Positions 1-64,000 of a stretch of DNA of 64,000 bases are shown here, in pieces. Both the position numbers and the translations under genes were made by a program. Position 1 is the first letter of the stretch; every line of letters begins with the position of its first letter. The notes below the pieces were generated by a model, which ran no database searches, was not told the DNA's origin, and worked only from the letters and a program-made list of their open reading frames with translations. Origin of the DNA: Verrucomicrobiota bacterium (GTDB taxonomy: Bacteria; Verrucomicrobiota; Verrucomicrobiia; Limisphaerales; Palsa-1400); the NCBI GenBank assembly GCA_049510745.1, contig JBEKYR010000031.1, forward strand, positions 1 through 64,000. Reading direction: 5' to 3'.

Positions 1-255
1 GCCCGGGTCATAGTGGGCAGCGACACGCACTATCACGCCGGTGCGGCCGTGGCGCGCAAGGCGGTGGAGTTGCTGCGCAGCGCGCACGCCGGAGGCAAGT
101 TACGGGTCGCGCCCAACGAGCTTGTCTGGTTCGACAGCATGCAAGAGACGCTGGACGAATTGCCGGAAAGCGAAACGGAATTCATCGCCCGGCAATTGGC
201 GCTGGCCGACCGAAAGCGCTTCCTGCCGGAGGAGTACGGTTTGAAAGCTTATTAA
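1..255 (+). CDS. 3' end of a methanol:corrinoid methyltransferase MtaB-like protein (partial, starts before window)
   Basis: Frame open from base 1. ARVIVGSDTHYHAG...KAVELLRSAHAGGKL...E..W.D.M..TLDELPESETEFI...KRFLPEEYGL resembles MtaB C-termini. Confidence 0.6.
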   Translation, partial: ARVIVGSDTHYHAGAAVARKAVELLRSAHAGGKLRVAPNELVWFDSMQETLDELPESETEFIARQLALADRKRFLPEEYGLKAY

Positions 256-261
256 GATTAT

Positions 262-283
262 ACATCACGGCATGAGGTTGACA
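262..283 (+). promoter_or_regulatory. Putative PadR operator abutting a TTGACA -35 box
   Basis: Imperfect palindrome ACATCA-cggca-TGAGGT (262-278) overlapping TTGACA (278-283), directly upstream of the PadR gene. Confidence 0.35.
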
Positions 284-318
284 GCGGCGGGCCGGCGGGG
301 GCAGGATGAGGCGTCATT

Positions 319-654
319 ATGACCAAGACCAATCCGAGCTTCCTCAACGGCGTGCCTGAACTGTTGCTGCTTAAACTTCTGTCGCGCCGCGAAATGTACG
401 GCTACCAAATCGTCAAGGCGATCCAGGCGCAGAGTCATGAGCTGCTGTCCTTCGGCGAGGGCTGCATTTACCCGTACCTCCATTATCTGGAAGTGGAAAA
501 GCTCGTGACCAGCCGCCGCAAGGAAGTGGAGGGCCGCAGCCGCAACTATTACCAACTCACCCCGCGCGGCAGAAAACGGCTGGAGGAATTGTCGGCGCAA
601 TGGGGCCGTGTGACCGAGGGCATTTCCATTTTGATGCGAGGCGAACATGCGTGA
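319..654 (+). CDS. PadR-family transcriptional regulator
   Basis: ELLLLKLLSRREMYGYQIV...GEGCIYPYLHYLE...GRSRNYYQLTPRG winged-helix signature. Confidence 0.92.
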   Translation: MTKTNPSFLNGVPELLLLKLLSRREMYGYQIVKAIQAQSHELLSFGEGCIYPYLHYLEVEKLVTSRRKEVEGRSRNYYQLTPRGRKRLEELSAQWGRVTEGISILMRGEHA

Positions 655-715
655 AGCGGTTGTGATCCTGCGGGGGCTTGTTCCCTTTTTGAGGGTGGCG
701 GACATTATTAAGTGA

Positions 716-2380
716 ATGCTGGCGTCAGATGACATGCGGTTGCTCCAGGAATACGCGACCGGCCATTGCGAAGAGGCCTTCAGCGCGCTGGTGTCGCGGC
801 ACATCAACCTGGTTTATTCCGCCGCCCTGCGTTCGGTCAGCAATCCGCACCAGGCGGAGGAGATCACGCAGGCGGTGTTTGTCATCCTGGCGCGCAAATC
901 GGGGGCGTTGCGGCGGGGAACGGTGCTGTCGGGCTGGCTCTACCAGACGGCGCGCCTGACGGCAGCCAATTATCTCCGCACCGAAGTGCGCCGCCAGCAC
1001 CGGGAACAGGAAGCGCACATGCAATCCATCTTGAACCAATCCGAGCCGGACGCCTGGCCGCAAGTCGGCCCCTTGCTGGACGACGCCATGGCGCAGTTGA
1101 GCGAAAAGGACCGCAACGCCATCGTGCTGCGGTTCTTTGAAGGCAAGCCGTTGAAAGAGGTGGGCGCGGCGCTGGGCGCGAGCGAGGACGCCGCCAAAAT
1201 GCGAGTCAACCGAGCCCTGGACAAACTGCGAGACATTTTCCTCAAGCGCGGAATCACGCTCCCGGCGGCCGCGCTGGCGGCGGCGATTTGCCAAAATTCG
1301 ATCCAGGCCGCGCCGGCGGGATTGGCCGCCGGAGTGGCCGCCGGCGCCTGCCAAGGCTCGGCGCTGACGGCCTCAACATTAATTCTGATGAAAGGAACCA
1401 TGCAAACCATGACTTGGATAAAAGCAACCGCAGCCGTCGGCGCCGCCGCCGTCATCGCGCTGCAATGGCAGCAAAACTCGAACGAAAAGCAGCACGTCAA
1501 ACAGCTTGAAGAGCAAGTCGCGCAACAAACGGAAATCAACCGGGCGCAAAAGGCGGAGTTGGAACAGATGAAGGAACGAAACGCCACGTTCGCCAAGACG
1601 ATGGAGAACATGGCGCGCGACGTGGCCAAAGCGCGCGCCGGCGCCAGCGCGGCCCGCGCCGTCCCGCCGCGCACCGCCACGGCCGGCGCCGCCCCGGCAT
1701 CCCCGGCGGGTTCCAAGGGAAGCATGATCTCGGAGATGATGAAAGACCCCGACATGGTTAAAGCCATGCGGGCGCAAGAGGCCATGATGGTCAAATTGCA
1801 GTATGGCGCGCTTGTCAAACAACTCAATCTCGCCCCTGATCAAGCGGACAAGTTCTATCAAGTGCTGACTGACGGCGTCATGCGCAGCGCCGAGAGCGGA
1901 TCGTCCATGCTCTCCGGCGGAGTTTCCGCGGAAGCGGCAACGTCGGTGGCCGACCAGCAGAAACAAACAGAGAGCGATCTGCAAGCGCTGCTGGGCGACG
2001 CCGGGTTCGCCGCCTACAAAGACTACCAAAAAACCGTGACGGACCGGACCGAGCTCATGACCCTGAAGACTTACTTCGGAGACAACCTCGCGTTGAGCGA
2101 TGACCAGGAGCAGAAACTGCTTCAATCCATGATCGCGGTGCGGCAAAGCGTCAGGCCACCCACTGCTCCGGGTCTTTTTCAGATGAGCGGCGCGGAATAT
2201 GTTCAACAGAAGGAGCAGATCAATCAGCAGGTGCTGGCGCAAGCGGCGGCCTATCTTTCCCCGGAACAGCTTCAAGCGCTGGGCAACTCCCAATCGAACT
2301 ATCTGGGCATGGCACAAGCATCGATGGGGATGATGCAAAAGATGCTCGGCTCCCCGACAAATACAGCGGGCGGGCCGTAG
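716..2380 (+). CDS. ECF sigma-70 factor with long C-terminal extension (Ala-rich linker, hydrophobic helix, coiled coil, helical domain)
   Basis: Sigma2 (AFSALVSRH..LVYSAA, AEEITQAVF, GWLYQTAR) and sigma4 (LSEKDRNAIVLRFFEG...AAKMRVNRAL), followed by ~370 extra aa. Confidence 0.88.
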   Translation: MLASDDMRLLQEYATGHCEEAFSALVSRHINLVYSAALRSVSNPHQAEEITQAVFVILARKSGALRRGTVLSGWLYQTARLTAANYLRTEVRRQHREQEAHMQSILNQSEPDAWPQVGPLLDDAMAQLSEKDRNAIVLRFFEGKPLKEVGAALGASEDAAKMRVNRALDKLRDIFLKRGITLPAAALAAAICQNSIQAAPAGLAAGVAAGACQGSALTASTLILMKGTMQTMTWIKATAAVGAAAVIALQWQQNSNEKQHVKQLEEQVAQQTEINRAQKAELEQMKERNATFAKTMENMARDVAKARAGASAARAVPPRTATAGAAPASPAGSKGSMISEMMKDPDMVKAMRAQEAMMVKLQYGALVKQLNLAPDQADKFYQVLTDGVMRSAESGSSMLSGGVSAEAATSVADQQKQTESDLQALLGDAGFAAYKDYQKTVTDRTELMTLKTYFGDNLALSDDQEQKLLQSMIAVRQSVRPPTAPGLFQMSGAEYVQQKEQINQQVLAQAAAYLSPEQLQALGNSQSNYLGMAQASMGMMQKMLGSPTNTAGGP

Positions 2381-2388
2381 GGGCAGGC

Positions 2389-3309
2389 TTACGGCCTGGC
2401 CCAACCCCGGCCTTCGTGGCCGAAGGAAAACAATTTCGGATGGAGGATTTCGGCCAGGATTTCGATCGAGTCCACCACGCGCGGGCCGGGGCGGTTGAAG
2501 TAATGGCTGCCATCGGCCAGAAAAACATTTTTCGATTTGACGGCGCGCAGTTTCCGCCACTCGGGCCGGTCCTCCAGTGACTTAAGCTCAAGGCACGCGC
2601 GGGGAAGGTCGAATCCGCACGGCATGAGAACGATAACGTCCGGGTCGGCGGGCGCAAGTTGGTCCCATTCCAGGCACGGAGAGTGCCGGCCCGCCTGGCC
2701 GAAAAGATTCCGGCCGCCGGCCAGGTCCACCATTTCCGGCAGCCAGTTTCCGGCGGCCCTCAGCGGTTCGAGCCATTCCAGGCACGCTACCGCGGGCCGT
2801 TTCTTGATCAGGCAGGTGGTTTGGATGATATCGACGAGCCGGTTCTTCAAGGGCCAGAGCAGGGCGCGGCCCTCTTCGCCCACGCCCAGGGCGTCGGCGA
2901 TGGTTTGAATGTCCTTCCAAACGTCCGCCAGCCGGGCGGGCGCGATGGAAATGATTTCCGGCCGGCGCGCGGGCGACGGCGGGAGTGCTCTTTCCAAGTC
3001 GGCCAGGCTGACGGCGCACATGGCGCATTGGGCTTGGGTGAGAATCAGATCGGGGCGCAACTGCCGGAGGCGGGAGGCGTCGATTTCGTAAATCGAGGGG
3101 GCGCTTTGCGGCAGGGATTTGATCCGGGCAGCGATCTCCGCGCTGGAGGCGTCCGGGTTCAGGCGGGGGGCGGTGCAGACGGGAACGCATTGGATTTCCG
3201 GCGGGAAATCACATTCATGCGACCGCCCGACGAGCTGGCTTCCGCAGCCCAAGGCACAGACGATTTCGGTGCAGCCGGGCAGCAAGGACACAATCCGCTT
3301 CTGGCTCAT
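2389..3309 (-). CDS. Cobalamin/iron-siderophore-type ABC substrate-binding protein (BtuF-like)
   Basis: RIVSLLPGCTEIVCALG, LVGRSHECDFP, LRPDLILTQ, YFNRPGPRVVDS motifs. Confidence 0.85.
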   Translation of the reverse strand: MSQKRIVSLLPGCTEIVCALGCGSQLVGRSHECDFPPEIQCVPVCTAPRLNPDASSAEIAARIKSLPQSAPSIYEIDASRLRQLRPDLILTQAQCAMCAVSLADLERALPPSPARRPEIISIAPARLADVWKDIQTIADALGVGEEGRALLWPLKNRLVDIIQTTCLIKKRPAVACLEWLEPLRAAGNWLPEMVDLAGGRNLFGQAGRHSPCLEWDQLAPADPDVIVLMPCGFDLPRACLELKSLEDRPEWRKLRAVKSKNVFLADGSHYFNRPGPRVVDSIEILAEILHPKLFSFGHEGRGWARP

Positions 3310-3373
3310 GCAAAAAATTCAGGAGCCAGAATAACTCCGGCTCCAGAACGCAAAACAGCTTTTTGTGGCCCCC

Positions 3374-5911
3374 TTACCGGGCCACGGCCTTGGCCCCCGC
3401 CGCCTCGGCCGGGGCGGTTTTCTGCGGGGCGCCAGTCGTCTCTTCAGGAATGCGCATGCAATAGAAAGACCGGTAAACGAAGATGAGCGCGACGATAAAG
3501 AAGAACACGCCAATGACTGTTTTGGTGCTTTGCTCTTTCATGGTCACGGCGATCTCCGTGGCCAGGAGGCCAAAGAGGGTGGTGAATTTGATGACCGGGT
3601 TCATCGCCACCGAGGAGGTGTCTTTGAACGGATCGCCCACGGTGTCGCCCACGACGGTGGCGGCATGGAGATCGGTGCCCTTTTGGCGGAGGTCCACCTC
3701 GACGATTTTCTTGGCGTTGTCCCACGCGCCGCCGGCATTGGCCATGAAGATGGCCTGAAAGAGGCCGAAAAACGCGATGCCGATGAGGTAGCCGATGAAG
3801 AAGTAAGGATTGAAGAAGGGCAGCGCGAGGGCAAAGCAGAACACGACAATGAAGATATTCCACATCCCTTTCTGGGCATAAACGGTGCAGATGCGGACGA
3901 CTTCCTTGCTGTCCTTTTGCGAGGCTGTGGTTGCGGAAAGGTTCAAGTGTTCCTTGATGAAAACCACCGCGCTATACGCGCCCGTGACAACGGCCTGGCA
4001 GGACGCCCCGGTGAACCAGTAAATAACAGCGCCGCCCATGATCAGGCCCAGGATGATCTCGGGTTGGACGATGCTCAAAGCGTCAATGACGGGTTTAAAC
4101 GGACCGGCGACACCCGAAGCGAGCTGAATCTCGTACATTTTCTGCAACAACATGATGATGCCGAACACCATCGTGGTGGCGCCCACGACCGCCGTGCCAA
4201 TGAGCACCGGTTTGGCGGTGGCTTTGAACGTGTTGCCGGCGCCGTCCCCTTTTTCGAGCTGATACTTGGCGTTCTCAAAGTCCGCGTCGAATCCGAAGTC
4301 GCGCTTGATTTCCGCTTTGATGTCTTTGCGCCCCTCGATCTGGCTCAGTTCATAGACCGATTGGGCATTGTCCGTGACCGGGCCGTAACTGTCCACCGCA
4401 ATGGTGACGGGTCCCATGCCAAGGAAGCCGAAGGCGACAAGGCCAAAGGCAAAAATGGGCGCGGCAAAGGCGAACTTGGCCGGCAAGAGCGAATGCAAGG
4501 CCGGATTTCCGGAGAAATAATACGAGGCGGCCATGAGCGTCATGATGCAAAGCCCCATCCAGAAGGCGGAGAAATTGCCCGCCACGAAGCCGGACAGAAT
4601 GTTGAGCGACGCCCCGCCGTGTTTGGAGCAGTTGGTCACTTCCTTGACATGGCGCGAGTTGGTGCTGACAAAGATCTTGGTGAATTCCGGGATCAGCGCC
4701 CCCGCCACTGTGCCGCAACTGATGATGACGGACAGCACCCACCACAAATCCGGTTGCGCGGCCCCGGCGCCGTCCTTGAAATCGCCCAGAAGCAGCTTGC
4801 TGGCGATGAAAGTGACGGCGATGGACACGGCCGAAGTCAGCCAGACCAGATGGGTCAAGGGCGCTTCAAAATCGAAATCTTTCTTGCCGCTGAACATGGC
4901 CTTGCTCACGCCTTGGTTGATAAAGTAGGAAACCAGCGAGGTCACAATCATGAGCGCGCGCATGGCGAACAACCAAATAATGAGGGTCGCGCAAGTGGCC
5001 TGGTTGACGTTGTCCGCCAGGGCCAGGGCGAGGAAGGCAATCAACGCCACTCCGGTCACGCCGTAGGTCTCAAATCCATCCGCCGTCGGTCCGACACTGT
5101 CGCCGGCGTTGTCTCCGGTGCAGTCGGCGATGACGCCGGGATTCTTGGGATCATCTTCCGGCAGCTTGAAGACGATTTTCATGAGATCGGAGCCGATGTC
5201 CGCAATCTTGGTGAAGATGCCGCCGCAAATACGCAGCACCGAAGCGCCGAGCGATTCGCCGATGGCGAAGCCGATGAAGCAGGGGCCGGCCAGCTCCTTG
5301 AGAAACATCAGGATGCAAATCATGAAGAACAATTCCACCGCCACCAGGAGCAAGCCGACGCTCATGCCCGAGCGCAACGGGATGCCCAGGGTGCGGAGCG
5401 GATTGCCTTTGAGGGCGGAAAAGGCGGTGCGCGAATTGGACACGGTGTTGATGCGGATGCCAAACCAGGCGACCCCGTAGGAGCCAAGAATGCCGACGAC
5501 GGAACAGAGCAAAATGAGCACCACATCGCCAGCGTCCTTGTGTTGCAGGCCGACGAAGTAATAAAGCATGCAACCGGCGATGAGCACCCAAAGGATGGCC
5601 AGGAATTTGCCCTGGGTGAAGAGGTAGGTCTTGCAGGTTTCCCAGATCGTTTCCGAGACCTGGGCCATGCTGGAATGCACCGGCAGGGCCTTCGTCTGAA
5701 AGTATTGCACCAAGCCGAAGATCGCGCCGAGGAGACAGACCCCCAGGCCCAGGTACATCAGCGTGGTTCCGTGGATGCCGCCCAACCCGTCAAATTTCAC
5801 CCCGGTCAGATCGGGAATTTTAATATCGGCCTCTCCAGCCAACACGCGGGAGGGAAGACCAAACGCGGCAGCCGTGGCCGCCGCCCAACACCATATCTTT
5901 TTATTCAACAT
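3374..5911 (-). CDS. hppA: Membrane-bound cation-translocating pyrophosphatase
   Basis: GGIFTKIADIGSDLMK, EDDPKNPGVIADCTGDNAGD, DSYGPVTDNA, GNTFKA, GGAWDNAKK and GDTVGDPFKDTS motifs; many TM helices. Confidence 0.96.
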   Translation of the reverse strand: MLNKKIWCWAAATAAAFGLPSRVLAGEADIKIPDLTGVKFDGLGGIHGTTLMYLGLGVCLLGAIFGLVQYFQTKALPVHSSMAQVSETIWETCKTYLFTQGKFLAILWVLIAGCMLYYFVGLQHKDAGDVVLILLCSVVGILGSYGVAWFGIRINTVSNSRTAFSALKGNPLRTLGIPLRSGMSVGLLLVAVELFFMICILMFLKELAGPCFIGFAIGESLGASVLRICGGIFTKIADIGSDLMKIVFKLPEDDPKNPGVIADCTGDNAGDSVGPTADGFETYGVTGVALIAFLALALADNVNQATCATLIIWLFAMRALMIVTSLVSYFINQGVSKAMFSGKKDFDFEAPLTHLVWLTSAVSIAVTFIASKLLLGDFKDGAGAAQPDLWWVLSVIISCGTVAGALIPEFTKIFVSTNSRHVKEVTNCSKHGGASLNILSGFVAGNFSAFWMGLCIMTLMAASYYFSGNPALHSLLPAKFAFAAPIFAFGLVAFGFLGMGPVTIAVDSYGPVTDNAQSVYELSQIEGRKDIKAEIKRDFGFDADFENAKYQLEKGDGAGNTFKATAKPVLIGTAVVGATTMVFGIIMLLQKMYEIQLASGVAGPFKPVIDALSIVQPEIILGLIMGGAVIYWFTGASCQAVVTGAYSAVVFIKEHLNLSATTASQKDSKEVVRICTVYAQKGMWNIFIVVFCFALALPFFNPYFFIGYLIGIAFFGLFQAIFMANAGGAWDNAKKIVEVDLRQKGTDLHAATVVGDTVGDPFKDTSSVAMNPVIKFTTLFGLLATEIAVTMKEQSTKTVIGVFFFIVALIFVYRSFYCMRIPEETTGAPQKTAPAEAAGAKAVAR

Positions 5912-6116
5912 AAAAAATTCGGAATGTGACTATTGCCACGAGAACGCGGAATTGCCAACTTCTTTTTGCCAAAAACAGACCAGATTTTGTTGTGGGCGCG
6001 GCCCGTCGCCAGCCGATCAGGACCCCTCATCGCAAGAAAGTGAGGTGAACCCGTCAACTGGCATGGCGCCGGGGAGGTCTTGACGAGTCCAAAGGTCAAC
6101 GCTCAAAGTTCAGCGA

Positions 6117-7091
6117 TTGATCGCGCCTTTGTCCAAACTCATTGACTGGACGGCCATTCAACTCGCGGCCGCGCGGATGCCGCAGGCGGATGGACGAAGT
6201 CCGCGGCTGGAGGAAGCGGGCCAATTCCTGCGGGGGCCAGAATTCATACCGTCGGAATCCGAGCCGGCGCGGGTGGAGTTCAACGGCCCGATGGATTTTC
6301 GTTTTCCCACCCCGCGTCCGGGCGACTTTGCGGAAAACAACGTCGTTTATGGCCGGCTCTACCGCTGCGCGGGGCGCTGGCGGGAACGGCCTGCGATCCT
6401 CCTGCTGCATGGCTGGAATGACCTCATCAATCATCAGCTTCGGTTTCCGTTGATCGCCCGCCGCTGCAACCGGGCGGGATTCAACGCGGCCACGCTGGTT
6501 GGTCCTTACCATTTTCAACGCCGTCCGCGCCAGCTTGGGGCGTGGGGCAATTTCTTGTGCCCGGATGTGTTGCGGACGGCGGAGGCGGCGGCGCAGGCGA
6601 TTGCGGAAATACGGGCATTGACGGGGTGGCTGTTGCGGGAAGGGTGTCCCGCCGTGGCGCTGTGGGGCATTTCGCTGGGGGCGTGGCTGGCGGGGTTGGC
6701 GGTGTGCCGCGATGGGCGCTGGGCCTCGGTCGTTCTGACCGCGCCGGTCGTGCGCATGGATCGGGTGATCGAGGAACTGGCCTTTTGCCGGAGCATTCGG
6801 GAGGCGTTGCAGGGACGGCGCGTGGAAGCGGACACGTTGAATCTGACCTCGGCCCGGCCGGCCATCCCCAAAGAGAATATATTGTTGATCGAAGCGACCC
6901 ATGATTTGTTTGCGCCGAAGGAAACCATCGAGGAACTCTGCCAGGCATGGGGGCGGCCCGACCTCTGGCGGCTGCCGCACGGGCACATCAGCTTTATGGG
7001 CGCGCCGGGCTTGACGGGCCGCGTCCTGCGCTGGCTGGCGCCGCGGCTGGGCGCATTCGGCGCGACAGAAAGGGACTTCCGTCAAGACTAA
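6117..7091 (+). CDS. Alpha/beta hydrolase (ABHD18/DUF2048-like); start uncertain
   Basis: ILLLHGW, PYHFQRRP, nucleophile elbow GISLG, acid in ATHDLF, C-terminal GH. Confidence 0.75.
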   Translation: MIAPLSKLIDWTAIQLAAARMPQADGRSPRLEEAGQFLRGPEFIPSESEPARVEFNGPMDFRFPTPRPGDFAENNVVYGRLYRCAGRWRERPAILLLHGWNDLINHQLRFPLIARRCNRAGFNAATLVGPYHFQRRPRQLGAWGNFLCPDVLRTAEAAAQAIAEIRALTGWLLREGCPAVALWGISLGAWLAGLAVCRDGRWASVVLTAPVVRMDRVIEELAFCRSIREALQGRRVEADTLNLTSARPAIPKENILLIEATHDLFAPKETIEELCQAWGRPDLWRLPHGHISFMGAPGLTGRVLRWLAPRLGAFGATERDFRQD

Positions 7092-7656
7092 AACGCAGCG
7101 GCCAATCCGCCGCGCGCGTCAGGCCGATGCGCGCCGTCGCCGCCAGCGGGCCGCGCCGCCGCCGCCAACTGGCGGCGCGCGGGTTTCTGGCGATGAACAG
7201 CGGAGAAGCGGCGTCGCACAGATCAACGCCGTCGAGTTTTCGGTCGATGGCGAGGGCGGCGCACAATTTTCCGGGGCCGTTGCTGAGTTGGAGGGGAGTC
7301 GCGGTGCGGCGGTTTTGGCGCATCCACTCTTGGCCGAACTGGGCTTCGAGCGCGCGGATGAGCACCGCCTCGGCGCAGCCCGCCGGCTGGCAGACCGCAT
7401 TGACGCAGAAGTGAAAGCCGTAAATGAGATAGACGTAAGCGCGGCCCGGCGGGCCGTACATGGCGCGGTTGCGGGCCGTCTCCCCGCCGTAACCGTGCGA
7501 GGCCGGGTCGTCCGCCAGGTAGGCCTCGGTCTCGACAATCGGCCCGCCGCAGAAACCGCCGGGCAGACGGCGAATGAGCCAGTGGCCCAGCAGGCGCGGC
7601 GCCACGAGTTTCGCCGACGGCTGGAAAAACGAACGCGGCAGGGGCGCAAACTTCAT
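6994..7656 (-). CDS. mpg: DNA-3-methyladenine glycosylase (AAG/MPG family)
   Basis: IVETEAY, MYGPPGRAYVYLIYGFHFCVN, AVLIRALE, NGPGKLC, RIGL motifs. Confidence 0.93.
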   Translation of the reverse strand: MKFAPLPRSFFQPSAKLVAPRLLGHWLIRRLPGGFCGGPIVETEAYLADDPASHGYGGETARNRAMYGPPGRAYVYLIYGFHFCVNAVCQPAGCAEAVLIRALEAQFGQEWMRQNRRTATPLQLSNGPGKLCAALAIDRKLDGVDLCDAASPLFIARNPRAASWRRRRGPLAATARIGLTRAADWPLRFSLDGSPFLSRRMRPAAAPASAGRGPSSPARP

Positions 7657-7672
7657 CGTGCCATCCGCCCCT

Positions 7673-8479
7673 TCAGATCTGCGAGTAGGCGGCGGGGCGC
7701 AAAAAAACGTTGCTGATGTCAGAAACGATTTCCGCGTCCGCGTAGCCGGGCGTGCTGCGCAGCTTTTTCCACTCGGGGTCGGCGCCGAAAGCGGCCCAAT
7801 TTTTCTCGTGCGCCTCCTGGTTTTCGAAGGCGAGCATATAGGTCAGATTGGGCAGCCGCGCGCCGATGAGGGTCTGGCCGAAAAACACCGGCAGCAAACC
7901 GGCGCGCCGGAAGATGGCGATTTCCCCGCGATTGAACATCTCGACCTTCTTGTCGTTCGCCTTCCGGCTGTGGCTTTCGTAGGTCCGCAACTCGAAGAAG
8001 CGCCCTTTGCCGCCGCCGGCGAAAGTTGGCGTTTCCAGCTTCGGCATCGACTCAAAAGAAATCATGAGCGAGCTTTCCACGCGCACGTAGGCCGGGTCGG
8101 CCGCGGGGGCGTCGAGGAATTCCGCGCCCGCCTTTTTGTACTCGGCGTCGGCCGCCAGCCGTTGCGGCGTCGTGACCAGCGATTCGAGCGAGGGATGGGC
8201 GAGCAACACGTACTGGGTGGGGCTTTCCGGACCCACCATGACGCTGAAGACACCGACGCGCTCGATCCCTGCGCGGTTCAGCGCGGGCACGGCGGCGTCG
8301 CGGAAAAAACGGTCGAACAGTTCCGTCTTCGGTCCGCGCCGCAGACGATAGAGGCGCAATTCGTAGAATTGCCGTTGCGCGGTTTTGTCGTTGTCTTCAG
8401 CGGCGGCCGTTGCGCCGGCAGCCAGGGCCGCGCCGCCGGCCAGCGCCGCGGAAGTTTTCAGGAAATCACGTCTTTTCAT
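7673..8479 (-). CDS. Tat-exported tandem NIPSNAP-domain protein
   Basis: MKRRDFLK twin-arginine signal; two (F/Y)ELRxY repeats; W..F..DPEW; FLRPAAYSQI end. Confidence 0.88.
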   Translation of the reverse strand: MKRRDFLKTSAALAGGAALAAGATAAAEDNDKTAQRQFYELRLYRLRRGPKTELFDRFFRDAAVPALNRAGIERVGVFSVMVGPESPTQYVLLAHPSLESLVTTPQRLAADAEYKKAGAEFLDAPAADPAYVRVESSLMISFESMPKLETPTFAGGGKGRFFELRTYESHSRKANDKKVEMFNRGEIAIFRRAGLLPVFFGQTLIGARLPNLTYMLAFENQEAHEKNWAAFGADPEWKKLRSTPGYADAEIVSDISNVFLRPAAYSQI

Positions 8480-8698
8480 GGGTCGTCACGGATTGGATTT
8501 TTCGAGCAGGCCGGCGGTTCAGTTCCCCCGGACTGACGGAGGATTGGGACGGCAAAGCTGACATAATCATCCTGTGAAGATATAGGCAGAGAACGGTTCC
8601 TGCCAGCCCAATGTCTGAATTGCGGGCGCGAAATCGGGTTTAATTTGCTTGCCCAATTGGCCCGAACCTTTAAGACTTTTCCCAACCATTCGATCGTC

Positions 8699-9718
8699 AT
8701 GGCCAGCAAATCGCAGCGCGCGAAACACTCGCCGAAACGCCGCAAAAAGGCGGCCCGCCCCGCCGCTCGAAAGCGTCGCAAGCTCCTCCGCGCCGCCAGC
8801 CCGCCGCCCGCCGCGCCCGCCCCGGAATTGGTCGCCGACATCCCGCGCGACGGCGATGCTTACAGCCCCGCGCCGGAGCGGGAAAGCGCCCCGTATGACG
8901 GCGACACGGCGATCAAACTGTATCTGCGCGAGATCGGCCAGGTGAAACTGCTCACGCCGCAGGAGGAGATCGAGCTGGCGGCGCGCATCAAGAAAGGGGA
9001 CAAAAAGGCGCGCGAACAAATGATCAAGGCCAACCTCCGCCTGGTGGTCAAGATCGCCCACGATTACGAGAATTTTGGCCTGCCGCTGCTGGATTTAATC
9101 AATGAAGGCAACATCGGCCTGATGAAGGCCGTGGAGCGGTTCGATCCGTCCAAGGGCGGCAAGCTCTCCACCTATGGCTCCTGGTGGATCAAGCAATCGA
9201 TCAAGCGCGCCCTGGCCAACCAGTCCAAGACCATCCGCCTGCCGGTGCATCTGGTGGACAAGATCGCCAAGATGCGCCGCACGGCCATGAAATTGCAGGA
9301 AGTCTTCGGACGCGAACCGACCGACGAGGAATTGGCCGAGGAAATGGGCATGCCCGCTTCGCGCGTCGCGCAAATGCGCACGGCGGCCATCCGGCCGGCG
9401 TCGTTGGACGCGCCGATTGGGGACGATGAAAGCAATAATTTCGCCGAAGTGGTCGAGGACGAAAACGCCGACAGCCCCTACGAACAGCTCGAGGAAAAGA
9501 CCGTGACCCACATGCTCCGCGAAATGATCAAGACCCTCGATCCGCGCGAGGCCACCATTTTGCAGTATCGCTTTGGCCTGGACGGCGGCAGCGAGAGGAC
9601 GCTGGAGGAAGTCGGCGAAAGATTCGGAGTGACCCGCGAGCGGGTGCGGCAGATTCAGAACATCGCCCTGAACAAGCTGCGGAGAATGATCGAGAAACTT
9701 GAGGCTGTCAAAACCTGA
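8699..9718 (+). CDS. RpoD/SigA-family sigma factor lacking region 1.1, with basic N-terminal tail
   Basis: LYLREIG, ANLRLVVKIA, DLINEGNIGLMKAVERFD, STYGSWWIKQSI, TIRLPVH, TLEEVG...VTRERVRQI. Confidence 0.95.
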   Translation: MASKSQRAKHSPKRRKKAARPAARKRRKLLRAASPPPAAPAPELVADIPRDGDAYSPAPERESAPYDGDTAIKLYLREIGQVKLLTPQEEIELAARIKKGDKKAREQMIKANLRLVVKIAHDYENFGLPLLDLINEGNIGLMKAVERFDPSKGGKLSTYGSWWIKQSIKRALANQSKTIRLPVHLVDKIAKMRRTAMKLQEVFGREPTDEELAEEMGMPASRVAQMRTAAIRPASLDAPIGDDESNNFAEVVEDENADSPYEQLEEKTVTHMLREMIKTLDPREATILQYRFGLDGGSERTLEEVGERFGVTRERVRQIQNIALNKLRRMIEKLEAVKT

Positions 9719-9741
9719 CCCGGCCCCCTACTTTCAGCCCC

Positions 9742-10278
9742 ATGACAAAGCAGAACGTCACCATCGCGGAACTCGCCCAGGCCATTCGCAACGTCCCGGA
9801 TTTCCCGCAGCCGGGCATCCAGTTCAAGGACATTACGCCGGTGCTGGCGGACGCCCGGCTCTTCGCGGGGTCCATCGACCTGTTGACCGGCGCGCTCCGG
9901 CCCGGCGCGGTCGATACGGTGGTGGGGATTGACGCGCGCGGTTTTATTTTCGCCGCCGCCGCCGCTTACAAGCTCAGGTGCGGCTTTGTGCCGGTGCGAA
10001 AGAAGGGCAAGCTGCCTTACAAGACTTACGAGGAAAGCTACCAGTTGGAATACGGCTCCAATACGATAGCCGTTCACATCGACGCCGTCCAGCCCGGCAG
10101 CCGGGTGTTGCTGGTGGATGATCTGCTGGCGACGGGCGGAACGGCGTGGGCGGCCGCCAATTTGCTCAAGCGCCTGGGCGTGGAAATCCTGGAGATTGTC
10201 TTTCTCATCGAACTGAGTTTCCTCAAGGGCCGCGAAAGGCTCAAGGATTTCCCCGTTCGTTCGCTCATCGTCTATTAA
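9742..10278 (+). CDS. apt: Adenine phosphoribosyltransferase
   Basis: PDFPQPGIQFKDITP, GIDARGF, VRKKGKLP, LEYG, VDDLLATGGT. Confidence 0.97.
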   Translation: MTKQNVTIAELAQAIRNVPDFPQPGIQFKDITPVLADARLFAGSIDLLTGALRPGAVDTVVGIDARGFIFAAAAAYKLRCGFVPVRKKGKLPYKTYEESYQLEYGSNTIAVHIDAVQPGSRVLLVDDLLATGGTAWAAANLLKRLGVEILEIVFLIELSFLKGRERLKDFPVRSLIVY

Positions 10279-10285
10279 GCGAGCT

Positions 10286-12499
10286 GTGGTGAATGCCTTC
10301 TCCTCCGTCGATCTCGCCCTGTTCCGCTTCATCAACTCGTCCCTCAGCAACGGTTTTTTTGACTGGTTGATGCCCTGGGCCAGCAACCCGCCCGGGCTGA
10401 CGGCCCTTCTCCTCCTGGTGTTGCTCGGCCTGATTTGGAAAGGCGGCGTCCGCGGGCGGGTCTGCGTCCTGATGCTCGCGCTGGCCTTGTGCCTGGGCAA
10501 TTGGCTGGTGTGCGACACCATGAAAAACGCCGTCGGCCGAGTGCGCCCGTTTCAGGCGCTGCCCGGCGTTCACTTGCGAGTGGGCGCGGGTGGAAGTTTC
10601 AGCCTGCCCTCCTCCCACGCCGCCAACTGGTTCAGTTTCGCCCTGGTCCTGCTGGTCTATTACCGGCGGACGATTTGGTTCACGCTGCCGCCGGCGCTGC
10701 TGGTCTGCCTGTCCAGAATTTACAATGGCGTTCATTATCCCAGCGACGTGCTGGCCGGGGCCTTGCTGGGGGCGGGCTACAGCGCCGCCGTGATAGGGGG
10801 CCTGGACGCCCTCTGGCAGTCGCTCGGCCCCCGCTGGTTTCCAATCTGGCACGCCCGGCTGCCGTCGCTCGTGCATCCGGTCGCGGCGGAACGGCCGCCG
10901 GGGGAGGCGCCCGGCGCCACCGATTCGCACTGGCTGCGCCTGGGTTATGTGCTGGTGGCGTTGTTCTTCGGCCTGCGCCTGGCGTATCTCGGTTCGGGCA
11001 AGATCGAGTTGAGCGAAGACGAAGCGTATCAATGGATTTGGTCCAAACACCCGGCCCTGTCCTACTACAGCAAACCGCCGTTGATCGCCGGCGCGCAGTT
11101 CCTCGGAACTCACCTCTGGGGTGACAACGAATTTGGCGTGCGCTTCTTTTCGCCGGTCATTGCCGCGGTGCTCTCGGTCCTGGTGCTGCGTTTTTTGGCG
11201 CGCGAAGCGGGCGGCCGCCTGGCCTTCATCGTTTTTGTCATTATCTCGGCCACTCCGCTGACCGCGCTGGGCGCGACGGTGATGACGGTGGACCCGCTCT
11301 CGGTTTTGTTTTGGACCGCCGCCCTCGTGGCGGGCTGGCGGGCCGCGCAACCCGATGGGACAACGCTCCAATGGCTCTGGGTGGGGCTGTGGATGGGGCT
11401 GGGATTCCTGAGCAAATACACCAATCTTTTTCAATACCTCTGTTGGGGCGTCTTTTTTCTGCTGTGGCCGCCGGCGCGACGCCATCTGCGGCGTCCGGGG
11501 CCGTATTGGGCGGCGCTCGTCGGGCTGCTCTGCACGTTGCCGGTGGTGATTTGGAACGCGCAGCATCAGTGGATCACGGTGGAGCACGTGGCCACCGACG
11601 GCCAACTGGACCAAGCCTGGCATCGGACCTACGTCGCGGACTTCCTGCTCACCGAGGCCGCCGCGCTGCACCCGGTGTTTTTTGTGGCGGCGCTGTGGGC
11701 GGCGGCGGCGTTTTGGCGCCGGGGCCGGCGCGAACCGCTCCAGCTTTACCTTTTCAGCATGGGAGCGCCGCTGTTTCTGTTCTATTTCCTGTTGAGCTGG
11801 CACAGCCACATTTTGGGCAACTGGATCGCGCCCGCGGTCATTCCGCTCTTTTGCCTCATGGCCGTCTATTGGGAGAAGCGATGGGAGGAAGGCGCCACGC
11901 TGCTCAAACCGCTGCTGATGGCGTCCGTCGCCTTCGGCGCGCTGGCGGTCGTCTTCATGCATGATTCGAATCTGGCCAACAAAGTTCTGCACCGGAAATT
12001 GCCGGCCCGACTCGACCTCTTGCGCCGCGTGCGAGGTTGGAAGGAGACGGCGCAAATCGCGGGGCAGGCGCGCAAGAATCTCGAAAAACAAGGGCCGCCC
12101 GCCTTCATCATCTGCGAACATTACGGGTTGACGTCGCAGATCACGTTTTATCTGCCCGAAGCCAAACGGCGGGTTGTCTCCGACCCGCTGGTTTTTTTCT
12201 ACGCCCCGCGCCATCCGTGGAACCAGTTTTATTTCTGGCCGAACTATCTGGACCGCGCCGGCCAAAACGCCCTCTTCGTCCGCCAAATCTCCCTTCCCGC
12301 CTTGCGCCCCGATTGGTTTTCCCGCTGGTGGCGCGGGGACCCGGATGTTTTTACACGTGACAAACCGGACCCGTGGCCCCTGCCGCCCGAGGTTCAGCAG
12401 CAATTCGACTCTTTCACCGACCTCGGCATCAAGGACGTTGTGGCCCATGGCGCGGTGGTCCGGCGCGTGCAACTTTTCGAGTGCCACCATCTGCGCTGA
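10286..12499 (+). CDS. PAP2 phosphatase fused to an ArnT/PMT-like (GT-C) glycosyltransferase
   Basis: N-terminal KNAVGRVRP / PSSH / SRIYNGVHYPSD; then DEAYQWIWS, YYSKPPL, GLGFLSKY, PVVIWN and many TM segments. Confidence 0.88.
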   Translation: MVNAFSSVDLALFRFINSSLSNGFFDWLMPWASNPPGLTALLLLVLLGLIWKGGVRGRVCVLMLALALCLGNWLVCDTMKNAVGRVRPFQALPGVHLRVGAGGSFSLPSSHAANWFSFALVLLVYYRRTIWFTLPPALLVCLSRIYNGVHYPSDVLAGALLGAGYSAAVIGGLDALWQSLGPRWFPIWHARLPSLVHPVAAERPPGEAPGATDSHWLRLGYVLVALFFGLRLAYLGSGKIELSEDEAYQWIWSKHPALSYYSKPPLIAGAQFLGTHLWGDNEFGVRFFSPVIAAVLSVLVLRFLAREAGGRLAFIVFVIISATPLTALGATVMTVDPLSVLFWTAALVAGWRAAQPDGTTLQWLWVGLWMGLGFLSKYTNLFQYLCWGVFFLLWPPARRHLRRPGPYWAALVGLLCTLPVVIWNAQHQWITVEHVATDGQLDQAWHRTYVADFLLTEAAALHPVFFVAALWAAAAFWRRGRREPLQLYLFSMGAPLFLFYFLLSWHSHILGNWIAPAVIPLFCLMAVYWEKRWEEGATLLKPLLMASVAFGALAVVFMHDSNLANKVLHRKLPARLDLLRRVRGWKETAQIAGQARKNLEKQGPPAFIICEHYGLTSQITFYLPEAKRRVVSDPLVFFYAPRHPWNQFYFWPNYLDRAGQNALFVRQISLPALRPDWFSRWWRGDPDVFTRDKPDPWPLPPEVQQQFDSFTDLGIKDVVAHGAVVRRVQLFECHHLR

Positions 12500-12500
12500 C

Positions 12501-13364
12501 ATGACCGCGTTCCGCGCCCACTTCGCCGTCGAGCACTACGACCTGGCGGCCACGCTGAGTTGCGGGCAGGCCTTTCGCTGGCGGCGGGCCGGCGGCGCCT
12601 GGGAAGGGGTCGTCGGCGCGCGCTGGGTGCGATTGCGCCAGGAGGCGGGCCAAATCTCCGCCGAAACCGCCGCGCCGCCCGGCGATTGGCAATGGCTGCG
12701 CCAGTATCTGCAACTGGACATCCGTCTGGACGAGGTCCTGGCCAGCTTTCCCGATGATGAACCGATGCGGAGAGCGGTGGCGGCCTGCCGCGGGCTGCGG
12801 TTGCTGCGGCAGGAGCCGTGGGAATGTCTGGCGTCGTTTATATGCTCCTCGACCAAGCAGATTGCGCAAATCCAACAGATCATCGCCCTGCTTTGCCGCC
12901 GCTACGGCACGGCGCTGGCGACGCCGGAAGGAGCGGAACCGGCGTGGTCGTTTCCCACCGTCGAGCGGCTGGCCGCCGCGCCCGCGATGGAACTGCGCGA
13001 GTGCAAGCTGGGCTTTCGCGCCCCGTATCTGGCCGGCACGGCCGCGAAACTGGCGGCCGGCGCGGTGGATTTGTCCCGGCTCTCCAAAATGCCGCTGGGG
13101 GAAGCGCGCGCGGCGTTGCTCGAATTGCCGGGAGTGGGCGTCAAAATCGCCGATTGCGTTCTGCTCTTCGGGCATGGATTCCAAGAGGCCTTTCCGGTCG
13201 ATGTCTGGATCATGCGGGCGTTGCGGCGGCTTTATTTTCCGCGGCGCGGCGCGGCGCCCGCCCGGCTGCGGCGGTTTAGTCAAACCTATTTTGGCCCCCA
13301 CGCCGGCTACGCCCAGCAGTATTTGTTTCATTACATGCGGACCAAGGCCGGCCGCGATTTTTAG
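12501..13364 (+). CDS. 8-oxoguanine DNA glycosylase (OGG1-like, HhH-GPD)
   Basis: TLSCGQAFRW, GLRLLRQEPWECLASFICS, LGFRAPY, LPGVGVKIADC, FPVDVW, AGYAQQYLF. Confidence 0.92.
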   Translation: MTAFRAHFAVEHYDLAATLSCGQAFRWRRAGGAWEGVVGARWVRLRQEAGQISAETAAPPGDWQWLRQYLQLDIRLDEVLASFPDDEPMRRAVAACRGLRLLRQEPWECLASFICSSTKQIAQIQQIIALLCRRYGTALATPEGAEPAWSFPTVERLAAAPAMELRECKLGFRAPYLAGTAAKLAAGAVDLSRLSKMPLGEARAALLELPGVGVKIADCVLLFGHGFQEAFPVDVWIMRALRRLYFPRRGAAPARLRRFSQTYFGPHAGYAQQYLFHYMRTKAGRDF

Positions 13365-13500
13365 AGCGGTTTAAGAACCAGTGCAGCCGGTGTTCGACGG
13401 AGAATGTGTTCGGCGAGGCGCCGAACACGGCGGGCGAGGGCGCCCGCGCTCCCCAAAACCCCTGCGCCTCAGCGGCTACAGTTTTCATGAAATTGCTCTA
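13362..13500. mobile_element. MITE-like element with ~27-bp imperfect terminal inverted repeats (TAGAGC...GCTCTA)
   Basis: Left end tagagcggtttaagaaccagtgcagcc; right end reverse complement tagagcaatttcatgaaaactgtagcc; non-coding interior. Confidence 0.6.
13406..13454. repeat. REP-like double hairpin
   Basis: gtgttcggcg-agg-cgccgaacac (10-bp stem), then gcgggcg-aggg-cgcccgc (7-bp stem) and gctcccc tail. Confidence 0.7.
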
Positions 13501-14643
13501 ATTCGCCGGCCCGGTCCCTTTTTGGGCGGCAGTCTTGACAAAGAACGCGACCAGGCGCGGCGCGAAGTCCTCCAGGGTTGGATACTGATCGCGGTGGGCC
13601 TCATACTCGCCCAGCAGGTCGGACATCTCGGGCATCCAGAGAAACCCGTTCCGTTTTTCGGCCTGAATGGCGCGCCGGGCGGCCTCTTCCCCTTCATACT
13701 GGCGCAGGTAACGGATGACGCAGACGCGGACGAGCGACTCCTTGAACATCGTCTGTGCGGTGCCATAGGCCTGGGAGCGCATCTTCCCGGCAACCTGCGC
13801 AAAGAGGGACTCGCCTGCCGCGCTGAGTTCGGCTTGGTGGCGCTCGATGATTGGATTGGCATAGGAATGGCAAAATTCGTGGACGACCGTGGGAATGTGG
13901 CCGGTGAATACGGGCAAACCCTGCTGATCGGCCTGCCATACGCCGAGGACGCAATAGAGTTCTTCGCGGCCGTCCGCGGCGCGGAAATGCGGGCCATAGC
14001 AACTGCCGCCATTGAGCATACCCAGCACGACGGTGAAGCTGGCTTGCGGGCGCCGGCCAAAATAGGCGTCGAACCATTCGAGGTGGGCTTCCTTTTCGAT
14101 GAGTGACTGCATCCGCGTCACCGCGGTCTGGTAGAGCGGGTGGTGGCGCTCGATGAACTGCTGGAAGGAACTGTCTTTGACGAACTGCTGCGCCGCCGCG
14201 AGGAAGTTGCCGGCATCGGGGGCAGTCCAGCGTTGGTCCAGGCCCTCCGGCCAGGGTTGGAGCGGGAGTTTGAGCTTGGGGTCATCGGCATCGGTCAAAT
14301 GGACCGCCATGCTCATGACGGCGTCAAAGGAAACGCCGTTGGATTCGCGCAGTTCCCGGGCGAGATTGACCACCGTATGGCCGCGAAACTTCCTGAACTG
14401 CTTGTCCGCCTCATTGGCGTAGGATTCGAGCACATTGGGCATGTTGTACTCCCGGTTGCCGGCCAGGCGAAAGATAAGGCTCAACAGTTCCACGCGCGGA
14501 TCGACGACCACCCGCAGCGAGTGGGCGGAGCCGGGGGCCGCCTGGCTGGCGGCGCTGTTGGTGGACTCAGCAGCCATTACAGTCGATTGAGCCAGCGCGG
14601 CTGCCGCCGCGATGGCGACGGCGGGGGGGCGGATGTATTGCAT
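13498..14643 (-). CDS. Secreted DUF4932-like protein with HExxH zincin motif
   Basis: Signal peptide; VDPRVELLSLIFRLAG; VHEFCHSYANP followed by ESLVR; YPTLEDF near the end. Confidence 0.8.
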   Translation of the reverse strand: MQYIRPPAVAIAAAAALAQSTVMAAESTNSAASQAAPGSAHSLRVVVDPRVELLSLIFRLAGNREYNMPNVLESYANEADKQFRKFRGHTVVNLARELRESNGVSFDAVMSMAVHLTDADDPKLKLPLQPWPEGLDQRWTAPDAGNFLAAAQQFVKDSSFQQFIERHHPLYQTAVTRMQSLIEKEAHLEWFDAYFGRRPQASFTVVLGMLNGGSCYGPHFRAADGREELYCVLGVWQADQQGLPVFTGHIPTVVHEFCHSYANPIIERHQAELSAAGESLFAQVAGKMRSQAYGTAQTMFKESLVRVCVIRYLRQYEGEEAARRAIQAEKRNGFLWMPEMSDLLGEYEAHRDQYPTLEDFAPRLVAFFVKTAAQKGTGPAN

Positions 14644-14692
14644 AAAGGTGTGACACGGCGGGGCGCAGAATTGTTTCAGAGAGGCATGTGTC

Positions 14693-15610
14693 GTATTTCA
14701 ATTCTCGGATTTCAAATTTCGAGGGGGGTATCCCCCCTAGTGTAATGGGGTCTGATTTAGTTTGATTTAGTCTGATTTAGTTTGATTTTTGGGGGGGCCG
14801 AGGGGCCAAAACGACCGATGGGACCAATGGGACGAATGAACGACCCGCCGGCGGAGCGTCCGGAGCCATCCCTGCCTTGCCCGATGTGATGAGCATTTCA
14901 TCGACGGATGTAGTAACACAGAATTATGGAGGGCGCAAGAACGATTTTGCGGAGAATTGTGAGGTCAGAATCATCCGCCTTTGCCGAGGCTACGGCGGAC
15001 AGGGTGAAGTGAATGGAAGGAGGGAGCCGCAAGGAGCACAGAGACAAGGAGTTATGGAGGTTTGGCCGAGCCAAAAAGGAATCAGTGAACCGGAGAAGAA
15101 TGAGCGAATCAGTGAATCAGTGAATCTAGGAGGGGGCGGAATGGCGGACGGTGCTGTTGACCGGGAAAGAGGGGGAAGGGGTGAGGTCTGAATCGACAGT
15201 GAGCGGGGCAAAGGAAGCGCGGGGTTGCCACAAAAATGCGCAAGGGGCACATAGATAAGGAGTTATGACTAAGAAACAACGACTTGCAACGGACGAAAAC
15301 CCAAGAATGCGAAAAAGGGATGCGTTGACAGGATTAACAGGATGGACAGGATGAAAAAAACCGGAAACCACGCTGCATGTTGGCCGGGGCAGTGTGGGTG
15401 AACCGGGCGAAACGAAAAGGGTTTTGGCCGGCTCTGCGAGGACCTCGGGGCGCGCTTGGGTTGAAGCATGGACGTCGTGGACTTGGTGGACGGAGTGGAC
15501 GGACACGGACAAACACGAACGGACACGGACAAACACGAACGGACACGGACAAACACGAACGGACACGGACAAACACGGACGGACAGGGACAAACACGGAC
15601 GGACAGGGAC
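14693..15610. repeat. Non-coding cluster of different short tandem repeats and palindromes
   Basis: TYTGATTTAG x4 (14751-14789); GACCRATGG x3 (14813-14838); palindrome tccgcc-tttgccgaggctac-ggcgga (14974-14999); GAATCAGT x2.6 (15106-15126); ACAGGAT 9-mer x3 (15327-15353); TGGAC 9-mer x4 (15469-15500). Confidence 0.85.
15501..15610 (+). repeat. Tandem repeat GGACACGGACAAACACGAAC x5.5
   Basis: Three perfect 20-bp copies followed by degenerate copies, with no spacers. Confidence 0.95.
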
Positions 15611-15905
15611 GGTGTGGATTTTAGCCACTATCCAAAAGCCGAAGTAAAACGCGTCGTTGGCGGACAAGGGCGGTATGATTGGGAGAGCGCCGGGTGAGCC
15701 ACGGAACCGGCTTCTTTTTTCGCGTGTTTCGTCAGGTGAGGATTCAGGAAACGTTTTCAGGGGCCGCTTGTTATTTGACGAACGAAATGAAGTCCGACAC
15801 ACTCCCGCCCGTCAAAAGGGTCGAAATGAAACGCTTAGGTCTTGCCTGCCTTGCAGGTTGCATTCTCGGTCTTGGGGTCCGCAGGGCAGCCCAAGCCAGC
15901 CAGGG

Positions 15906-18473
15906 ATGAAAACACCGCCGCCCTCCATTTCCCAATCGCGCCCGGCCGTGAGCGGGAAGTTTTTTCGCCTGGGCGAGGCGAAGTTTTACCTCAAAGGCGT
16001 GACCTACGGCCCCTTCCGCCCCAACAGCGCCGGCGAGCCGTTTCCCGAACGCGCGGACGCGGCGCGCGATTTCGAGCTGATCCGCGGCCTCGGCGCCAAC
16101 CTTTTGCGCGTCTATCATGTGCCCCCGCGCTGGCTCCTGGACCTGGCCGGGCCCTGCGGCCTGAAGCTCCTCATCGATATTCCCTGGAGCAAGCACGTTT
16201 GTTTCCTGGATTCCCCGGCTTCTCACGACGAAGCCTGCGCCGCCGTCCGCGCCGCCGTGCAAAGCTGCGCCCGCCATCCCGCCGTCTTCGCCTACAGCGT
16301 CGTCAACGAATTGCCGCCCGACATTGTCCGCTGGAGCGGCGCGCAGGCGGTGGAGGATTTTCTCGACGAACTGGCGCAGGTGGCCAAGGAGGTCGATCCC
16401 GAATGCCTTTGCACCTTCGGCAATTATCCGCCGACGGAATTTCTCAATCCGCGGAACATGGATTTCATCTGCTTCAACGTCTATCTGCACCAGCAGCGCC
16501 CCTTCGAGAATTACCTGGCCCGGCTGCAGATGATCGCCGACACCAGGCCGCTGGTCCTGGGAGAAATTGGGATTGACAGCGTCCGCGAGGGCGAGACCCA
16601 AAAATGCGAGATGCTCGACTGGCAGATCGAGTCCGCCTTCCGCGCCGGACTGGCCGGGGCCATCGTGTTCAGCTTCACCGACGAATGGCACAAGGACGGG
16701 CGCGACGTGCCCGACTGGTATTTCGGTTTGACAACGCGCGAGCGCCAGCCCAAACCCTCCTTCGAGGTCGTCCGGCGCAAATTCGCCCAGGCCCCCTACT
16801 TCCCGCTCCAACGCTACCCGAAGGTCTCAATTGTCGTCGCCTGCTACAATGGCGGCCGCACCTTGCAACCGTGCCTGGATTCGCTCACCCGCCTCAATTA
16901 TCCCGATTACGAAGTCATCGTGGTGGACGACGGTTCGACCGACATCACGCCGCAGGTCGCCTCGCTCTACAAAAACTTCCGCACTCTCAGCCAGGCCCAC
17001 CAGGGCTTGTCGGTCGCGCGCAACGCCGGCCTCTTCGCCAGCCAGGGCGAGGTGGTGGCGTTTACCGACGCCGACTGCCGGGCGGACGAGGACTGGCTCT
17101 ACTATCTGGCCGCGGATTTGTTGAAAGGCTCGTTTGTGGGCGTGGGCGGACACAATTTTTTGCCGCCGGACGACTCGGCCGTGGCAGCGGCGGTGATGGT
17201 TTCGCCCGGCGGCCCCGCCCACGTCATGCTCACCGACCGGCAGGCCGAGCACATTCCCGGCTGCAACATGGCTTTTTACAAATGGGCGCTGGTCGAAATC
17301 GGCGGCTTCGATCCGATTTTTCACCGGGCGGGCGACGACGTCGATGTCTGCTGGCGCTTGCAACAGCGCGGCTATCGCATCGGTTTCAGCCCGCCGGCAT
17401 TCGTCTGGCATTACCGGCGGCCGACGGTGCCGGCGTATCTGCGCCAGCAAAGCGGCTACGGCGAAGCGGAAGCGATGCTGGTGCGGCGGCATCCGGAGTA
17501 CTTCAATTCGTTTGGGGGCAGCGTGTGGCAGGGGCGCATCTACACCAGCTCGAAGTTTGGCCTGACCATCCGGCGGCCGATGATTTATCACGGGCATTTT
17601 GGCACGGGCTTTTTCCAAAGCATCTACCGCGCCGAGCCGGCCACGGTGCTGCTGCTCTGCACCAGCCTGGAATACCACGTTCTGGTCAACTTGCCGCTCC
17701 TGGCGCTCTCGGTGCCCTTTGCTTCCCTGGCGCCGCTGGCCCTGACCAGTGTGCTCTTTTCCCTCGGCGTCTGCTTGGTGGCGGGGGCGCAGGCGCCTTT
17801 GCCGCGCCCCAAGCGCCGCTTTTGGTCCCGGCCCCTGGTCGCCCTGCTTTTCTTCCTCCAACCCATCGTCCGCGGCTGGGCGCGCTACCAGGGCCGCCTC
17901 CAGTTTGAGCCGACGCCGCCAAAAGCGCTGGAAACTTTCGAGTCGCTCGCGTTGCAAGACCGCCCCGAGGCCCTCGACCAGGTCGAGTATTGGTCAAATA
18001 CAAAAATGGACCGCCTCGAATTTGTCCGCCGCGTCCTCCAGCGGCTGGGCCAGCAAGGCTGGGAGATCAAGGAGGACGCCGGCTGGAGCGATTTCGACGT
18101 CGAGGTCTTCGGCAGCCGCTGGGCGCATCTGCAATTGGCCACCGTGGCCGAGCCGCACGCGGGCGGCCGGCAATTGGTGCGCTGCCGCCTGCGCGCCGCC
18201 TGGTCGTTGTCCGCCAAAGTCGCCCTCTGCTCCATCCTCGGATTTGAACTGGTCGTCATCGGCTTCGTTTGGCACTCTCTCTGGCAGATATGGTTTTTGC
18301 TCCTGACCGTTCCGGCTTTCGCCTGGTATGTCAACCGCGACCGGCGCGATTTGCAGCGCTTGATTGCCGTTGTCCTGGACGAGATCGCGCGGGAAAACAG
18401 CATGACCAAGCTGCGCCGGGAGAGCCAAAAAACCGCCGCGCCGCAGACGGCGCCCCCTGAGCCGCCGCGCTGA
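15906..18473 (+). CDS. GH2-like TIM-barrel domain fused to a family 2 glycosyltransferase with C-terminal membrane region
   Basis: KGVTYGPF, GANLLRVY, NE and LGEIG (clan GH-A-like Glu pair); VSIVVACYN, VVDDGSTD, FTDAD, GDDVDVCWRL, YLRQQSGYG. Confidence 0.88.
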   Translation: MKTPPPSISQSRPAVSGKFFRLGEAKFYLKGVTYGPFRPNSAGEPFPERADAARDFELIRGLGANLLRVYHVPPRWLLDLAGPCGLKLLIDIPWSKHVCFLDSPASHDEACAAVRAAVQSCARHPAVFAYSVVNELPPDIVRWSGAQAVEDFLDELAQVAKEVDPECLCTFGNYPPTEFLNPRNMDFICFNVYLHQQRPFENYLARLQMIADTRPLVLGEIGIDSVREGETQKCEMLDWQIESAFRAGLAGAIVFSFTDEWHKDGRDVPDWYFGLTTRERQPKPSFEVVRRKFAQAPYFPLQRYPKVSIVVACYNGGRTLQPCLDSLTRLNYPDYEVIVVDDGSTDITPQVASLYKNFRTLSQAHQGLSVARNAGLFASQGEVVAFTDADCRADEDWLYYLAADLLKGSFVGVGGHNFLPPDDSAVAAAVMVSPGGPAHVMLTDRQAEHIPGCNMAFYKWALVEIGGFDPIFHRAGDDVDVCWRLQQRGYRIGFSPPAFVWHYRRPTVPAYLRQQSGYGEAEAMLVRRHPEYFNSFGGSVWQGRIYTSSKFGLTIRRPMIYHGHFGTGFFQSIYRAEPATVLLLCTSLEYHVLVNLPLLALSVPFASLAPLALTSVLFSLGVCLVAGAQAPLPRPKRRFWSRPLVALLFFLQPIVRGWARYQGRLQFEPTPPKALETFESLALQDRPEALDQVEYWSNTKMDRLEFVRRVLQRLGQQGWEIKEDAGWSDFDVEVFGSRWAHLQLATVAEPHAGGRQLVRCRLRAAWSLSAKVALCSILGFELVVIGFVWHSLWQIWFLLLTVPAFAWYVNRDRRDLQRLIAVVLDEIARENSMTKLRRESQKTAAPQTAPPEPPR

Positions 18474-18497
18474 TCGCAGACTCCAATCGCACCCAAG

Positions 18498-19331
18498 ATG
18501 AAGCCCTACCTCGATCTTCTTCAGAACATACTCGATCAAGGCGTTCCTCGGGGAGACCGGACGGGCACCGGGACCAGGAGCATTTTTGGGGCGCAGTTGC
18601 GTTTTGACTTGTCGAAAGGCTTCCCGCTGGTCACCACGCGAAAAGTCTTCTTCAAAGGCATCATTCACGAACTTCTCTGGTTCCTCGCCGGCGATACCAA
18701 CATCAAGTACCTCACGGACCATAATGTTCATATTTGGGATGCCTGGGCCGATGACAAAGGGGATTTGGGTCCCGTGTATGGCGCGCAATGGCGGGCCTGG
18801 GAAGCCCCGGGCGGGCGGAAAATCGACCAAATCAGCCAACTCCTCCACCAGCTCCGGACCAAACCGGAATCCCGGCGGCATCTGGTCAGTGCCTGGAATC
18901 CCGCGGTGCTTCCTGACGAAAGCAGAAGCCCTCAGGATAATGTCCGCGCGGGATGCGCCGCCCTGGCCTCCTGCCACGCCCTCTTTCAATTCTACGTTGC
19001 CGGGGGCCGGCTGTCGTGCCAGCTCTACCAGCGTTCGGTTGACTGCCCGGTTGGCATGGTTTTCAACGTTCCGCAGTATTCATTGTTGACACACCTGATC
19101 GCCCAGCAGTGTGATTTGGAACCCGGGGACTTCGTCTGGACTGGCGGGGACTGCCACATTTACTTGAACCAGATTGAAAGCGTCCGGGAGCAGCTCAAGC
19201 GCGAACCCCGGCCACTACCAAAGCTGATCCTCAAGCGCAAACCCGCATCCATTTTCGAGTATCAGTTCGAGGATTTTGAAATCGTTGGCTACGACCCGCA
19301 TGCCCCGATCAAATATCCAGTGGCGGTGTGA
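18498..19331 (+). CDS. thyA: Thymidylate synthase
   Basis: [31 protein letters not shown], catalytic CH, LYQRSVD, FN, HIYLN. Confidence 0.96.
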
Positions 19332-19502
19332 TGCCGCTAAACGCCGCCCGCATGAGCGCGCCGTCGGTTGCACAAGCCGTCGGCGGTATGTGCAGAAATT
19401 GCCCAAAAGGCCCGCCCGCCGCTCCTGCGCCCACGCCCGGCCATCTTCCGTGTCCGCGTTTAAGATATTGTCGAGCAACGCTTTACACAAGCTTTGCCGT
19501 TT

Positions 19503-19520
19503 CTGGCATTAACCTTGCGT
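19503..19520 (+). promoter_or_regulatory. Sigma54 (-24/-12) promoter
   Basis: CTGGCATTAACCTTGCGT: GG at 19505-19506, exactly 10 nt, GC at 19517-19518. Confidence 0.65.
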
Positions 19521-19581
19521 ATGAGGCAACCGTGACTGAAATGAGTCACATTGAAAGAGAACGCAGTTTTATCGAAGCATA

Positions 19582-19827
19582 TTGAATATGAATACTCCAA
19601 ACGTCCCTGCTCCAAGCGCACCGCCTCAAGCTCCCCCCGTCGCCACCACGCCGCCCGCGGCGGCTGTGCCGGCCCAACAAACATGCACCTGCACCGGGTC
19701 CGCTCCCGCGACCGCTCCAGCCGCGGCCGCCCCGGCCGCCGCCGCTCCCAAACCGGCCGTCGGCACACCGCCCGTGGCCGCCAGACCTCCCCGCGTCCGA
19801 AAACCCCGTGTCGGGCACACCCACTAA
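19582..19827 (+). CDS. Small Pro/Ala-rich hypothetical protein with TCTC motif and basic C-terminus
   Basis: Fills the thyA-tatA gap, downstream of the sigma54-type promoter and upstream of a hairpin; start may be 19588. Confidence 0.5.
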   Translation: MNMNTPNVPAPSAPPQAPPVATTPPAAAVPAQQTCTCTGSAPATAPAAAAPAAAAPKPAVGTPPVAARPPRVRKPRVGHTH

Positions 19828-19863
19828 CCCGTAAGGACGGCAACAGGACCTGATTCGCGGCAG

Positions 19864-19893
19864 GGCCGGCGCTGAGGAGGAACGGCGCCGGCC
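19864..19893 (+). terminator. GC-rich hairpin, possible terminator
   Basis: ggccggcgctg-aggaggaa-cggcgccggcc, 11-bp stem with one G-U pair; weak U tract. Confidence 0.4.
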
Positions 19894-19986
19894 TTCGCCA
19901 CGTTGCGTACTCGCCCATGCCAGTCACTTTTTGGCGCTTTACTAATCGGACCGGTTGGTCTATGTATAGGGGAGGAAGTGCTTTTT

Positions 19987-20259
19987 ATGAATACAACTTT
20001 AGCAGTTTTGGGTCTCAGCGGCGGGGAACTGATTATCGTTCTGGTGGCCATTTTGATCCTCTTTGGCGCCAAACGGATTCCGGAGTTCGCCAAGGGCCTT
20101 GGCCAAGGCATCAAGGAGTTCAAGAAAGCCTCCTCGGACGTGACCAATGAGTTGCACAACGCCATGAACCAGGAGACGCCCCCGCCCCCACCGCCGCCAG
20201 CCAAACCCGCGACCACACCCGAAACAGCCGCTCCATCCTCCACGGTTCCGAAGTCCTGA
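19987..20259 (+). CDS. tatA: Twin-arginine translocase TatA/E
   Basis: ELIIVLVAILILFGAKRIPEFAKGLGQGIKEFKKA. Confidence 0.95.
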   Translation: MNTTLAVLGLSGGELIIVLVAILILFGAKRIPEFAKGLGQGIKEFKKASSDVTNELHNAMNQETPPPPPPPAKPATTPETAAPSSTVPKS

Positions 20260-20281
20260 TCGCGCCGGCTGATCCTCGATC

Positions 20282-21304
20282 ATGGCAGAACCGAGTGATG
20301 AACCGCAGCCCGCCGACGAGCAGGTTGAAGGCGGCGCTGTAAAGACCTTTCTCGAACATCTCGAAGACCTGCGCTGGATGCTCATCAAGAGCGGCGCGGC
20401 GATTCTGCTGTCGATGATCGTCTGCCTGTTCGGGGTCAAACAACTGGTCGTCATTCTCGATTGGCCCCGCCTGCGCGCCGAGCAGCGGCACGTCGTCTTC
20501 CTGCCGGCAAATACCAACCAGATTGTCACCGTCCAACTCGGCTCGCTCACCTTGTATTCCGGCGAGGCGAAATCCAACAAGCTGGGGCCGATCGATCTCG
20601 GCGCCAGCCAGTTTGTCACCCTGCGCCTCAATCCGGTCCAGGTAGGCTCGAATACGGTACTTGGGCTGCGCGTCGAGACCAACGGCCCTCCCCCCGCCTC
20701 GCGCGGTCCCAAGCTCATGTTCATGGACCCGGCGGCGCCGTTCATGTTTGCGTTGTACCTGGCCTTCTTTGGCGGCTTGATCCTGGCCTCGCCTTTTGTC
20801 CTCTATTTCATCGGGGAATTCGTCATGCCGGCCCTCAAGATCATCGAAAAGAAATACTTCCTGCGCGCCTTTTTCTTCGGCACCGCTTTATTTCTGGCGG
20901 GGGTGTCGTTTGCTTATTTCATGGTCATGCCGGCGGCGCTCAAATTTGCCCAGCTTTACGGCAACTGGATGGGAGTGGAGATACCGTTCTGGAACGCGGT
21001 GGAGTATTCGAGCTTTCTCATCAAATTCATGTTCGGGATGGGCGCCGGCTTTGAACTGCCGGTCGTCCTGCTGGCGCTGGTCAAAATCGGGGTGCTCGAT
21101 TATGCCAAACTCAGCGCCATGCGCCGTTACATGATCGTCGGAAACCTGATCCTGGGCGCGCTGCTGACGACGCCGGAAGTGTTTACTCAAATCTGCATGG
21201 CCATCGCCCTGCAACTGCTCTTTGAAGTTTCGGTCTGGATCGCCTGGTACTGGGAATTGCAGAAGAAACGGCGCGCCGCAAACACCTCACACTCAGGCGA
21301 TTAA
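20282..21304 (+). CDS. tatC: Twin-arginine translocase TatC with enlarged first periplasmic loop
   Basis: FLEHLEDLRWMLIK, FVMPALKIIEKKY, GVSFAYF, FELP; follows tatA. Confidence 0.92.
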   Translation: MAEPSDEPQPADEQVEGGAVKTFLEHLEDLRWMLIKSGAAILLSMIVCLFGVKQLVVILDWPRLRAEQRHVVFLPANTNQIVTVQLGSLTLYSGEAKSNKLGPIDLGASQFVTLRLNPVQVGSNTVLGLRVETNGPPPASRGPKLMFMDPAAPFMFALYLAFFGGLILASPFVLYFIGEFVMPALKIIEKKYFLRAFFFGTALFLAGVSFAYFMVMPAALKFAQLYGNWMGVEIPFWNAVEYSSFLIKFMFGMGAGFELPVVLLALVKIGVLDYAKLSAMRRYMIVGNLILGALLTTPEVFTQICMAIALQLLFEVSVWIAWYWELQKKRRAANTSHSGD

Positions 21305-21371
21305 AATCTTTCAAAAAAAACTCGACAAACTCTGGATGGAAAGTTTAAGCTCACATAAAGAGTGTTTAAGT

Positions 21372-21818
21372 ATGCTAAATAAGTCTTCCGTTTTTTTGCC
21401 GCTTGCCATCGTTTCGTGCCTGCTGGCGGGCTGCGCCGGTCCGGAGCAAAAGTTGGGGCGCGGCATCAACAACACGGCCGAGGTTTTCCGGTTCGGAGAA
21501 GTGCGCCGCTCCATCGAGCAAACCGCCGTCTTTGGCTCTCCCGATCAATCGCGCACCATCGGTTTCATTCATGGCATGGATCGCTCCCTCGAACGCGTCG
21601 GCGCCGGCTTGTATGAAGTCGTCACTTTTCCCATCCCCAACCATGCGCCCGGCGACTACGGTCCGATTATGCGCCCGGCGGACCCGGTCTATCCGGACAG
21701 CTACAAACCCAACTGGGTGATCACTTCCACGCTCCAGCCGGATGCCTCGCTCGGTTTCGGCGGTGGAGACGTGGCGCCAATCATCCCAGGCAGCCGCTTC
21801 CGCATCTTCGACAACTGA
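21372..21818 (+). CDS. Exosortase-system-associated lipoprotein (TIGR04073-like)
   Basis: Lipobox LAGC; KLGRGINN...E...R.GAGLYEVVTFPIP. Confidence 0.75.
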   Translation: MLNKSSVFLPLAIVSCLLAGCAGPEQKLGRGINNTAEVFRFGEVRRSIEQTAVFGSPDQSRTIGFIHGMDRSLERVGAGLYEVVTFPIPNHAPGDYGPIMRPADPVYPDSYKPNWVITSTLQPDASLGFGGGDVAPIIPGSRFRIFDN

Positions 21819-21872
21819 CCTGAAACCGGGGCGCCACACTTTGCGGGGCGGCGGCGCACACGGCTTGGTTTC

Positions 21873-22754
21873 ATGCTTGAAAAGGCCTCATCCTGCAAAG
21901 TCAACCTCCTGCTCAACATCCTGGGAAAGCGGGCTGACGGCTTTCATGAACTGGAAACAGTCCTGCATCCGCTCAACCTCTGCGACCGGCTGACCTTCGA
22001 ACGGGCGGGCGAGGAGATCAAACTCAGTTGCAGCGACCCGCGCCTTCCCATCAACTCCAAAAACCTCGTCTTTCGCGCCGCCGACCTCTTTTTGGACGCC
22101 GCCGACATCCCTCCCAGTGAGGGCGTTCGCATTCATCTGCAAAAGCAAATCCCTCTCGCCGCCGGCCTCGGCGGGGGCAGCGGCAACGCCGCCGTCACCT
22201 TGCTGGCGATGAACGAGCTTTTTGGCCATCCCCTGCCGCCGTCCAAACTGGCGGAATTGGCCGCCTCGCTGGGTTCGGACATCGCCTTCTTTTTGCAAGG
22301 CAAACCCGCCCTGGCCACCGGCCGCGGCGAAATCATCAGGCCCCTGGAGTTTTTCCCCGCCCTGCGCGGCACGCATTTGCTGCTCGTCCACCCTGGCTTT
22401 GGCATCTCCACCCCTTGGGCCTATGAACAGTTGGCCCGCTTTCCCGCTGCCTTGCGCGGCGCGCCCGGACGCGCCGAACGGCTCATTTCCCTCCTCCAAA
22501 CCGACCTGGCCGCGGCGGCCCCGGAGTTTTACAACTCCCTGGAAGCGCCGGTCTTGCGGAAGTATCCATTGCTGGAGCTGTTCCAGGAGTTCTTCCGGGA
22601 AGAAGGCGCCCTGGCGACCCTGATGTCCGGCAGCGGTTCAACCACCTTCGCCTTGACCGGGGAGCGGGGCCAGGCCGAGCAGCTTCTGGAGAACCTTAAA
22701 GCGAAATTCGGCCTAAACCTTTGGACGGCAATTGTCAGAACAAGCGACGGCTAA
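21873..22754 (+). CDS. ispE: 4-diphosphocytidyl-2-C-methyl-D-erythritol kinase
   Basis: KVNLLL, DGFHELET, KQIPLAAGLGGGSGNAA, LGSDIAFF, NSLE, MSGSGST. Confidence 0.96.
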   Translation: MLEKASSCKVNLLLNILGKRADGFHELETVLHPLNLCDRLTFERAGEEIKLSCSDPRLPINSKNLVFRAADLFLDAADIPPSEGVRIHLQKQIPLAAGLGGGSGNAAVTLLAMNELFGHPLPPSKLAELAASLGSDIAFFLQGKPALATGRGEIIRPLEFFPALRGTHLLLVHPGFGISTPWAYEQLARFPAALRGAPGRAERLISLLQTDLAAAAPEFYNSLEAPVLRKYPLLELFQEFFREEGALATLMSGSGSTTFALTGERGQAEQLLENLKAKFGLNLWTAIVRTSDG

Positions 22755-22866
22755 CGCCCCTGCCCGGGCGCGAAAATCCGAATAATGCCTGTTTTGGGCC
22801 TTTTTCGGGCCTTTTTTGCCTGAAAACGGCCCCGGCCGCCCCCCTCATTTTTCCCGCTTTTTCCCG

Positions 22867-22894
22867 TTGACATTTCCCGCCGGGTCAGTAGTCT
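22867..22894 (+). promoter_or_regulatory. Sigma70-type promoter
   Basis: TTGACA-16 nt-TAGTCT, ending 36 nt before the FecR-domain ATG. Confidence 0.5.
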
Positions 22895-22930
22895 TGAGCC
22901 GAAGCAGATGTACATATCATCACGAATTTT

Positions 22931-23686
22931 ATGAAAAAAATCCTACCCCTTGTGGCGTGCGCCGTGGCGCTCGCGTTAATCGGTGCGGCAACTCTCAGGT
23001 CGGCGGAAATGGGCCGCAAAGAAGGCAAAGCCGTCGTGAGAGCAGTTCATGGCAACGTCGAGTATGAATCCAACGGCTCCTGGCTGAAAATGAAGGTGAA
23101 CATGGACCTGGCCCCCGGTGTGAGGATTCGCACCGGCCCGGATTCCTATACCGACCTGTTTGTCAATAATTCCTCCACCGTCCGCATCACCCAGGATACG
23201 TCGATGATCATTCCCGAAATGTTCCGCGTTGGCCCTGTCAGGGGAGCGGACACGGAAACGACCTTGGACCTGCAAACCGGCACGATCCTCGGCAACGTCA
23301 AGAAACTTTCCGCCAATTCCCACTATGAAATTAAAACGCCCCACGGCATCGCCGGTATTCGCGGCACCGACTTTCAAGTGACTTGCGTTTCGCAACCCAA
23401 TGGCGGGTACGTCGTCACCTTCACCAGCGTGACGGGCGAAGTGGTCGTTTCGGCAATAGTCGGTCCCCCCGGAACACCCCCCACGGTGAAAGTGCTGCGG
23501 ACGGGTGAATCCTGGACGCCGGGCCAGGGCGACGTCGTCCCAACGCCACAGGCGGTTATCGCTGCGGCGATAGACATTATCAAAAACTTGCCTGGCGGTA
23601 TCCCTCCAAGCGTTAATATCCCGACCCCGCCGCCGAAACCGCCGCCGTACACCCCGCCAGTTACGCCCAGTTCGCCCTCTTCCTAG
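22931..23686 (+). CDS. Secreted FecR-domain protein with Pro-rich tail
   Basis: Signal peptide; IRTGPDS, LDLQTGTI, YEIKTPHGIAGIRGTDF. Confidence 0.85.
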   Translation: MKKILPLVACAVALALIGAATLRSAEMGRKEGKAVVRAVHGNVEYESNGSWLKMKVNMDLAPGVRIRTGPDSYTDLFVNNSSTVRITQDTSMIIPEMFRVGPVRGADTETTLDLQTGTILGNVKKLSANSHYEIKTPHGIAGIRGTDFQVTCVSQPNGGYVVTFTSVTGEVVVSAIVGPPGTPPTVKVLRTGESWTPGQGDVVPTPQAVIAAAIDIIKNLPGGIPPSVNIPTPPPKPPPYTPPVTPSSPSS

Positions 23687-23761
23687 TTGGCCGGCGGCTG
23701 CGGTGAGAGATTTCACCCGGAGCGACTTGTGTTGCTCCGGGTTTTTTGTTTAGCTTCGGCC

Positions 23762-26068
23762 ATGCGCCTGAGTTTTATCCGATCACCGGCTTTTTTTAGC
23801 GCGGCTCCCGTCATTCTTGGCGTGTGCGCCCTCGAGTTGGCCCACCTCGTGGCCTTCCAACGCATGGAATGGATGACCTACGACTGGCGCGCCCGCCTGG
23901 CCCACAGTTATGCCGGGGCCGCGGCTCAGAATGCGACCAACCTGGGGTTGATCGAAGTCAGCGACACCACCATCGCGGCCGTGAACAGCGGGGAATTCGG
24001 CTTCACCTTCGGCCTCTACTGGCCCCGCGAAGTTTATTCCCGCGGCTTGCATGAACTTTCCCGCGACGGTGTCAAATGCGTCGCCTTCGATGTGCTCTTC
24101 GCCGAACAGCGCTTCGATCATCCCGATGTGCCGCTGCGGGACGGGACGAAGGTCAGTTCCGACGAGTACTTTGCGCGTCAATTAAAAGAATCCGGCAACG
24201 TCATCCTGGCGGCCGACCAGGATTTGATGCCGCATCGGCTCTTTGCCACCAACGCCTGGTGCGTCGCCAACATTTCCGTCAGCCGCGATGCCGACGGCGT
24301 CTTGCGCCGCGACCGGGCCTACGAGGACATTCGCGTCTGGGACCCGCTCATCCAAAACGTGGCCAAGTCCTACGACTTCAACCTCCGCCGGACGAGGATC
24401 GAGCCGAACAAAATCATTTTTGTGCGCCAGCGGGGCGGGGAAACGGTGGAGTTCCCCACCGATGGCACGGGCAGCATCGAGACCACTAATATCCTCAGTT
24501 CGATTCCCCCCGGCTTTCCGCGCAAGATCATTCCCTACCGCCTTTACCGCGCCTGGAGCATGGGCATCCGCATGGCCTCCAGGGAACTCCAGCTCGATTT
24601 GGACCACGTCGATTTCGAGCCGGGACGGATTATCCTGCACGGCGTGAACGGGATCACCCGCACGATTCCAGTCGATAACGACGGCTATTTTTACGTCGAT
24701 TGGGCCATGACCCCAAACGATCCGCGCCTGACGCGGGGCGCCTTCGAGGAATTGCTGGCCGCGCCGATCGAACGCGCCAATGGCAACACCGTGACCAATT
24801 TTTGGAAGGACAAGCTCGTGCTGGTCGGTTCGACCGCCACCGGCAATGATCTGGCCGACGTCGGCGCCACCCCGCTGGAGAGCCACACCTTCCTTGTCAC
24901 CAAACATTTGAACGTGGCCAACTCCGTCATCACCGGCCGCTTCATTCACACCACCCCGCTCGTTGTCAGCCTCTTGCTCATCCTCCTGGTCGGCGTGGCC
25001 TCGGCCTGGATCACCTGGGGCGTGGCCAAAGCGGCCCACGGCAGTTTGCTCATGCTCGCGTTTGCCGCCGTCTATGTCATCGCCACCTTGATCCTCTTCG
25101 AGGAGTTCCGCCTCTGGGTGCCGATAATCCTGCCTATGGTTTGCGCCGGTTTCGTCACTCATCTTTCCGCCGTCACCTTCCGCGTGCGCGTCGAGCAATC
25201 GGAAAGAAAACGGGTCAAGCAGCTTTTCTCCCGCCTGGTTTCCCCCGACGTCGTCAATGAAGTCCTCAATGCTCCCTCGCTCAAGGTGGGCGGCATCCGG
25301 CGCGAGATGACCATCTATTTTGCCGACGTCCGCGGCTTCACCGAATTGACCGATGAAACCCAGGCCCACGCCGCCGAATACATCCAGCAGCACAACCTGA
25401 GCGCGGACCAGGCCGAAGATTACTACGACGCCCAGGCCCGCGAAACCCTCAACACCGTCAGCACTTACCTCGGTACCATCGCCGACTGCGTCAAACAGCA
25501 CAAAGGAACCCTCGACAAGTACATCGGCGACTGCGTCATGGCTTTTTGGGGCGCCCCACTGCCCAATCCCCGCCACGCCGTGGACGCGGTGCGGTCGGCC
25601 ATTGACGCGCAACTGGCGCTCTATGCGTTGAATATGGAACGCCAGGCGCGCAACAAACAGATCGCGGAGGAAAACGCCGCGCGCGTCAAGCTGGGGCAGC
25701 CGCCGCTTCCCTACCTGCCGGTCCTTTTCATGGGCAGCGGGATCAACACCGGCACCGCCATCGCGGGATTGATGGGTTCCGACGCCCACATCGTCAACTA
25801 TACTGTTTTTGGCCGCGAGGTCAACCTGGCCAGCCGCCTGGAGGGCGTTTCCGGCCACGCCCGCATCATCATCGGCGAGGCCACCCACGCCGCCCTCAAA
25901 CGGGACGATCCCAAGCTGGCGGAAGCCTGCATCGAACTGGAACCCCAGAAGGTCAAGGGCTTTCGCACCGCCGTCCGGATTTTCGAGGTGTTGTGGCAGC
26001 CCGTTTCCGGCGCCCCGCTGCCCCCCGGCAGCACGGAGTACCGCGAGCGCAAGGCCGCTTCCCACTGA
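23762..26068 (+). CDS. CHASE2-domain class III adenylate/guanylate cyclase
   Basis: YDWR, WPREVY, VAFDVLF, DADGVLRR, DKLVLVG; three TMs; FADVRGFT, DKYIGDCVMAFWGAP, VNLASRLEG. Confidence 0.93.
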   Translation: MRLSFIRSPAFFSAAPVILGVCALELAHLVAFQRMEWMTYDWRARLAHSYAGAAAQNATNLGLIEVSDTTIAAVNSGEFGFTFGLYWPREVYSRGLHELSRDGVKCVAFDVLFAEQRFDHPDVPLRDGTKVSSDEYFARQLKESGNVILAADQDLMPHRLFATNAWCVANISVSRDADGVLRRDRAYEDIRVWDPLIQNVAKSYDFNLRRTRIEPNKIIFVRQRGGETVEFPTDGTGSIETTNILSSIPPGFPRKIIPYRLYRAWSMGIRMASRELQLDLDHVDFEPGRIILHGVNGITRTIPVDNDGYFYVDWAMTPNDPRLTRGAFEELLAAPIERANGNTVTNFWKDKLVLVGSTATGNDLADVGATPLESHTFLVTKHLNVANSVITGRFIHTTPLVVSLLLILLVGVASAWITWGVAKAAHGSLLMLAFAAVYVIATLILFEEFRLWVPIILPMVCAGFVTHLSAVTFRVRVEQSERKRVKQLFSRLVSPDVVNEVLNAPSLKVGGIRREMTIYFADVRGFTELTDETQAHAAEYIQQHNLSADQAEDYYDAQARETLNTVSTYLGTIADCVKQHKGTLDKYIGDCVMAFWGAPLPNPRHAVDAVRSAIDAQLALYALNMERQARNKQIAEENAARVKLGQPPLPYLPVLFMGSGINTGTAIAGLMGSDAHIVNYTVFGREVNLASRLEGVSGHARIIIGEATHAALKRDDPKLAEACIELEPQKVKGFRTAVRIFEVLWQPVSGAPLPPGSTEYRERKAASH

Positions 26069-26179
26069 ACTGGTTCTTTGCCATGGCCTTGGCCGCCCTC
26101 GGTGTCGTGGAAATGATTGCCGCCAAATCCATTCCGATGCCCTGACCGAAAACGCCGGGAAAACTGCCAAAGAAATCCA

Positions 26180-26247
26180 TTGACAAGCCTCGGCGGAAAG
26201 CACTATTAGAAGCGTGCCGCACCTCGCGCGGGCACAAGCTGTAGTAG
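26180..26247 (+). promoter_or_regulatory. TTGACA -35 box plus two candidate NrdR boxes
   Basis: TTGACA 26180-26185; gcaCtAttagaaGcgt (26200-26215) and gcaCaAgcTgTaGtag (26232-26247), starts 32 bp apart. Confidence 0.55.
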
Positions 26248-26276
26248 CCTGCCTCGCCCTGATGCGGGCGAGGCCG

Positions 26277-28526
26277 ATGAGTGATTTGCCGCAAGAACAA
26301 TTACACATTCAAGGGCTTGATCCCTTGGAAGGGAGAACTTTTCGCGTCCGAAAACGCGATGGCCGGACCGAGGAATTCAACGAGGCGCGAATTCTTCTCG
26401 CTCTGGAATGCGCCTTCAAGGCCCACCACGGCCTCAGCCCTGAGAAACATTTGCCGGATGCGGTGCAAGCCGCGGTCAAGAAATGCGCCGACCATGTGGT
26501 CGAACGCGTCTTGAGCCGCGCGGTCAAGGGCGAGGAGTTGGAAGTCGAGCGCATCCAGGACGCGGCCGAGGACCAACTGATGACCGAGGGCCACCTGGAG
26601 GTGGCGCGCCGCTACATCCTCTACCGGGAAGAACGCCGCCGGACGCGGGTCGAGCGCGAATTGCGCGCCGTGTTCCAGGAATCAAAGCCGCCGCCGCCTG
26701 TCCCCAAAACCCCGACCGCCGCGCCGCCGGAAGAGCGTCCGCGAGCGGGGGGCCTTTCGGCGCAAGAATGGCTGCGCAGCATTTACGGCCAAGCCCTGCC
26801 CAAGCCACGGCCCGGTGAAACACTCCAAGAGGTTCATCGCCGCCATTTCGACTGCTGCCTCAACGAAGGAGAGTATCTGCGCCTGGTGGACGCCGAGTTG
26901 CTGGAGTTTGACTCCGCACGCCTCGCCCGCGGCCTGCGCCTGGAACGGGACCAAACCTTCACGGCGGCGGGATTGGAGGCGCTGCACGACCTTTACCTGC
27001 CCCGCGAAAATGGCCGCCGCCTCCAAACACCGCAGCATTTCTGGATGAAGATCGCCATGGGGCTGGCCTTGAACGAAGGCGCGGCGCGGGAAACGCGCGC
27101 CCTGGAGTTTTACGAAGTTCTCTCCACCTTCCGTTTCGTTCCCTCGGATTTGATCTTGCGCCACGCCGGCTCGCCCCATCCGCAACTGAGCGCCTGCCAC
27201 GGGGCCGCCTCCGCCTCTGATCTCGAACACGTCACGCTCCAACCCGGCGGCCCGGCCTGCTCCTGGCTGGAGCCTTGGCACCGTGATGTTTTGGCTTTCC
27301 TGGCGCGGCCCCAACCCGGCGGCGCTCCGTCGGACCCGCAATTGAACAAAGGGCTGTGGGTGCCGGACCTGTTCATGAAACGGCTCCGCCAGCAGGGCTC
27401 CTGGACGATCTTCGATCCCGGCGAGGCCGACGGCCTGCGCCGCTGCCAGGGCGCGGAATTTGAGGCGCGGTACCTCGAATACGAGCAACAAGCCGCGCGG
27501 GGCGGCCTGCGCTTTTCCCGGCGGATAAACGCAGCGGACTTGTGGCGCCAGGTCCTGGTGTCGCTCCTGCAAACCGGCCAGCCCTGGCTCGGCTTCAAGG
27601 ACGCTGTCAATACTCGTTCCACGCGGGACCACCGCGGCCCGGTTTGCGGCGCGGGCGTGGATGGCGACGTTTTGCCCAAGACCTTCCCCTACGAAGGGAC
27701 CGCCTGCCCGTTGGGAGCGATCAACCTCGCCGCCCATCTGACGGATCGGGGCGTTGGTCTCGATGTGACGCAATTGCGGGCCACCGTCACCGCGGCGGTT
27801 CGCATGCTCGATAACGCCGTCGATTTGAGCGCCTACCCGGCGGAGCCGCTTCGCGCCGCCAGCCGGGAACAGCGGCCCATCGGCCTGGGTGTGGCGGGCT
27901 TTGCCGATGCCCTCGACCGCCTCCAACTCCAGCCGGCCAGCGCGGCCGCCGCCGACTTTGCCGACTGGAGCATGGAATTGGTCTCTTACTTTGCCATCCT
28001 GGCCTCGGCGGAACTGGCCGCCGAACGCGGCCCCTGTCCCGGCTATGCCGCCTCCAAGTGGAGCCGCGGCCTCCTGCCCCTCGACACCCTGGCGCTGCTG
28101 TCAAGCAGACGCGGCCTGCCCGTGGATGTCAACGCCGCCGCCGCCCAGGATTGGGAACCCGTCCGCGCCATGATTCGGCGGCATGGGATGCGCCACTGCG
28201 CCACCACCGCCGTCGCCTCCTGCCACGGCCCCGCCCGTGTCGCCGGCCTGGCTCCCTTCCCGGACGCCGGAGCGACCGACCCTTTCTGGCTGATCGAGTG
28301 CGCGGCGCGGCGTCAGAAATGGATCGACCTGGGCCACACCCTCGACCTGCCCGCGCCGGAACGGGACCTGGCGAAAATCTCGCGCCTCTACACGCAGGCC
28401 TGGGAAAAAGGGCTGAAAACCATCCATCAGTTGCTTCCCGCCGCGCAACTTCAGGAACATCCGGGCGTGGCCGGGGTCCCGGCGGCGATCCAGCCGCCGC
28501 CGGAAATGGCCGCCGCCCCGGTTTGA
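26277..28526 (+). CDS. ATP-cone-containing ribonucleotide reductase alpha (NrdA)-like protein, predicted catalytically inactive
   Basis: ATP-cone VRKRDG...VERIQD...VARRYILYRE; PQHFWMKIAMGLA, PQLSAC, WVPDLFMKR, QTGQPWLGFKD, RPIGLGVAG, RRQKWID, AWEKGLKT; catalytic motifs altered. Confidence 0.85.
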   Translation: MSDLPQEQLHIQGLDPLEGRTFRVRKRDGRTEEFNEARILLALECAFKAHHGLSPEKHLPDAVQAAVKKCADHVVERVLSRAVKGEELEVERIQDAAEDQLMTEGHLEVARRYILYREERRRTRVERELRAVFQESKPPPPVPKTPTAAPPEERPRAGGLSAQEWLRSIYGQALPKPRPGETLQEVHRRHFDCCLNEGEYLRLVDAELLEFDSARLARGLRLERDQTFTAAGLEALHDLYLPRENGRRLQTPQHFWMKIAMGLALNEGAARETRALEFYEVLSTFRFVPSDLILRHAGSPHPQLSACHGAASASDLEHVTLQPGGPACSWLEPWHRDVLAFLARPQPGGAPSDPQLNKGLWVPDLFMKRLRQQGSWTIFDPGEADGLRRCQGAEFEARYLEYEQQAARGGLRFSRRINAADLWRQVLVSLLQTGQPWLGFKDAVNTRSTRDHRGPVCGAGVDGDVLPKTFPYEGTACPLGAINLAAHLTDRGVGLDVTQLRATVTAAVRMLDNAVDLSAYPAEPLRAASREQRPIGLGVAGFADALDRLQLQPASAAAADFADWSMELVSYFAILASAELAAERGPCPGYAASKWSRGLLPLDTLALLSSRRGLPVDVNAAAAQDWEPVRAMIRRHGMRHCATTAVASCHGPARVAGLAPFPDAGATDPFWLIECAARRQKWIDLGHTLDLPAPERDLAKISRLYTQAWEKGLKTIHQLLPAAQLQEHPGVAGVPAAIQPPPEMAAAPV

Positions 28527-28591
28527 TGTTAGGTTCCTGAAACGGTTACGAAAGCTCTTCGTTGACCGGGCCCGGCCGAGGCTCCAGCGGG

Positions 28592-30962
28592 TCAGCGCAC
28601 CTGGAGGCGGTAGAACTGGGCGCCCAGGGCTGGATTGGGGTTGACAAAACAGTTCGTCCCGCCCTCAAGGGTGCATGTGCCGATGACCTGCCAGTTCAAC
28701 AAATCAGCGGAAGACTCGATGTTCACCGGCAGGTTGGTAAGACCGGTGATCCCGAAACCGAATTGGCCGGCGTTCAGACTGGGTGGCTGTAACATCGGCG
28801 CTGCTGAACTGGCCGGAAATCCTTTCCGGATGGTGTTGTTGAAAGTGTCCGTCACATAGAGGTTGCCCGCGCTGTCCACCGCCACGCCGTAAGGGTTATT
28901 AAACCCCGCGTTGCTCCCCGTCCCGTCCGCGCTGGCACTCCAGCCCGGCCATCCCGCCAGCGTCGTCACCACCCAATTCGTTCCGACCGGCGTCACTTCC
29001 CGGATCGTGGAGTTCCAGGAGTCCGTCACATAGACGTTGCCCGCCAAGTCCACCGTCAAGTAAGACGGGTTGGAAAACTGCGCGGCGCTGTTCGTCCCGT
29101 CCGCGCTGCCAGAAGTTCCCGCCAGTCCGGCCAGAGTGGTCACCTCCCAACTCGCGCCGACCGGCGTCACTTTCCGGATCGTGTTGTTGCCCGAGTCCGC
29201 CACATAGACGTTGCCCGCGCTGTCCAGCGCCACGTCGCCAGGACCATTAAACCGCGCGGCGCTCCCCGTGCCGTCATTCGTACCAGTACTGCCCGCCAGT
29301 CCGGCCAGGGTCGTCACCACGCCCGCCGACGTCACTTTCCGGATCGTCGAGTTGTTATAATCTGCCACATAGACGTTGCCATTGGTGTCCACCGCCACGC
29401 CGGTAGGATAACTAAACCGCGCGTTGCTCCCCGTCCCGTTCTGGCTGCCCGTAACACCAGCCAGTCCGGCCAGGGTCGTCACCACGCCCGCCGACGTCAC
29501 TTTCCGGATCGTCGAGTTGTTACAATCTGCCACATAGACGTTGCCCGCGTTGTCCACCGCCACGCCGGCAGGCTCATTAAACAGTGACACCCGCCAGTCC
29601 GGCCAAGGTCGTCACCATGCCCGCCGGCGTCACTTTCCGGAGGGTCGAGTTTAGCTCCTCCGCCACATAAAGGTTGCCATTGGTGTCCACCGCCACACCG
29701 TCCGGCAAGTTAAACCGCGCGGCGCTCCCCGGCCCGTCCGCGCTGCCAGGACAGCCCGCCAGTCCCGCTAGCGTCGTCACCACGCCCGCCGACGTCACTT
29801 CCCGGATCGTGTTGTTGATCGTGTCCGCCACATAGACGGTGCCATTGGTGTCCACCGCCACGCCTTGAGGCCAGTAAAACTGCGCCGCGCTCCCCGTGCC
29901 GTCATTCGTACCAGTACTGCCCGCCAGTCCGGCCAGGGTCGTCACCACGCCCGCCGGCGTCACTTTCCGGATCGTCGAGTTGGCATAATCTGCCACATAG
30001 ACGTTGCTCGCGTTGTCCACCGCCACGCTACTAGGATAATCAAACCGGGCGGCGCTCCCAGTACCGTTCTGGCTGCCAGTAACACCCGCCAGGCCGGCCA
30101 GGGTCGTCACCACCCAATTCATTCCGTCGGGCGTCATTTTCCGGATCGTGCTGTTCTGGTGGTCCGCCACATAGAGGTTGCCCGCGCTGTCCACCGCCAT
30201 GCCGGCAGGATAATGAAACCGCGCGGCGCTCCCGGTCCCGTCCGCGCTGCCGGCACTGCCCGCCAGCCCGGCCAGGGTCGTCACCACGCCCGCCGGCGTC
30301 ACTTCCCGGATTGTGTCGTTGTCCCTGTCCGCCACATAGAGGTTGCCCGCGCTGTCCACCGCCACACCCCGAGGATAATTAAACCGCGCGGCGCTCCCCG
30401 TGCCGTCATTCGTGCCAGAACTGCCCGCCAGTCCGGCCAGGGTCGTCACCACGCCCGCCGGCGTCACTTTCCGGATCGTGTTGTTGCCGCCGTCCGTCAC
30501 ATAGACGTTGCCATTGGCGTCCACCGCCACGCGGCCAGGATCATTAAACCGCGCGTTGCTCCCCGTCCCATCCGCGCTGCCGGCAACGCCCGCCAGTCCG
30601 GCCAGGGTCGTCACCACCCAATTCGTTCCGACTGGCCTCACTTTCCGGATCGTGTTGTTCTGGTCGTCCCCCACATAGAGGTTGCCCGCGCTGTCCACCG
30701 CCACCCCCATAGGCTGCGCGAACCGCGCGGCGCTGTTCGTCCCGTCCGCGCTGCCAGAGCCGCTGTCCCCGGCCAGGGTGGTGAAGGTGTAGGGAGTGGC
30801 GTAATTGGCCTGGCCAAAGGCGGCCAGGGGCAGGACGGCCAGCCAGAGCAGGGCGCCCGGCAAATTCCCGGCCAGCCGCCGGAAAAGACTATCGGGTTTC
30901 GTCATGTATCCAGTGCCGGACCAGCGTCCGGCGCGATTTGAAGGGACAACGTTCTTTTTCAT
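28592..30962 (-). pseudogene. Secreted NHL-repeat protein split by a frameshift near 29583 (ORFs ending at 29577 and 28592)
   Basis: Repeats F..P.GVAVD..GNVYVAD..N.TIRKVT..GVVTTLAG run through both ORFs; at the junction ACT G TTT stands where sister repeats have ACG + 11 codons + TTT. Confidence 0.8.
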
Positions 30963-31043
30963 TGTTTGTGATCTTTTGTTTTGAATTGGTCCTCCGACCA
31001 GGACGCGCTTCGGGCCTCCTTGGCCCCGCTGTGGGGTCTGCCA

Positions 31044-31163
31044 AAAGAGGACTTCTTCGCGGTCATCAGCCGGTTTCATAGGCGAAGGCGTTGGTGCCTT
31101 CACTCATACATGCGCATTCGGGCGGGAAAAAGTATGGAGGCATTTCAGAAATCTTTTTCGCCA
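31044..31163 (-). repeat. Direct repeat copy A (kinase promoter and first codons)
   Basis: Highly similar to 34544-34663 at offset 3500; shared block ttggtgccttcactcatacatgcg. Confidence 0.9.
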
Positions 31164-31213
31164 GTCCACTTCCTGCAAATCAGCGAGGGGCGTCCGGCCT
31201 CACTGAAATCAGG

Positions 31214-34200
31214 TCACCGGGTCCCTGCCTTTTCGGCATCTGCGATCTCCGCCCATGACGGAGCGCGCCAGAAATGAACCACCCCATCGCGCCCGCCGGT
31301 CGCCAGGATTTTGTCATCGGGCGAGAATTGGACGAAATACTGAGGAACATCGGTTTTAAAAGTGAGGATTTCACGGTCGGTCTCCAGGTCCCAAAGTTTT
31401 ACCGCCGGATCGTCACTGCCGCTGGCCAAGGTCCGCCCATCGCTGGAAAAGGCCAGTTGTATGACACCTGTCTTGTGTCCGGTTAGAGTTGCCACTTCCT
31501 TTTTCGCGTTAAGGTCGCAAACTTCGATGCTGCCGTCCCAACTCCCCGCGGCGAACAGGCCACGGCTGGAGAAAGCCAGGGCGGCAACGGGATCCCTGAA
31601 ACCAGCCACGGTCCAAATCACCTGCCGCTTCTGCAAATCCCACAGTTTGGCCGTCAGGTCATAATGCCCCGAGGCGAGCAGCTTGCTGTCCGGCGAGAAC
31701 AACAGACACCGGGCCGTTGTTACCGGAAGCTCGAACAGAGCTTTACCGGTGAGAAGGTCATTCACGACAATTCGGCCAGGGTGCGAGGTCGCAACCAGTT
31801 TGCCATCGGGCGAAAGGGCGGAATCAAAGATTCTGCTTACAGGAGTGGCGACCGTCGTGGACGCGAGCAGCGATTGCGTTGAAAGGTCCCACTGTCGAAG
31901 CAGCGTCAATGATTCGTCGCGTGTGATTAGACTTTTGCCATCAGCCGAAAAGACCACCGGGTAACCCTCCATGTCCCGGCCAGCCTGGACTTGTCCAGTG
32001 GATGTCTCCCAAAGCCTGACGCCGCCGCCAACAGTGGTGGCCGCCAGGCGTTTTCCGTCTGGGGAAAAAACCGGCAATCCAACGTGGTCGAATCGATCCA
32101 TGGCGATATTGGTAATGGTATTTTGTTCTCTTGAGGCCGAAGGATTCCAAAGCATGACTGTATCGTCCAAACTGCCGCTGGCCAGCGACCTGCCATCGGG
32201 TGAAAACGTCACAGCCCAAACCTCTTTCCCATGTCCACGCAGACTTCCCAGCATCTGGCAGCTTGGGATCTCCCACAGAGTAATATCATGGGTCTTGTTC
32301 CCGGTTGCCAGAAGCCGGCCGTCCGGAGAAAAGGCGACGCTAAGAATTGCAGCGATGGCTTTTGATAGAATCGCCGGCCTTTGCTTGGTCAACTCCCACA
32401 GCCCCGTAACCCCGGAACCGGCGCCCCAGGCCAGGAAGCGTCCATCCGGCGAAAACGCCAAAGAAAGGACGTTTTCGCTGGAATAGGAATTGAATGGCTT
32501 TAAGTCTTCGAGACGCCACAGTTTGATCAATCCGCCCCCGTTGGCGGTCGCGAGGATTTTGCCGTCGGGAGAAAACGCAACCCGGCCCCCCGGCTCGGGC
32601 AAGACGGACATCATCCGGCCGGCAGCGTAGTTCCACAGTTGCACGGGACCGTCTGTTTCACCATAGATGTTACCACCCGTCGCGATGGCCAGAAGACCGC
32701 CTGAAATGGCCAGGTAGGCTGCGTGGTTTGTCGTAGTGATGGTGAGAACGATCTGATGCGTCCGGGCATCCCATAATCGAACCAAGCCGTCCGCACCCCC
32801 GCTGGCAAATAACTTTCCATCGGGCGAGAAAGCCACGGACATAACCTCGGCGGAATGGCCGGCGCAATTGGCGATGAGTTCGCCGGTTATCGCATTCCAA
32901 AGTCTCACCGTGTGATCCGAACTGCCGGAGGCCAGCATCGTTCCGTCCGGTGAATAGGCGACGCAATTGACGTAATTCGAGTGGCCAACCAACGTCTTAA
33001 GCTGCTCGCCCCGGCTCTTGCCCCACAGGTAACGCCATTCGAAGCCGCGCAGGTCTTCCTGCCCGGGTTCAGGTTGATGTTGCGCGAGCATCCGGCGAGC
33101 GAGGCCAAAGTTTCCATCCTCCAAGGCGAGGTTCGCCGCGATCAGGTCCGAGGCGTAGGCGTTTCGCCGGGTGGCAGCTTCCCGCGCGTCGGCAAGCTGG
33201 CGCAAGCGGCTTTGCTCCCGCTCGGCCTCCAGGGTCTGTTGATGGGCTTTCTTCTCCTGAACGAACATCCAGGTAGAAACGCCCAAGCCGAGGATGAGCG
33301 CCGCAGTCACGGCACTGGCAGCAATGAAGGCCAGCTTGTTGCGCCGCACCATTTTCTGAAACAGATACATCTTGCCCGGCGGCCGGGCCAGCACAGGCTC
33401 GTTGCCGATGTGCCGCTCAAGGTCCGCAGCCAACCCGCTGGCCGTCTCGTAACGCCGTGTTCGATCCTTCTCCAGACACTTCATCACGATCCAATCCAAG
33501 TCCCCGCGCACCAGATTCAGCAGCTTGGGCGCATCGGTCTGACGGCGCTTGGCCGTGGTCGTCAACTCGCCTTCGCCCAGGGTGGTCAGGCGGGTGCTCG
33601 GCCGTCGCGGTTCCTCTTCGCGGATGGTCCGGCGCATCTCTTCAATCCCCTTGGCCAGCAATTCCTTTGCGTCAAACGGCGTCTTGCCTGTCAACAACTC
33701 GTAGAGCAACACCCCAAGGCTGTAGATGTCGCTGCGGGTGTCGATGTCCAGCCCGGCCATCTCGGCTTGTTCCGGACTCATGTACGCCGGCGTGCCGATC
33801 ATTTGCTCCAGCGCCGTGTAAATGGTTTTCTCGGTCAACCGCTGCTCCGTCGCCTTGGCCACCCCAAAATCAATCACTTTCGGCACCGCGACGCCATCGT
33901 GTATGGCCACCAGAATGTTCGACGGTTTGATATCCCGATGAATCACTCCCTTCTGATGCGCGTGCTGGACGGCATGGCAAATCTGGACGAACAAATCCAA
34001 CCGCTCCCCGGTGGAGAGGTTGTTCTGGTCGCAGTAATCGGTGATTTTAATCCCCTGCACCAGTTCCATCACAAAGAACGGACGGCCTTTGTCCGTGGCG
34101 CCCGCGTCGAACACCTTGGCGATATTGGGATGGTCCATCAGCGCCAGGGCCTGCCGTTCGGCCTCGAAACGAGCCAACACTTGTTTGCTGTCCATCCCCG

Positions 34201-34579
34201 GCCGGATGACCTTGAGGGCCACCCGCCGTTTGACCGGCTCCTCCTGCTCGGCCAGATAGACGACACCGCAGCCGCCTTCGCCAATTTGCTGGAGGAGACA
34301 ATAGCGGCCAATCTTGTCGCCCGGCTTCTCGGCGAGAGGGTCCGAAGGGGTGGCGGTTTGCCCCGGCAATGGAATGGCCAGTTCTTTCAAGAAGTCGCCC
34401 GCCGGCGGTTCGAGGAATGGGTCGGGACTCTCATGGGCCTTAAGAAGCGCTGCGAGCCTGGCGCGAAGCGCCGCGTTCTCCGCGCAGGCCCGGTCAAGGT
34501 AGTTTTCGCGCTCCGGGCCACTCGTCCGTTGCAGCGCCTCGCGAAAGAGGACTTCTTCCCTGTCGTCAGCCGGTTTCAT
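31214..34579 (-). CDS. Hanks-type Ser/Thr kinase with TM helix, coiled coil and WD40 repeats (alternative GTG start 34603)
   Basis: IGEGGCGVVY, VALKVI, HRDIKPSN, DFG, GTPAYMSPEQ, DIYSLG; many GH...VAFSPDG..LASG..D..V.LW repeats. Confidence 0.95.
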   Translation of the reverse strand: MKPADDREEVLFREALQRTSGPERENYLDRACAENAALRARLAALLKAHESPDPFLEPPAGDFLKELAIPLPGQTATPSDPLAEKPGDKIGRYCLLQQIGEGGCGVVYLAEQEEPVKRRVALKVIRPGMDSKQVLARFEAERQALALMDHPNIAKVFDAGATDKGRPFFVMELVQGIKITDYCDQNNLSTGERLDLFVQICHAVQHAHQKGVIHRDIKPSNILVAIHDGVAVPKVIDFGVAKATEQRLTEKTIYTALEQMIGTPAYMSPEQAEMAGLDIDTRSDIYSLGVLLYELLTGKTPFDAKELLAKGIEEMRRTIREEEPRRPSTRLTTLGEGELTTTAKRRQTDAPKLLNLVRGDLDWIVMKCLEKDRTRRYETASGLAADLERHIGNEPVLARPPGKMYLFQKMVRRNKLAFIAASAVTAALILGLGVSTWMFVQEKKAHQQTLEAEREQSRLRQLADAREAATRRNAYASDLIAANLALEDGNFGLARRMLAQHQPEPGQEDLRGFEWRYLWGKSRGEQLKTLVGHSNYVNCVAYSPDGTMLASGSSDHTVRLWNAITGELIANCAGHSAEVMSVAFSPDGKLFASGGADGLVRLWDARTHQIVLTITTTNHAAYLAISGGLLAIATGGNIYGETDGPVQLWNYAAGRMMSVLPEPGGRVAFSPDGKILATANGGGLIKLWRLEDLKPFNSYSSENVLSLAFSPDGRFLAWGAGSGVTGLWELTKQRPAILSKAIAAILSVAFSPDGRLLATGNKTHDITLWEIPSCQMLGSLRGHGKEVWAVTFSPDGRSLASGSLDDTVMLWNPSASREQNTITNIAMDRFDHVGLPVFSPDGKRLAATTVGGGVRLWETSTGQVQAGRDMEGYPVVFSADGKSLITRDESLTLLRQWDLSTQSLLASTTVATPVSRIFDSALSPDGKLVATSHPGRIVVNDLLTGKALFELPVTTARCLLFSPDSKLLASGHYDLTAKLWDLQKRQVIWTVAGFRDPVAALAFSSRGLFAAGSWDGSIEVCDLNAKKEVATLTGHKTGVIQLAFSSDGRTLASGSDDPAVKLWDLETDREILTFKTDVPQYFVQFSPDDKILATGGRDGVVHFWRAPSWAEIADAEKAGTR

Positions 34580-34663
34580 AGGCCAAGGTGTTGGTGCCTT
34601 CACTCATACATGCGTCATTTAGGCGGAAAAAGTATGGATGATTTTCACGCATTCCTTTCGCCA
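34544..34663 (-). repeat. Direct repeat copy B (native kinase promoter and first codons)
   Basis: Partner of 31044-31163. Confidence 0.9.
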
Positions 34664-34707
34664 CTGGCCCCGCTTCAACCAGCGCCGGGGCGGGAGGCTA
34701 ACCGACT

Positions 34708-35271
34708 TCAACCACCCGCGCGCATCGCCACCGCCAGCCAGGCCCGGGCGTAGGCCCACCATTCCTTCGCCGTCGGTACGGCGATGCCCAGCACCGAGGC
34801 CGCCTCTTCGAACGTCATCCCCGCGAAGTAGCGCAGCTTCACCAATTCAGCCTGACGCGGATGGATGGCGGCAAACTGCTCCAGGACCTCATCGACCGCC
34901 AGCAGTCTCTCGTCGTCGTCCGCTACGAGAGGAATCTCTGCCTCATCCAGTTCGACGCGGTCCGCTCCACCACCGCGCTTCAGGGCCGTCCGCCGCCGCG
35001 CGCGCTCGACCAGAATCCGGCGCATCGCTTCGGCCGCCGCGGCGAAGAAATGGGCGCGATTCTTCCACGCCGGCTGGGCATCAGCGCCCAGCCGCAACCA
35101 GGCCTCGTGAACGAGCGCGGTGGGTTGCAGGGTTTGGCCGGGCGCCTCCTGGGCCATCTTGTGGGCGGCGAGTCTGCGCAACTCTTCATAGACCAGCGGA
35201 AACAGTTCCCCGGCAGGCGGCGGTTCGCCTCCCTCCATGTGCTCCTCACTTTTGGGAACGTCAATCCTCAT
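34708..35271 (-). CDS. ECF sigma factor, TIGR02999/STK-associated type
   Basis: LFPLVYEELRRLA, TLQPTALVHEAWLRL, RAHFFAAAAEAMRRILV, KRGGG, LVKLRYFAG, WAYARAWL. Confidence 0.93.
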   Translation of the reverse strand: MRIDVPKSEEHMEGGEPPPAGELFPLVYEELRRLAAHKMAQEAPGQTLQPTALVHEAWLRLGADAQPAWKNRAHFFAAAAEAMRRILVERARRRTALKRGGGADRVELDEAEIPLVADDDERLLAVDEVLEQFAAIHPRQAELVKLRYFAGMTFEEAASVLGIAVPTAKEWWAYARAWLAVAMRAGG

Positions 35272-35483
35272 GGCATCGGTGCTGGCATTCCTTTTCCAAG
35301 AGCTTGAACTGCGGGCGAGGCGTTGGCTGAACTGGGTCAGCGTCTCGTGTCCGTAGCGGCAGCCTGTGTATAAGACCGCCTAAAACTTGTCAAGATATAA
35401 AGAATAATCATTTATAATTGGCAGTGCGCCTGCGCCCTCTTGGCCGCCATGCGTCCGACCGCGAAAATGTTGGCGTTTTTTTC

Positions 35484-35512
35484 TTGATCTTTTCGCGCGA
35501 AGAGCCGATACT
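35484..35512 (+). promoter_or_regulatory. Sigma70-type promoter upstream of the 6S RNA/rarA cluster
   Basis: TTGATC-17 nt-GATACT. Confidence 0.5.
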
Positions 35513-35572
35513 CGTGGTAGAAAACGCACCGGAGAGCGTGCGGCCGTTCTTTTACAAATAACATGGGAATTT

Positions 35573-35749
35573 ACCCTGCCATGTTCGTGATTAAAAACAC
35601 AGTCCTTGAACCGTAAATCAGTCCAAAGTGAGCCTTAACCTCGGTTGTGGCCGACAGGCCTTGACTGGACGTCGAAAGCGATCGACTCGGCTCTATCTGT
35701 TCCTAGTGACGTTCACAGGAACCGTTTTTACACGGCATTACGGCGGGGT
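35573..35749 (+). ncRNA. ssrS: 6S RNA (SsrS)
   Basis: 5' accctgccatgttcgtg pairs with 3' cacggcattacggcggggt; A-rich bubble, then ccttgaac pairing with gttcacagg; ~177 nt; upstream of rarA, 5-formylTHF cyclo-ligase and rny, which are typical 6S neighbours. Confidence 0.8.
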
Positions 35750-35806
35750 TTTTTTGCCCGCTCCTTCGCGCTTGGTGCCCTGTCCTTTTTCTGCTATTTT
35801 CTTTTC

Positions 35807-37177
35807 GTGACAGGAAAAGATTTGTTTTCCGCCGCCGACGCCGCCCCGGCCGGGGACGAGGTCAGGGCCTTCGCCGCCCAGCCGCTGGCCGCCCGCATGC
35901 GCCCGCGCCATCTGGACGAGTTCGCCGGCCAGCGGCACTTCCTGGCCCCGGGACAATTGCTGCGCCGCGCCATCGAGGCGGACCGCATTCAGTCCCTCAT
36001 TTTTTATGGGCCGCCCGGAACGGGCAAGACCTCGCTGGCCCAGATCATTGCCCGCCAGACCCGCGCCAAGTTCGAGCGCCTCAGCGGCGTTGACTCCAAC
36101 GTGGCCGACATGCGCCGCGTCCTGGCCGCGGCCTCCAACCGCCTGGAAAACACCGGCCAATCGACCATTCTGTTCATCGACGAAATTCACCGGTTCAACA
36201 AGGCGCAGCAGGACGTGTTGCTGCCGGAGGTCGAGAGCGGCATCGTGCGCTTGATCGGGGCCACGACGCACAATCCGTTTTTCTTCGTCAATTCGCCCCT
36301 GGTTTCGCGCTCGCAGATCTTCGAACTGACCCCGCTGTCGGAAGAGGACCTGCTCCAATTGCTGCGCCGCGCCCTGGCCGACGCCGAGCGCGGCTTGGGC
36401 CGGATGAACATCCGGGCCGATGACGACGCTCTGCGCCACCTGGCCAAAGTGGCCGACGGCGACGCGCGCAAGGCGCTCAATTCCATCGAGATCGCCGCCT
36501 TAACCACCCCGCCCGACAGCGCCGGCCAAATCCACCTCGACCTTGCCGCGGCCGAACAGTGCATTCAGAAAAAGGCGATTGTCTATGACGCGGACGGCGA
36601 CGCGCATTACGACACGATTTCGGCCTTCATCAAGTCGATGCGCGGGAGCGACCCGGATGCGGCGTTATACTGGCTGGCCAAGATGATCCACGCGGGCGAA
36701 GACCCGCGCTTTATCACCCGGCGCCTCTTGATTTGCGCCGCCGAGGACGTCGGCCTGGCGGACCCGATGGCCCTGGTCCTGGCGAGCGCCGCGCATCAGG
36801 CGGCTGAGTTTGTCGGCTGGCCCGAAGCGCGCATTCCGATTGCGGAAGCAGTCCTTTACATTGCCACCGCCCACAAAAGCAACAGCGCCTGTCTGGCCAT
36901 CGACGCCGCGCTGGAGGATGTCCGCTCCGGCCGGACTCTGCCCGTTCCGCAACGGCTGCGCGACGCCAATTACGCCGGCGCCCAACGGCTGGGGCACGGG
37001 GCCGATTACCAATACGCCCACGATTTTCCCGGCCATTTCGTGCCCCAGGATTATCTGGGGGCGGCCCGGACGTATTACGAACCGACCGATCAAGGCTCGG
37101 AAAAGAAGATCAAGGAACGGCTGGAAAAATGGCGCGAACAGCTCGAGGCCGCGCGCCGCCAGCCGCCCGCGCCATGA
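35807..37177 (+). CDS. rarA: Replication-associated recombination protein A (MgsA/RarA AAA+ ATPase)
   Basis: PLAARMRP, GPPGTGKT, FIDEIHRFNKAQQD, HYDTISAFIKSMRGSDPDAA, EDVGLADP, YAHD. Confidence 0.96.
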   Translation: MTGKDLFSAADAAPAGDEVRAFAAQPLAARMRPRHLDEFAGQRHFLAPGQLLRRAIEADRIQSLIFYGPPGTGKTSLAQIIARQTRAKFERLSGVDSNVADMRRVLAAASNRLENTGQSTILFIDEIHRFNKAQQDVLLPEVESGIVRLIGATTHNPFFFVNSPLVSRSQIFELTPLSEEDLLQLLRRALADAERGLGRMNIRADDDALRHLAKVADGDARKALNSIEIAALTTPPDSAGQIHLDLAAAEQCIQKKAIVYDADGDAHYDTISAFIKSMRGSDPDAALYWLAKMIHAGEDPRFITRRLLICAAEDVGLADPMALVLASAAHQAAEFVGWPEARIPIAEAVLYIATAHKSNSACLAIDAALEDVRSGRTLPVPQRLRDANYAGAQRLGHGADYQYAHDFPGHFVPQDYLGAARTYYEPTDQGSEKKIKERLEKWREQLEAARRQPPAP

Positions 37178-37761
37178 ATTCCAAAGCCGATCTCCGCCGC
37201 AGCCTGCGCGCCGCCATCGACCGCCTGGGCGCGGCCGAACGCGCCGCCGCCTCCGCCCAGGCCCGGAACCTCTTGCGCCGCCAACCCGTTTGGACCAGCG
37301 CGCAAGCCATCCTCTTTTATGCCCCGATCGCGGGCGAAATCGATTTGACTCTCTTGCTGGAGGAAGCGGTCGCGGCGGGCAAGGCGGTGGCCCTGCCGGG
37401 TTTTGTGGCCCGCACGGGAACCTACGACGCCTTTCAAATCTCTCACCTCGGACGCGATTGTGTTCCCGGCAAGCTCGGCATCTCCGAACCGTCCCCGTCC
37501 TGCCCGGCTTTTCCGCTGAACCGGCTGGACTTGGCGCTGGTGCCCGGGTTAGGATTTGACTTGTCCGGCCACCGCCTGGGCCGGGGCAGGGGATTCTATG
37601 ATCGCCTGCTGGCGGGCCTGGCGGGGACCAAATGCGGGGTCGCCTTCGATCCGCAGATTGTGGCGCGGGTTCCGGCGGAGACACACGATATTCGCATGAA
37701 TTTTATACTGACACCGACGCGGTGGCTGGCGGTTTCCGGGCCGGGGGCGGAGCAGCCATGA
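37174..37761 (+). CDS. 5-formyltetrahydrofolate cyclo-ligase
   Basis: KADLRR, GISEP, LVPGLGFDLSGHRLGRGRGFYDRLL, ETHDIRM. Confidence 0.93.
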   Translation: MNSKADLRRSLRAAIDRLGAAERAAASAQARNLLRRQPVWTSAQAILFYAPIAGEIDLTLLLEEAVAAGKAVALPGFVARTGTYDAFQISHLGRDCVPGKLGISEPSPSCPAFPLNRLDLALVPGLGFDLSGHRLGRGRGFYDRLLAGLAGTKCGVAFDPQIVARVPAETHDIRMNFILTPTRWLAVSGPGAEQP

Positions 37762-39314
37762 ATTCGACCCTTATTGCCGGCGCGGCCCTCTTTGTCCTTG
37801 GCATTCCCTTCGGGTTTTTGCTTTTCCTTTGGCGGGAGCGGTACCGGCGCGCGCGCGACGAACTGGCGGGCAACTCGATCCTGGACAAAGCGCGGCGCGA
37901 AGCGGAATCCATCACGCGCGACGCCCGGCTGGCGGCCAATGAAGAGGCCCTCGAGTTGCGCTCCGAAACCGAACTGCTCGTCGCCGCCCGCCACAAGGAA
38001 ATCGCCGCCGCCGAACAACGCCTCAGCACCCGCGAGGAACTGGTCAACGGCCAGTTGGAAAACCTCGTCACCGAGGAAAAATCGCTCCGCGCGGAAAAGG
38101 AGGAACTGCGCGGCAAATCGGCCGAAATCGACCAGGCGCGCCAGGACGCCCTCCAACTGGTCGCCCAGCGCCGTGCCGAACTGGCCGCCGTCTCCAAGAT
38201 GAGCGAGAGCGATCTGCGCGCCGCCTTCCTCAAGCAGGTGGAACAGGAAAGCTTGCGCGACGCCATGCAACTCTCCCAGCACATCCAGGAGGAGGCCCGG
38301 CTCCAGGCCGAAGAAAAAGCCCGCCGCATCATCAGCCTGGCCATTCAGCGCTACGCCGGCCAGCACAGCTTCGAAACCTCCACCGCCACCGTCAACATCA
38401 AGGGCGAGGAGATGAAGGGCCGCATCATCGGCCGCGAAGGCCGCAACATCCGCGCTTTCGAGGCCGCCACCGGCGTCACCGTCCTGATCGATGACACCCC
38501 GGGCGCGGTCGTCCTCTCCGGCTTTGATCCGGTGCGGCGCGAAATCGCCCGCGAGGCCATGGAACGCCTTATTCTTGACGGCCGCATCCATCCCGCCCGC
38601 ATTGAGGAAATCGTCGGCAAGGTCTCCCAGGAAATGGACGCCGTCATCCTGCGCGCCGGCGAGGAAGCCGTCATGAAACTGGGCCTGGCCCCCATGCACC
38701 CTGAATTGATCAAGCTCCTCGGCCGCCTCCATTTCCGCCACAGCTTCGCCCAGAATATCCTCCAGCATTCCGTTGAAGTCGCCCAGTTGACCGCCCTGAT
38801 GGCCGCTGAATTGGGCATCGACGTCGCCGCCGCCAAACGCGCCGGCCTGTTGCACGACATCGGCAAGGCGGTCAACCACGAGATCGAGGGCGCCCACGCT
38901 TTGGTCGGCGCCGACATTGTCAAGCGTTACGGGGAATCCGAGGAGGTCGCCAACGGCGTGGCCTCCCATCATGGCGAGGCGCCGCAGACCGGTTTGCTCG
39001 GTGTTCTCGTCAGCGCCGCCGACGCGATCAGCGCCTCCCGGCCCGGAGCGCGCTCGGAAACGGTCATGACTTACATCAGGCGGGTGGAGGACCTCGAACG
39101 CATCGGCCTGTCCTTCCCCGGGGTGGAAAAATGTTTTGCGCTGCAAGCGGGCCGGGAATTGCGCGTCCTGGTCACGCCCGGCCAGGTGACCGATGAGCAG
39201 GCCTATTTCCTGGCCCGCGGCATCGCCCGCAAGATCGAGGAGGAACTTCAGTATCCGGGCCAGATTCGCGTCACCATCGTCCGCGAAACCCGTTGCGTCG
39301 AGTTCGCCAAGTAA
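37758..39314 (+). CDS. rny: Ribonuclease Y
   Basis: N-terminal TM and coiled coil, KH domain MKGRIIGREGRNIRAFE, HD domain HSVEVA...LLHDIGK, ADAISASRPGAR. Confidence 0.97.
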   Translation: MNSTLIAGAALFVLGIPFGFLLFLWRERYRRARDELAGNSILDKARREAESITRDARLAANEEALELRSETELLVAARHKEIAAAEQRLSTREELVNGQLENLVTEEKSLRAEKEELRGKSAEIDQARQDALQLVAQRRAELAAVSKMSESDLRAAFLKQVEQESLRDAMQLSQHIQEEARLQAEEKARRIISLAIQRYAGQHSFETSTATVNIKGEEMKGRIIGREGRNIRAFEAATGVTVLIDDTPGAVVLSGFDPVRREIAREAMERLILDGRIHPARIEEIVGKVSQEMDAVILRAGEEAVMKLGLAPMHPELIKLLGRLHFRHSFAQNILQHSVEVAQLTALMAAELGIDVAAAKRAGLLHDIGKAVNHEIEGAHALVGADIVKRYGESEEVANGVASHHGEAPQTGLLGVLVSAADAISASRPGARSETVMTYIRRVEDLERIGLSFPGVEKCFALQAGRELRVLVTPGQVTDEQAYFLARGIARKIEEELQYPGQIRVTIVRETRCVEFAK

Positions 39315-39320
39315 CTGCGC

Positions 39321-39485
39321 CTACCGGCCCTGGTTAATCGTCGAAGGCAGCGGCCCTTCCCAACTCTGCGGCTGGTTCCACGGCGTCTGCGGAATGTCGT
39401 CCGCGTCGTCCGTGGCGCAGCCGCCCAGCAATCCGGCCGCCGTCCCCAACAACAGGGCGCATAAAACTGTGCGGAGCATTTTCAT
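39321..39485 (-). CDS. Small lipoprotein
   Basis: MKMLRTVLCALLLGTAAGLLGGC signal/lipobox; TGATG coupling with the upstream gene; PWNQPQSWEG. Confidence 0.7.
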   Translation of the reverse strand: MKMLRTVLCALLLGTAAGLLGGCATDDADDIPQTPWNQPQSWEGPLPSTINQGR

Positions 39486-40237
39486 CAATAGAGCACTTCG
39501 TCGCCTTCCATCACTTCGCCTCTTTTCCAATCCGGCAGGATGTTGGCCACGCTGCGGTCTTTTTGCACACTGGAAATTCGCACCTTGCCGATGAGCCTCC
39601 CGCCCCGGTTGACCATCATCTCGCCCCGTTCCTTGGCTCCCTGCTCATCGCCGATGTCCAGCACCACAAAATCATATTTCGGATCCACCGCCAGAATCTT
39701 GCCCCTCAATCCGGTCGGCAGCGGCACCGGGCCGCTGGAACCAAAAAGTTGTTTCCACCGCTTGTCCAGATCGTTGTAGGAGGCGAGCAGCAACTTGTTT
39801 TCCTTGCTGACCGCGTCGCGCGCCTTCTTGGTTTTGTCCAACTCCTCAATCAGCCCTTTGATCTGGCCGGGTTCGAGCGGGATCTGCGCCCATTGTTCAA
39901 GCTTTTGCTGGGCGGTGTCGCGATCGGCGCGGGTCTTTTCCAAGTCAGCCGTCAACTGGGTGTTGCGCTTGTCCAATTCCGCGGCTTTGGCGTTGGCGCC
40001 GTCCAGCTCGGTTTTGGTCTGGGCCAGGTCTTTCTTGGTGGTGTCCAATTCCGCCTTGGTCTTCTTCAGATTGGCTTCAGCGGTCAGGCGCGTCTTGTTT
40101 TCGGCGGTGTACTTATTGTTCCAGTCGTCGCGGGCGGCCCGGGTGGTGACGATGATGTCTTGAACTTTCACGAAGCTCACCGCGCCGGCGGCCAACCCGG
40201 CGACAATCGCTATGATCAGGCAGATTCGAAGCAACAT
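39485..40237 (-). CDS. Membrane-anchored coiled-coil protein with C-terminal beta-rich domain
   Basis: N-terminal hydrophobic helix, ~150 aa of heptads, then GKILAVDPKYDFVVLDIG...GKVRI...SVANI...GDEV. Confidence 0.8.
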   Translation of the reverse strand: MLLRICLIIAIVAGLAAGAVSFVKVQDIIVTTRAARDDWNNKYTAENKTRLTAEANLKKTKAELDTTKKDLAQTKTELDGANAKAAELDKRNTQLTADLEKTRADRDTAQQKLEQWAQIPLEPGQIKGLIEELDKTKKARDAVSKENKLLLASYNDLDKRWKQLFGSSGPVPLPTGLRGKILAVDPKYDFVVLDIGDEQGAKERGEMMVNRGGRLIGKVRISSVQKDRSVANILPDWKRGEVMEGDEVLY

Positions 40238-40265
40238 TGAATTAATCCTTTTTAACTTTCATTAA

Positions 40266-40294
40266 ACAGTACCCAGAACCCGCCCCCGTGTCAA
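40266..40294 (-). promoter_or_regulatory. Sigma70-type promoter
   Basis: Minus strand TTGACA-17 nt-TACTGT upstream of the ATG at 40237. Confidence 0.55.
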
Positions 40295-40379
40295 CGCCCT
40301 CTTTTTTGATTGATTATTGGGCGGAGATGTGCCTGAATCTGTTCCCGGAGAAAAACCCTTGTCCAAAGGAGACGAGATT

Positions 40380-43300
40380 ATGCATGCAAAAAGACCTTTT
40401 GCCGGCAATCACGGCGATTTCTTGGCGCAACCCGTGCTTGTTTTCCTGGCTGCCGGAGCGCTGTTGCTGGCGGCGGCTGTTCCCAGCGGCATCGCCCAGA
40501 CTGCGGCCCAGTTGATTTCCACCCGTTCCACCGCCTTTCCGCTGCCCGCCGGGGGCAACGGCGACTCGGTGGACCCGCAAATCAGCCCGGATGGGCGGTT
40601 TGTGCTCTTCAACAGCACGGCGGTGAATCTGGTCCCGAACACCGGCGGGCAGTTGTGTTCCCAAGTCTTCCTGCGCGACCGCTCCAGCAATTCGACCACC
40701 CTGGTCAGCGTCAATCTTAACGGCTTCGGCGGCAACGGCAACTCGACCTATGGCGGGATGTCGCCGGACGGCCGCTACGTGGTCTTCACCAGCGATGCCA
40801 GCGATTTGGTGCCCGCGGACACCAATGGATTCAGTGACGTTTTCGTGCGGGACTTGGTCGCCGGGACGACGGTCCTGGCGAGCGTCTCCACCGGCGGCGT
40901 GCAGGGGAACGGTCCGTCCAGCCAGCCTGTTATGACCCCGGACGGCCGTTATGTGGCGTTCATCAGCACTTCAAGCGACCTTGCCAGCGGAAGCCATGAC
41001 AATCCTGACATCTTCGTGCGCGATCTGGTGGCGCAGGCAACGGCCGCCATGAGCACTGTGGCGACTGGCTCCCCGACCGGCGCGGCCATTTCCAGCCTTT
41101 CGATCACCACGAACGGGAGATATGTGGCGTTTTTCAGCACGGCCCTGAATTTGGTTTCCGGCGTGACGCAAGCCGGCGGCGAAGTGTACGTCCGCGACTT
41201 TGTCGGGGGCCGCATCATTTGGGCGAGCAGCAATGCCACCACCACGGCACACGCGATTTTGGGAGGCACCACTCCGGCCTCCGAACACCCCGTCATCAGC
41301 GACGACGGGACGTGGGTGGCCTTCAAGACCGGCTCAAATAGTGCGGCGGGCGGCTCGGCCGTCATTTTTCAATATAACTCCGTCACGGCGGCGCTCACGA
41401 CGGTTTTTACCAACGGGATTTACGCGACGTACGGCGACGATGTTTATGGGCCGGAAATGACGCCGGACGGGCGTTTCATTGCCTTCACGTCGCGAGAACA
41501 GGGAACCGCCACCAACGGCAGCATCCGCCTCTGGGATTCCCAATCCGCCACCAATGTGCTGGTCAGCACCAATCTGAGCGGCGTTTATTCGGCCAACACA
41601 ATGGCCCAGGCGCCGGCACTCACTCCGGATGGGCGTTATGTCGTGTTCCTGAGCAACGCCGGGGATTTGACCGCCAACTCGGTTTCCAACGGCTCGCACA
41701 TTTTCCTCTCTGACACTCAGGGGGGAACCGTGACGTTGCAGGATGTGGATTCCAACGGGGTCGGCTCGACCGATTTCACGGGCACCATGCCAACTCTCAG
41801 CACCAACGGCCAGTTTATCGCCTTTTCCGGACCGGACGGCGCTCTGGTGCCCGCGGATTTTAACGGCGCGAACGACGTCTTCGTGCGGGACGCCGCCGGC
41901 GGCACGACGCAATTAATTTCGCAACGCAACCTGTCCCTGCCAATGCGGTCGGGCGACAGACTTAGTTCGGAAGGCCCGTTTTCCATCAGCGCGGACGGAC
42001 GCTGGGTGGCCTTCGCCAGTTATGCGAATGATTTGGTTCCGAATGACACCAACAACGCGCGCGATGTTTTTGTCTGCGACCGCTGGAGCAGCAGCAACTT
42101 CCTGGTCAGCGTCGGGCAAAATGGCGGTTCCGCGCTGGGAGGGGACTCGATGACGCCGGTCATCAGCACCAACGGGCGATATGTCGCGTTCGTCAGCGCG
42201 GCGACCAATCTGACGGCGGGCAACGTGTTTACCAATCCCGGCGTTTACAATGTTTTTCGCACAGACCTCCAGACGCAGACAACGGTCCTGGTGAGCGTGA
42301 GCACCGACGGGGTGCAATCGGGGACCAACGATTCCACCAGCCCGGTGATGAGCCAGGACGGCCGGTATGTGGCCTTTCTCAGCAAGGCGCGCAATCTGGC
42401 GCCGGGGCAGACGGGACTGGGGTCGAGCACGTTTTTGTACGATTTCAACGGGGGAACGTCCCTCGTCCTGCCTGGAAGCGCAACAAACGCAACCTTTCCT
42501 CCGACGATGAGCGCCGACGGACGTTATATTGCTTATCCCGGTACGACTAACTTGTACACCCAAGTGCTCGTTTGGGACACGCAGCAGGGGAAGAACATCT
42601 ACTCCAACACCGCCAGTTCCGCGGCGATCAGTCCCGATGGGTCGCGCTTGCTCTACCAGAACGGCGCAACTCTCAAGGTCCAGGACTTGGTCCACGGCAC
42701 CAACATGCTCACGGCCACGGGCGCGCAAACAATCCGAACTCCCGGCGTCTGGAGCGGCAACGGGCGGTTTGTCGCCCTGGTCACTTCCTCGGCCATTTCA
42801 GCATTGGATGGCAATAATACCAATGACGTTTACCTCGCCGATCTGCTGACTCCCACGCAGATTTTGGTCAGCGTCAATTCGAGTCTGACGGGCAGCGGCA
42901 ATGCCGCCTCTGATTGGCCGGCGGTCAGTTGGGACGGGCGGTTCGTGGCCTTCCGCAGCTTTGCCACCAACCTTGTCCCCGGCCACACCATCGCGCCAGA
43001 CTTGTATCTCTACGACAGAGTCACCGGCACGAACAGCCTTCTGGCGCTTGAGCAACCGGCGTCCGACTGGACAATGCGGCCGTCCAAACCGGTGTTCAGC
43101 GTGGATGGGAGTTCCGCCGCCTTTCAAAGCTACGGCTCCGGACTCAGTTTCGGCCATCTCAGCCGCTTGCAGGATGTGTTTGCCGCTGTGCTGCCTCCCG
43201 CCGCCAATGCGGACACCGACGGCGACGGCATCCCGGACTGGTGGATGATCCAGTACTTTGGGCATATCACCGGCCAGGCCGGCGACCAGTCGCTCGCCCA

Positions 43301-43604
43301 GGACGATCCCAACGGCACCGGCATGACAACCCTCCAGGATTTTATTGCCGGCATGAACCCGACTGATCCCAAATCGGTCTTTCAAGCCTCAGTTGTGCCG
43401 CCGGCCTCATCGGGCGGGGACGTGACGCTCGTTTGGTCCGTGGTGGCAGGCCGGACCTACTCTGTGCAATACAAGAACAACTTGGAAGATCCCGTCTGGC
43501 ACGCTTTGCGCGGCACTCCCGCCATCAACGGCACCCAGGCGCAATTTGCCGTGCCGACTGATCAGACGAGCCGCTATTACAGGATCGTGGTCGTAGCGCC
43601 CTGA
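40380..43604 (+). CDS. Secreted PD40/TolB-like beta-propeller repeat protein with DxDGDG motif and C-terminal domain
   Basis: Signal peptide; many P.(I/M)(S/T).DGR(Y/F)VAF.S.A.(N/D)L repeats; DTDGDGIPDWW; ends RYYRIVV. Confidence 0.88.
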   Translation: MHAKRPFAGNHGDFLAQPVLVFLAAGALLLAAAVPSGIAQTAAQLISTRSTAFPLPAGGNGDSVDPQISPDGRFVLFNSTAVNLVPNTGGQLCSQVFLRDRSSNSTTLVSVNLNGFGGNGNSTYGGMSPDGRYVVFTSDASDLVPADTNGFSDVFVRDLVAGTTVLASVSTGGVQGNGPSSQPVMTPDGRYVAFISTSSDLASGSHDNPDIFVRDLVAQATAAMSTVATGSPTGAAISSLSITTNGRYVAFFSTALNLVSGVTQAGGEVYVRDFVGGRIIWASSNATTTAHAILGGTTPASEHPVISDDGTWVAFKTGSNSAAGGSAVIFQYNSVTAALTTVFTNGIYATYGDDVYGPEMTPDGRFIAFTSREQGTATNGSIRLWDSQSATNVLVSTNLSGVYSANTMAQAPALTPDGRYVVFLSNAGDLTANSVSNGSHIFLSDTQGGTVTLQDVDSNGVGSTDFTGTMPTLSTNGQFIAFSGPDGALVPADFNGANDVFVRDAAGGTTQLISQRNLSLPMRSGDRLSSEGPFSISADGRWVAFASYANDLVPNDTNNARDVFVCDRWSSSNFLVSVGQNGGSALGGDSMTPVISTNGRYVAFVSAATNLTAGNVFTNPGVYNVFRTDLQTQTTVLVSVSTDGVQSGTNDSTSPVMSQDGRYVAFLSKARNLAPGQTGLGSSTFLYDFNGGTSLVLPGSATNATFPPTMSADGRYIAYPGTTNLYTQVLVWDTQQGKNIYSNTASSAAISPDGSRLLYQNGATLKVQDLVHGTNMLTATGAQTIRTPGVWSGNGRFVALVTSSAISALDGNNTNDVYLADLLTPTQILVSVNSSLTGSGNAASDWPAVSWDGRFVAFRSFATNLVPGHTIAPDLYLYDRVTGTNSLLALEQPASDWTMRPSKPVFSVDGSSAAFQSYGSGLSFGHLSRLQDVFAAVLPPAANADTDGDGIPDWWMIQYFGHITGQAGDQSLAQDDPNGTGMTTLQDFIAGMNPTDPKSVFQASVVPPASSGGDVTLVWSVVAGRTYSVQYKNNLEDPVWHALRGTPAINGTQAQFAVPTDQTSRYYRIVVVAP

Positions 43605-43628
43605 GAGCGCGTTTTAAAAAAACGCTCT
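43604..43628. terminator. Hairpin between convergent genes (bidirectional terminator or collapsed MITE)
   Basis: agagcg-cgttttaaaaaaa-cgctct, bracketed by the two stop codons. Confidence 0.5.
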
Positions 43629-44416
43629 TACCAATAAAAGTAAGGAGCGCTGCCTGTCCTGTTCTGCATGTCTTTGAAATTCCGCCACTCAACATGGCCG
43701 TCGAGCATGGCGACATTGCCGCCGAGAGGGACGGTTCCGTTCAAATGCGGACTGAGGTGACCTTGCACCTGGCCGTATGCGTTCACGTACCCGCCGGGGA
43801 TGTTCACCCAATTGTAGGTGAGCATCACGGCATAAACAGAGGAGTTTCCCGTATTGTTCAGGTTCGCATCAGCCACCAGCGCGCGCGAGGCCGGTTTGAC
43901 CGGAAGGAGCTGAGTGTAACCAATATAGGGGGGCGCTCGCTGTGTGGTTAAAGTGAGATTCATGTTCGTGGCGAAAGAGCCTCCAAAACTTGCGGTGCCG
44001 TACAGGGTGCTGGCATAACCGAGGACACTAAAGTTGGGGCCGTCATAATTAAACAGGCGCAGATTGTCCTGCTCTGTAAAACGCGGAGCAGTCCCCGGAC
44101 AATACAAGTCATTCCACTTGACACCGGTATTTGTGACAAAGGAAACGATAGACCCCGTAGTGTCCCATGCCCAATTTCCGAGACTATTGTAGGGTAGGTT
44201 GTCCTGGTTTTCGTTGCCAAAGATTTGCAGGGCCAAGTCGTACTGCTGCAAATTGGCGGCGCACTGCGCGATGATGGTTTTCCCGGCGCCACGGCCCAGC
44301 GACGGCAACGCCATGACCGCCAGCAGCGCCACAGCGGCCAGGAGGGCCAGAAGATCAACCCGCGTGAAACCGGAATCATCCGGCTGCGGACCGTTCAGTT
44401 TTTCAGCCGTTTTCAC
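43628..44416 (-). CDS. Prepilin-like N-terminus / H-X9-DG-type (DUF1559-like) protein, copy 1
   Basis: AGGAGA RBS then GTG; SGFTRVDLLALLAAVALLAVMALPSL; CAANLQQ; LYCPG; HLNG...GGNVAMLDGHVEW. Confidence 0.85.
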   Translation of the reverse strand: MKTAEKLNGPQPDDSGFTRVDLLALLAAVALLAVMALPSLGRGAGKTIIAQCAANLQQYDLALQIFGNENQDNLPYNSLGNWAWDTTGSIVSFVTNTGVKWNDLYCPGTAPRFTEQDNLRLFNYDGPNFSVLGYASTLYGTASFGGSFATNMNLTLTTQRAPPYIGYTQLLPVKPASRALVADANLNNTGNSSVYAVMLTYNWVNIPGGYVNAYGQVQGHLSPHLNGTVPLGGNVAMLDGHVEWRNFKDMQNRTGSAPYFYW

Positions 44417-44511
44417 TTCTCTCCTCGAGAGAGCTTTGTTCCCAGGAACATACAAATACTGCCCCCGCCAAAGCAAGCCGATTCCGCCAGCCGATTCCGC
44501 CAGATTGCCTT

Positions 44512-45297
44512 TTACCAATAGAAGTAAGGAGAACTGCTTGTCCTGGGCAGCATGGCTTTGAAATTTCGCCACTCAACATGGCCGTCGAGCATGCCGATAT
44601 TGCCGCCGAGAGGGACGGTTCCGTTCAAATGCGGGCTGAGGTGGTCTTGTTCCTGGCCGTATGCGTTCACGTACCCACCGTCGATGTTCACCCAATTGTA
44701 GGTGAGCATCACGGCATAAATAGAGGAGCTTCCCGAATTGTTCAGGTTCGCATCAGCCACCAGCGCGCGCGAGGCCGGTTTGACTGGAAAGGGCTGGGTG
44801 GCGCCAAAATAGGTGGGTGCTCGCTGTGCGGTTAAAGTGATATTCATGTTCGTGGCGAAAGGGCCTGCAAAACTTGCGCTGCCGTACAGGGTGCCGGCAT
44901 AACCGAGGACTCTAAAGGAGGAGGGGTCATAATTAAATAGGCGCAGATTGTCCTGCTCGGTAAAACGCGAAGAAGTCCCCGGACAATACAATTCATTCCA
45001 CTTGACACCGGTATTTGTGATAAAGGAAACGACAGCCGGAACCATGTCCCATGGCCATCCGCTATCATTGTAGGGTAGGTTGTCCTGGTTTTCGTTGCCA
45101 TAGATTTGCAGGGCCAGGTCGTACTGCTGCAAATTGGCGGCGCACTGCGCGATGATGGTCTTCCCGGCGCCGCGGCCCAGCGACGGCAACGCCATGACCG
45201 CCAGCAGCGCCACAGCGGCCAGGAGGGCCAGAAGATCAACCCGCGTGAAACCGGAATCATCCGGCTGCGGACAGTTCAGTTTTTCAGCCGTTTTCAC
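44512..45297 (-). CDS. Prepilin-like N-terminus / H-X9-DG-type (DUF1559-like) protein, copy 2
   Basis: Close tandem paralogue of 43628-44416 with the same motifs. Confidence 0.85.
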   Translation of the reverse strand: MKTAEKLNCPQPDDSGFTRVDLLALLAAVALLAVMALPSLGRGAGKTIIAQCAANLQQYDLALQIYGNENQDNLPYNDSGWPWDMVPAVVSFITNTGVKWNELYCPGTSSRFTEQDNLRLFNYDPSSFRVLGYAGTLYGSASFAGPFATNMNITLTAQRAPTYFGATQPFPVKPASRALVADANLNNSGSSSIYAVMLTYNWVNIDGGYVNAYGQEQDHLSPHLNGTVPLGGNIGMLDGHVEWRNFKAMLPRTSSSPYFYW

Positions 45298-45388
45298 TTC
45301 TCTCCTTAAGAAAGCTTTGTTGCTATGACTATACAGATGCCGCCCCCGCCAATGCAAGCAGATTCCGCAACCTTGTATTACCCGTTTC

Positions 45389-46804
45389 TCACGGCATTCG
45401 ACCGCGGATACAGACAAAGTAGGCCAGCAACAGGACCGCCAGCAGGCCGGTCAGCCAGCCGATTTGCCGCCCCCGCCCGGCGCACACCCGCACCAGCGGG
45501 TCGGCGATCATTCCCAGCGCCAACCCGTCGGCGATGGAATACGAGAGCGGGATGCCAATCAACGTCAGGAAGGCCGGAATGGATGCCGCCGGGTCGTGCC
45601 ACTCAATCTTGGCCGCGTTGCCCATCATCATGGCCCCGACAATCACCAGCGCCGGCGCGGTCAGCGGCGGATAGCTTCCCATCATCAAAACCAGCGGACT
45701 GAAGAAAAGCGCCAGCAAAAACAAGCCGGCCACCACCAAGCCCGTCAACCCGGTGCGTCCTCCCTGTTCCACCCCAGCCGCGCTTTCGATGAAACTGGTC
45801 ACGGTGCTGGTGCCCAGCGCCGCGCCCGCCACGGTGCCGGCGGCGTCGGAAATCATCGCCTGCTTGGCCCGCGGCAGCTTGTTATCCACCATGAACCCGG
45901 CCTCTTCGCAAACCCCGATAAGCGTGCCGATGCCGTCGAACGTCAGCATAAACAGGAAGACCGCGATAAACGGCAGCATGGCCGGGGCCAGCGCGTGGAC
46001 GCAATCCAGTTTCATCCAAGTCGGACCCAGGGGCGGCGGCGCGGCCACCACGCCTTGGGCGAATTGAAACCGCGCCGCCAGCATCGAACCGGCCACGGCG
46101 GGCGACGCGGCCCACGCCCGCGGCAAAAGCGGCAGCGCGGCCTTGCACGCCGCGGCCAGCGCCGTCGCGCCGGCGATTCCCCACAAGATGGCCCCGCGCG
46201 TCCGCCGCGCCTGGAGCACCGCAGTCAATAATAGCGCGGCGAAGAATACCAGCAGATCGGGCGAGCCGAAATGGGCGTTGAGCTTTACGGCCGTGCCGGG
46301 GTCCTTGACAATCACCCCGGCGTTTTGCAGCCCGATGAACGCGATGAATATCCCGATGCCGGCCGCGGCGGCGTTCTTGAGGCTGGGCGTCACGGCGTTG
46401 AAAATCATTTCGCGGATTCCGAGCAGCGACAGGACAAGGAACAGCATGCCGGAGAAAAACACCGCTCCCAGCGCCACCTGCCAGGCATTATGGAATCCGG
46501 CGGCGGCGGCCGCGGGAATGGCCGAGAACACGAAGAAAAAGTTTTCGCCCATCCCCGGCGCCTGGGCGATGGGATAGCGCGAGTAAAGCGCCATGATCAC
46601 GGTGGCCAGCGCGGCCGAAAGGCAAGTCGCCGTCATGACCGCCCCAAAATCCATCCCTGTCGGCTGGCCGAACATTTTCCCGGACAGGACCGCCGGTTGC
46701 ACGACGACGATGTAGGCCATGGTGAGAAAGGTGGTAATTCCCGCCATGATTTCGGTGCGGACCGTGGTTTGGTTTTCGCTCAGCTTGAAAAAACGTTCGA
46801 GCAT
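45389..46804 (-). CDS. NCS2/AzgA-family purine permease
   Basis: TTVRTEIMAGITTFLTMAYI, APGMGENFFF, GTSTVTSFIESAAGVEQGGRTGLT, PLSYSIADG. Confidence 0.93.
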   Translation of the reverse strand: MLERFFKLSENQTTVRTEIMAGITTFLTMAYIVVVQPAVLSGKMFGQPTGMDFGAVMTATCLSAALATVIMALYSRYPIAQAPGMGENFFFVFSAIPAAAAAGFHNAWQVALGAVFFSGMLFLVLSLLGIREMIFNAVTPSLKNAAAAGIGIFIAFIGLQNAGVIVKDPGTAVKLNAHFGSPDLLVFFAALLLTAVLQARRTRGAILWGIAGATALAAACKAALPLLPRAWAASPAVAGSMLAARFQFAQGVVAAPPPLGPTWMKLDCVHALAPAMLPFIAVFLFMLTFDGIGTLIGVCEEAGFMVDNKLPRAKQAMISDAAGTVAGAALGTSTVTSFIESAAGVEQGGRTGLTGLVVAGLFLLALFFSPLVLMMGSYPPLTAPALVIVGAMMMGNAAKIEWHDPAASIPAFLTLIGIPLSYSIADGLALGMIADPLVRVCAGRGRQIGWLTGLLAVLLLAYFVCIRGRMP

Positions 46805-46835
46805 ATCGCCTCTAAAGGAAACCAGGCGAAAAGCC

Positions 46836-47204
46836 CTATGCAGGGCCTTTTGGTCCAAGAGGAATCTTCCAGGTGTAAAGTCTCGACAGCTTTAATCGTC
46901 GTTCTTCGTCTTTCTCTCCGAGAACTTGGCTGTGCGCCCGATTGGCCGGAATTGGCCCATGCGCAACGGACAAGCCTTCCACTGAACGCACTGCACCCAC
47001 ACCGAGTGCGATGACTCCGTTGTCGTCAGGGCGTCGGGCGCGCTGTCTTGTTTCTTCGGCGCTCGCATATCGGTCCCAATCCACCGACATCCCTCCCTCG
47101 TGGTCGCGAAAAACGCCGGGGATGAGAGCGCCTTCGAGACAATATGTCCGATGAACGCGCATAAACACCGCCGCGCTGTCGGGAATATTTTCCTGGGGCC
47201 ACAT
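46836..47204 (-). CDS. Hypothetical protein, candidate ART/RES-like toxin
   Basis: 122 aa starting 5 nt after the upstream stop; pattern FMRVH...F....GMSVDW...H.P...NRAH. Confidence 0.65.
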   Translation of the reverse strand: MWPQENIPDSAAVFMRVHRTYCLEGALIPGVFRDHEGGMSVDWDRYASAEETRQRARRPDDNGVIALGVGAVRSVEGLSVAHGPIPANRAHSQVLGEKDEERRLKLSRLYTWKIPLGPKGPA

Positions 47205-47209
47205 GCCGG

Positions 47210-47755
47210 TTACGTGGCCAACCAGACAACCAGACGACGAGTGGCCTCGGGCGTCGTCACATTTCCCTTCATGAACGAGGCGCCGTAGTCATCGCCGTAG
47301 AAACTCACGGGTTTGCCGGCGTCGGGCGAGACGTTCAGCAGCAATTCGAACCGCGGCAGTTTCCAGTGAAGATCGATGCTTCCATCCGGCCCCGGCAGGA
47401 TTTTCGGGGCGGGCAAATCTTTTCCAAACTGGCGCGCGGAAGATTCGGCCAAGGCTGCGAGGAAGTTGCGGGCGCGCTCCCATGTGGCCTCCGCGTACTT
47501 GCCCGATCCGTTCTCATCCCAATCATCCTCCAATTGCAGAATCCACCGGGACGCTTCGATGACCTCCTGGATGTTCTTTTGCCCCGTGCCATTCGGCACG
47601 GATTCAGGGCCGTTCTTTTCGGGCGTCAGCGTCACCACAACACCTTCGATGGAAATCTTAAACGTGTCGCCCGGCTTGATGGCCAGCTCCTGGCGCACGT
47701 CCTCGGGCAACGCGATTCGTCCCGTCTGATCGATCGGCACAAGGACATCTTTCAT
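47210..47755 (-). CDS. AbrB/MazE-type DNA-binding domain fused to an uncharacterised C-terminal domain
   Basis: VPIDQTGRIALPEDVRQELAIKPGD...VTLTP swapped hairpin; then LEDDWDENG...PKILPGPDGSIDLHW. Confidence 0.75.
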   Translation of the reverse strand: MKDVLVPIDQTGRIALPEDVRQELAIKPGDTFKISIEGVVVTLTPEKNGPESVPNGTGQKNIQEVIEASRWILQLEDDWDENGSGKYAEATWERARNFLAALAESSARQFGKDLPAPKILPGPDGSIDLHWKLPRFELLLNVSPDAGKPVSFYGDDYGASFMKGNVTTPEATRRLVVWLAT

Positions 47756-47849
47756 GCGAGAAAACCATACCATGACCACAGCCCAATGGGAAGAGCCGCA
47801 TGGCACTTGCCCCGCTTGCATCGCGGCTTTCGTCCACTAATATCCTCCC

Positions 47850-50123
47850 ATGGCGCAGCAGATACTTTCCCCGCAAGGCGCGGATGCCGGTCCGCGGCCG
47901 TTCATCCCGCCCGAAGCGCGCCTGCGCGAATTCACCCCCCGCGCCATCATCCTCGGCGCCCTTCTGGGCATGGTCTTCGGCGCCTCCTCGCTTTATCTGG
48001 TGCTCAAAGTCGGCATGACCGTCAGCGCTTCCATTCCGGTGGCCGTCATCTCGCTGACGCTCTTCCGCCTCTGGGCCAGGATGGGCGGCAAGGACGCCAC
48101 CATCCTCGAAGACAACATCGTCCAGACCGCCGGCTCGGCGGGGGAATCGATTGCTTTTGGCATCGGCGTGACCATGCCGGCCATTATGATCCTGGGGTTC
48201 GATCTCGAAATGACACGGCCCATGGTCGTCGGTTTGCTCGGCGGTCTGCTCGGCATTCTCCTGATGATCCCGTTGCGGCGGGCGCTGATCGTGCAGCAGC
48301 ACGGAATTCTGAAATACCCCGAAGGCACCGCCTGCGCCGAAGTTCTCAAAGCCGGCGCCAACGAGGAATCGCGCGCCGCCTCGCAGCACGCCCCCGGCGC
48401 GCAAATCGCCCGGCCCAGTGGCGCCGCCGTTTTCGCCGGGTTCGGCGTCGGGCTGGTGTATAAAACGGTCATGTCGGCCTTCAAAGCATGGAAGGATACG
48501 CCGGAAAAAATCTTTGGCGCCCCCTTCACCGGCGGCTCGATTTCGGCGGATATTTCCCCGGAACTCCTGGGGGTCGGTTACATCATCGGCACGCGCATCT
48601 CCTGCATCATGGCGGCGGGCGGCATCCTGTCCTATCTGGTGTTGATTCCGCTGATCAAGTTTTTCGGCGCCAACGCCGCCGGGATCGTCGCCCCCGGCCA
48701 TAGCCTGATTCGGGACATGGCGCCGGACGACGTGCGCGCCGCCTATGTCCTTTACATCGGGGCCGGGGCGGTGGCGGCGGGCGGGATCATCAGCCTGGCG
48801 CGCTCCATGCCCTTGATCTGGCGCGGGATTCGCGCCGGCTTGTCCGACTTCGGCGCCGCCGCCGCCCAGACGCGGGCCGTCGCGGCCCGGACGGAACAGG
48901 ACCTTTCGATGAAAGTGGTCGCCGCCGGTTGTTTGGCGTTGGTGGTGGCGATCTGGGCGGTTCCGGCCCTGAACATGAATACACTGGGGGCGATTCTCAT
49001 TGTTTTGTTTGGCTTCTTGTTTGTCACCGTCTCGTCCAGGCTCACGGGGGAAATCGGCTCGTCGTCCAACCCGATCTCCGGCATGACCGTTGCCACGCTG
49101 CTGCTTACCTGCCTCATCTTCCTGCTGGTGGGCTGGACGGGCGTCCAATACTACGTGACCGCGCTTTCGGTGGGCGGCATCGTGTGCGTGGCGGCCTCCA
49201 ACGGCGGCGCGACCTCGCAGGATTTGAAAACGGGATTTCTCCTCGGCGCGACACCCCGCTACCAGCAAATCGCCATCTTGATCGGTGCGGCGCTCTCAGC
49301 GATTGCCTTGAGTCCGATCCTCATCGGCCTCAACGCCGCCGGCACGGTCTATGTTCCCATCGACAAGGCGGCTCCCGGCTTGCACGCCCCGGCCAGCGCC
49401 GCCCTCGCCGGTCCCGAACGGCTCGCCGGCCCTCAAGCCAGGGACGACTCCAAAGCTTACCGCGCCTGGCAAAAGACCGACGACGACGGCGGCCGCCAGG
49501 GCCGATACCTGGTGGATGACAGCGGCGCGGCGGTTTATTACGTCGATCCGGGCATTAACGGCACCTTCAAAACGCGCCCCGACGGCACGGAAGTCAGGAA
49601 GTATTCGGCCCCCAAGGCCGTGCTGGTCTCCTATATCATCAAAGGCATCCTCAATGGGCAACTGCCCTGGGCGCTGGTGCTCCTGGGCGTCATGCTCTCG
49701 ATTATTCTCGAAATGTCCGGCATCCCGTCGCTGGCCTTTGCCGTCGGGGTCTATCTGCCGCTCTCCTCCTCCACGCCGCTGATGATCGGAGGAATGGTGC
49801 GCTGGCTGGTGGACTGGGGACAGCGCCGGCAATTGAGCCATCTCGCTCTGACCGAAGAGCAACTCTCCGCCGAGAGCGACCGCAGCCCCGGCGTCCTGCT
49901 GGCCAGCGGCTACATCGCGGGCGGGGCGATTGCGGGAATCGTGATTGCGTTCATGGCCGGCGTCTGGAGCGCCGCCGACGGGGCCATCACCCGCTGGGCC
50001 GAAGCGCGCAACCCGTTCTACGCCGGGCCAAACGCCGATCTACTGGCCCTGATTCCGTTCGCGGCGCTGGCGGCCTGCCTCTATCTCGTCGGCCGCGGAC
50101 GCCGGGTGGCTCAAGGCGAATGA
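47850..50123 (+). CDS. OPT/YSL-family oligopeptide transporter
   Basis: [64 protein letters not shown]. Confidence 0.95.
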
Positions 50124-50136
50124 GGACAGACGGGCT

Positions 50137-50481
50137 TCAGGATTCGACCAGCACTTTGGGCCTCTTCTCCGCGATCTCGAGCAGGCGAAGCGCCGAACCG
50201 GAGGGCTTGCGGACTCCCTGTTCCCATTTGGCCGCCGTGTTCCTTGTCACGTAGAATAATTCCGCGAAGACGGGCTGGCTGACGTTCAGCCGCTTGCGAA
50301 TCGACCGGATTCGCGCCGGGGTGAAGACACCGGGTTTTCTCGGCCGTGGCCAAGAGCGCGTGCGTAATGTCAGCTTCTTCCCTTGGGCGTGGGCCAGCGC
50401 CTCCTCGGCGCCCGATTTCAACTCGGCGAATTCCTCGTCAGTCAGGTGATGTCTCTTTTTTGACTTCTTCATAAATGGCAT
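50137..50481 (-). CDS. XRE-family HTH antitoxin (HigA-like)
   Basis: IRSIRKRLNVSQPVFA...KWEQGVRKPSGSALRLL; overlaps the toxin gene. Confidence 0.9.
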   Translation of the reverse strand: MPFMKKSKKRHHLTDEEFAELKSGAEEALAHAQGKKLTLRTRSWPRPRKPGVFTPARIRSIRKRLNVSQPVFAELFYVTRNTAAKWEQGVRKPSGSALRLLEIAEKRPKVLVES

Positions 50482-50788
50482 GCGCGATTTGTTTCAGTTG
50501 CTGTTTTTGCCCGGCGTCCAAGTCCGCTTCCTCGTTTTTCGGATACAGGTAAACGAAGTAGATGCGTGACGCCGGCTTGACATGCAGATAGATGATTCTG
50601 CACCCGCCGCGTTTGCCACGACCAGGCAGCCCCATCCGAATCTTCCGAAAGCCGCCCGTGCCTTGAATAACGTTGCCCGCTTCTGGATTCTGGCAAAGGA
50701 GCGTCTCCAACTTCCAGAGATTCGGCTCTGCGCGCAGATGTTGGACACGCTCGGTAAACCGCGTGCTTTCGATGAATAATAAATTCAT
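50438..50788 (-). CDS. RelE/HigB-family toxin
   Basis: FIESTRF, NPEAGNVIQGTGGFRKIR, GKRGGCRIIY, YPKNEEADL; toxin-first order. Confidence 0.92.
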   Translation of the reverse strand: MNLLFIESTRFTERVQHLRAEPNLWKLETLLCQNPEAGNVIQGTGGFRKIRMGLPGRGKRGGCRIIYLHVKPASRIYFVYLYPKNEEADLDAGQKQQLKQIAHAIYEEVKKETSPD

Positions 50789-50868
50789 CTATATGACTAT
50801 GTCCTATATTTGTCTCGCTGGCAAGAAGTTTTTGAGCGCACGGCGCACGCTTCCCGGTCTGCTTCGGC

Positions 50869-52005
50869 CTACACCGCCGCTTCCTGTCGCGCCCAGGCGT
50901 CGGCTTCCAGGATTTGCTCCAAACGGGGATGGGCCGTCACCGTGTGGCGTTCCATGACCCGCGCCACCGTCTGGCTGATTTGCGGAAAATTGCGGCGGCC
51001 CCGGATGAAATCGCCGACCGCCACCTCGTTGGCGGCGTTGAGCACGGCGGGAAGCGTGCCGCCAATTTCCCCCGCCTTCCGCGCCAGGCCCAGCGCCGGG
51101 AATCGGTCCCCGTCCGGCTCCTCGAACGTCAATTGCCCCAGCTTGGCCAGGTTGGTTTGCACCCGCTCGCTCGCCACCCGCGCCGGATAGGTCAGCGCGT
51201 ATTGAATCGGCAGGCACATGTCCGGCGTGGACAATTGCGCCAGCATCGAGCCATCGACAAATTCCACCATCGAATGCACGATGCTTTGCGGATGCACCAC
51301 CACCCGCACCCGCCCGATCTCCACGTCAAAGAGCCAGCGCGCCTCGATCATTTCCAATCCCTTGTTAAAGAGCGTCGCCGAGTCGATCGTGATCTTCCGC
51401 CCCATCACCCACGATGGATGCCGCAGCGCCCGCTCCACCGTCAGGCTGGCAAATTCCTCCTTCGGCGTCTCCCGAAACGGCCCGCCCGACGCCGTCAGCC
51501 ACAGGGCGCGGACCGACTCGGCGTCCTTGCCGTCCAGGCATTGGAAAATGGCCGAATGTTCGCTGTCCACCGCCAGCACCCGCACGCCGTTTTTGCGCGC
51601 CTCGCGCATGACGATTTCGCCCGCCATGACCAGGATTTCCTTGGACGCCACCGCGATGTCCTTGCCGGCGCGAATGGCCGCCAGGGCCGGCCGCAACCCG
51701 GCGGTGCCGACAATCGCAATCAAAACGATGTCCGCCGCCGGCAGCGTCGCCAGCTTGACCAAGCCTTCCCCGCCGGAAAACACCCGCACCGCCGTGCCCA
51801 GCGTCTTTTCCAATTCGCGCGCCTTTCCGGGATCGGACACCGAGACGGCTTCGGGCCGGTGTTTGAGGGTTTGCTTGAGGAGCAACTCGGCGTTATTGCC
51901 GGCCGCCAGGCCGACCAAGCGGATTTGGTCCGGCAAATCCTCGGCCACCTTGATCGTGCTGGTGCCGATCGAGCCGGTGCATCCAAGAAGGACGACTCTT
52001 TTCAT
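50869..52005 (-). CDS. dxr: 1-deoxy-D-xylulose-5-phosphate reductoisomerase
   Basis: LLGCTGSIG, VDSEHSAIFQ, LTASGGPF, HPSWVMGRKITIDSATLFNKGLE, HPQSIVHSMV, NAANE. Confidence 0.98.
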   Translation of the reverse strand: MKRVVLLGCTGSIGTSTIKVAEDLPDQIRLVGLAAGNNAELLLKQTLKHRPEAVSVSDPGKARELEKTLGTAVRVFSGGEGLVKLATLPAADIVLIAIVGTAGLRPALAAIRAGKDIAVASKEILVMAGEIVMREARKNGVRVLAVDSEHSAIFQCLDGKDAESVRALWLTASGGPFRETPKEEFASLTVERALRHPSWVMGRKITIDSATLFNKGLEMIEARWLFDVEIGRVRVVVHPQSIVHSMVEFVDGSMLAQLSTPDMCLPIQYALTYPARVASERVQTNLAKLGQLTFEEPDGDRFPALGLARKAGEIGGTLPAVLNAANEVAVGDFIRGRRNFPQISQTVARVMERHTVTAHPRLEQILEADAWARQEAAV

Positions 52006-52071
52006 GGAGCGCCAGTTATAGAGCGGCGGGCGGGCGTTCCGCGAGCCTTTTTGCGCGAAAAAAACAGTTAC

Positions 52072-52189
52072 AGCCACAGATGAACACAGATAGACACAGA
52101 TCAGAAGGAGTTGCGGAAAAAACAGGAGTCACCCAACGAGGGATGGCCTTTTCAAAAAAATCTGTGTTTATCTGTGTTCATCTGTGGCT
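52072..52189. repeat. Inverted-repeat element with arms of three tandem CACAGAT 10-mers
   Basis: agccacagatgaacacagatagacacagat (52072-52101) matches the reverse complement of 52160-52189 at 29/30 positions; 58-bp spacer. Confidence 0.9.
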
Positions 52190-52225
52190 CAAATTTCAAA
52201 TATCTTTGGCTAGGGTTATGCGGTA

Positions 52226-55200
52226 TCAGGGCGAGCTGATGCGGTAAAAGCGCCCGGGGCTGGTCGTCTGCAAGGGTTCGCTGAAATTGAACGAACCGTT
52301 GGTGAGGGTGTTGGTTGCCACTGGAAACCAGACGGGATCGGCCAGATTTGTGCAGGCTTCCACCACGACGGAAATGTTAGTCGCCCAGGAGATGATGAAA
52401 CCAAACGCGTTGCTTTGCACGCCAAAGCTGGGGCCGTTGTTGAGAATCAGCGGGCTCGGAAGGAACCATAACGCGGTCGGACGACCGGCAAAAGTATTGC
52501 TCCAGCCAGTCGTGCCCGGCAAATAATAGACGGTCGCTTTGTTGTCAGACCCGAACACCGATGAACCAAAGGTGGGAGCGTTGCCACTGAAGAAGACGCT
52601 AGTCAGGCCGGTGCATTCATAGAACGCATCCGCTCCAATGTTGGTAACGCTGCCGGGAATCGTAATGCTGGTCAGGCTGCTGAGGCTCTCGAACGCGTCC
52701 GCCGTGATGCTGGTGACGCCGTTGGCGATGGTGGATTCTGTCAGCTTGGTGCAGCCGTCGAACACAGTCCCGAAGTCGGTAATGTTGCCTGGTATGGTGA
52801 CGCTGCTCAGATTGGTGCATAAATAGAACGCTAAAGCTCCAAGGTTTGTGACGCCGCCAGGGATGGCGACGCTGGTCAGGCCGTAGCATTTATAGAACGC
52901 ATCCGCCCCGATACTCTTGACGCTGGCGGGAATGATGACGCTGGTCAAGCGGTAGCACTCATAGAACATGTCCGCTCCGATGCTGGTGACGCCATCGGCC
53001 ATCGTGACGCTGGTCAGATTCGTGCATAATTCGAACGCAGCGGACCCGATGTTGGTGACGTTGGTGGGAACCACGACGCTGGTCATGCCGGTGCAACCAT
53101 AGAACGCATCCGCTCCGAGACTGGTGACGCTGGCGGAAATGGCGACGCTGGTCAGGCCGGTGCAGCCTTGGAACGTACTCGCCCCGATGCTGGTGACGCC
53201 GTTGGCCATCGTGACGTTGGTCAGATTGGTGCAAAATTCGAACGCAGCGGAACCAATGTTGGTGACGCTGGCGGGAATCGCGACGCTGGTCATGCCGGTG
53301 CAGCCTTGGAACGCACTCGCCCCGATGCTGGTGACGCCGTTGGCCATCGTGACGTTGGTCAGATTGGTGCAGAATTCGAACGCAGCGGAACCAATGTTGG
53401 TGACGCTGGCGGGAATCGCCATGCTCGTCAGGCCGTAGCACTCATAAAACGCATCCCCCCCGATGCCGGTGACGCTGGCGGGAATAGTTACGCTGGTCAA
53501 GGAAGAGCAATCTTGGAACGCATACTGCACGATGCTGGTGACGCCGTTGGCGATGGTGGCATTTGTTAGCTTAGGGCATTCCCCGAACACGCTCTCGAAG
53601 TCGCTGATATTGCCGGGAATGGTGACGCTAGTCAGGCTTGTGCAAAACTCGAACGCACCGCTTCCGATGCTTGTGACGCTGGCGGGAATGGCGACACTGG
53701 TCAGGTTGGTGCAAAACTCGAACGCCGCGGACCCAATGCTGGTGACGCTGGTTGGAATCGTGACGCTGGTCAGGCCGTAACATTCATAGAACATATTCGG
53801 CCCGATGCTGGTGACGCCGTCGGAGAATGTGACGCTGGTCAGATTGGTGCATAATTCGAACGCAGCGGACCCAATGTTGGTGACGCCGGCGGGAATCGTG
53901 ATGCCCGTCAGGCCGTAACATTCCTCAAACATATTCGGCCCGATGCTGGTGACGCCGTTGGAGAATGTGACGCTGGTCAGGTTGGTGCATAATTCGAACG
54001 CAGCGGACCCAATGTTGGTGACGCCGGCGGGAATCGTGATGCTCGTCAGGCCGTAACATTCCTCAAACATATTCGGCCCGATGCTGGTGACGCCGTTGGA
54101 GAATGTGACGCTGGTCAGGTTGGTGCATAATTCGAACGCAGCGGACCCAATGTTGGTGACGCTGGCGGGAATCGTGATGCTCGTCAGGCCGTAACATTCC
54201 TCAAACATATTCGGCCCGATGCTGGTGGCGCCATTGGAGATGGTGACGCTGGTCAGGCCGGTACATAATTCGAAAGCAGCGGCCCCAACGTTGGTGACGC
54301 TGGCGGGAATCGCGACGCTGGTTAGGCCGGAGCACCCATAGAACGCATCCGCTCCGATGCTCGTGACGCTTCCTGGGATCGTGACGCTGGTTAGGCCGGA
54401 GCACCCATAGAACGCATCCGCTCCGATGCTCGTGACGCTTCCTGGGATCGTGACGCTGGTCAGGCCGGAGCACTCGTAGAACGCATCCGCCCCGACGCTG
54501 CTGACGGACAGACCGTTGATGGTGGCTGGCAAGGCCACAATTCCGCCAGAGCCGGAGAAACCGATGATGGTGATGGCGCCTGCATTTGTTACATAATATA
54601 ATTGCCCTTGCACCCCTGCCTCCACGGCCGGAACACCCGCAAACGTGGAACTCCAGCCGGTGGTGCCAGGGAAATAATAGACCGTCGCCTCGTTGTCATT
54701 GGTGAATATAAATGAACCGACGGCGGGAGCGTTACCCAGGAAATAAACGCTCGTCAAGCTGGTGCAGTAATCGAACGCATAACCCTCGATACTGGTGACG
54801 CTGGCGGGAATCGTGACGCTGGCAAGGTTGCTGCATAAATCGAACGCCGAATCCCCAATGTTGGTGACGCTGCCGGGAATCGTGATGCTGGTCAGGCGGG
54901 CGCAGTAAAAAAACTCCTCTTCTGGGATGCTCGTGACACCGTAGCCGATCGTAACGTTGGTCAGGTTGACGCACGACGCGAAAGCTAAAGTCCCAAGGTC
55001 TGTGACGCTGCCGGGGATGGTGACGCTGGTCAGTGATTCGCACTCATAGAACGCATACTGCCCAATGCTGGTGACGCCCATGGGAATCGTCACGCTTGTC
55101 AGGCCGTTCTCGATGGCGAACGCCTCCACCCCGATGCTGGTGACGCTGGCGCCAATCGTGAGGTTGGTCAGGTCGCAATAGTAGAATGCATAATCCCCGA

Positions 55201-55603
55201 TGCTGGTGACGCTGGCGGGAATCGTGACGCTGCCCAAGAGGTAGCAGAAATAGAATGCATCCGCCCCGATGCTGGTGAGGCCGTCAGCGAAGTTGGCGTT
55301 AGTCAGGCCGGTGCATTTATAGAACGCATCCGCTCCAATGTTGGTAACGCAGCCGGGAATCGTAACGCTGGTCAGGTTGGTGAGTTCATAGAAGGCGTTG
55401 GTTCCAATGTTGGTGACCGTCAGGCCGTCGATGTTGGTGGGAACGGTCACTGGGCCGCCAGGCCCGGAGTAACCGGTGATAGTAATGCTAACGCCGTCGG
55501 GGTTGGTCGTGTAAGTGAATTGGGCTTGCACCGCGGCGGGCAGCGCCAGCAGCGCCGCACCCAGCAACCGCACAGCAGTAGCGATATTCTGCCTTATCTT
55601 CAT
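52226..55603 (-). CDS. Secreted BspA/TpLRR leucine-rich-repeat protein with C-terminal domain
   Basis: Signal peptide ending VQAQ; dozens of 23-aa LTSVTIP.SVTSIG..AF..C repeats in two modules; ends GRFYRISSP. Confidence 0.93.
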   Translation of the reverse strand: MKIRQNIATAVRLLGAALLALPAAVQAQFTYTTNPDGVSITITGYSGPGGPVTVPTNIDGLTVTNIGTNAFYELTNLTSVTIPGCVTNIGADAFYKCTGLTNANFADGLTSIGADAFYFCYLLGSVTIPASVTSIGDYAFYYCDLTNLTIGASVTSIGVEAFAIENGLTSVTIPMGVTSIGQYAFYECESLTSVTIPGSVTDLGTLAFASCVNLTNVTIGYGVTSIPEEEFFYCARLTSITIPGSVTNIGDSAFDLCSNLASVTIPASVTSIEGYAFDYCTSLTSVYFLGNAPAVGSFIFTNDNEATVYYFPGTTGWSSTFAGVPAVEAGVQGQLYYVTNAGAITIIGFSGSGGIVALPATINGLSVSSVGADAFYECSGLTSVTIPGSVTSIGADAFYGCSGLTSVTIPGSVTSIGADAFYGCSGLTSVAIPASVTNVGAAAFELCTGLTSVTISNGATSIGPNMFEECYGLTSITIPASVTNIGSAAFELCTNLTSVTFSNGVTSIGPNMFEECYGLTSITIPAGVTNIGSAAFELCTNLTSVTFSNGVTSIGPNMFEECYGLTGITIPAGVTNIGSAAFELCTNLTSVTFSDGVTSIGPNMFYECYGLTSVTIPTSVTSIGSAAFEFCTNLTSVAIPASVTSIGSGAFEFCTSLTSVTIPGNISDFESVFGECPKLTNATIANGVTSIVQYAFQDCSSLTSVTIPASVTGIGGDAFYECYGLTSMAIPASVTNIGSAAFEFCTNLTNVTMANGVTSIGASAFQGCTGMTSVAIPASVTNIGSAAFEFCTNLTNVTMANGVTSIGASTFQGCTGLTSVAISASVTSLGADAFYGCTGMTSVVVPTNVTNIGSAAFELCTNLTSVTMADGVTSIGADMFYECYRLTSVIIPASVKSIGADAFYKCYGLTSVAIPGGVTNLGALAFYLCTNLSSVTIPGNITDFGTVFDGCTKLTESTIANGVTSITADAFESLSSLTSITIPGSVTNIGADAFYECTGLTSVFFSGNAPTFGSSVFGSDNKATVYYLPGTTGWSNTFAGRPTALWFLPSPLILNNGPSFGVQSNAFGFIISWATNISVVVEACTNLADPVWFPVATNTLTNGSFNFSEPLQTTSPGRFYRISSP

Positions 55604-55920
55604 AGGTTTTTTAGGCTTGATGATGTGTACCACGAAGTGGCTTTGCATTTTGCCCCCGTTGCCATTGGCAGCGCGTGAGCCACAAGCAGTTGCGCGGGCG
55701 CCCAAGAGAGTGTACAACGTCGAAACCCAAACGCCATGCGCCAGGCTGATAAAAGCACTTGCCGAATTATTCTCATGTCGTCACAACTGAAACCGTCGCG
55801 AACCGAGACGGTAGCCACACGATTTTGAAAATCGTGCAAACCCGCCTTTTGTCAAATTGTATTTGGAGCGGCCGCTGGATGAGGGGGCGCTCAGACCCCT
55901 TGGAATGTATCGCTTTTCAC

Positions 55921-56034
55921 TTGCCCCCGCAGGAGGTGGCCGGGCGGGCCGTAAGACCGGGTCCCGCCTCCTGCGGCTGGCAAGGCTCCAAATCTGCGTT
56001 CGGGTCGCTTCCGAGCGTTGCCCTCCACTGGAGC
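55921..56034 (+). other. Two adjacent stem-loops, candidate structured RNA
   Basis: ttgcc/ggcaa plus ccgcaggaggtgg/ccgcctcctgcgg; then gctcca/tggagc enclosing cgttcgg/ccgagcg. Confidence 0.35.
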
Positions 56035-56261
56035 AAAGGGAATGTTTCCCGTTTCCGTTTCCATGAGGATCCCATAGGAGCGGGAAATGGGAAACGCCGA
56101 GCAGCAACGATGCCAAAAAACGCTTGCAAGATAAATGATGGGATTTCAGTGGGTTCCCTCAGCCAGAGCGAAAGAATTCGGGCATAATTCCCTCAAAAAA
56201 CGTGCGCACGCTCAGAACCGCGAAATACGCAGCGCGGCCCGCCGCAACCAAGAATCAATTG

Positions 56262-56339
56262 GCCACAAGAGAACGCAAAGATCGCAAAGAAGAAAAGAAC
56301 ATAAGCTCTTATCTCTGGGCTCTCTGCGTTCTTTGCGGC
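56262..56339. repeat. Imperfect inverted-repeat element built from CGCAAAGA-type 9-mers
   Basis: gccacaagagaacgcaaagatcgcaaaga versus reverse complement of the right arm gccgcaaagaacgcagagagcccagaga. Confidence 0.75.
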
Positions 56340-56480
56340 AAAAAACCTTGTCAGGAAAAGAAAACTTTTCAGGATAGCAGGGCGACACACACGAACGGAT
56401 TGGGTTTTTCGCGAGGGTATGAGTATTTCGTGGTTGACCCGGTTTTCTATACGATTATGTATTAAGTGTAATCGAACGGC

Positions 56481-56978
56481 ATGATTAAACTGCGCACACG
56501 GCTCTCCGCCGAGGAATGCAGGGCGCGGCTGGCTTCCGCCACGGACTTGGGCGGGCTGGCGCTCTCCTGGAACAGCCCCGCCGAGGCCCCGCAGATCCTC
56601 GGTGACTTTCGCGGCGCGGCCTTCCGCCTGCACACGGGCCGTTACTACACCAATTCATTCGCGCCCTTCTTTTACGGGCATTTGTCGCCTTCCGACAACG
56701 GCACGGTGATCGAGGGCGAGTTCAAGATGCACCCCTTCGCGCGGATTTCTACGGTTTTTTGGTTTTCCTTTGTCGCCATCTTTGCCGCCGGCGGCCTGAT
56801 TGTGCCGATGGGCAAACAACCGGGGACGAGCCTGGGACCCGGCACGTTGTTTCTGGCCCTGGGTTGTTTTATGGTGCTGGGGATGGCCCTTGTCATCTTT
56901 GGCCGGTGGCTCGGACGCGGCGAGCAAAAGACAATCCTCGATTTCCTCAAAACTTCCCTCGAAGCCTCTCAAATCTGA
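56481..56978 (+). CDS. Hypothetical membrane protein (two C-terminal TM helices)
   Basis: 165-aa ORF, RYYTNSFAPFFYG, two hydrophobic segments; TTGACC and AT-rich sequence upstream. Confidence 0.75.
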   Translation: MIKLRTRLSAEECRARLASATDLGGLALSWNSPAEAPQILGDFRGAAFRLHTGRYYTNSFAPFFYGHLSPSDNGTVIEGEFKMHPFARISTVFWFSFVAIFAAGGLIVPMGKQPGTSLGPGTLFLALGCFMVLGMALVIFGRWLGRGEQKTILDFLKTSLEASQI

Positions 56979-57172
56979 GAATTTAAGATTTCGTCATTCG
57001 TCATTTTCCCCGGTGGATCGGGGCGCGGCCTCCCGAAGCCCTCATGGGTGACTGTTTTGCCGAGATGCGCCCGCTGGACTCCCCTATGCGGTCTCCCGGT
57101 TGCATTTTCTAAAGTTTTTTTTCGGAATGGGCGAATATCATATAAAGACGTTGCGTCCAATAGACCGACACC

Positions 57173-58327
57173 ATGAGTCGAAACGAGCCTAGCGTGAACT
57201 GTATCCGGCCTTCGAGGTCGCTCCTCTTCTTGCTCACGTCCATGGGGCTGGTTTTCGTGGGGCTGGTCGATCCTCTTTCCGCGCGCGCCGCATCCGTGAC
57301 CGTTCCGCCCAAGGCCGGGGGTGAAGGGATTCAAAAGGCCCTGGACCACCTGCGAAAAGGGGGGGAAGTTCTGCTGCGGCCCGGCACTTACCTTATCCGC
57401 CAGCCGATCCTCCTGCGGCGCCCTCACCAGACGCTGCGCGGCGCCGGTCCCGCCACCGTTTTGCTGTTGGCCGACCAGGCCAATTGCCCGGTGGTCATCC
57501 TGGGCAACCCGCTCGATAAAGGGAATGGGCCGACCACCGGCCTCCGGCTGTCCGATCTGCTCATTGACGGGAACCGGACCAACCAGCAAAAGGAACTCTG
57601 GCGCACCGCCATCGACGGCGGCGCGATCAATAATAACGGCATTGACATCTGGGACGCCGACGGCGTGACGGTCGAGCACGTGGTGTGCTGCCGTTGCCGC
57701 TCCGGCGGGATGGTGACTTCGGCCCGCACGCGCCGGTTGACGGTGCGCGACTTGACGGCCTTCGACAATCAATTTGACGGCCTGGCTTGCTATCTGACTG
57801 AGGACAGCCATTTCAGCCAATTGTCCCTGCACGACAACCGGGCGGCGGGGATTTCCCTGGACCTGGATTTCAACCACAATGTCATCGAGGGCGCCGTGCT
57901 GACCGGCAACGACCTGGGCGTCTTCATGCGGCAGTCCCGCAACAACACCTTTGCGCGGCTGACGATTGAGCGAAGCCGCCGTCATGGGGTGTTCATGGCC
58001 CAAACCGCCGTGAAGGCGCCCGCCGGCTGGCGGCTTTGCCCCGGCACCGAATGCACCGGCAACAGCTTCGACAAGCTCTTGATCACCCATTGCGGCGGGA
58101 TGGCTTTTCTGGTCAACGACGCCTCCTGCAAGAACAATGTAATTGACAGCGGCCAGTTTTTCGACAACGCCCAGGGCGGATTATCCCAGGCCCCCACCAA
58201 CCCCGTGACGGTCCGCGTCCTGGTCGAGCAACCGGCGCCGGCGTCCGCCGATCCTTCCTTGGCCCCGGTGGCGCCTCCGTCCCGGAAAGACACCGTCACC
58301 GACCCCGCCGACCTCGAAGCCATGTAG
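57173..58327 (+). CDS. Secreted right-handed parallel beta-helix (pectin-lyase-like fold) protein
   Basis: IQKALD..GGEVLLRPGTY, TLRGAG.AT, LLIDGN, repeated N...GI/GV turns. Confidence 0.8.
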   Translation: MSRNEPSVNCIRPSRSLLFLLTSMGLVFVGLVDPLSARAASVTVPPKAGGEGIQKALDHLRKGGEVLLRPGTYLIRQPILLRRPHQTLRGAGPATVLLLADQANCPVVILGNPLDKGNGPTTGLRLSDLLIDGNRTNQQKELWRTAIDGGAINNNGIDIWDADGVTVEHVVCCRCRSGGMVTSARTRRLTVRDLTAFDNQFDGLACYLTEDSHFSQLSLHDNRAAGISLDLDFNHNVIEGAVLTGNDLGVFMRQSRNNTFARLTIERSRRHGVFMAQTAVKAPAGWRLCPGTECTGNSFDKLLITHCGGMAFLVNDASCKNNVIDSGQFFDNAQGGLSQAPTNPVTVRVLVEQPAPASADPSLAPVAPPSRKDTVTDPADLEAM

Positions 58328-58430
58328 CCGCCGCGGCGCGTCCGCCGCGCTGCGCGCCGTTCTGTTCAAGGATTATGGGGCAACTGCGTTGCCTTGAGCC
58401 TGACCGATCTTCAGCAGCAGGAGATAGCGA

Positions 58431-61400
58431 TCAAGGGTGGACCATCAGACGATAGAACCGGGAGCCGGTTTTCTTGGGGGAATCGGTCACGCTCATCGGG
58501 CGATTCGTGGGCGTCCCGGGCACGTCCTGCAAAGGCGTCCAGCAGCCATTGCGCAGGTCGTCGCAGTACTCAAGGCGATAGTCGAGATTGGGCTGGGCGT
58601 TGAAACCCAAAACGACGCTGGCGGGACTGAATTGAATTGAATTCAACCAGGGCCGAGAGCCTCCTGGCACCGCCTCGCACAGCCAGCACACAGCGTCAGC
58701 CATGATGAGCGGCGATTGGGGGCCTTTCAGGAGCGCATTGGAAATATAAACAATCCTGCCGTTGGCCGCCGGTCCTTGATGAAACTCGATGCAACAGGCC
58801 GCGTCGCCGACGAGGCTGCCATTGCTGAACATCGAAATCCAAGGCACGTAATGGTCCGTCGCCGACACCTGCGTCGGGTCGATCAAGCCAAATGCCCCCA
58901 CCTGAGATTGAGGGAATGGAAAAGACCGGCTCACGTTCGGCATCGTCACCTGGTTGGTGTCGATCTGGAAAACCGCGTTCGTCGGCGCGGCGTCATAATG
59001 AACCCAAGGCAGCCCCAGGGAGCACAACAACCCATTGGTTCCTTCCACCGGACCTGTGTCCTGGCCCGCGTCGCAGGCAAAGTAGAACGGAGACGGCGAC
59101 GGGGACATGACCACCAGCGTGCCGCCACCCTGCAAATAATTGAGCAACGCGGCCTTGCCGTCGCCGTTGGTGTTGACGTTGGCGTAGTAATCGTCGTCCC
59201 CCATGTAAAAGGCCAGCGGGAAGAGAGTCGCGTTGAACGCATTGGTGTCCGCGTACTGGGTGGGCGAAAGTGATGTCCACCAGCACGCCAGGCCGTTGGT
59301 GCCGGCAAAATCCAGGGCCGGCCCACGGTAATCAAATGTTTGCCCGGCTGGAAGCAAGGCGATCCGGCCCGCCGGAGACTGACTGAAGAAATCCTGCAAG
59401 GCCGCCTGGGCCAGCCGGGCCTGTTCATCCTTGACAAAAGACGCCGCCGCACTGGAAAGCCCCGGCTGGACCCACTGCCAGGAGGTGGAATTATTTGTGC
59501 AGGCGGTGACGCCCATGACCAGGGAACCTTGTGGGTCCACCGCCACCACCCCATGCCCCGCAGGCAGCAGCGCGTAGTCCAAAAGAACCATTCGATTGAA
59601 CATGGTGGGCCATCCCCGCCAAGCCATCACCGGGGCGCCACTCAATGACAGATTGCTGCTGTTATTGGTGAACGGCGAATCCAGAATCAGTTCAGGTTCC
59701 TGACCCCCAGGCGCATCCTCGGGCGGAGAATACGCCACAAAGATGGCATAGGCCGAAGGGGCGGCCAACGCCGTGACGTTCGTGGCGGCGTAAAGACGCT
59801 GCTGGTAGGGCACCCCATGAATCCAGTGCAGCCCCGGAACAATCCCGGCGAACGAATGAAAATCCGTCCAATCCTGCGGCAACAGGCAGGTGCCGGCCAA
59901 AGGCAGCGTCACAAAGGATCCATTGGTCATCGGTTGCACGGCCGATTCGGCATAAACCAGCGAGGCATCAGGCAAAAAGGGCGGCGTATTTCCGGCGGGT
60001 GAACCAATGGTTATGGTGTCGCCATTCGCCACCCCGAAAAGATACAACGAACTGGGGGATTGGACTGGCCGGGACACGCCGGCGGAGCCTAGCGCCAGGC
60101 CATTCCGCGTGACCGTGTTGGTGTGTATGTTGACGAACGGATACGAGAAGCTCACGTCAAAGGAGTTGGTCGAGGATGACACGATGGTGAACGAACAGGC
60201 CCCGTTGCCGCTGGTGCGGTAGTTGGTTATGTCCGCCGTCGTCCCGCCCTTGTTAAAGGCGATGCAAGCGGCGTCACCGGCCACCACCCGCAAAGTCGAG
60301 TTGCCGACCGGCTCCATCAGCGCCAGCGGTTCGGTGAACCCATAGTCATAGCGGCCACCCCGCCCGGGACCTGAGTCGGGGACCAGTCCATAACCCTCCG
60401 TCAGCCCGTCACTGGAAACAGTGAAGTCAGCCAGCGACGGTTCGTAATCGGCGCGATAGAGAGTGGGCCAGCGCTGCAACATGCCCCGCAAATAAAACCG
60501 CATTCGTTCATCGCCCGTCTGGACATAAACCTGGACCAGGATATCCAACATCCAGCTCATCTCGTTGGCGCACCCCAGTCCCGCCCAATCCCGGCCACTG
60601 TTAGGCTCGGCCAGGAACGCGCTGTCCACCGGCCCATCCCAGAAATCCGAGTCCATGGCCCAGACACTCAGATAACGCCACACCTGGTTTCGGGCCAGGC
60701 TCAGAGCCTGGGCCGCACTGTTGCTGCGAACCGGGTCAGTCTTAAAAGTGAAGTAGTAATCGAGGAGAAAAGACGCGCCCAAGGTCGCCCCAATTGCGAA
60801 AGGGGAAGAGGGAACATCGTGAATCTCGCCGCGGGTCCAGACAAAATGCCTGGCCCAATTGAAAAGACCGTCGATGGCCGCCAGGTAATTGGTGTCGTTT
60901 GTGCCGCGAGCCAGGTCATATCGGTAAAGCTCCACCAGGACGCGCGCCGTGAACCAGCCCTCTGAATTATGGAGGGTCGTCGCGTTGGTGCCCCCATAAT
61001 TGGTCAACCAAGCCCCTTCCAGCGGTTTGCTCCAGTACAGGCAGGCGTCGTTGCCGACGTTAAAGTGCTGCGCATACTTGTTGAGCAACGTGCCAAGCTG
61101 GCTCCTGACCGTGCCAAGAGAAGTGCCCTCCAGCACCCAGGCATCGACCGGCATTTCACGATGGCCCTTGAACCCGGCCAGCGCCACCGTCCCGTCCGCA
61201 AAATAATCCGGGTCGTTGACGCTGCCGTACAACTCCGTTCCAACGGGAGTGATGAAATCGTTCAGGCGGGCCACGCCGGGAATCCAGGCCAGATCATTCA
61301 TGGCCGGTACCCGCGGCAACGCATTGGTGTAGCGGCTGAAAAGCCGCTCCTGAAATCGCTCGTTCGGATCTTCGGTGCCCGGCATATTCGTGTCGATTAT

Positions 61401-62219
61401 CAGGCTGCACGAGGCGGAGATGCTTTGGTTGGTGGCCGGATACGTCTGGTTGCCAAAACGGGAACCCCCGCAGGGATACGCCAGGGCGATGAAGTTGGAG
61501 GACGTTCCCGCGCCCCAACAATAGACTGTGGCGATCTGGCTCTCGCTCTGGGCCCAAGTCGTGCGCGATGCCTGGAAATCGTACCCGGCATAGAGGCTCT
61601 GCGAGGGGTCCCATAGGCCGATCACGGGAATGGAATGACCCGCCAGCGGGCAGATATAGCCCCAGTTGCGGTTCCAACTGCAGGAGATTTCAGGTGTGTT
61701 GTTGTGCGGGTCTATCAGCAGGGGAAAAATGTCCGCCGCCGGCGTGGCGTTCAGCCACCCGCGCTGGTGCCATACTTGGGCCGTTGGCATCGAGCAAACC
61801 AGGAAATGAAACGGCGCCGGTTGGTTGCTCGGGAAAAGGGCGTTCCATTTCGTCTGGTTGAAGGAGACGAAGGTGAGCTGGAAACTTATGACCGGTTCCA
61901 GGGCCGAATTCGTGGGGAGACTCAAGGTGACGAAGTCGTTTGTGGCAAACACGACGGCTTCCGAATCCTTTGCCCGAAGCTGCGACAGCGTGACGCCATT
62001 GGCATTGGACGTTACATTGTCGGCCACCAAGGCGCCGTTGGCCGCCAGACTATTGGTCACATGCGCGTTGCCGGCCACCACTTCGAACCCGTTACCATCC
62101 ACATGTCCGATGGAGTACATGGAGGTTTGGGCCTGGCAGCAATACCAGGCGAGCGAAAGACAGCAACCCCCTGCCAGGCCCCGGATTGCGACCAGGCTGC
62201 GCAAACACGTTCTCGTCAT
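58431..62219 (-). CDS. Large secreted hypothetical protein (possibly carbohydrate-active) with C-terminal domain
   Basis: 1262-aa ORF, signal peptide ending CQAQ, Trp/Tyr-rich core, ALLNYLQGGGTLVV segment, ends SRFYRLMVHP. Confidence 0.75.
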   Translation of the reverse strand: MTRTCLRSLVAIRGLAGGCCLSLAWYCCQAQTSMYSIGHVDGNGFEVVAGNAHVTNSLAANGALVADNVTSNANGVTLSQLRAKDSEAVVFATNDFVTLSLPTNSALEPVISFQLTFVSFNQTKWNALFPSNQPAPFHFLVCSMPTAQVWHQRGWLNATPAADIFPLLIDPHNNTPEISCSWNRNWGYICPLAGHSIPVIGLWDPSQSLYAGYDFQASRTTWAQSESQIATVYCWGAGTSSNFIALAYPCGGSRFGNQTYPATNQSISASCSLIIDTNMPGTEDPNERFQERLFSRYTNALPRVPAMNDLAWIPGVARLNDFITPVGTELYGSVNDPDYFADGTVALAGFKGHREMPVDAWVLEGTSLGTVRSQLGTLLNKYAQHFNVGNDACLYWSKPLEGAWLTNYGGTNATTLHNSEGWFTARVLVELYRYDLARGTNDTNYLAAIDGLFNWARHFVWTRGEIHDVPSSPFAIGATLGASFLLDYYFTFKTDPVRSNSAAQALSLARNQVWRYLSVWAMDSDFWDGPVDSAFLAEPNSGRDWAGLGCANEMSWMLDILVQVYVQTGDERMRFYLRGMLQRWPTLYRADYEPSLADFTVSSDGLTEGYGLVPDSGPGRGGRYDYGFTEPLALMEPVGNSTLRVVAGDAACIAFNKGGTTADITNYRTSGNGACSFTIVSSSTNSFDVSFSYPFVNIHTNTVTRNGLALGSAGVSRPVQSPSSLYLFGVANGDTITIGSPAGNTPPFLPDASLVYAESAVQPMTNGSFVTLPLAGTCLLPQDWTDFHSFAGIVPGLHWIHGVPYQQRLYAATNVTALAAPSAYAIFVAYSPPEDAPGGQEPELILDSPFTNNSSNLSLSGAPVMAWRGWPTMFNRMVLLDYALLPAGHGVVAVDPQGSLVMGVTACTNNSTSWQWVQPGLSSAAASFVKDEQARLAQAALQDFFSQSPAGRIALLPAGQTFDYRGPALDFAGTNGLACWWTSLSPTQYADTNAFNATLFPLAFYMGDDDYYANVNTNGDGKAALLNYLQGGGTLVVMSPSPSPFYFACDAGQDTGPVEGTNGLLCSLGLPWVHYDAAPTNAVFQIDTNQVTMPNVSRSFPFPQSQVGAFGLIDPTQVSATDHYVPWISMFSNGSLVGDAACCIEFHQGPAANGRIVYISNALLKGPQSPLIMADAVCWLCEAVPGGSRPWLNSIQFSPASVVLGFNAQPNLDYRLEYCDDLRNGCWTPLQDVPGTPTNRPMSVTDSPKKTGSRFYRLMVHP

Positions 62220-62297
62220 AAATCCGCTTTCAGCGTTTTATATCGGCTCCTTCAGGCCAGGACTTTAACAATTTTCATACTCGGCCCATTGCAACGA

Positions 62298-63599
62298 TCA
62301 ATTGGTTGCCTTGGGCTGAAGAGGAATTTCCAAAGGCACCGGCTGTTTGTCCCTCAAACGCCGGGCGGCATCTCCGACGAGCCTCAAATACCAGTCGCTT
62401 GGCCGGCCATCGTAGCCGACAAAATGTCCTTGCGTGGGTGGAGAACTGGTCACTTTAAAAATGGCCGTGCCTTCGTCCACCTCGTCAAACATCGCCACAT
62501 ACACGGTGTCCGCACCCAGTTTCGACAACTCATGGAACTGCTCCCAGAGGAACTGGCCGCCGCGACGAGCGATCAGGCTCCTTCCCGGCGTCAGCCGCTG
62601 TAGATTATCCCAACTGAAGCCTGGATAGACCACCGGGATCCAGAGCATTCCCAGTCGTTTGCATTCGCGCTGATCTTCGGCCCAATAATAAGTGGCTGCA
62701 TGTTTCACGCCGGATTCATCTCGGACATAATTGCCCACATTCCAAGGGCAGTAGGCGCCGAACCTCCGGTAAAATTTCTGCCAGGCCGGGTCGGGATTGC
62801 GCCGCCAGTTCCAATCGCCGCCGCCGAGAAGGAAGGCTGAATAACGGCCCGAGGTTTGGAAAAAGTCAATCAGGCGGTTGGCCAGTTCAGCGCTCATGTG
62901 GTTATTATCGTTCTCATAATAAAAGCCCCAGATTTGCACCGCTGGCCGGCCGCCTTCATGCAGGTAACGTGGATCTTCCACAACTTTTTCGTCCACCATT
63001 TTCTTCCAATCCGCAGTGAGCACATCGAAGACCTTTCCCTCTGGCAGGCCGGCGATGTCATAGGAAAGCGCCCAGACCCGGCCCGTCTCGAGCGCCGCCG
63101 CTCGGACATGGTTGAGCACCCGCATACGGGAGGGATACCGGTTCGCAATCGGTCCGCCGGGCAGGTCCACGAGAAAGTGTTGCAGCCAGGCGCCATCAAT
63201 GCCGTAATCGCGCATCCACTCGAAATGGCGAAGCACCGTTTGGGCATTATCAGAACTGAACAACTCCGCCTGACTGCCTCCGGGGTAGGTGAAACCAGGC
63301 GCGGGATAACGCTCCGTGGCAGAGTATTCAGTCATGTCAGGCCACAATTCAAACGTCAGGAGATTCGTCGCAATCTGTTGCGAATCGCGGCTCCAATGAA
63401 TCCAACCCATATTGGCGGCATCATTTGGGCAGCGGAACCAACCCTGGTAACCACACATTACCTTGCCCCGCACCGACCCGTTATCCACTTCGGCGCGGCC
63501 CGGCGGATTTGTCGCCGGTGCTCTTTCCTCAGCGTCAATTGACAAAGCGAGGAGCAGAAACGCGAGCAAGCAATACGGCATGAAACGGGCAAATCTCAT
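62298..63599 (-). CDS. Secreted glycoside hydrolase, GH71/GH99-like
   Basis: KVMCGYQGWF, WPDMTEY, HFEWMRDYGIDG, YDIAG, PVVYPGFSW, YVAMFDEVDEGTAIFK. Confidence 0.85.
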   Translation of the reverse strand: MRFARFMPYCLLAFLLLALSIDAEERAPATNPPGRAEVDNGSVRGKVMCGYQGWFRCPNDAANMGWIHWSRDSQQIATNLLTFELWPDMTEYSATERYPAPGFTYPGGSQAELFSSDNAQTVLRHFEWMRDYGIDGAWLQHFLVDLPGGPIANRYPSRMRVLNHVRAAALETGRVWALSYDIAGLPEGKVFDVLTADWKKMVDEKVVEDPRYLHEGGRPAVQIWGFYYENDNNHMSAELANRLIDFFQTSGRYSAFLLGGGDWNWRRNPDPAWQKFYRRFGAYCPWNVGNYVRDESGVKHAATYYWAEDQRECKRLGMLWIPVVYPGFSWDNLQRLTPGRSLIARRGGQFLWEQFHELSKLGADTVYVAMFDEVDEGTAIFKVTSSPPTQGHFVGYDGRPSDWYLRLVGDAARRLRDKQPVPLEIPLQPKATN

Positions 63600-63762
63600 C
63601 AGAGCGCCTGAAAAGGGTTCTCACTTTTCACGGTTTATATGAATGAACTCTTATTTGAAACGCTTCCAGATTTCTTTTCAATCGTTGTCTTTGCCTTCCT
63701 CCTTCTTCCTTCTTCCTCTTCCCGCTCTTGACATCTTCCCGCCCCGCCCAAATCTTTGCCCT

Positions 63763-64000
63763 TTGAACTCGACCCCTCCCACCGCCGAACAATTGGAGGC
63801 CATCGCCGCCCGGGGCGATGTCCTGGTCGTGGCCGGCGCCGGCGCCGGCAAAACACGCACCTTGGTCGATCGCTGCCTCGCCTGGCTGCTCGACGACAAG
63901 AACCAGGGCGGCGTCGATGAAATTCTCATGGTCACCTTCACAAAGGCGGCCGCCGCCGAGATGCGCCGGCGCTTGCGGGCCGGCCTGGAAAGCGCCCCGT
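63763..64000 (+). CDS. addA: N-terminus of a UvrD/AddA-family helicase(-nuclease), partial
   Basis: Own translation (absent from ORF track): TAEQLEAIAARGDVLVVAGAGAGKTRTLVDR...ILMVTFTKAAAAEMRRR; TTGACA at 63728. Confidence 0.8.
   Translation, partial: MNSTPPTAEQLEAIAARGDVLVVAGAGAGKTRTLVDRCLAWLLDDKNQGGVDEILMVTFTKAAAAEMRRRLRAGLESAP

Follow-up and report, generated by a model that had tools for sequence, protein, structure and literature searches.

Ribonucleotide reductase (RNR) is essential and heavily studied, and inactive RNR large subunits are described, in the main texts of the literature that we searched, only in herpesviruses; no bacterial case was found there, and supplements of RNR sequence sets could list such proteins as outliers. 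HCMV UL45, MCMV M45 and the HHV-6B RNR are reported to be inactive R1 homologues with other roles (PMC5469499, PMC11772975), and the betaherpesvirus R1, a viral protein, acts on host RIP1/NF-kB signalling. Regulatory ATP-cones are known from further proteins. The cone of L. blandensis NrdB (PDB 5OLK) sits on a different chain from the catalytic subunit that it regulates, which has no cone itself (PMC5794259), and NrdR is a repressor made of a Zn-ribbon and an ATP-cone, with nucleotide-dependent oligomerisation (PMC9110341). The control of total dNTP where the sole RNR has no cone has been called enigmatic and is presumed to be transcriptional (PMC4390871).

Here we describe a catalytically dead homologue of NrdAz, the RNR alpha subunit with tandem ATP-cones, encoded at 26277..28526 (+) in a window of 64,000 nucleotides (positions 1-64,000, forward strand, of contig JBEKYR010000031.1, assembly GCA_049510745.1) from a Verrucomicrobiota bacterium (Limisphaerales; Palsa-1400). 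Like NrdAz (P. aeruginosa NrdA, 5IM3, PRK07207), this protein, dead NrdAz, begins with a two-dATP cone that retains the residues for nucleotide binding and for the cone-cone interface. Unlike NrdAz, it has no thiyl-radical Cys/Asn/Glu, Tyr relay, CxxC tail, specificity site, dimer helices or second cone, and it stands alone without nrdB. It resembles betaherpesvirus R1 in keeping an RNR large-subunit fold without catalytic residues for another role, but it is chromosomal and bacterial, carries an ATP-cone and a predicted NrdR operator, and has a separate origin. With L. blandensis NrdB it shares the two-dATP cone class and the helix 3/4 interface; that protein, however, is an active, obligate beta subunit, whereas dead NrdAz is a dispensable alpha scaffold for which NrdJ is no more than a candidate partner. 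Like NrdR, it is non-catalytic, bears an ATP-cone and is a predicted member of the RNR regulon, with ATP/dATP sensing suggested by its residues. Unlike NrdR, it has no DNA-binding domain (Pfam finds cone and RNR domains only) and an RNR-type cone, and it looks like an NrdR target rather than the regulator.

Results

An earlier sequence-only reading of this DNA proposed an uninterrupted frame of about 750 aa with an NrdA scaffold, and translation, Pfam, alignment and modelling bear this out. The 749-aa frame has 0 internal stops, and Pfam places an ATP-cone at residues 23-121 (E 8.6e-18), the RNR all-alpha domain at 228-301 and the RNR barrel at 325-649. The AlphaFold2 model (pLDDT 85.8, pTM 0.77) predicts the RNR alpha/beta barrel fold, and its top Foldseek match is PDB 5IM3 (E 7.5e-49, TM 0.69). 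The best sequence match is also P. aeruginosa NrdA (E 2e-116), and matches in the ESM Atlas are to RNR clusters only. The protein falls under the curated cut-off of all NCBIfam NrdA/NrdJ models, the top one being PRK07207 (526 vs 965 bits); the class II NrdJ model TIGR02504 gives 134 bits (cut-off 400), and there is no NPCxE finger loop.

The catalytic parts are lost, as that reading had held. The finger loop SNLCTE has become AGVDGD (27651..27668), with G460, D462 and D464 at the Asn, Cys and Glu positions; gap-free alignments to P. aeruginosa NrdA and to the canonical relative P0107 place D462 at the position of the catalytic cysteine, and residues 451-470 are modelled at pLDDT 51-56 without secondary structure. 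C457, five residues early, was considered as a substitute catalytic cysteine and rejected because it is not conserved. The proposed substitutions in three further motifs were all found: KTIHQ replaces the radical-relay KTxYY (canonical KTTYY; 28416..28430), SDLILRH stands at the position of PTLFN (27144-27164) and ASCHG at that of APTAT (28215-28229). The shuttle cysteines are indeed missing, with no CxxC in the tail past KTIHQ. Both of the large in-frame deletions noticed earlier are visible in anchor spacings. From QLSSC to YLEWH there are 19 aa vs 76, and this collapsed specificity site (27183..27281), which has lost the dimer helices, loop 1 and loop 2, is modelled as short strands (residues 306-331). 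From APTAT to KTxYY there are 59 aa here vs 123, and alignment spacing puts the junction of this deletion of about 64 aa at 28245..28286. A third deletion, absent from the earlier reading, removed most of the second ATP-cone, in whose place there is a Pro-rich flexible linker (26667..26756; pLDDT <50 at 132-155; dN/dS 0.71). The all-alpha domain (26757..27176; dN/dS 0.21), which closes with SDLILRH, the changed form of the phosphate-binding motif, is retained in every deletion class, and the segment 3' of the finger loop, through ASCHG (27699..28229), has a dN/dS of 0.14. Equivalents of C225 and C462 (E. coli numbering of the earlier reading) had been said to remain. These equivalents, C307 and C477, are present here but give no family-wide signal (48/99 and 65/99 relatives); the only near-universal cysteine among dead relatives is C675 (89/99).

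The claim of an intact ATP-cone also stood. The cone is of the two-nucleotide type known from PaNrdA, LbNrdB and PcNrdD (PF03477; residues 21-130, 26337..26666), and its KR roof, stacking Tyr, C-terminal helix Args, Asp-Arg bridge and helix 3/4 interface are all present. The motif spacings in PMC5794259 and PMC11226230 locate K26, R27, D95, E98, M102, R111, I114, Y116, R117, R120 and R124, each of which is kept in 94-98 of 99 relatives; seven key ones occur together in 93/99. Mean identity, dead vs live, is 0.80 vs 0.70 in the roof, 0.77 vs 0.72 in helices 3/4 and 0.56 vs 0.83 in the barrel; the dead proteins represent a single bacterial family and the live ones several, which can inflate the contrast for the cone. 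Conservation in at least 80% of dead proteins extends to 36/39 of the cone positions that are invariant in live ones, against 0/15 for the finger loop and 2/71 for the specificity site. The dN/dS of the cone is 0.106 in dead and 0.081 in live proteins. By these measures the cone is the most constrained part of dead NrdAz, and the residues kept suggest that it senses ATP/dATP. The ATP-cones found in the host genome are those of NrdR and dead NrdAz only.

Across 99 relatives the full Asn+Cys+Glu triad and each relay Tyr are found in 0/99, and the C-terminal CxxC in 0/99 vs 18/18 canonical proteins; the finger-loop Cys is kept in 32/99, and the whole loop is missing in 41/99. About 100 sequence clusters span a graded series of deletions, 975 aa at the long end and under 600 aa at the short, with deletions accumulating onward through 749, 685, 586 and 482 aa. 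Carriers make up 20/31 genomes of the host's bacterial family and 9/10 genera; the other 11/31 have no match, several of them being over 93% complete, so dead NrdAz is dispensable. In 19/20 genomes the copy is unbroken; frameshifts near the C-terminus occur in G022 (=P0105) and P0100, and G005, P0073 and P0091 have lost the cone in frame and kept the barrel.

That this is a retained non-catalytic protein, not a decaying pseudogene, was supported by orthologues that share the losses and by dN/dS far below 1. The overall dN/dS is 0.185 (0.13-0.19 across estimates), compared with 0.07 for nrdJ, and that of the folded core is 0.13-0.18 under three codon models; dN/dS = 1 was rejected in 12/12 pairs, the two closest pairs giving 0.41-0.51. 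Between carriers dS is mostly >1, and 0/300 simulated frames stay open once 0.25 substitutions per site have built up neutrally. The barrel of the cone-less G005 shows 15 nonsynonymous vs 31 synonymous private changes.

The gene is apparently monocistronic, with flanking genes that differ between genera, and has a predicted promoter and operator that the sequence-only reading did not mention and that are kept despite changing neighbours. A -35-like hexamer TTGACA (26180..26185, +) precedes the -10 TATTAG (26204-26209), which is atypical, so a sigma-70 scan of the upstream region gave no full consensus promoter. Predicted NrdR box 1, GCACTATTAGAAGCGT (26200..26215, +), overlaps the -10 region, and predicted box 2, GCACAAGCTGTAGTAG (26232..26247, +), follows after a 16-bp spacer; NrdR box spacers are usually 15-16 bp (PMC12051234). 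Both were scored with a matrix whose training set was the nrdJ boxes of 18 other genomes. At 14.7, the score of the pair is equalled or exceeded at 12 of 5,621,595 genome positions, and the nrdR and nrdJ promoters score 12.6 and 31.1. A TTGAC element at fixed spacing 5' of box 1 is found in 27/28 dead-gene upstream regions, and a box pair above the genome's 99.99% quantile in 28/28, vs 22/1000 random windows. By these matches, dead NrdAz appears to belong to the predicted NrdR regulon, with boxes that resemble the ones at nrdJ and nrdR. The carriers' neighbourhoods revealed no conserved operon partner; only FecR plus a CHASE2 adenylate cyclase recurs upstream, in G000, G024 and G009, and L079 has the cyclase too. 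In G025, a member of the same genus, other genes flank the copy. A cobalamin riboswitch precedes 10/16 live nrdA loci and 0/7 dead loci.

In trees, dead NrdAz branches within the live NrdAz of its order, and a second dead clade is separate from the first (AU p 2e-6), with the cone motif kept in the three members read. Dead NrdAz thus appears, on this phylogeny, to have arisen at least twice. Its tree and that of nrdJ agree on genus-level groups (6/11 splits shared, the deep ones unresolved). A mobile or viral origin was rejected on the grounds of these nrdJ-like groups, a GC3 of 0.78, similar to that of neighbouring genes, and negative viral searches: NxCxE was missing in 0/76 long viral ORFs, and no phage record covered 80% of the protein.

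As the earlier reading had noted, no nrdB is adjacent; there is none in the host genome (94% complete) and 0/31 family genomes have one. Its expectation of an intact nrdAB or nrdJ elsewhere held for NrdJ only, as no intact nrdA was among the matches of family genomes. An NrdJ without a cone serves as the working reductase (in the host, TIGR02504 533 bits, finger loop NPCSE); nrdR is found in 31/31 and nrdD in 1/31 family genomes. A sample of 401 genomes of the class holds nearly coincident NrdA and NrdB sets (222 and 221), and its two other NrdA-only genomes have one live gene and one partial gene. The suggestion that dead NrdAz modulates a true class I RNR had to be dropped: the alpha-pairing dimer helices are deleted, and neither NrdA nor NrdB, which it would modulate, was found in the family. 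NrdJ of 14 carriers and 6 non-carriers showed no carrier-specific constraint (2 columns), and a predicted complex of the cone (18-132) with the NrdJ core (38-772) scored 0.00 against a mark of 0.32, a result counted neither way.

Discussion

By its sequence, dead NrdAz is a protein without radical chemistry that keeps its fold and is under purifying selection, to which the cone is subject most strongly. In all likelihood it acts as a nucleotide-sensing regulator and not as the enzyme of its database label. The best reading of this pseudo-enzyme, which we consider fairly probable, is an NrdR-regulated scaffold switched by ATP/dATP. A double-cone class I NrdA would have become a pseudo-enzyme after nrdB was lost and the cell relied on B12-dependent NrdJ. 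At low dATP, NrdR would leave its boxes and dead NrdAz would be made alongside NrdJ. Its cone would take two ATP or two dATP. As the alpha2 dimer helices are gone, the protein is probably a monomer, and rising dATP may cause cone-to-cone pairing via helices 3/4. This switch would alter how the helical domain and the C-half barrel are presented to a partner, and the dATP/ATP ratio would thereby be reported to the DNA-precursor or replication machinery. The leading candidate partner is NrdJ, itself without a cone, followed by NrdR.

The alternative that survives best, although we think it unlikely, places the selected function in the helical domain and C-half barrel, as an older moonlighting role of NrdAz to which the cone is modulatory or optional, for example as a binder of replication or repair proteins or as a phage-factor decoy, in the manner of the repurposed herpesvirus R1. 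Both parts survive every deletion class down to 482 aa, three cone-less members have an intact barrel, the two independent origins point to a second role that already existed, and PMC5469499 offers a viral precedent. Against this, the cone is the most constrained region and its loss is rare (3 of about 100), and the invariant barrel positions are mostly Gly, Trp, Leu, Pro and Ala plus known structural motifs, with no new invariant polar cluster standing out. It is less probable that dead NrdAz is a slowly decaying relic with an inherited promoter and no positive function, selected only against misfolding or toxic variants. Patchy presence (20/31), stepwise erosion, frameshifted and cone-less copies and the higher dN/dS of the closest pairs would fit. 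A promoter or start mutation would, however, be the easiest route of loss, yet promoter and operator are kept in 27-28 of 28 unrelated neighbourhoods; 96-98 of 99 relatives retain the cone's surface Arg/Lys/Tyr, which folding alone would not demand, and the gene persists in 9/10 genera with saturated dS. A partner-free dATP buffer, co-induced with NrdJ to delay re-repression by NrdR or damp a dATP overshoot, is a poorer candidate again: co-regulation through the predicted boxes, two nucleotide sites that look intact by their residues and the cone-less NrdJ suit it, but it leaves selection on 350-600 aa of non-cone fold unexplained, the likely amounts of protein are far below dATP pools, and ATP is a competitor at the site. 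That the protein is still a reductase, or another radical or redox enzyme with a different radical source, is scarcely credible, since C307, C477 and the finger-loop Cys of 32/99 relatives are outweighed by the Asp in this loop, its absence in 41/99, the triad count of 0/99, the loss of substrate-phosphate motifs and loop 2, the want of any near-universal cysteine beyond C675 and the lack of nrdB in family genomes.

The reading as an ATP/dATP-switched scaffold has a narrower form, itself unlikely, in which the dead alpha, co-induced through NrdR, is an in-trans dATP off-switch for the cone-less NrdJ and evolved repeatedly in Verrucomicrobia. If this were true, a catalytic subunit of one RNR class would have become an allosteric regulatory subunit of another. 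Databases name these proteins 'ribonucleoside-diphosphate reductase alpha', and because dead proteins carry this name, nrdA counts and the oxygen and B12 inferences drawn from them are wrong for these genomes. This chromosomal family of dead bacterial proteins shows which parts of NrdA are expendable and which are retained for a non-catalytic role, and it provides a direct test case for dNTP control where the only RNR has no ATP-cone.

Loss of catalysis with retention of the fold

The frame at 26277-28526 (+ strand) translates into 749 amino acids with zero internal stops, to which Pfam assigns an ATP-cone, an all-alpha domain and a barrel of ribonucleotide reductase (RNR), and which scores under all curated NrdA and NrdJ cut-offs of the NCBIfam models. 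Among solved structures, P. aeruginosa NrdA (5IM3) is nearest both by sequence and by fold. Gap-free alignments put Gly460 at the Asn of the finger loop, Asp462 at its Cys and Asp464 at its Glu. In place of the relay KTxYY the protein has KTIHQ, both motifs for the substrate phosphate are changed, and a CxxC tail was sought and is absent. Three in-frame losses stand out. Most of the second cone is gone, the specificity site and dimer helices are reduced to 19 aa from 76, and ~64 aa are missing ahead of the last strands, where a span of 59 aa replaces one of 123. An AlphaFold2 model built on an 86-row alignment retains the RNR fold (pLDDT 85.8, pTM 0.77), with a low-confidence linker and a finger-loop region without structure. 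The sequence-only reading, an uninterrupted RNR alpha homologue without radical chemistry, is borne out by the open frame, the lost triad, relay and CxxC, and the predicted fold; the position equivalent to C439 is Asp462 in the gap-free alignments.

A family of inactive relatives

A homologue search with this protein found 3342 proteins, and named relatives among the best 120, which we examined, are Verrucomicrobiota. From these 120 and the query we removed 18 canonical sequences, the window's own duplicate (P0002), a fragment (P0009) and two frameshifted sequences (P0100 and P0105), leaving 99 dead relatives. The finger-loop Asn is kept in 5, the Cys in 32, the Glu in 1 and all three in none; either relay tyrosine and CxxC are each found in 0 of 99, and the redox cysteines (C225 and C462 equivalents) persist in 48 and 65, respectively. 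Orthologues sharing the losses, which the earlier reading had proposed to look for, thus exist, with graded deletions: the C-terminal block is kept in 21, lost with the finger loop kept in 37, and lost together with the loop in 41. More reduced proteins, 586 or 482 aa long (L051:7547-9304 in genome G016, loci L052 and L053, and protein P0145) lack the N-half of the barrel and retain only the cone, helical domain and C-half, offering a natural minimal construct for experiments. An early stage of the series comes from a different family within the order, whose two genomes concerned have no nrdB; there, full-length or partial genes for dead NrdA carry both cones and a pair of predicted NrdR boxes (L055:7208-10132 in G210, a full-length open frame of 975 aa, and L056:7489-8970 in G253).

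The dead sequences of the order form one group amid live NrdAz (SH-aLRT 97-99), grouping weakly (SH-aLRT 81) with live nrdA loci that are not riboswitch-led. A profile search of 50% representatives added more dead proteins, mostly full-length, three of them named Puniceicoccales or Verrucomicrobia. Six (P0166, P0171, P0180, P0196, P0202 and P0242; two named Puniceicoccales) form a second group adjoining other live sequences, full length and with cones and specificity site; P0196 retains NLCxE and has lost both tyrosines and CxxC. This group, from other Verrucomicrobia, appears independent of that of the order. A tree that places the 14 dead rows tested in one clade was rejected (AU p 2e-6, LG+G4; 34 of 62 rows, with the grouping picked after an earlier tree was seen), and given the long branches, separate origins should be read with caution. 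The single-contig genome G523 carries an RNR barrel gene broken over several frames (C1:3141529-3143174), and also an intact RNR gene.

Genomic context

The window's genome (94% complete) encodes NrdR and an intact NrdJ with NPCSE and a C-terminal cysteine cluster; NrdB and NrdD were looked for there and neither was found, and its only ATP-cones found are those of NrdR and the dead gene. The working RNR expected elsewhere in the genome is thus NrdJ, and the suggestion that the protein modulates NrdAB does not fit a family that lacks both subunits: nrdB occurs in 0 of the 31 family genomes, and no intact nrdA stood among their matches. The dead gene is carried by 20 of these 31, all 31 have nrdR and one has nrdD; of the 21 nrdJ loci examined, 20 yielded an NPCSE-bearing NrdJ frame, and the single exception sits at the edge of a contig. 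Across the order, nrdB is present in 45 of 251 sampled genomes (including the unpublished G220) and adjoins live nrdA at 15 of 16 live loci fetched, the remaining locus being cut short. Because NrdA and NrdB occupy almost identical genome sets in the class sample (n=401), a lone NrdA is exceptional.

The dead gene appears as a stand-alone unit, with neighbours that differ between carriers. Immediately upstream lie a FecR-domain gene and a CHASE2 adenylate cyclase (22931-26068), an order shared by genomes G024 and G009; the cyclase also occurs at locus L079 and is absent beside other carriers. Thymidylate synthase, another dNTP gene, lies ~7 kb upstream (18498-19331). A lineage-specific insert (28592-35271, - strand) converges on the dead gene; it holds two NHL-repeat genes (Pfam) and after them, as judged by eye, an apparent Ser/Thr kinase-WD40 gene and a gene apparently for an ECF sigma factor.

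A conserved, predicted NrdR operator

A TTGACA (26180-26185, + strand) precedes two predicted 16-bp NrdR boxes (matrix match, 26200-26215 and 26232-26247, + strand); a sigma-70 scan of this upstream region called no promoter because the -10 is atypical. With a matrix trained solely on nrdJ boxes from 18 other genomes, the pair scores 14.7. Of 5.6 million positions, 12 equal or beat this value; the pair at the nrdR promoter itself scores lower, at 12.6. Box pairs above the 99.99% quantile were present in 28 of 28 dead-gene upstream regions examined, vs 22 of 1000 random windows, and the TTGAC-to-box layout recurs in 27 of 28. PMC12051234 gives a 15-16 bp spacer as the common NrdR geometry, and PMC9110341 describes repression by NrdR upon dATP plus ATP loading. 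Live nrdA loci of the order are riboswitch-led in 10 of 16 cases; the rest are organised otherwise, at least two with box pairs. The cobalamin riboswitches (loci L057-L063, L070, L074, L150 and L054) lie directly upstream of these 10 and of nrdD in genome G008, and L057 has a second, weak match just after nrdA (6112-6337). Other high-scoring box-like pairs in the window's genome (C2:192887, C2:45165, C10:35367 and C49:4192) possibly mark extra NrdR regulon members; that at C2:192887 precedes an 830-aa ORF resembling, by eye, a type II topoisomerase B subunit.

The ATP-cone and a proposed switch

Residues of two-dATP cones and their helix 3/4 interface are named in PMC5794259 and PMC11226230, and their equivalents by motif spacing (K26, R27, D95, E98, M102, R111, I114, L115, Y116, R117, R120 and R124) are all present. 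Each is kept in 94-98 of the 99 dead relatives, and seven key residues jointly in 93. Several cone roof positions are almost fixed in the dead family and variable in live enzymes, a pattern that could reflect either a new interface or just narrower ancestry. In P. aeruginosa NrdA only the outer cone binds ligand (PMC9669993), and this is the cone that the dead protein retains.

We propose that the product is probably an NrdR-controlled, ATP/dATP-switched scaffold. At low dATP it would be made alongside NrdJ, as a monomer because the dimer helices are missing; rising dATP would pair the proteins cone-to-cone, altering how a partner reaches the surface formed by the retained helical domain and the C-half of the barrel. 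The computational results establish the lost catalysis, the kept fold, the selection and the conserved operator; expression, binding, oligomerisation and the partner are inferences of the model.

Selection and alternative explanations

Across 14 genomes, the dead gene has a dN/dS of 0.185 and their nrdJ one of 0.071; live nrdA gives 0.059 (14 other genomes). The folded core falls at 0.13-0.18 under three codon models. By region, the dead gene gives 0.106 for the cone, 0.21 for the helical domain, 0.19 and 0.14 for the barrel, 0.15 for the last strands, 0.71 for the linker and 0.62 for the tail; the cone and barrel of live enzymes give 0.081 and 0.045, so constraint on the barrel has loosened three- to four-fold and that on the cone hardly at all. 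A moonlighting or decoy role based on this barrel is an unlikely alternative; the cone was lost in frame with the rest of the dead barrel intact in L046 (genome G005), P0073 and P0091, and G005 retains the promoter boxes.

Slow decay of the gene is somewhat less likely. The dN/dS check put forward earlier gave rejection of dN/dS = 1 in 12 of 12 pairs, although deep dS is saturated and values reach 0.41 and 0.51 in the two closest pairs, on untrimmed frames. Under simulated neutral drift all 300 frames were closed by 0.25 substitutions per site, yet among the 20 genome copies 19 are unbroken, the frameshift in G022 reflecting error or decay. This frameshift, the 11 genomes without the gene and the three cone losses speak against a strict requirement for it. 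Slightly less likely again is a partner-free dATP buffer, which would leave the selected non-cone fold without a role. Residual catalysis is very improbable for a protein that retains none of the radical residues.

Relation to known systems

The protein descends from NrdAz and does not qualify as an enzyme of that kind. If the scaffold reading is right, it would work like NrdR and L. blandensis NrdB, which are cone-bearing regulators. The inactive R1 proteins of betaherpesviruses (PMC5469499) offer a parallel. The literature searched, from which most subscription papers were absent, did not describe an inactive NrdA encoded on a bacterial chromosome, and passages of two RNR phylogeny papers and a review (PMC9669993, PMC9531940, PMC4390871) mention none. 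Overall, this dead NrdAz is genuine, conserved and wrongly annotated, a bacterial form of RNR pseudo-enzyme, and there is a good case that it senses nucleotides within the NrdR regulon.
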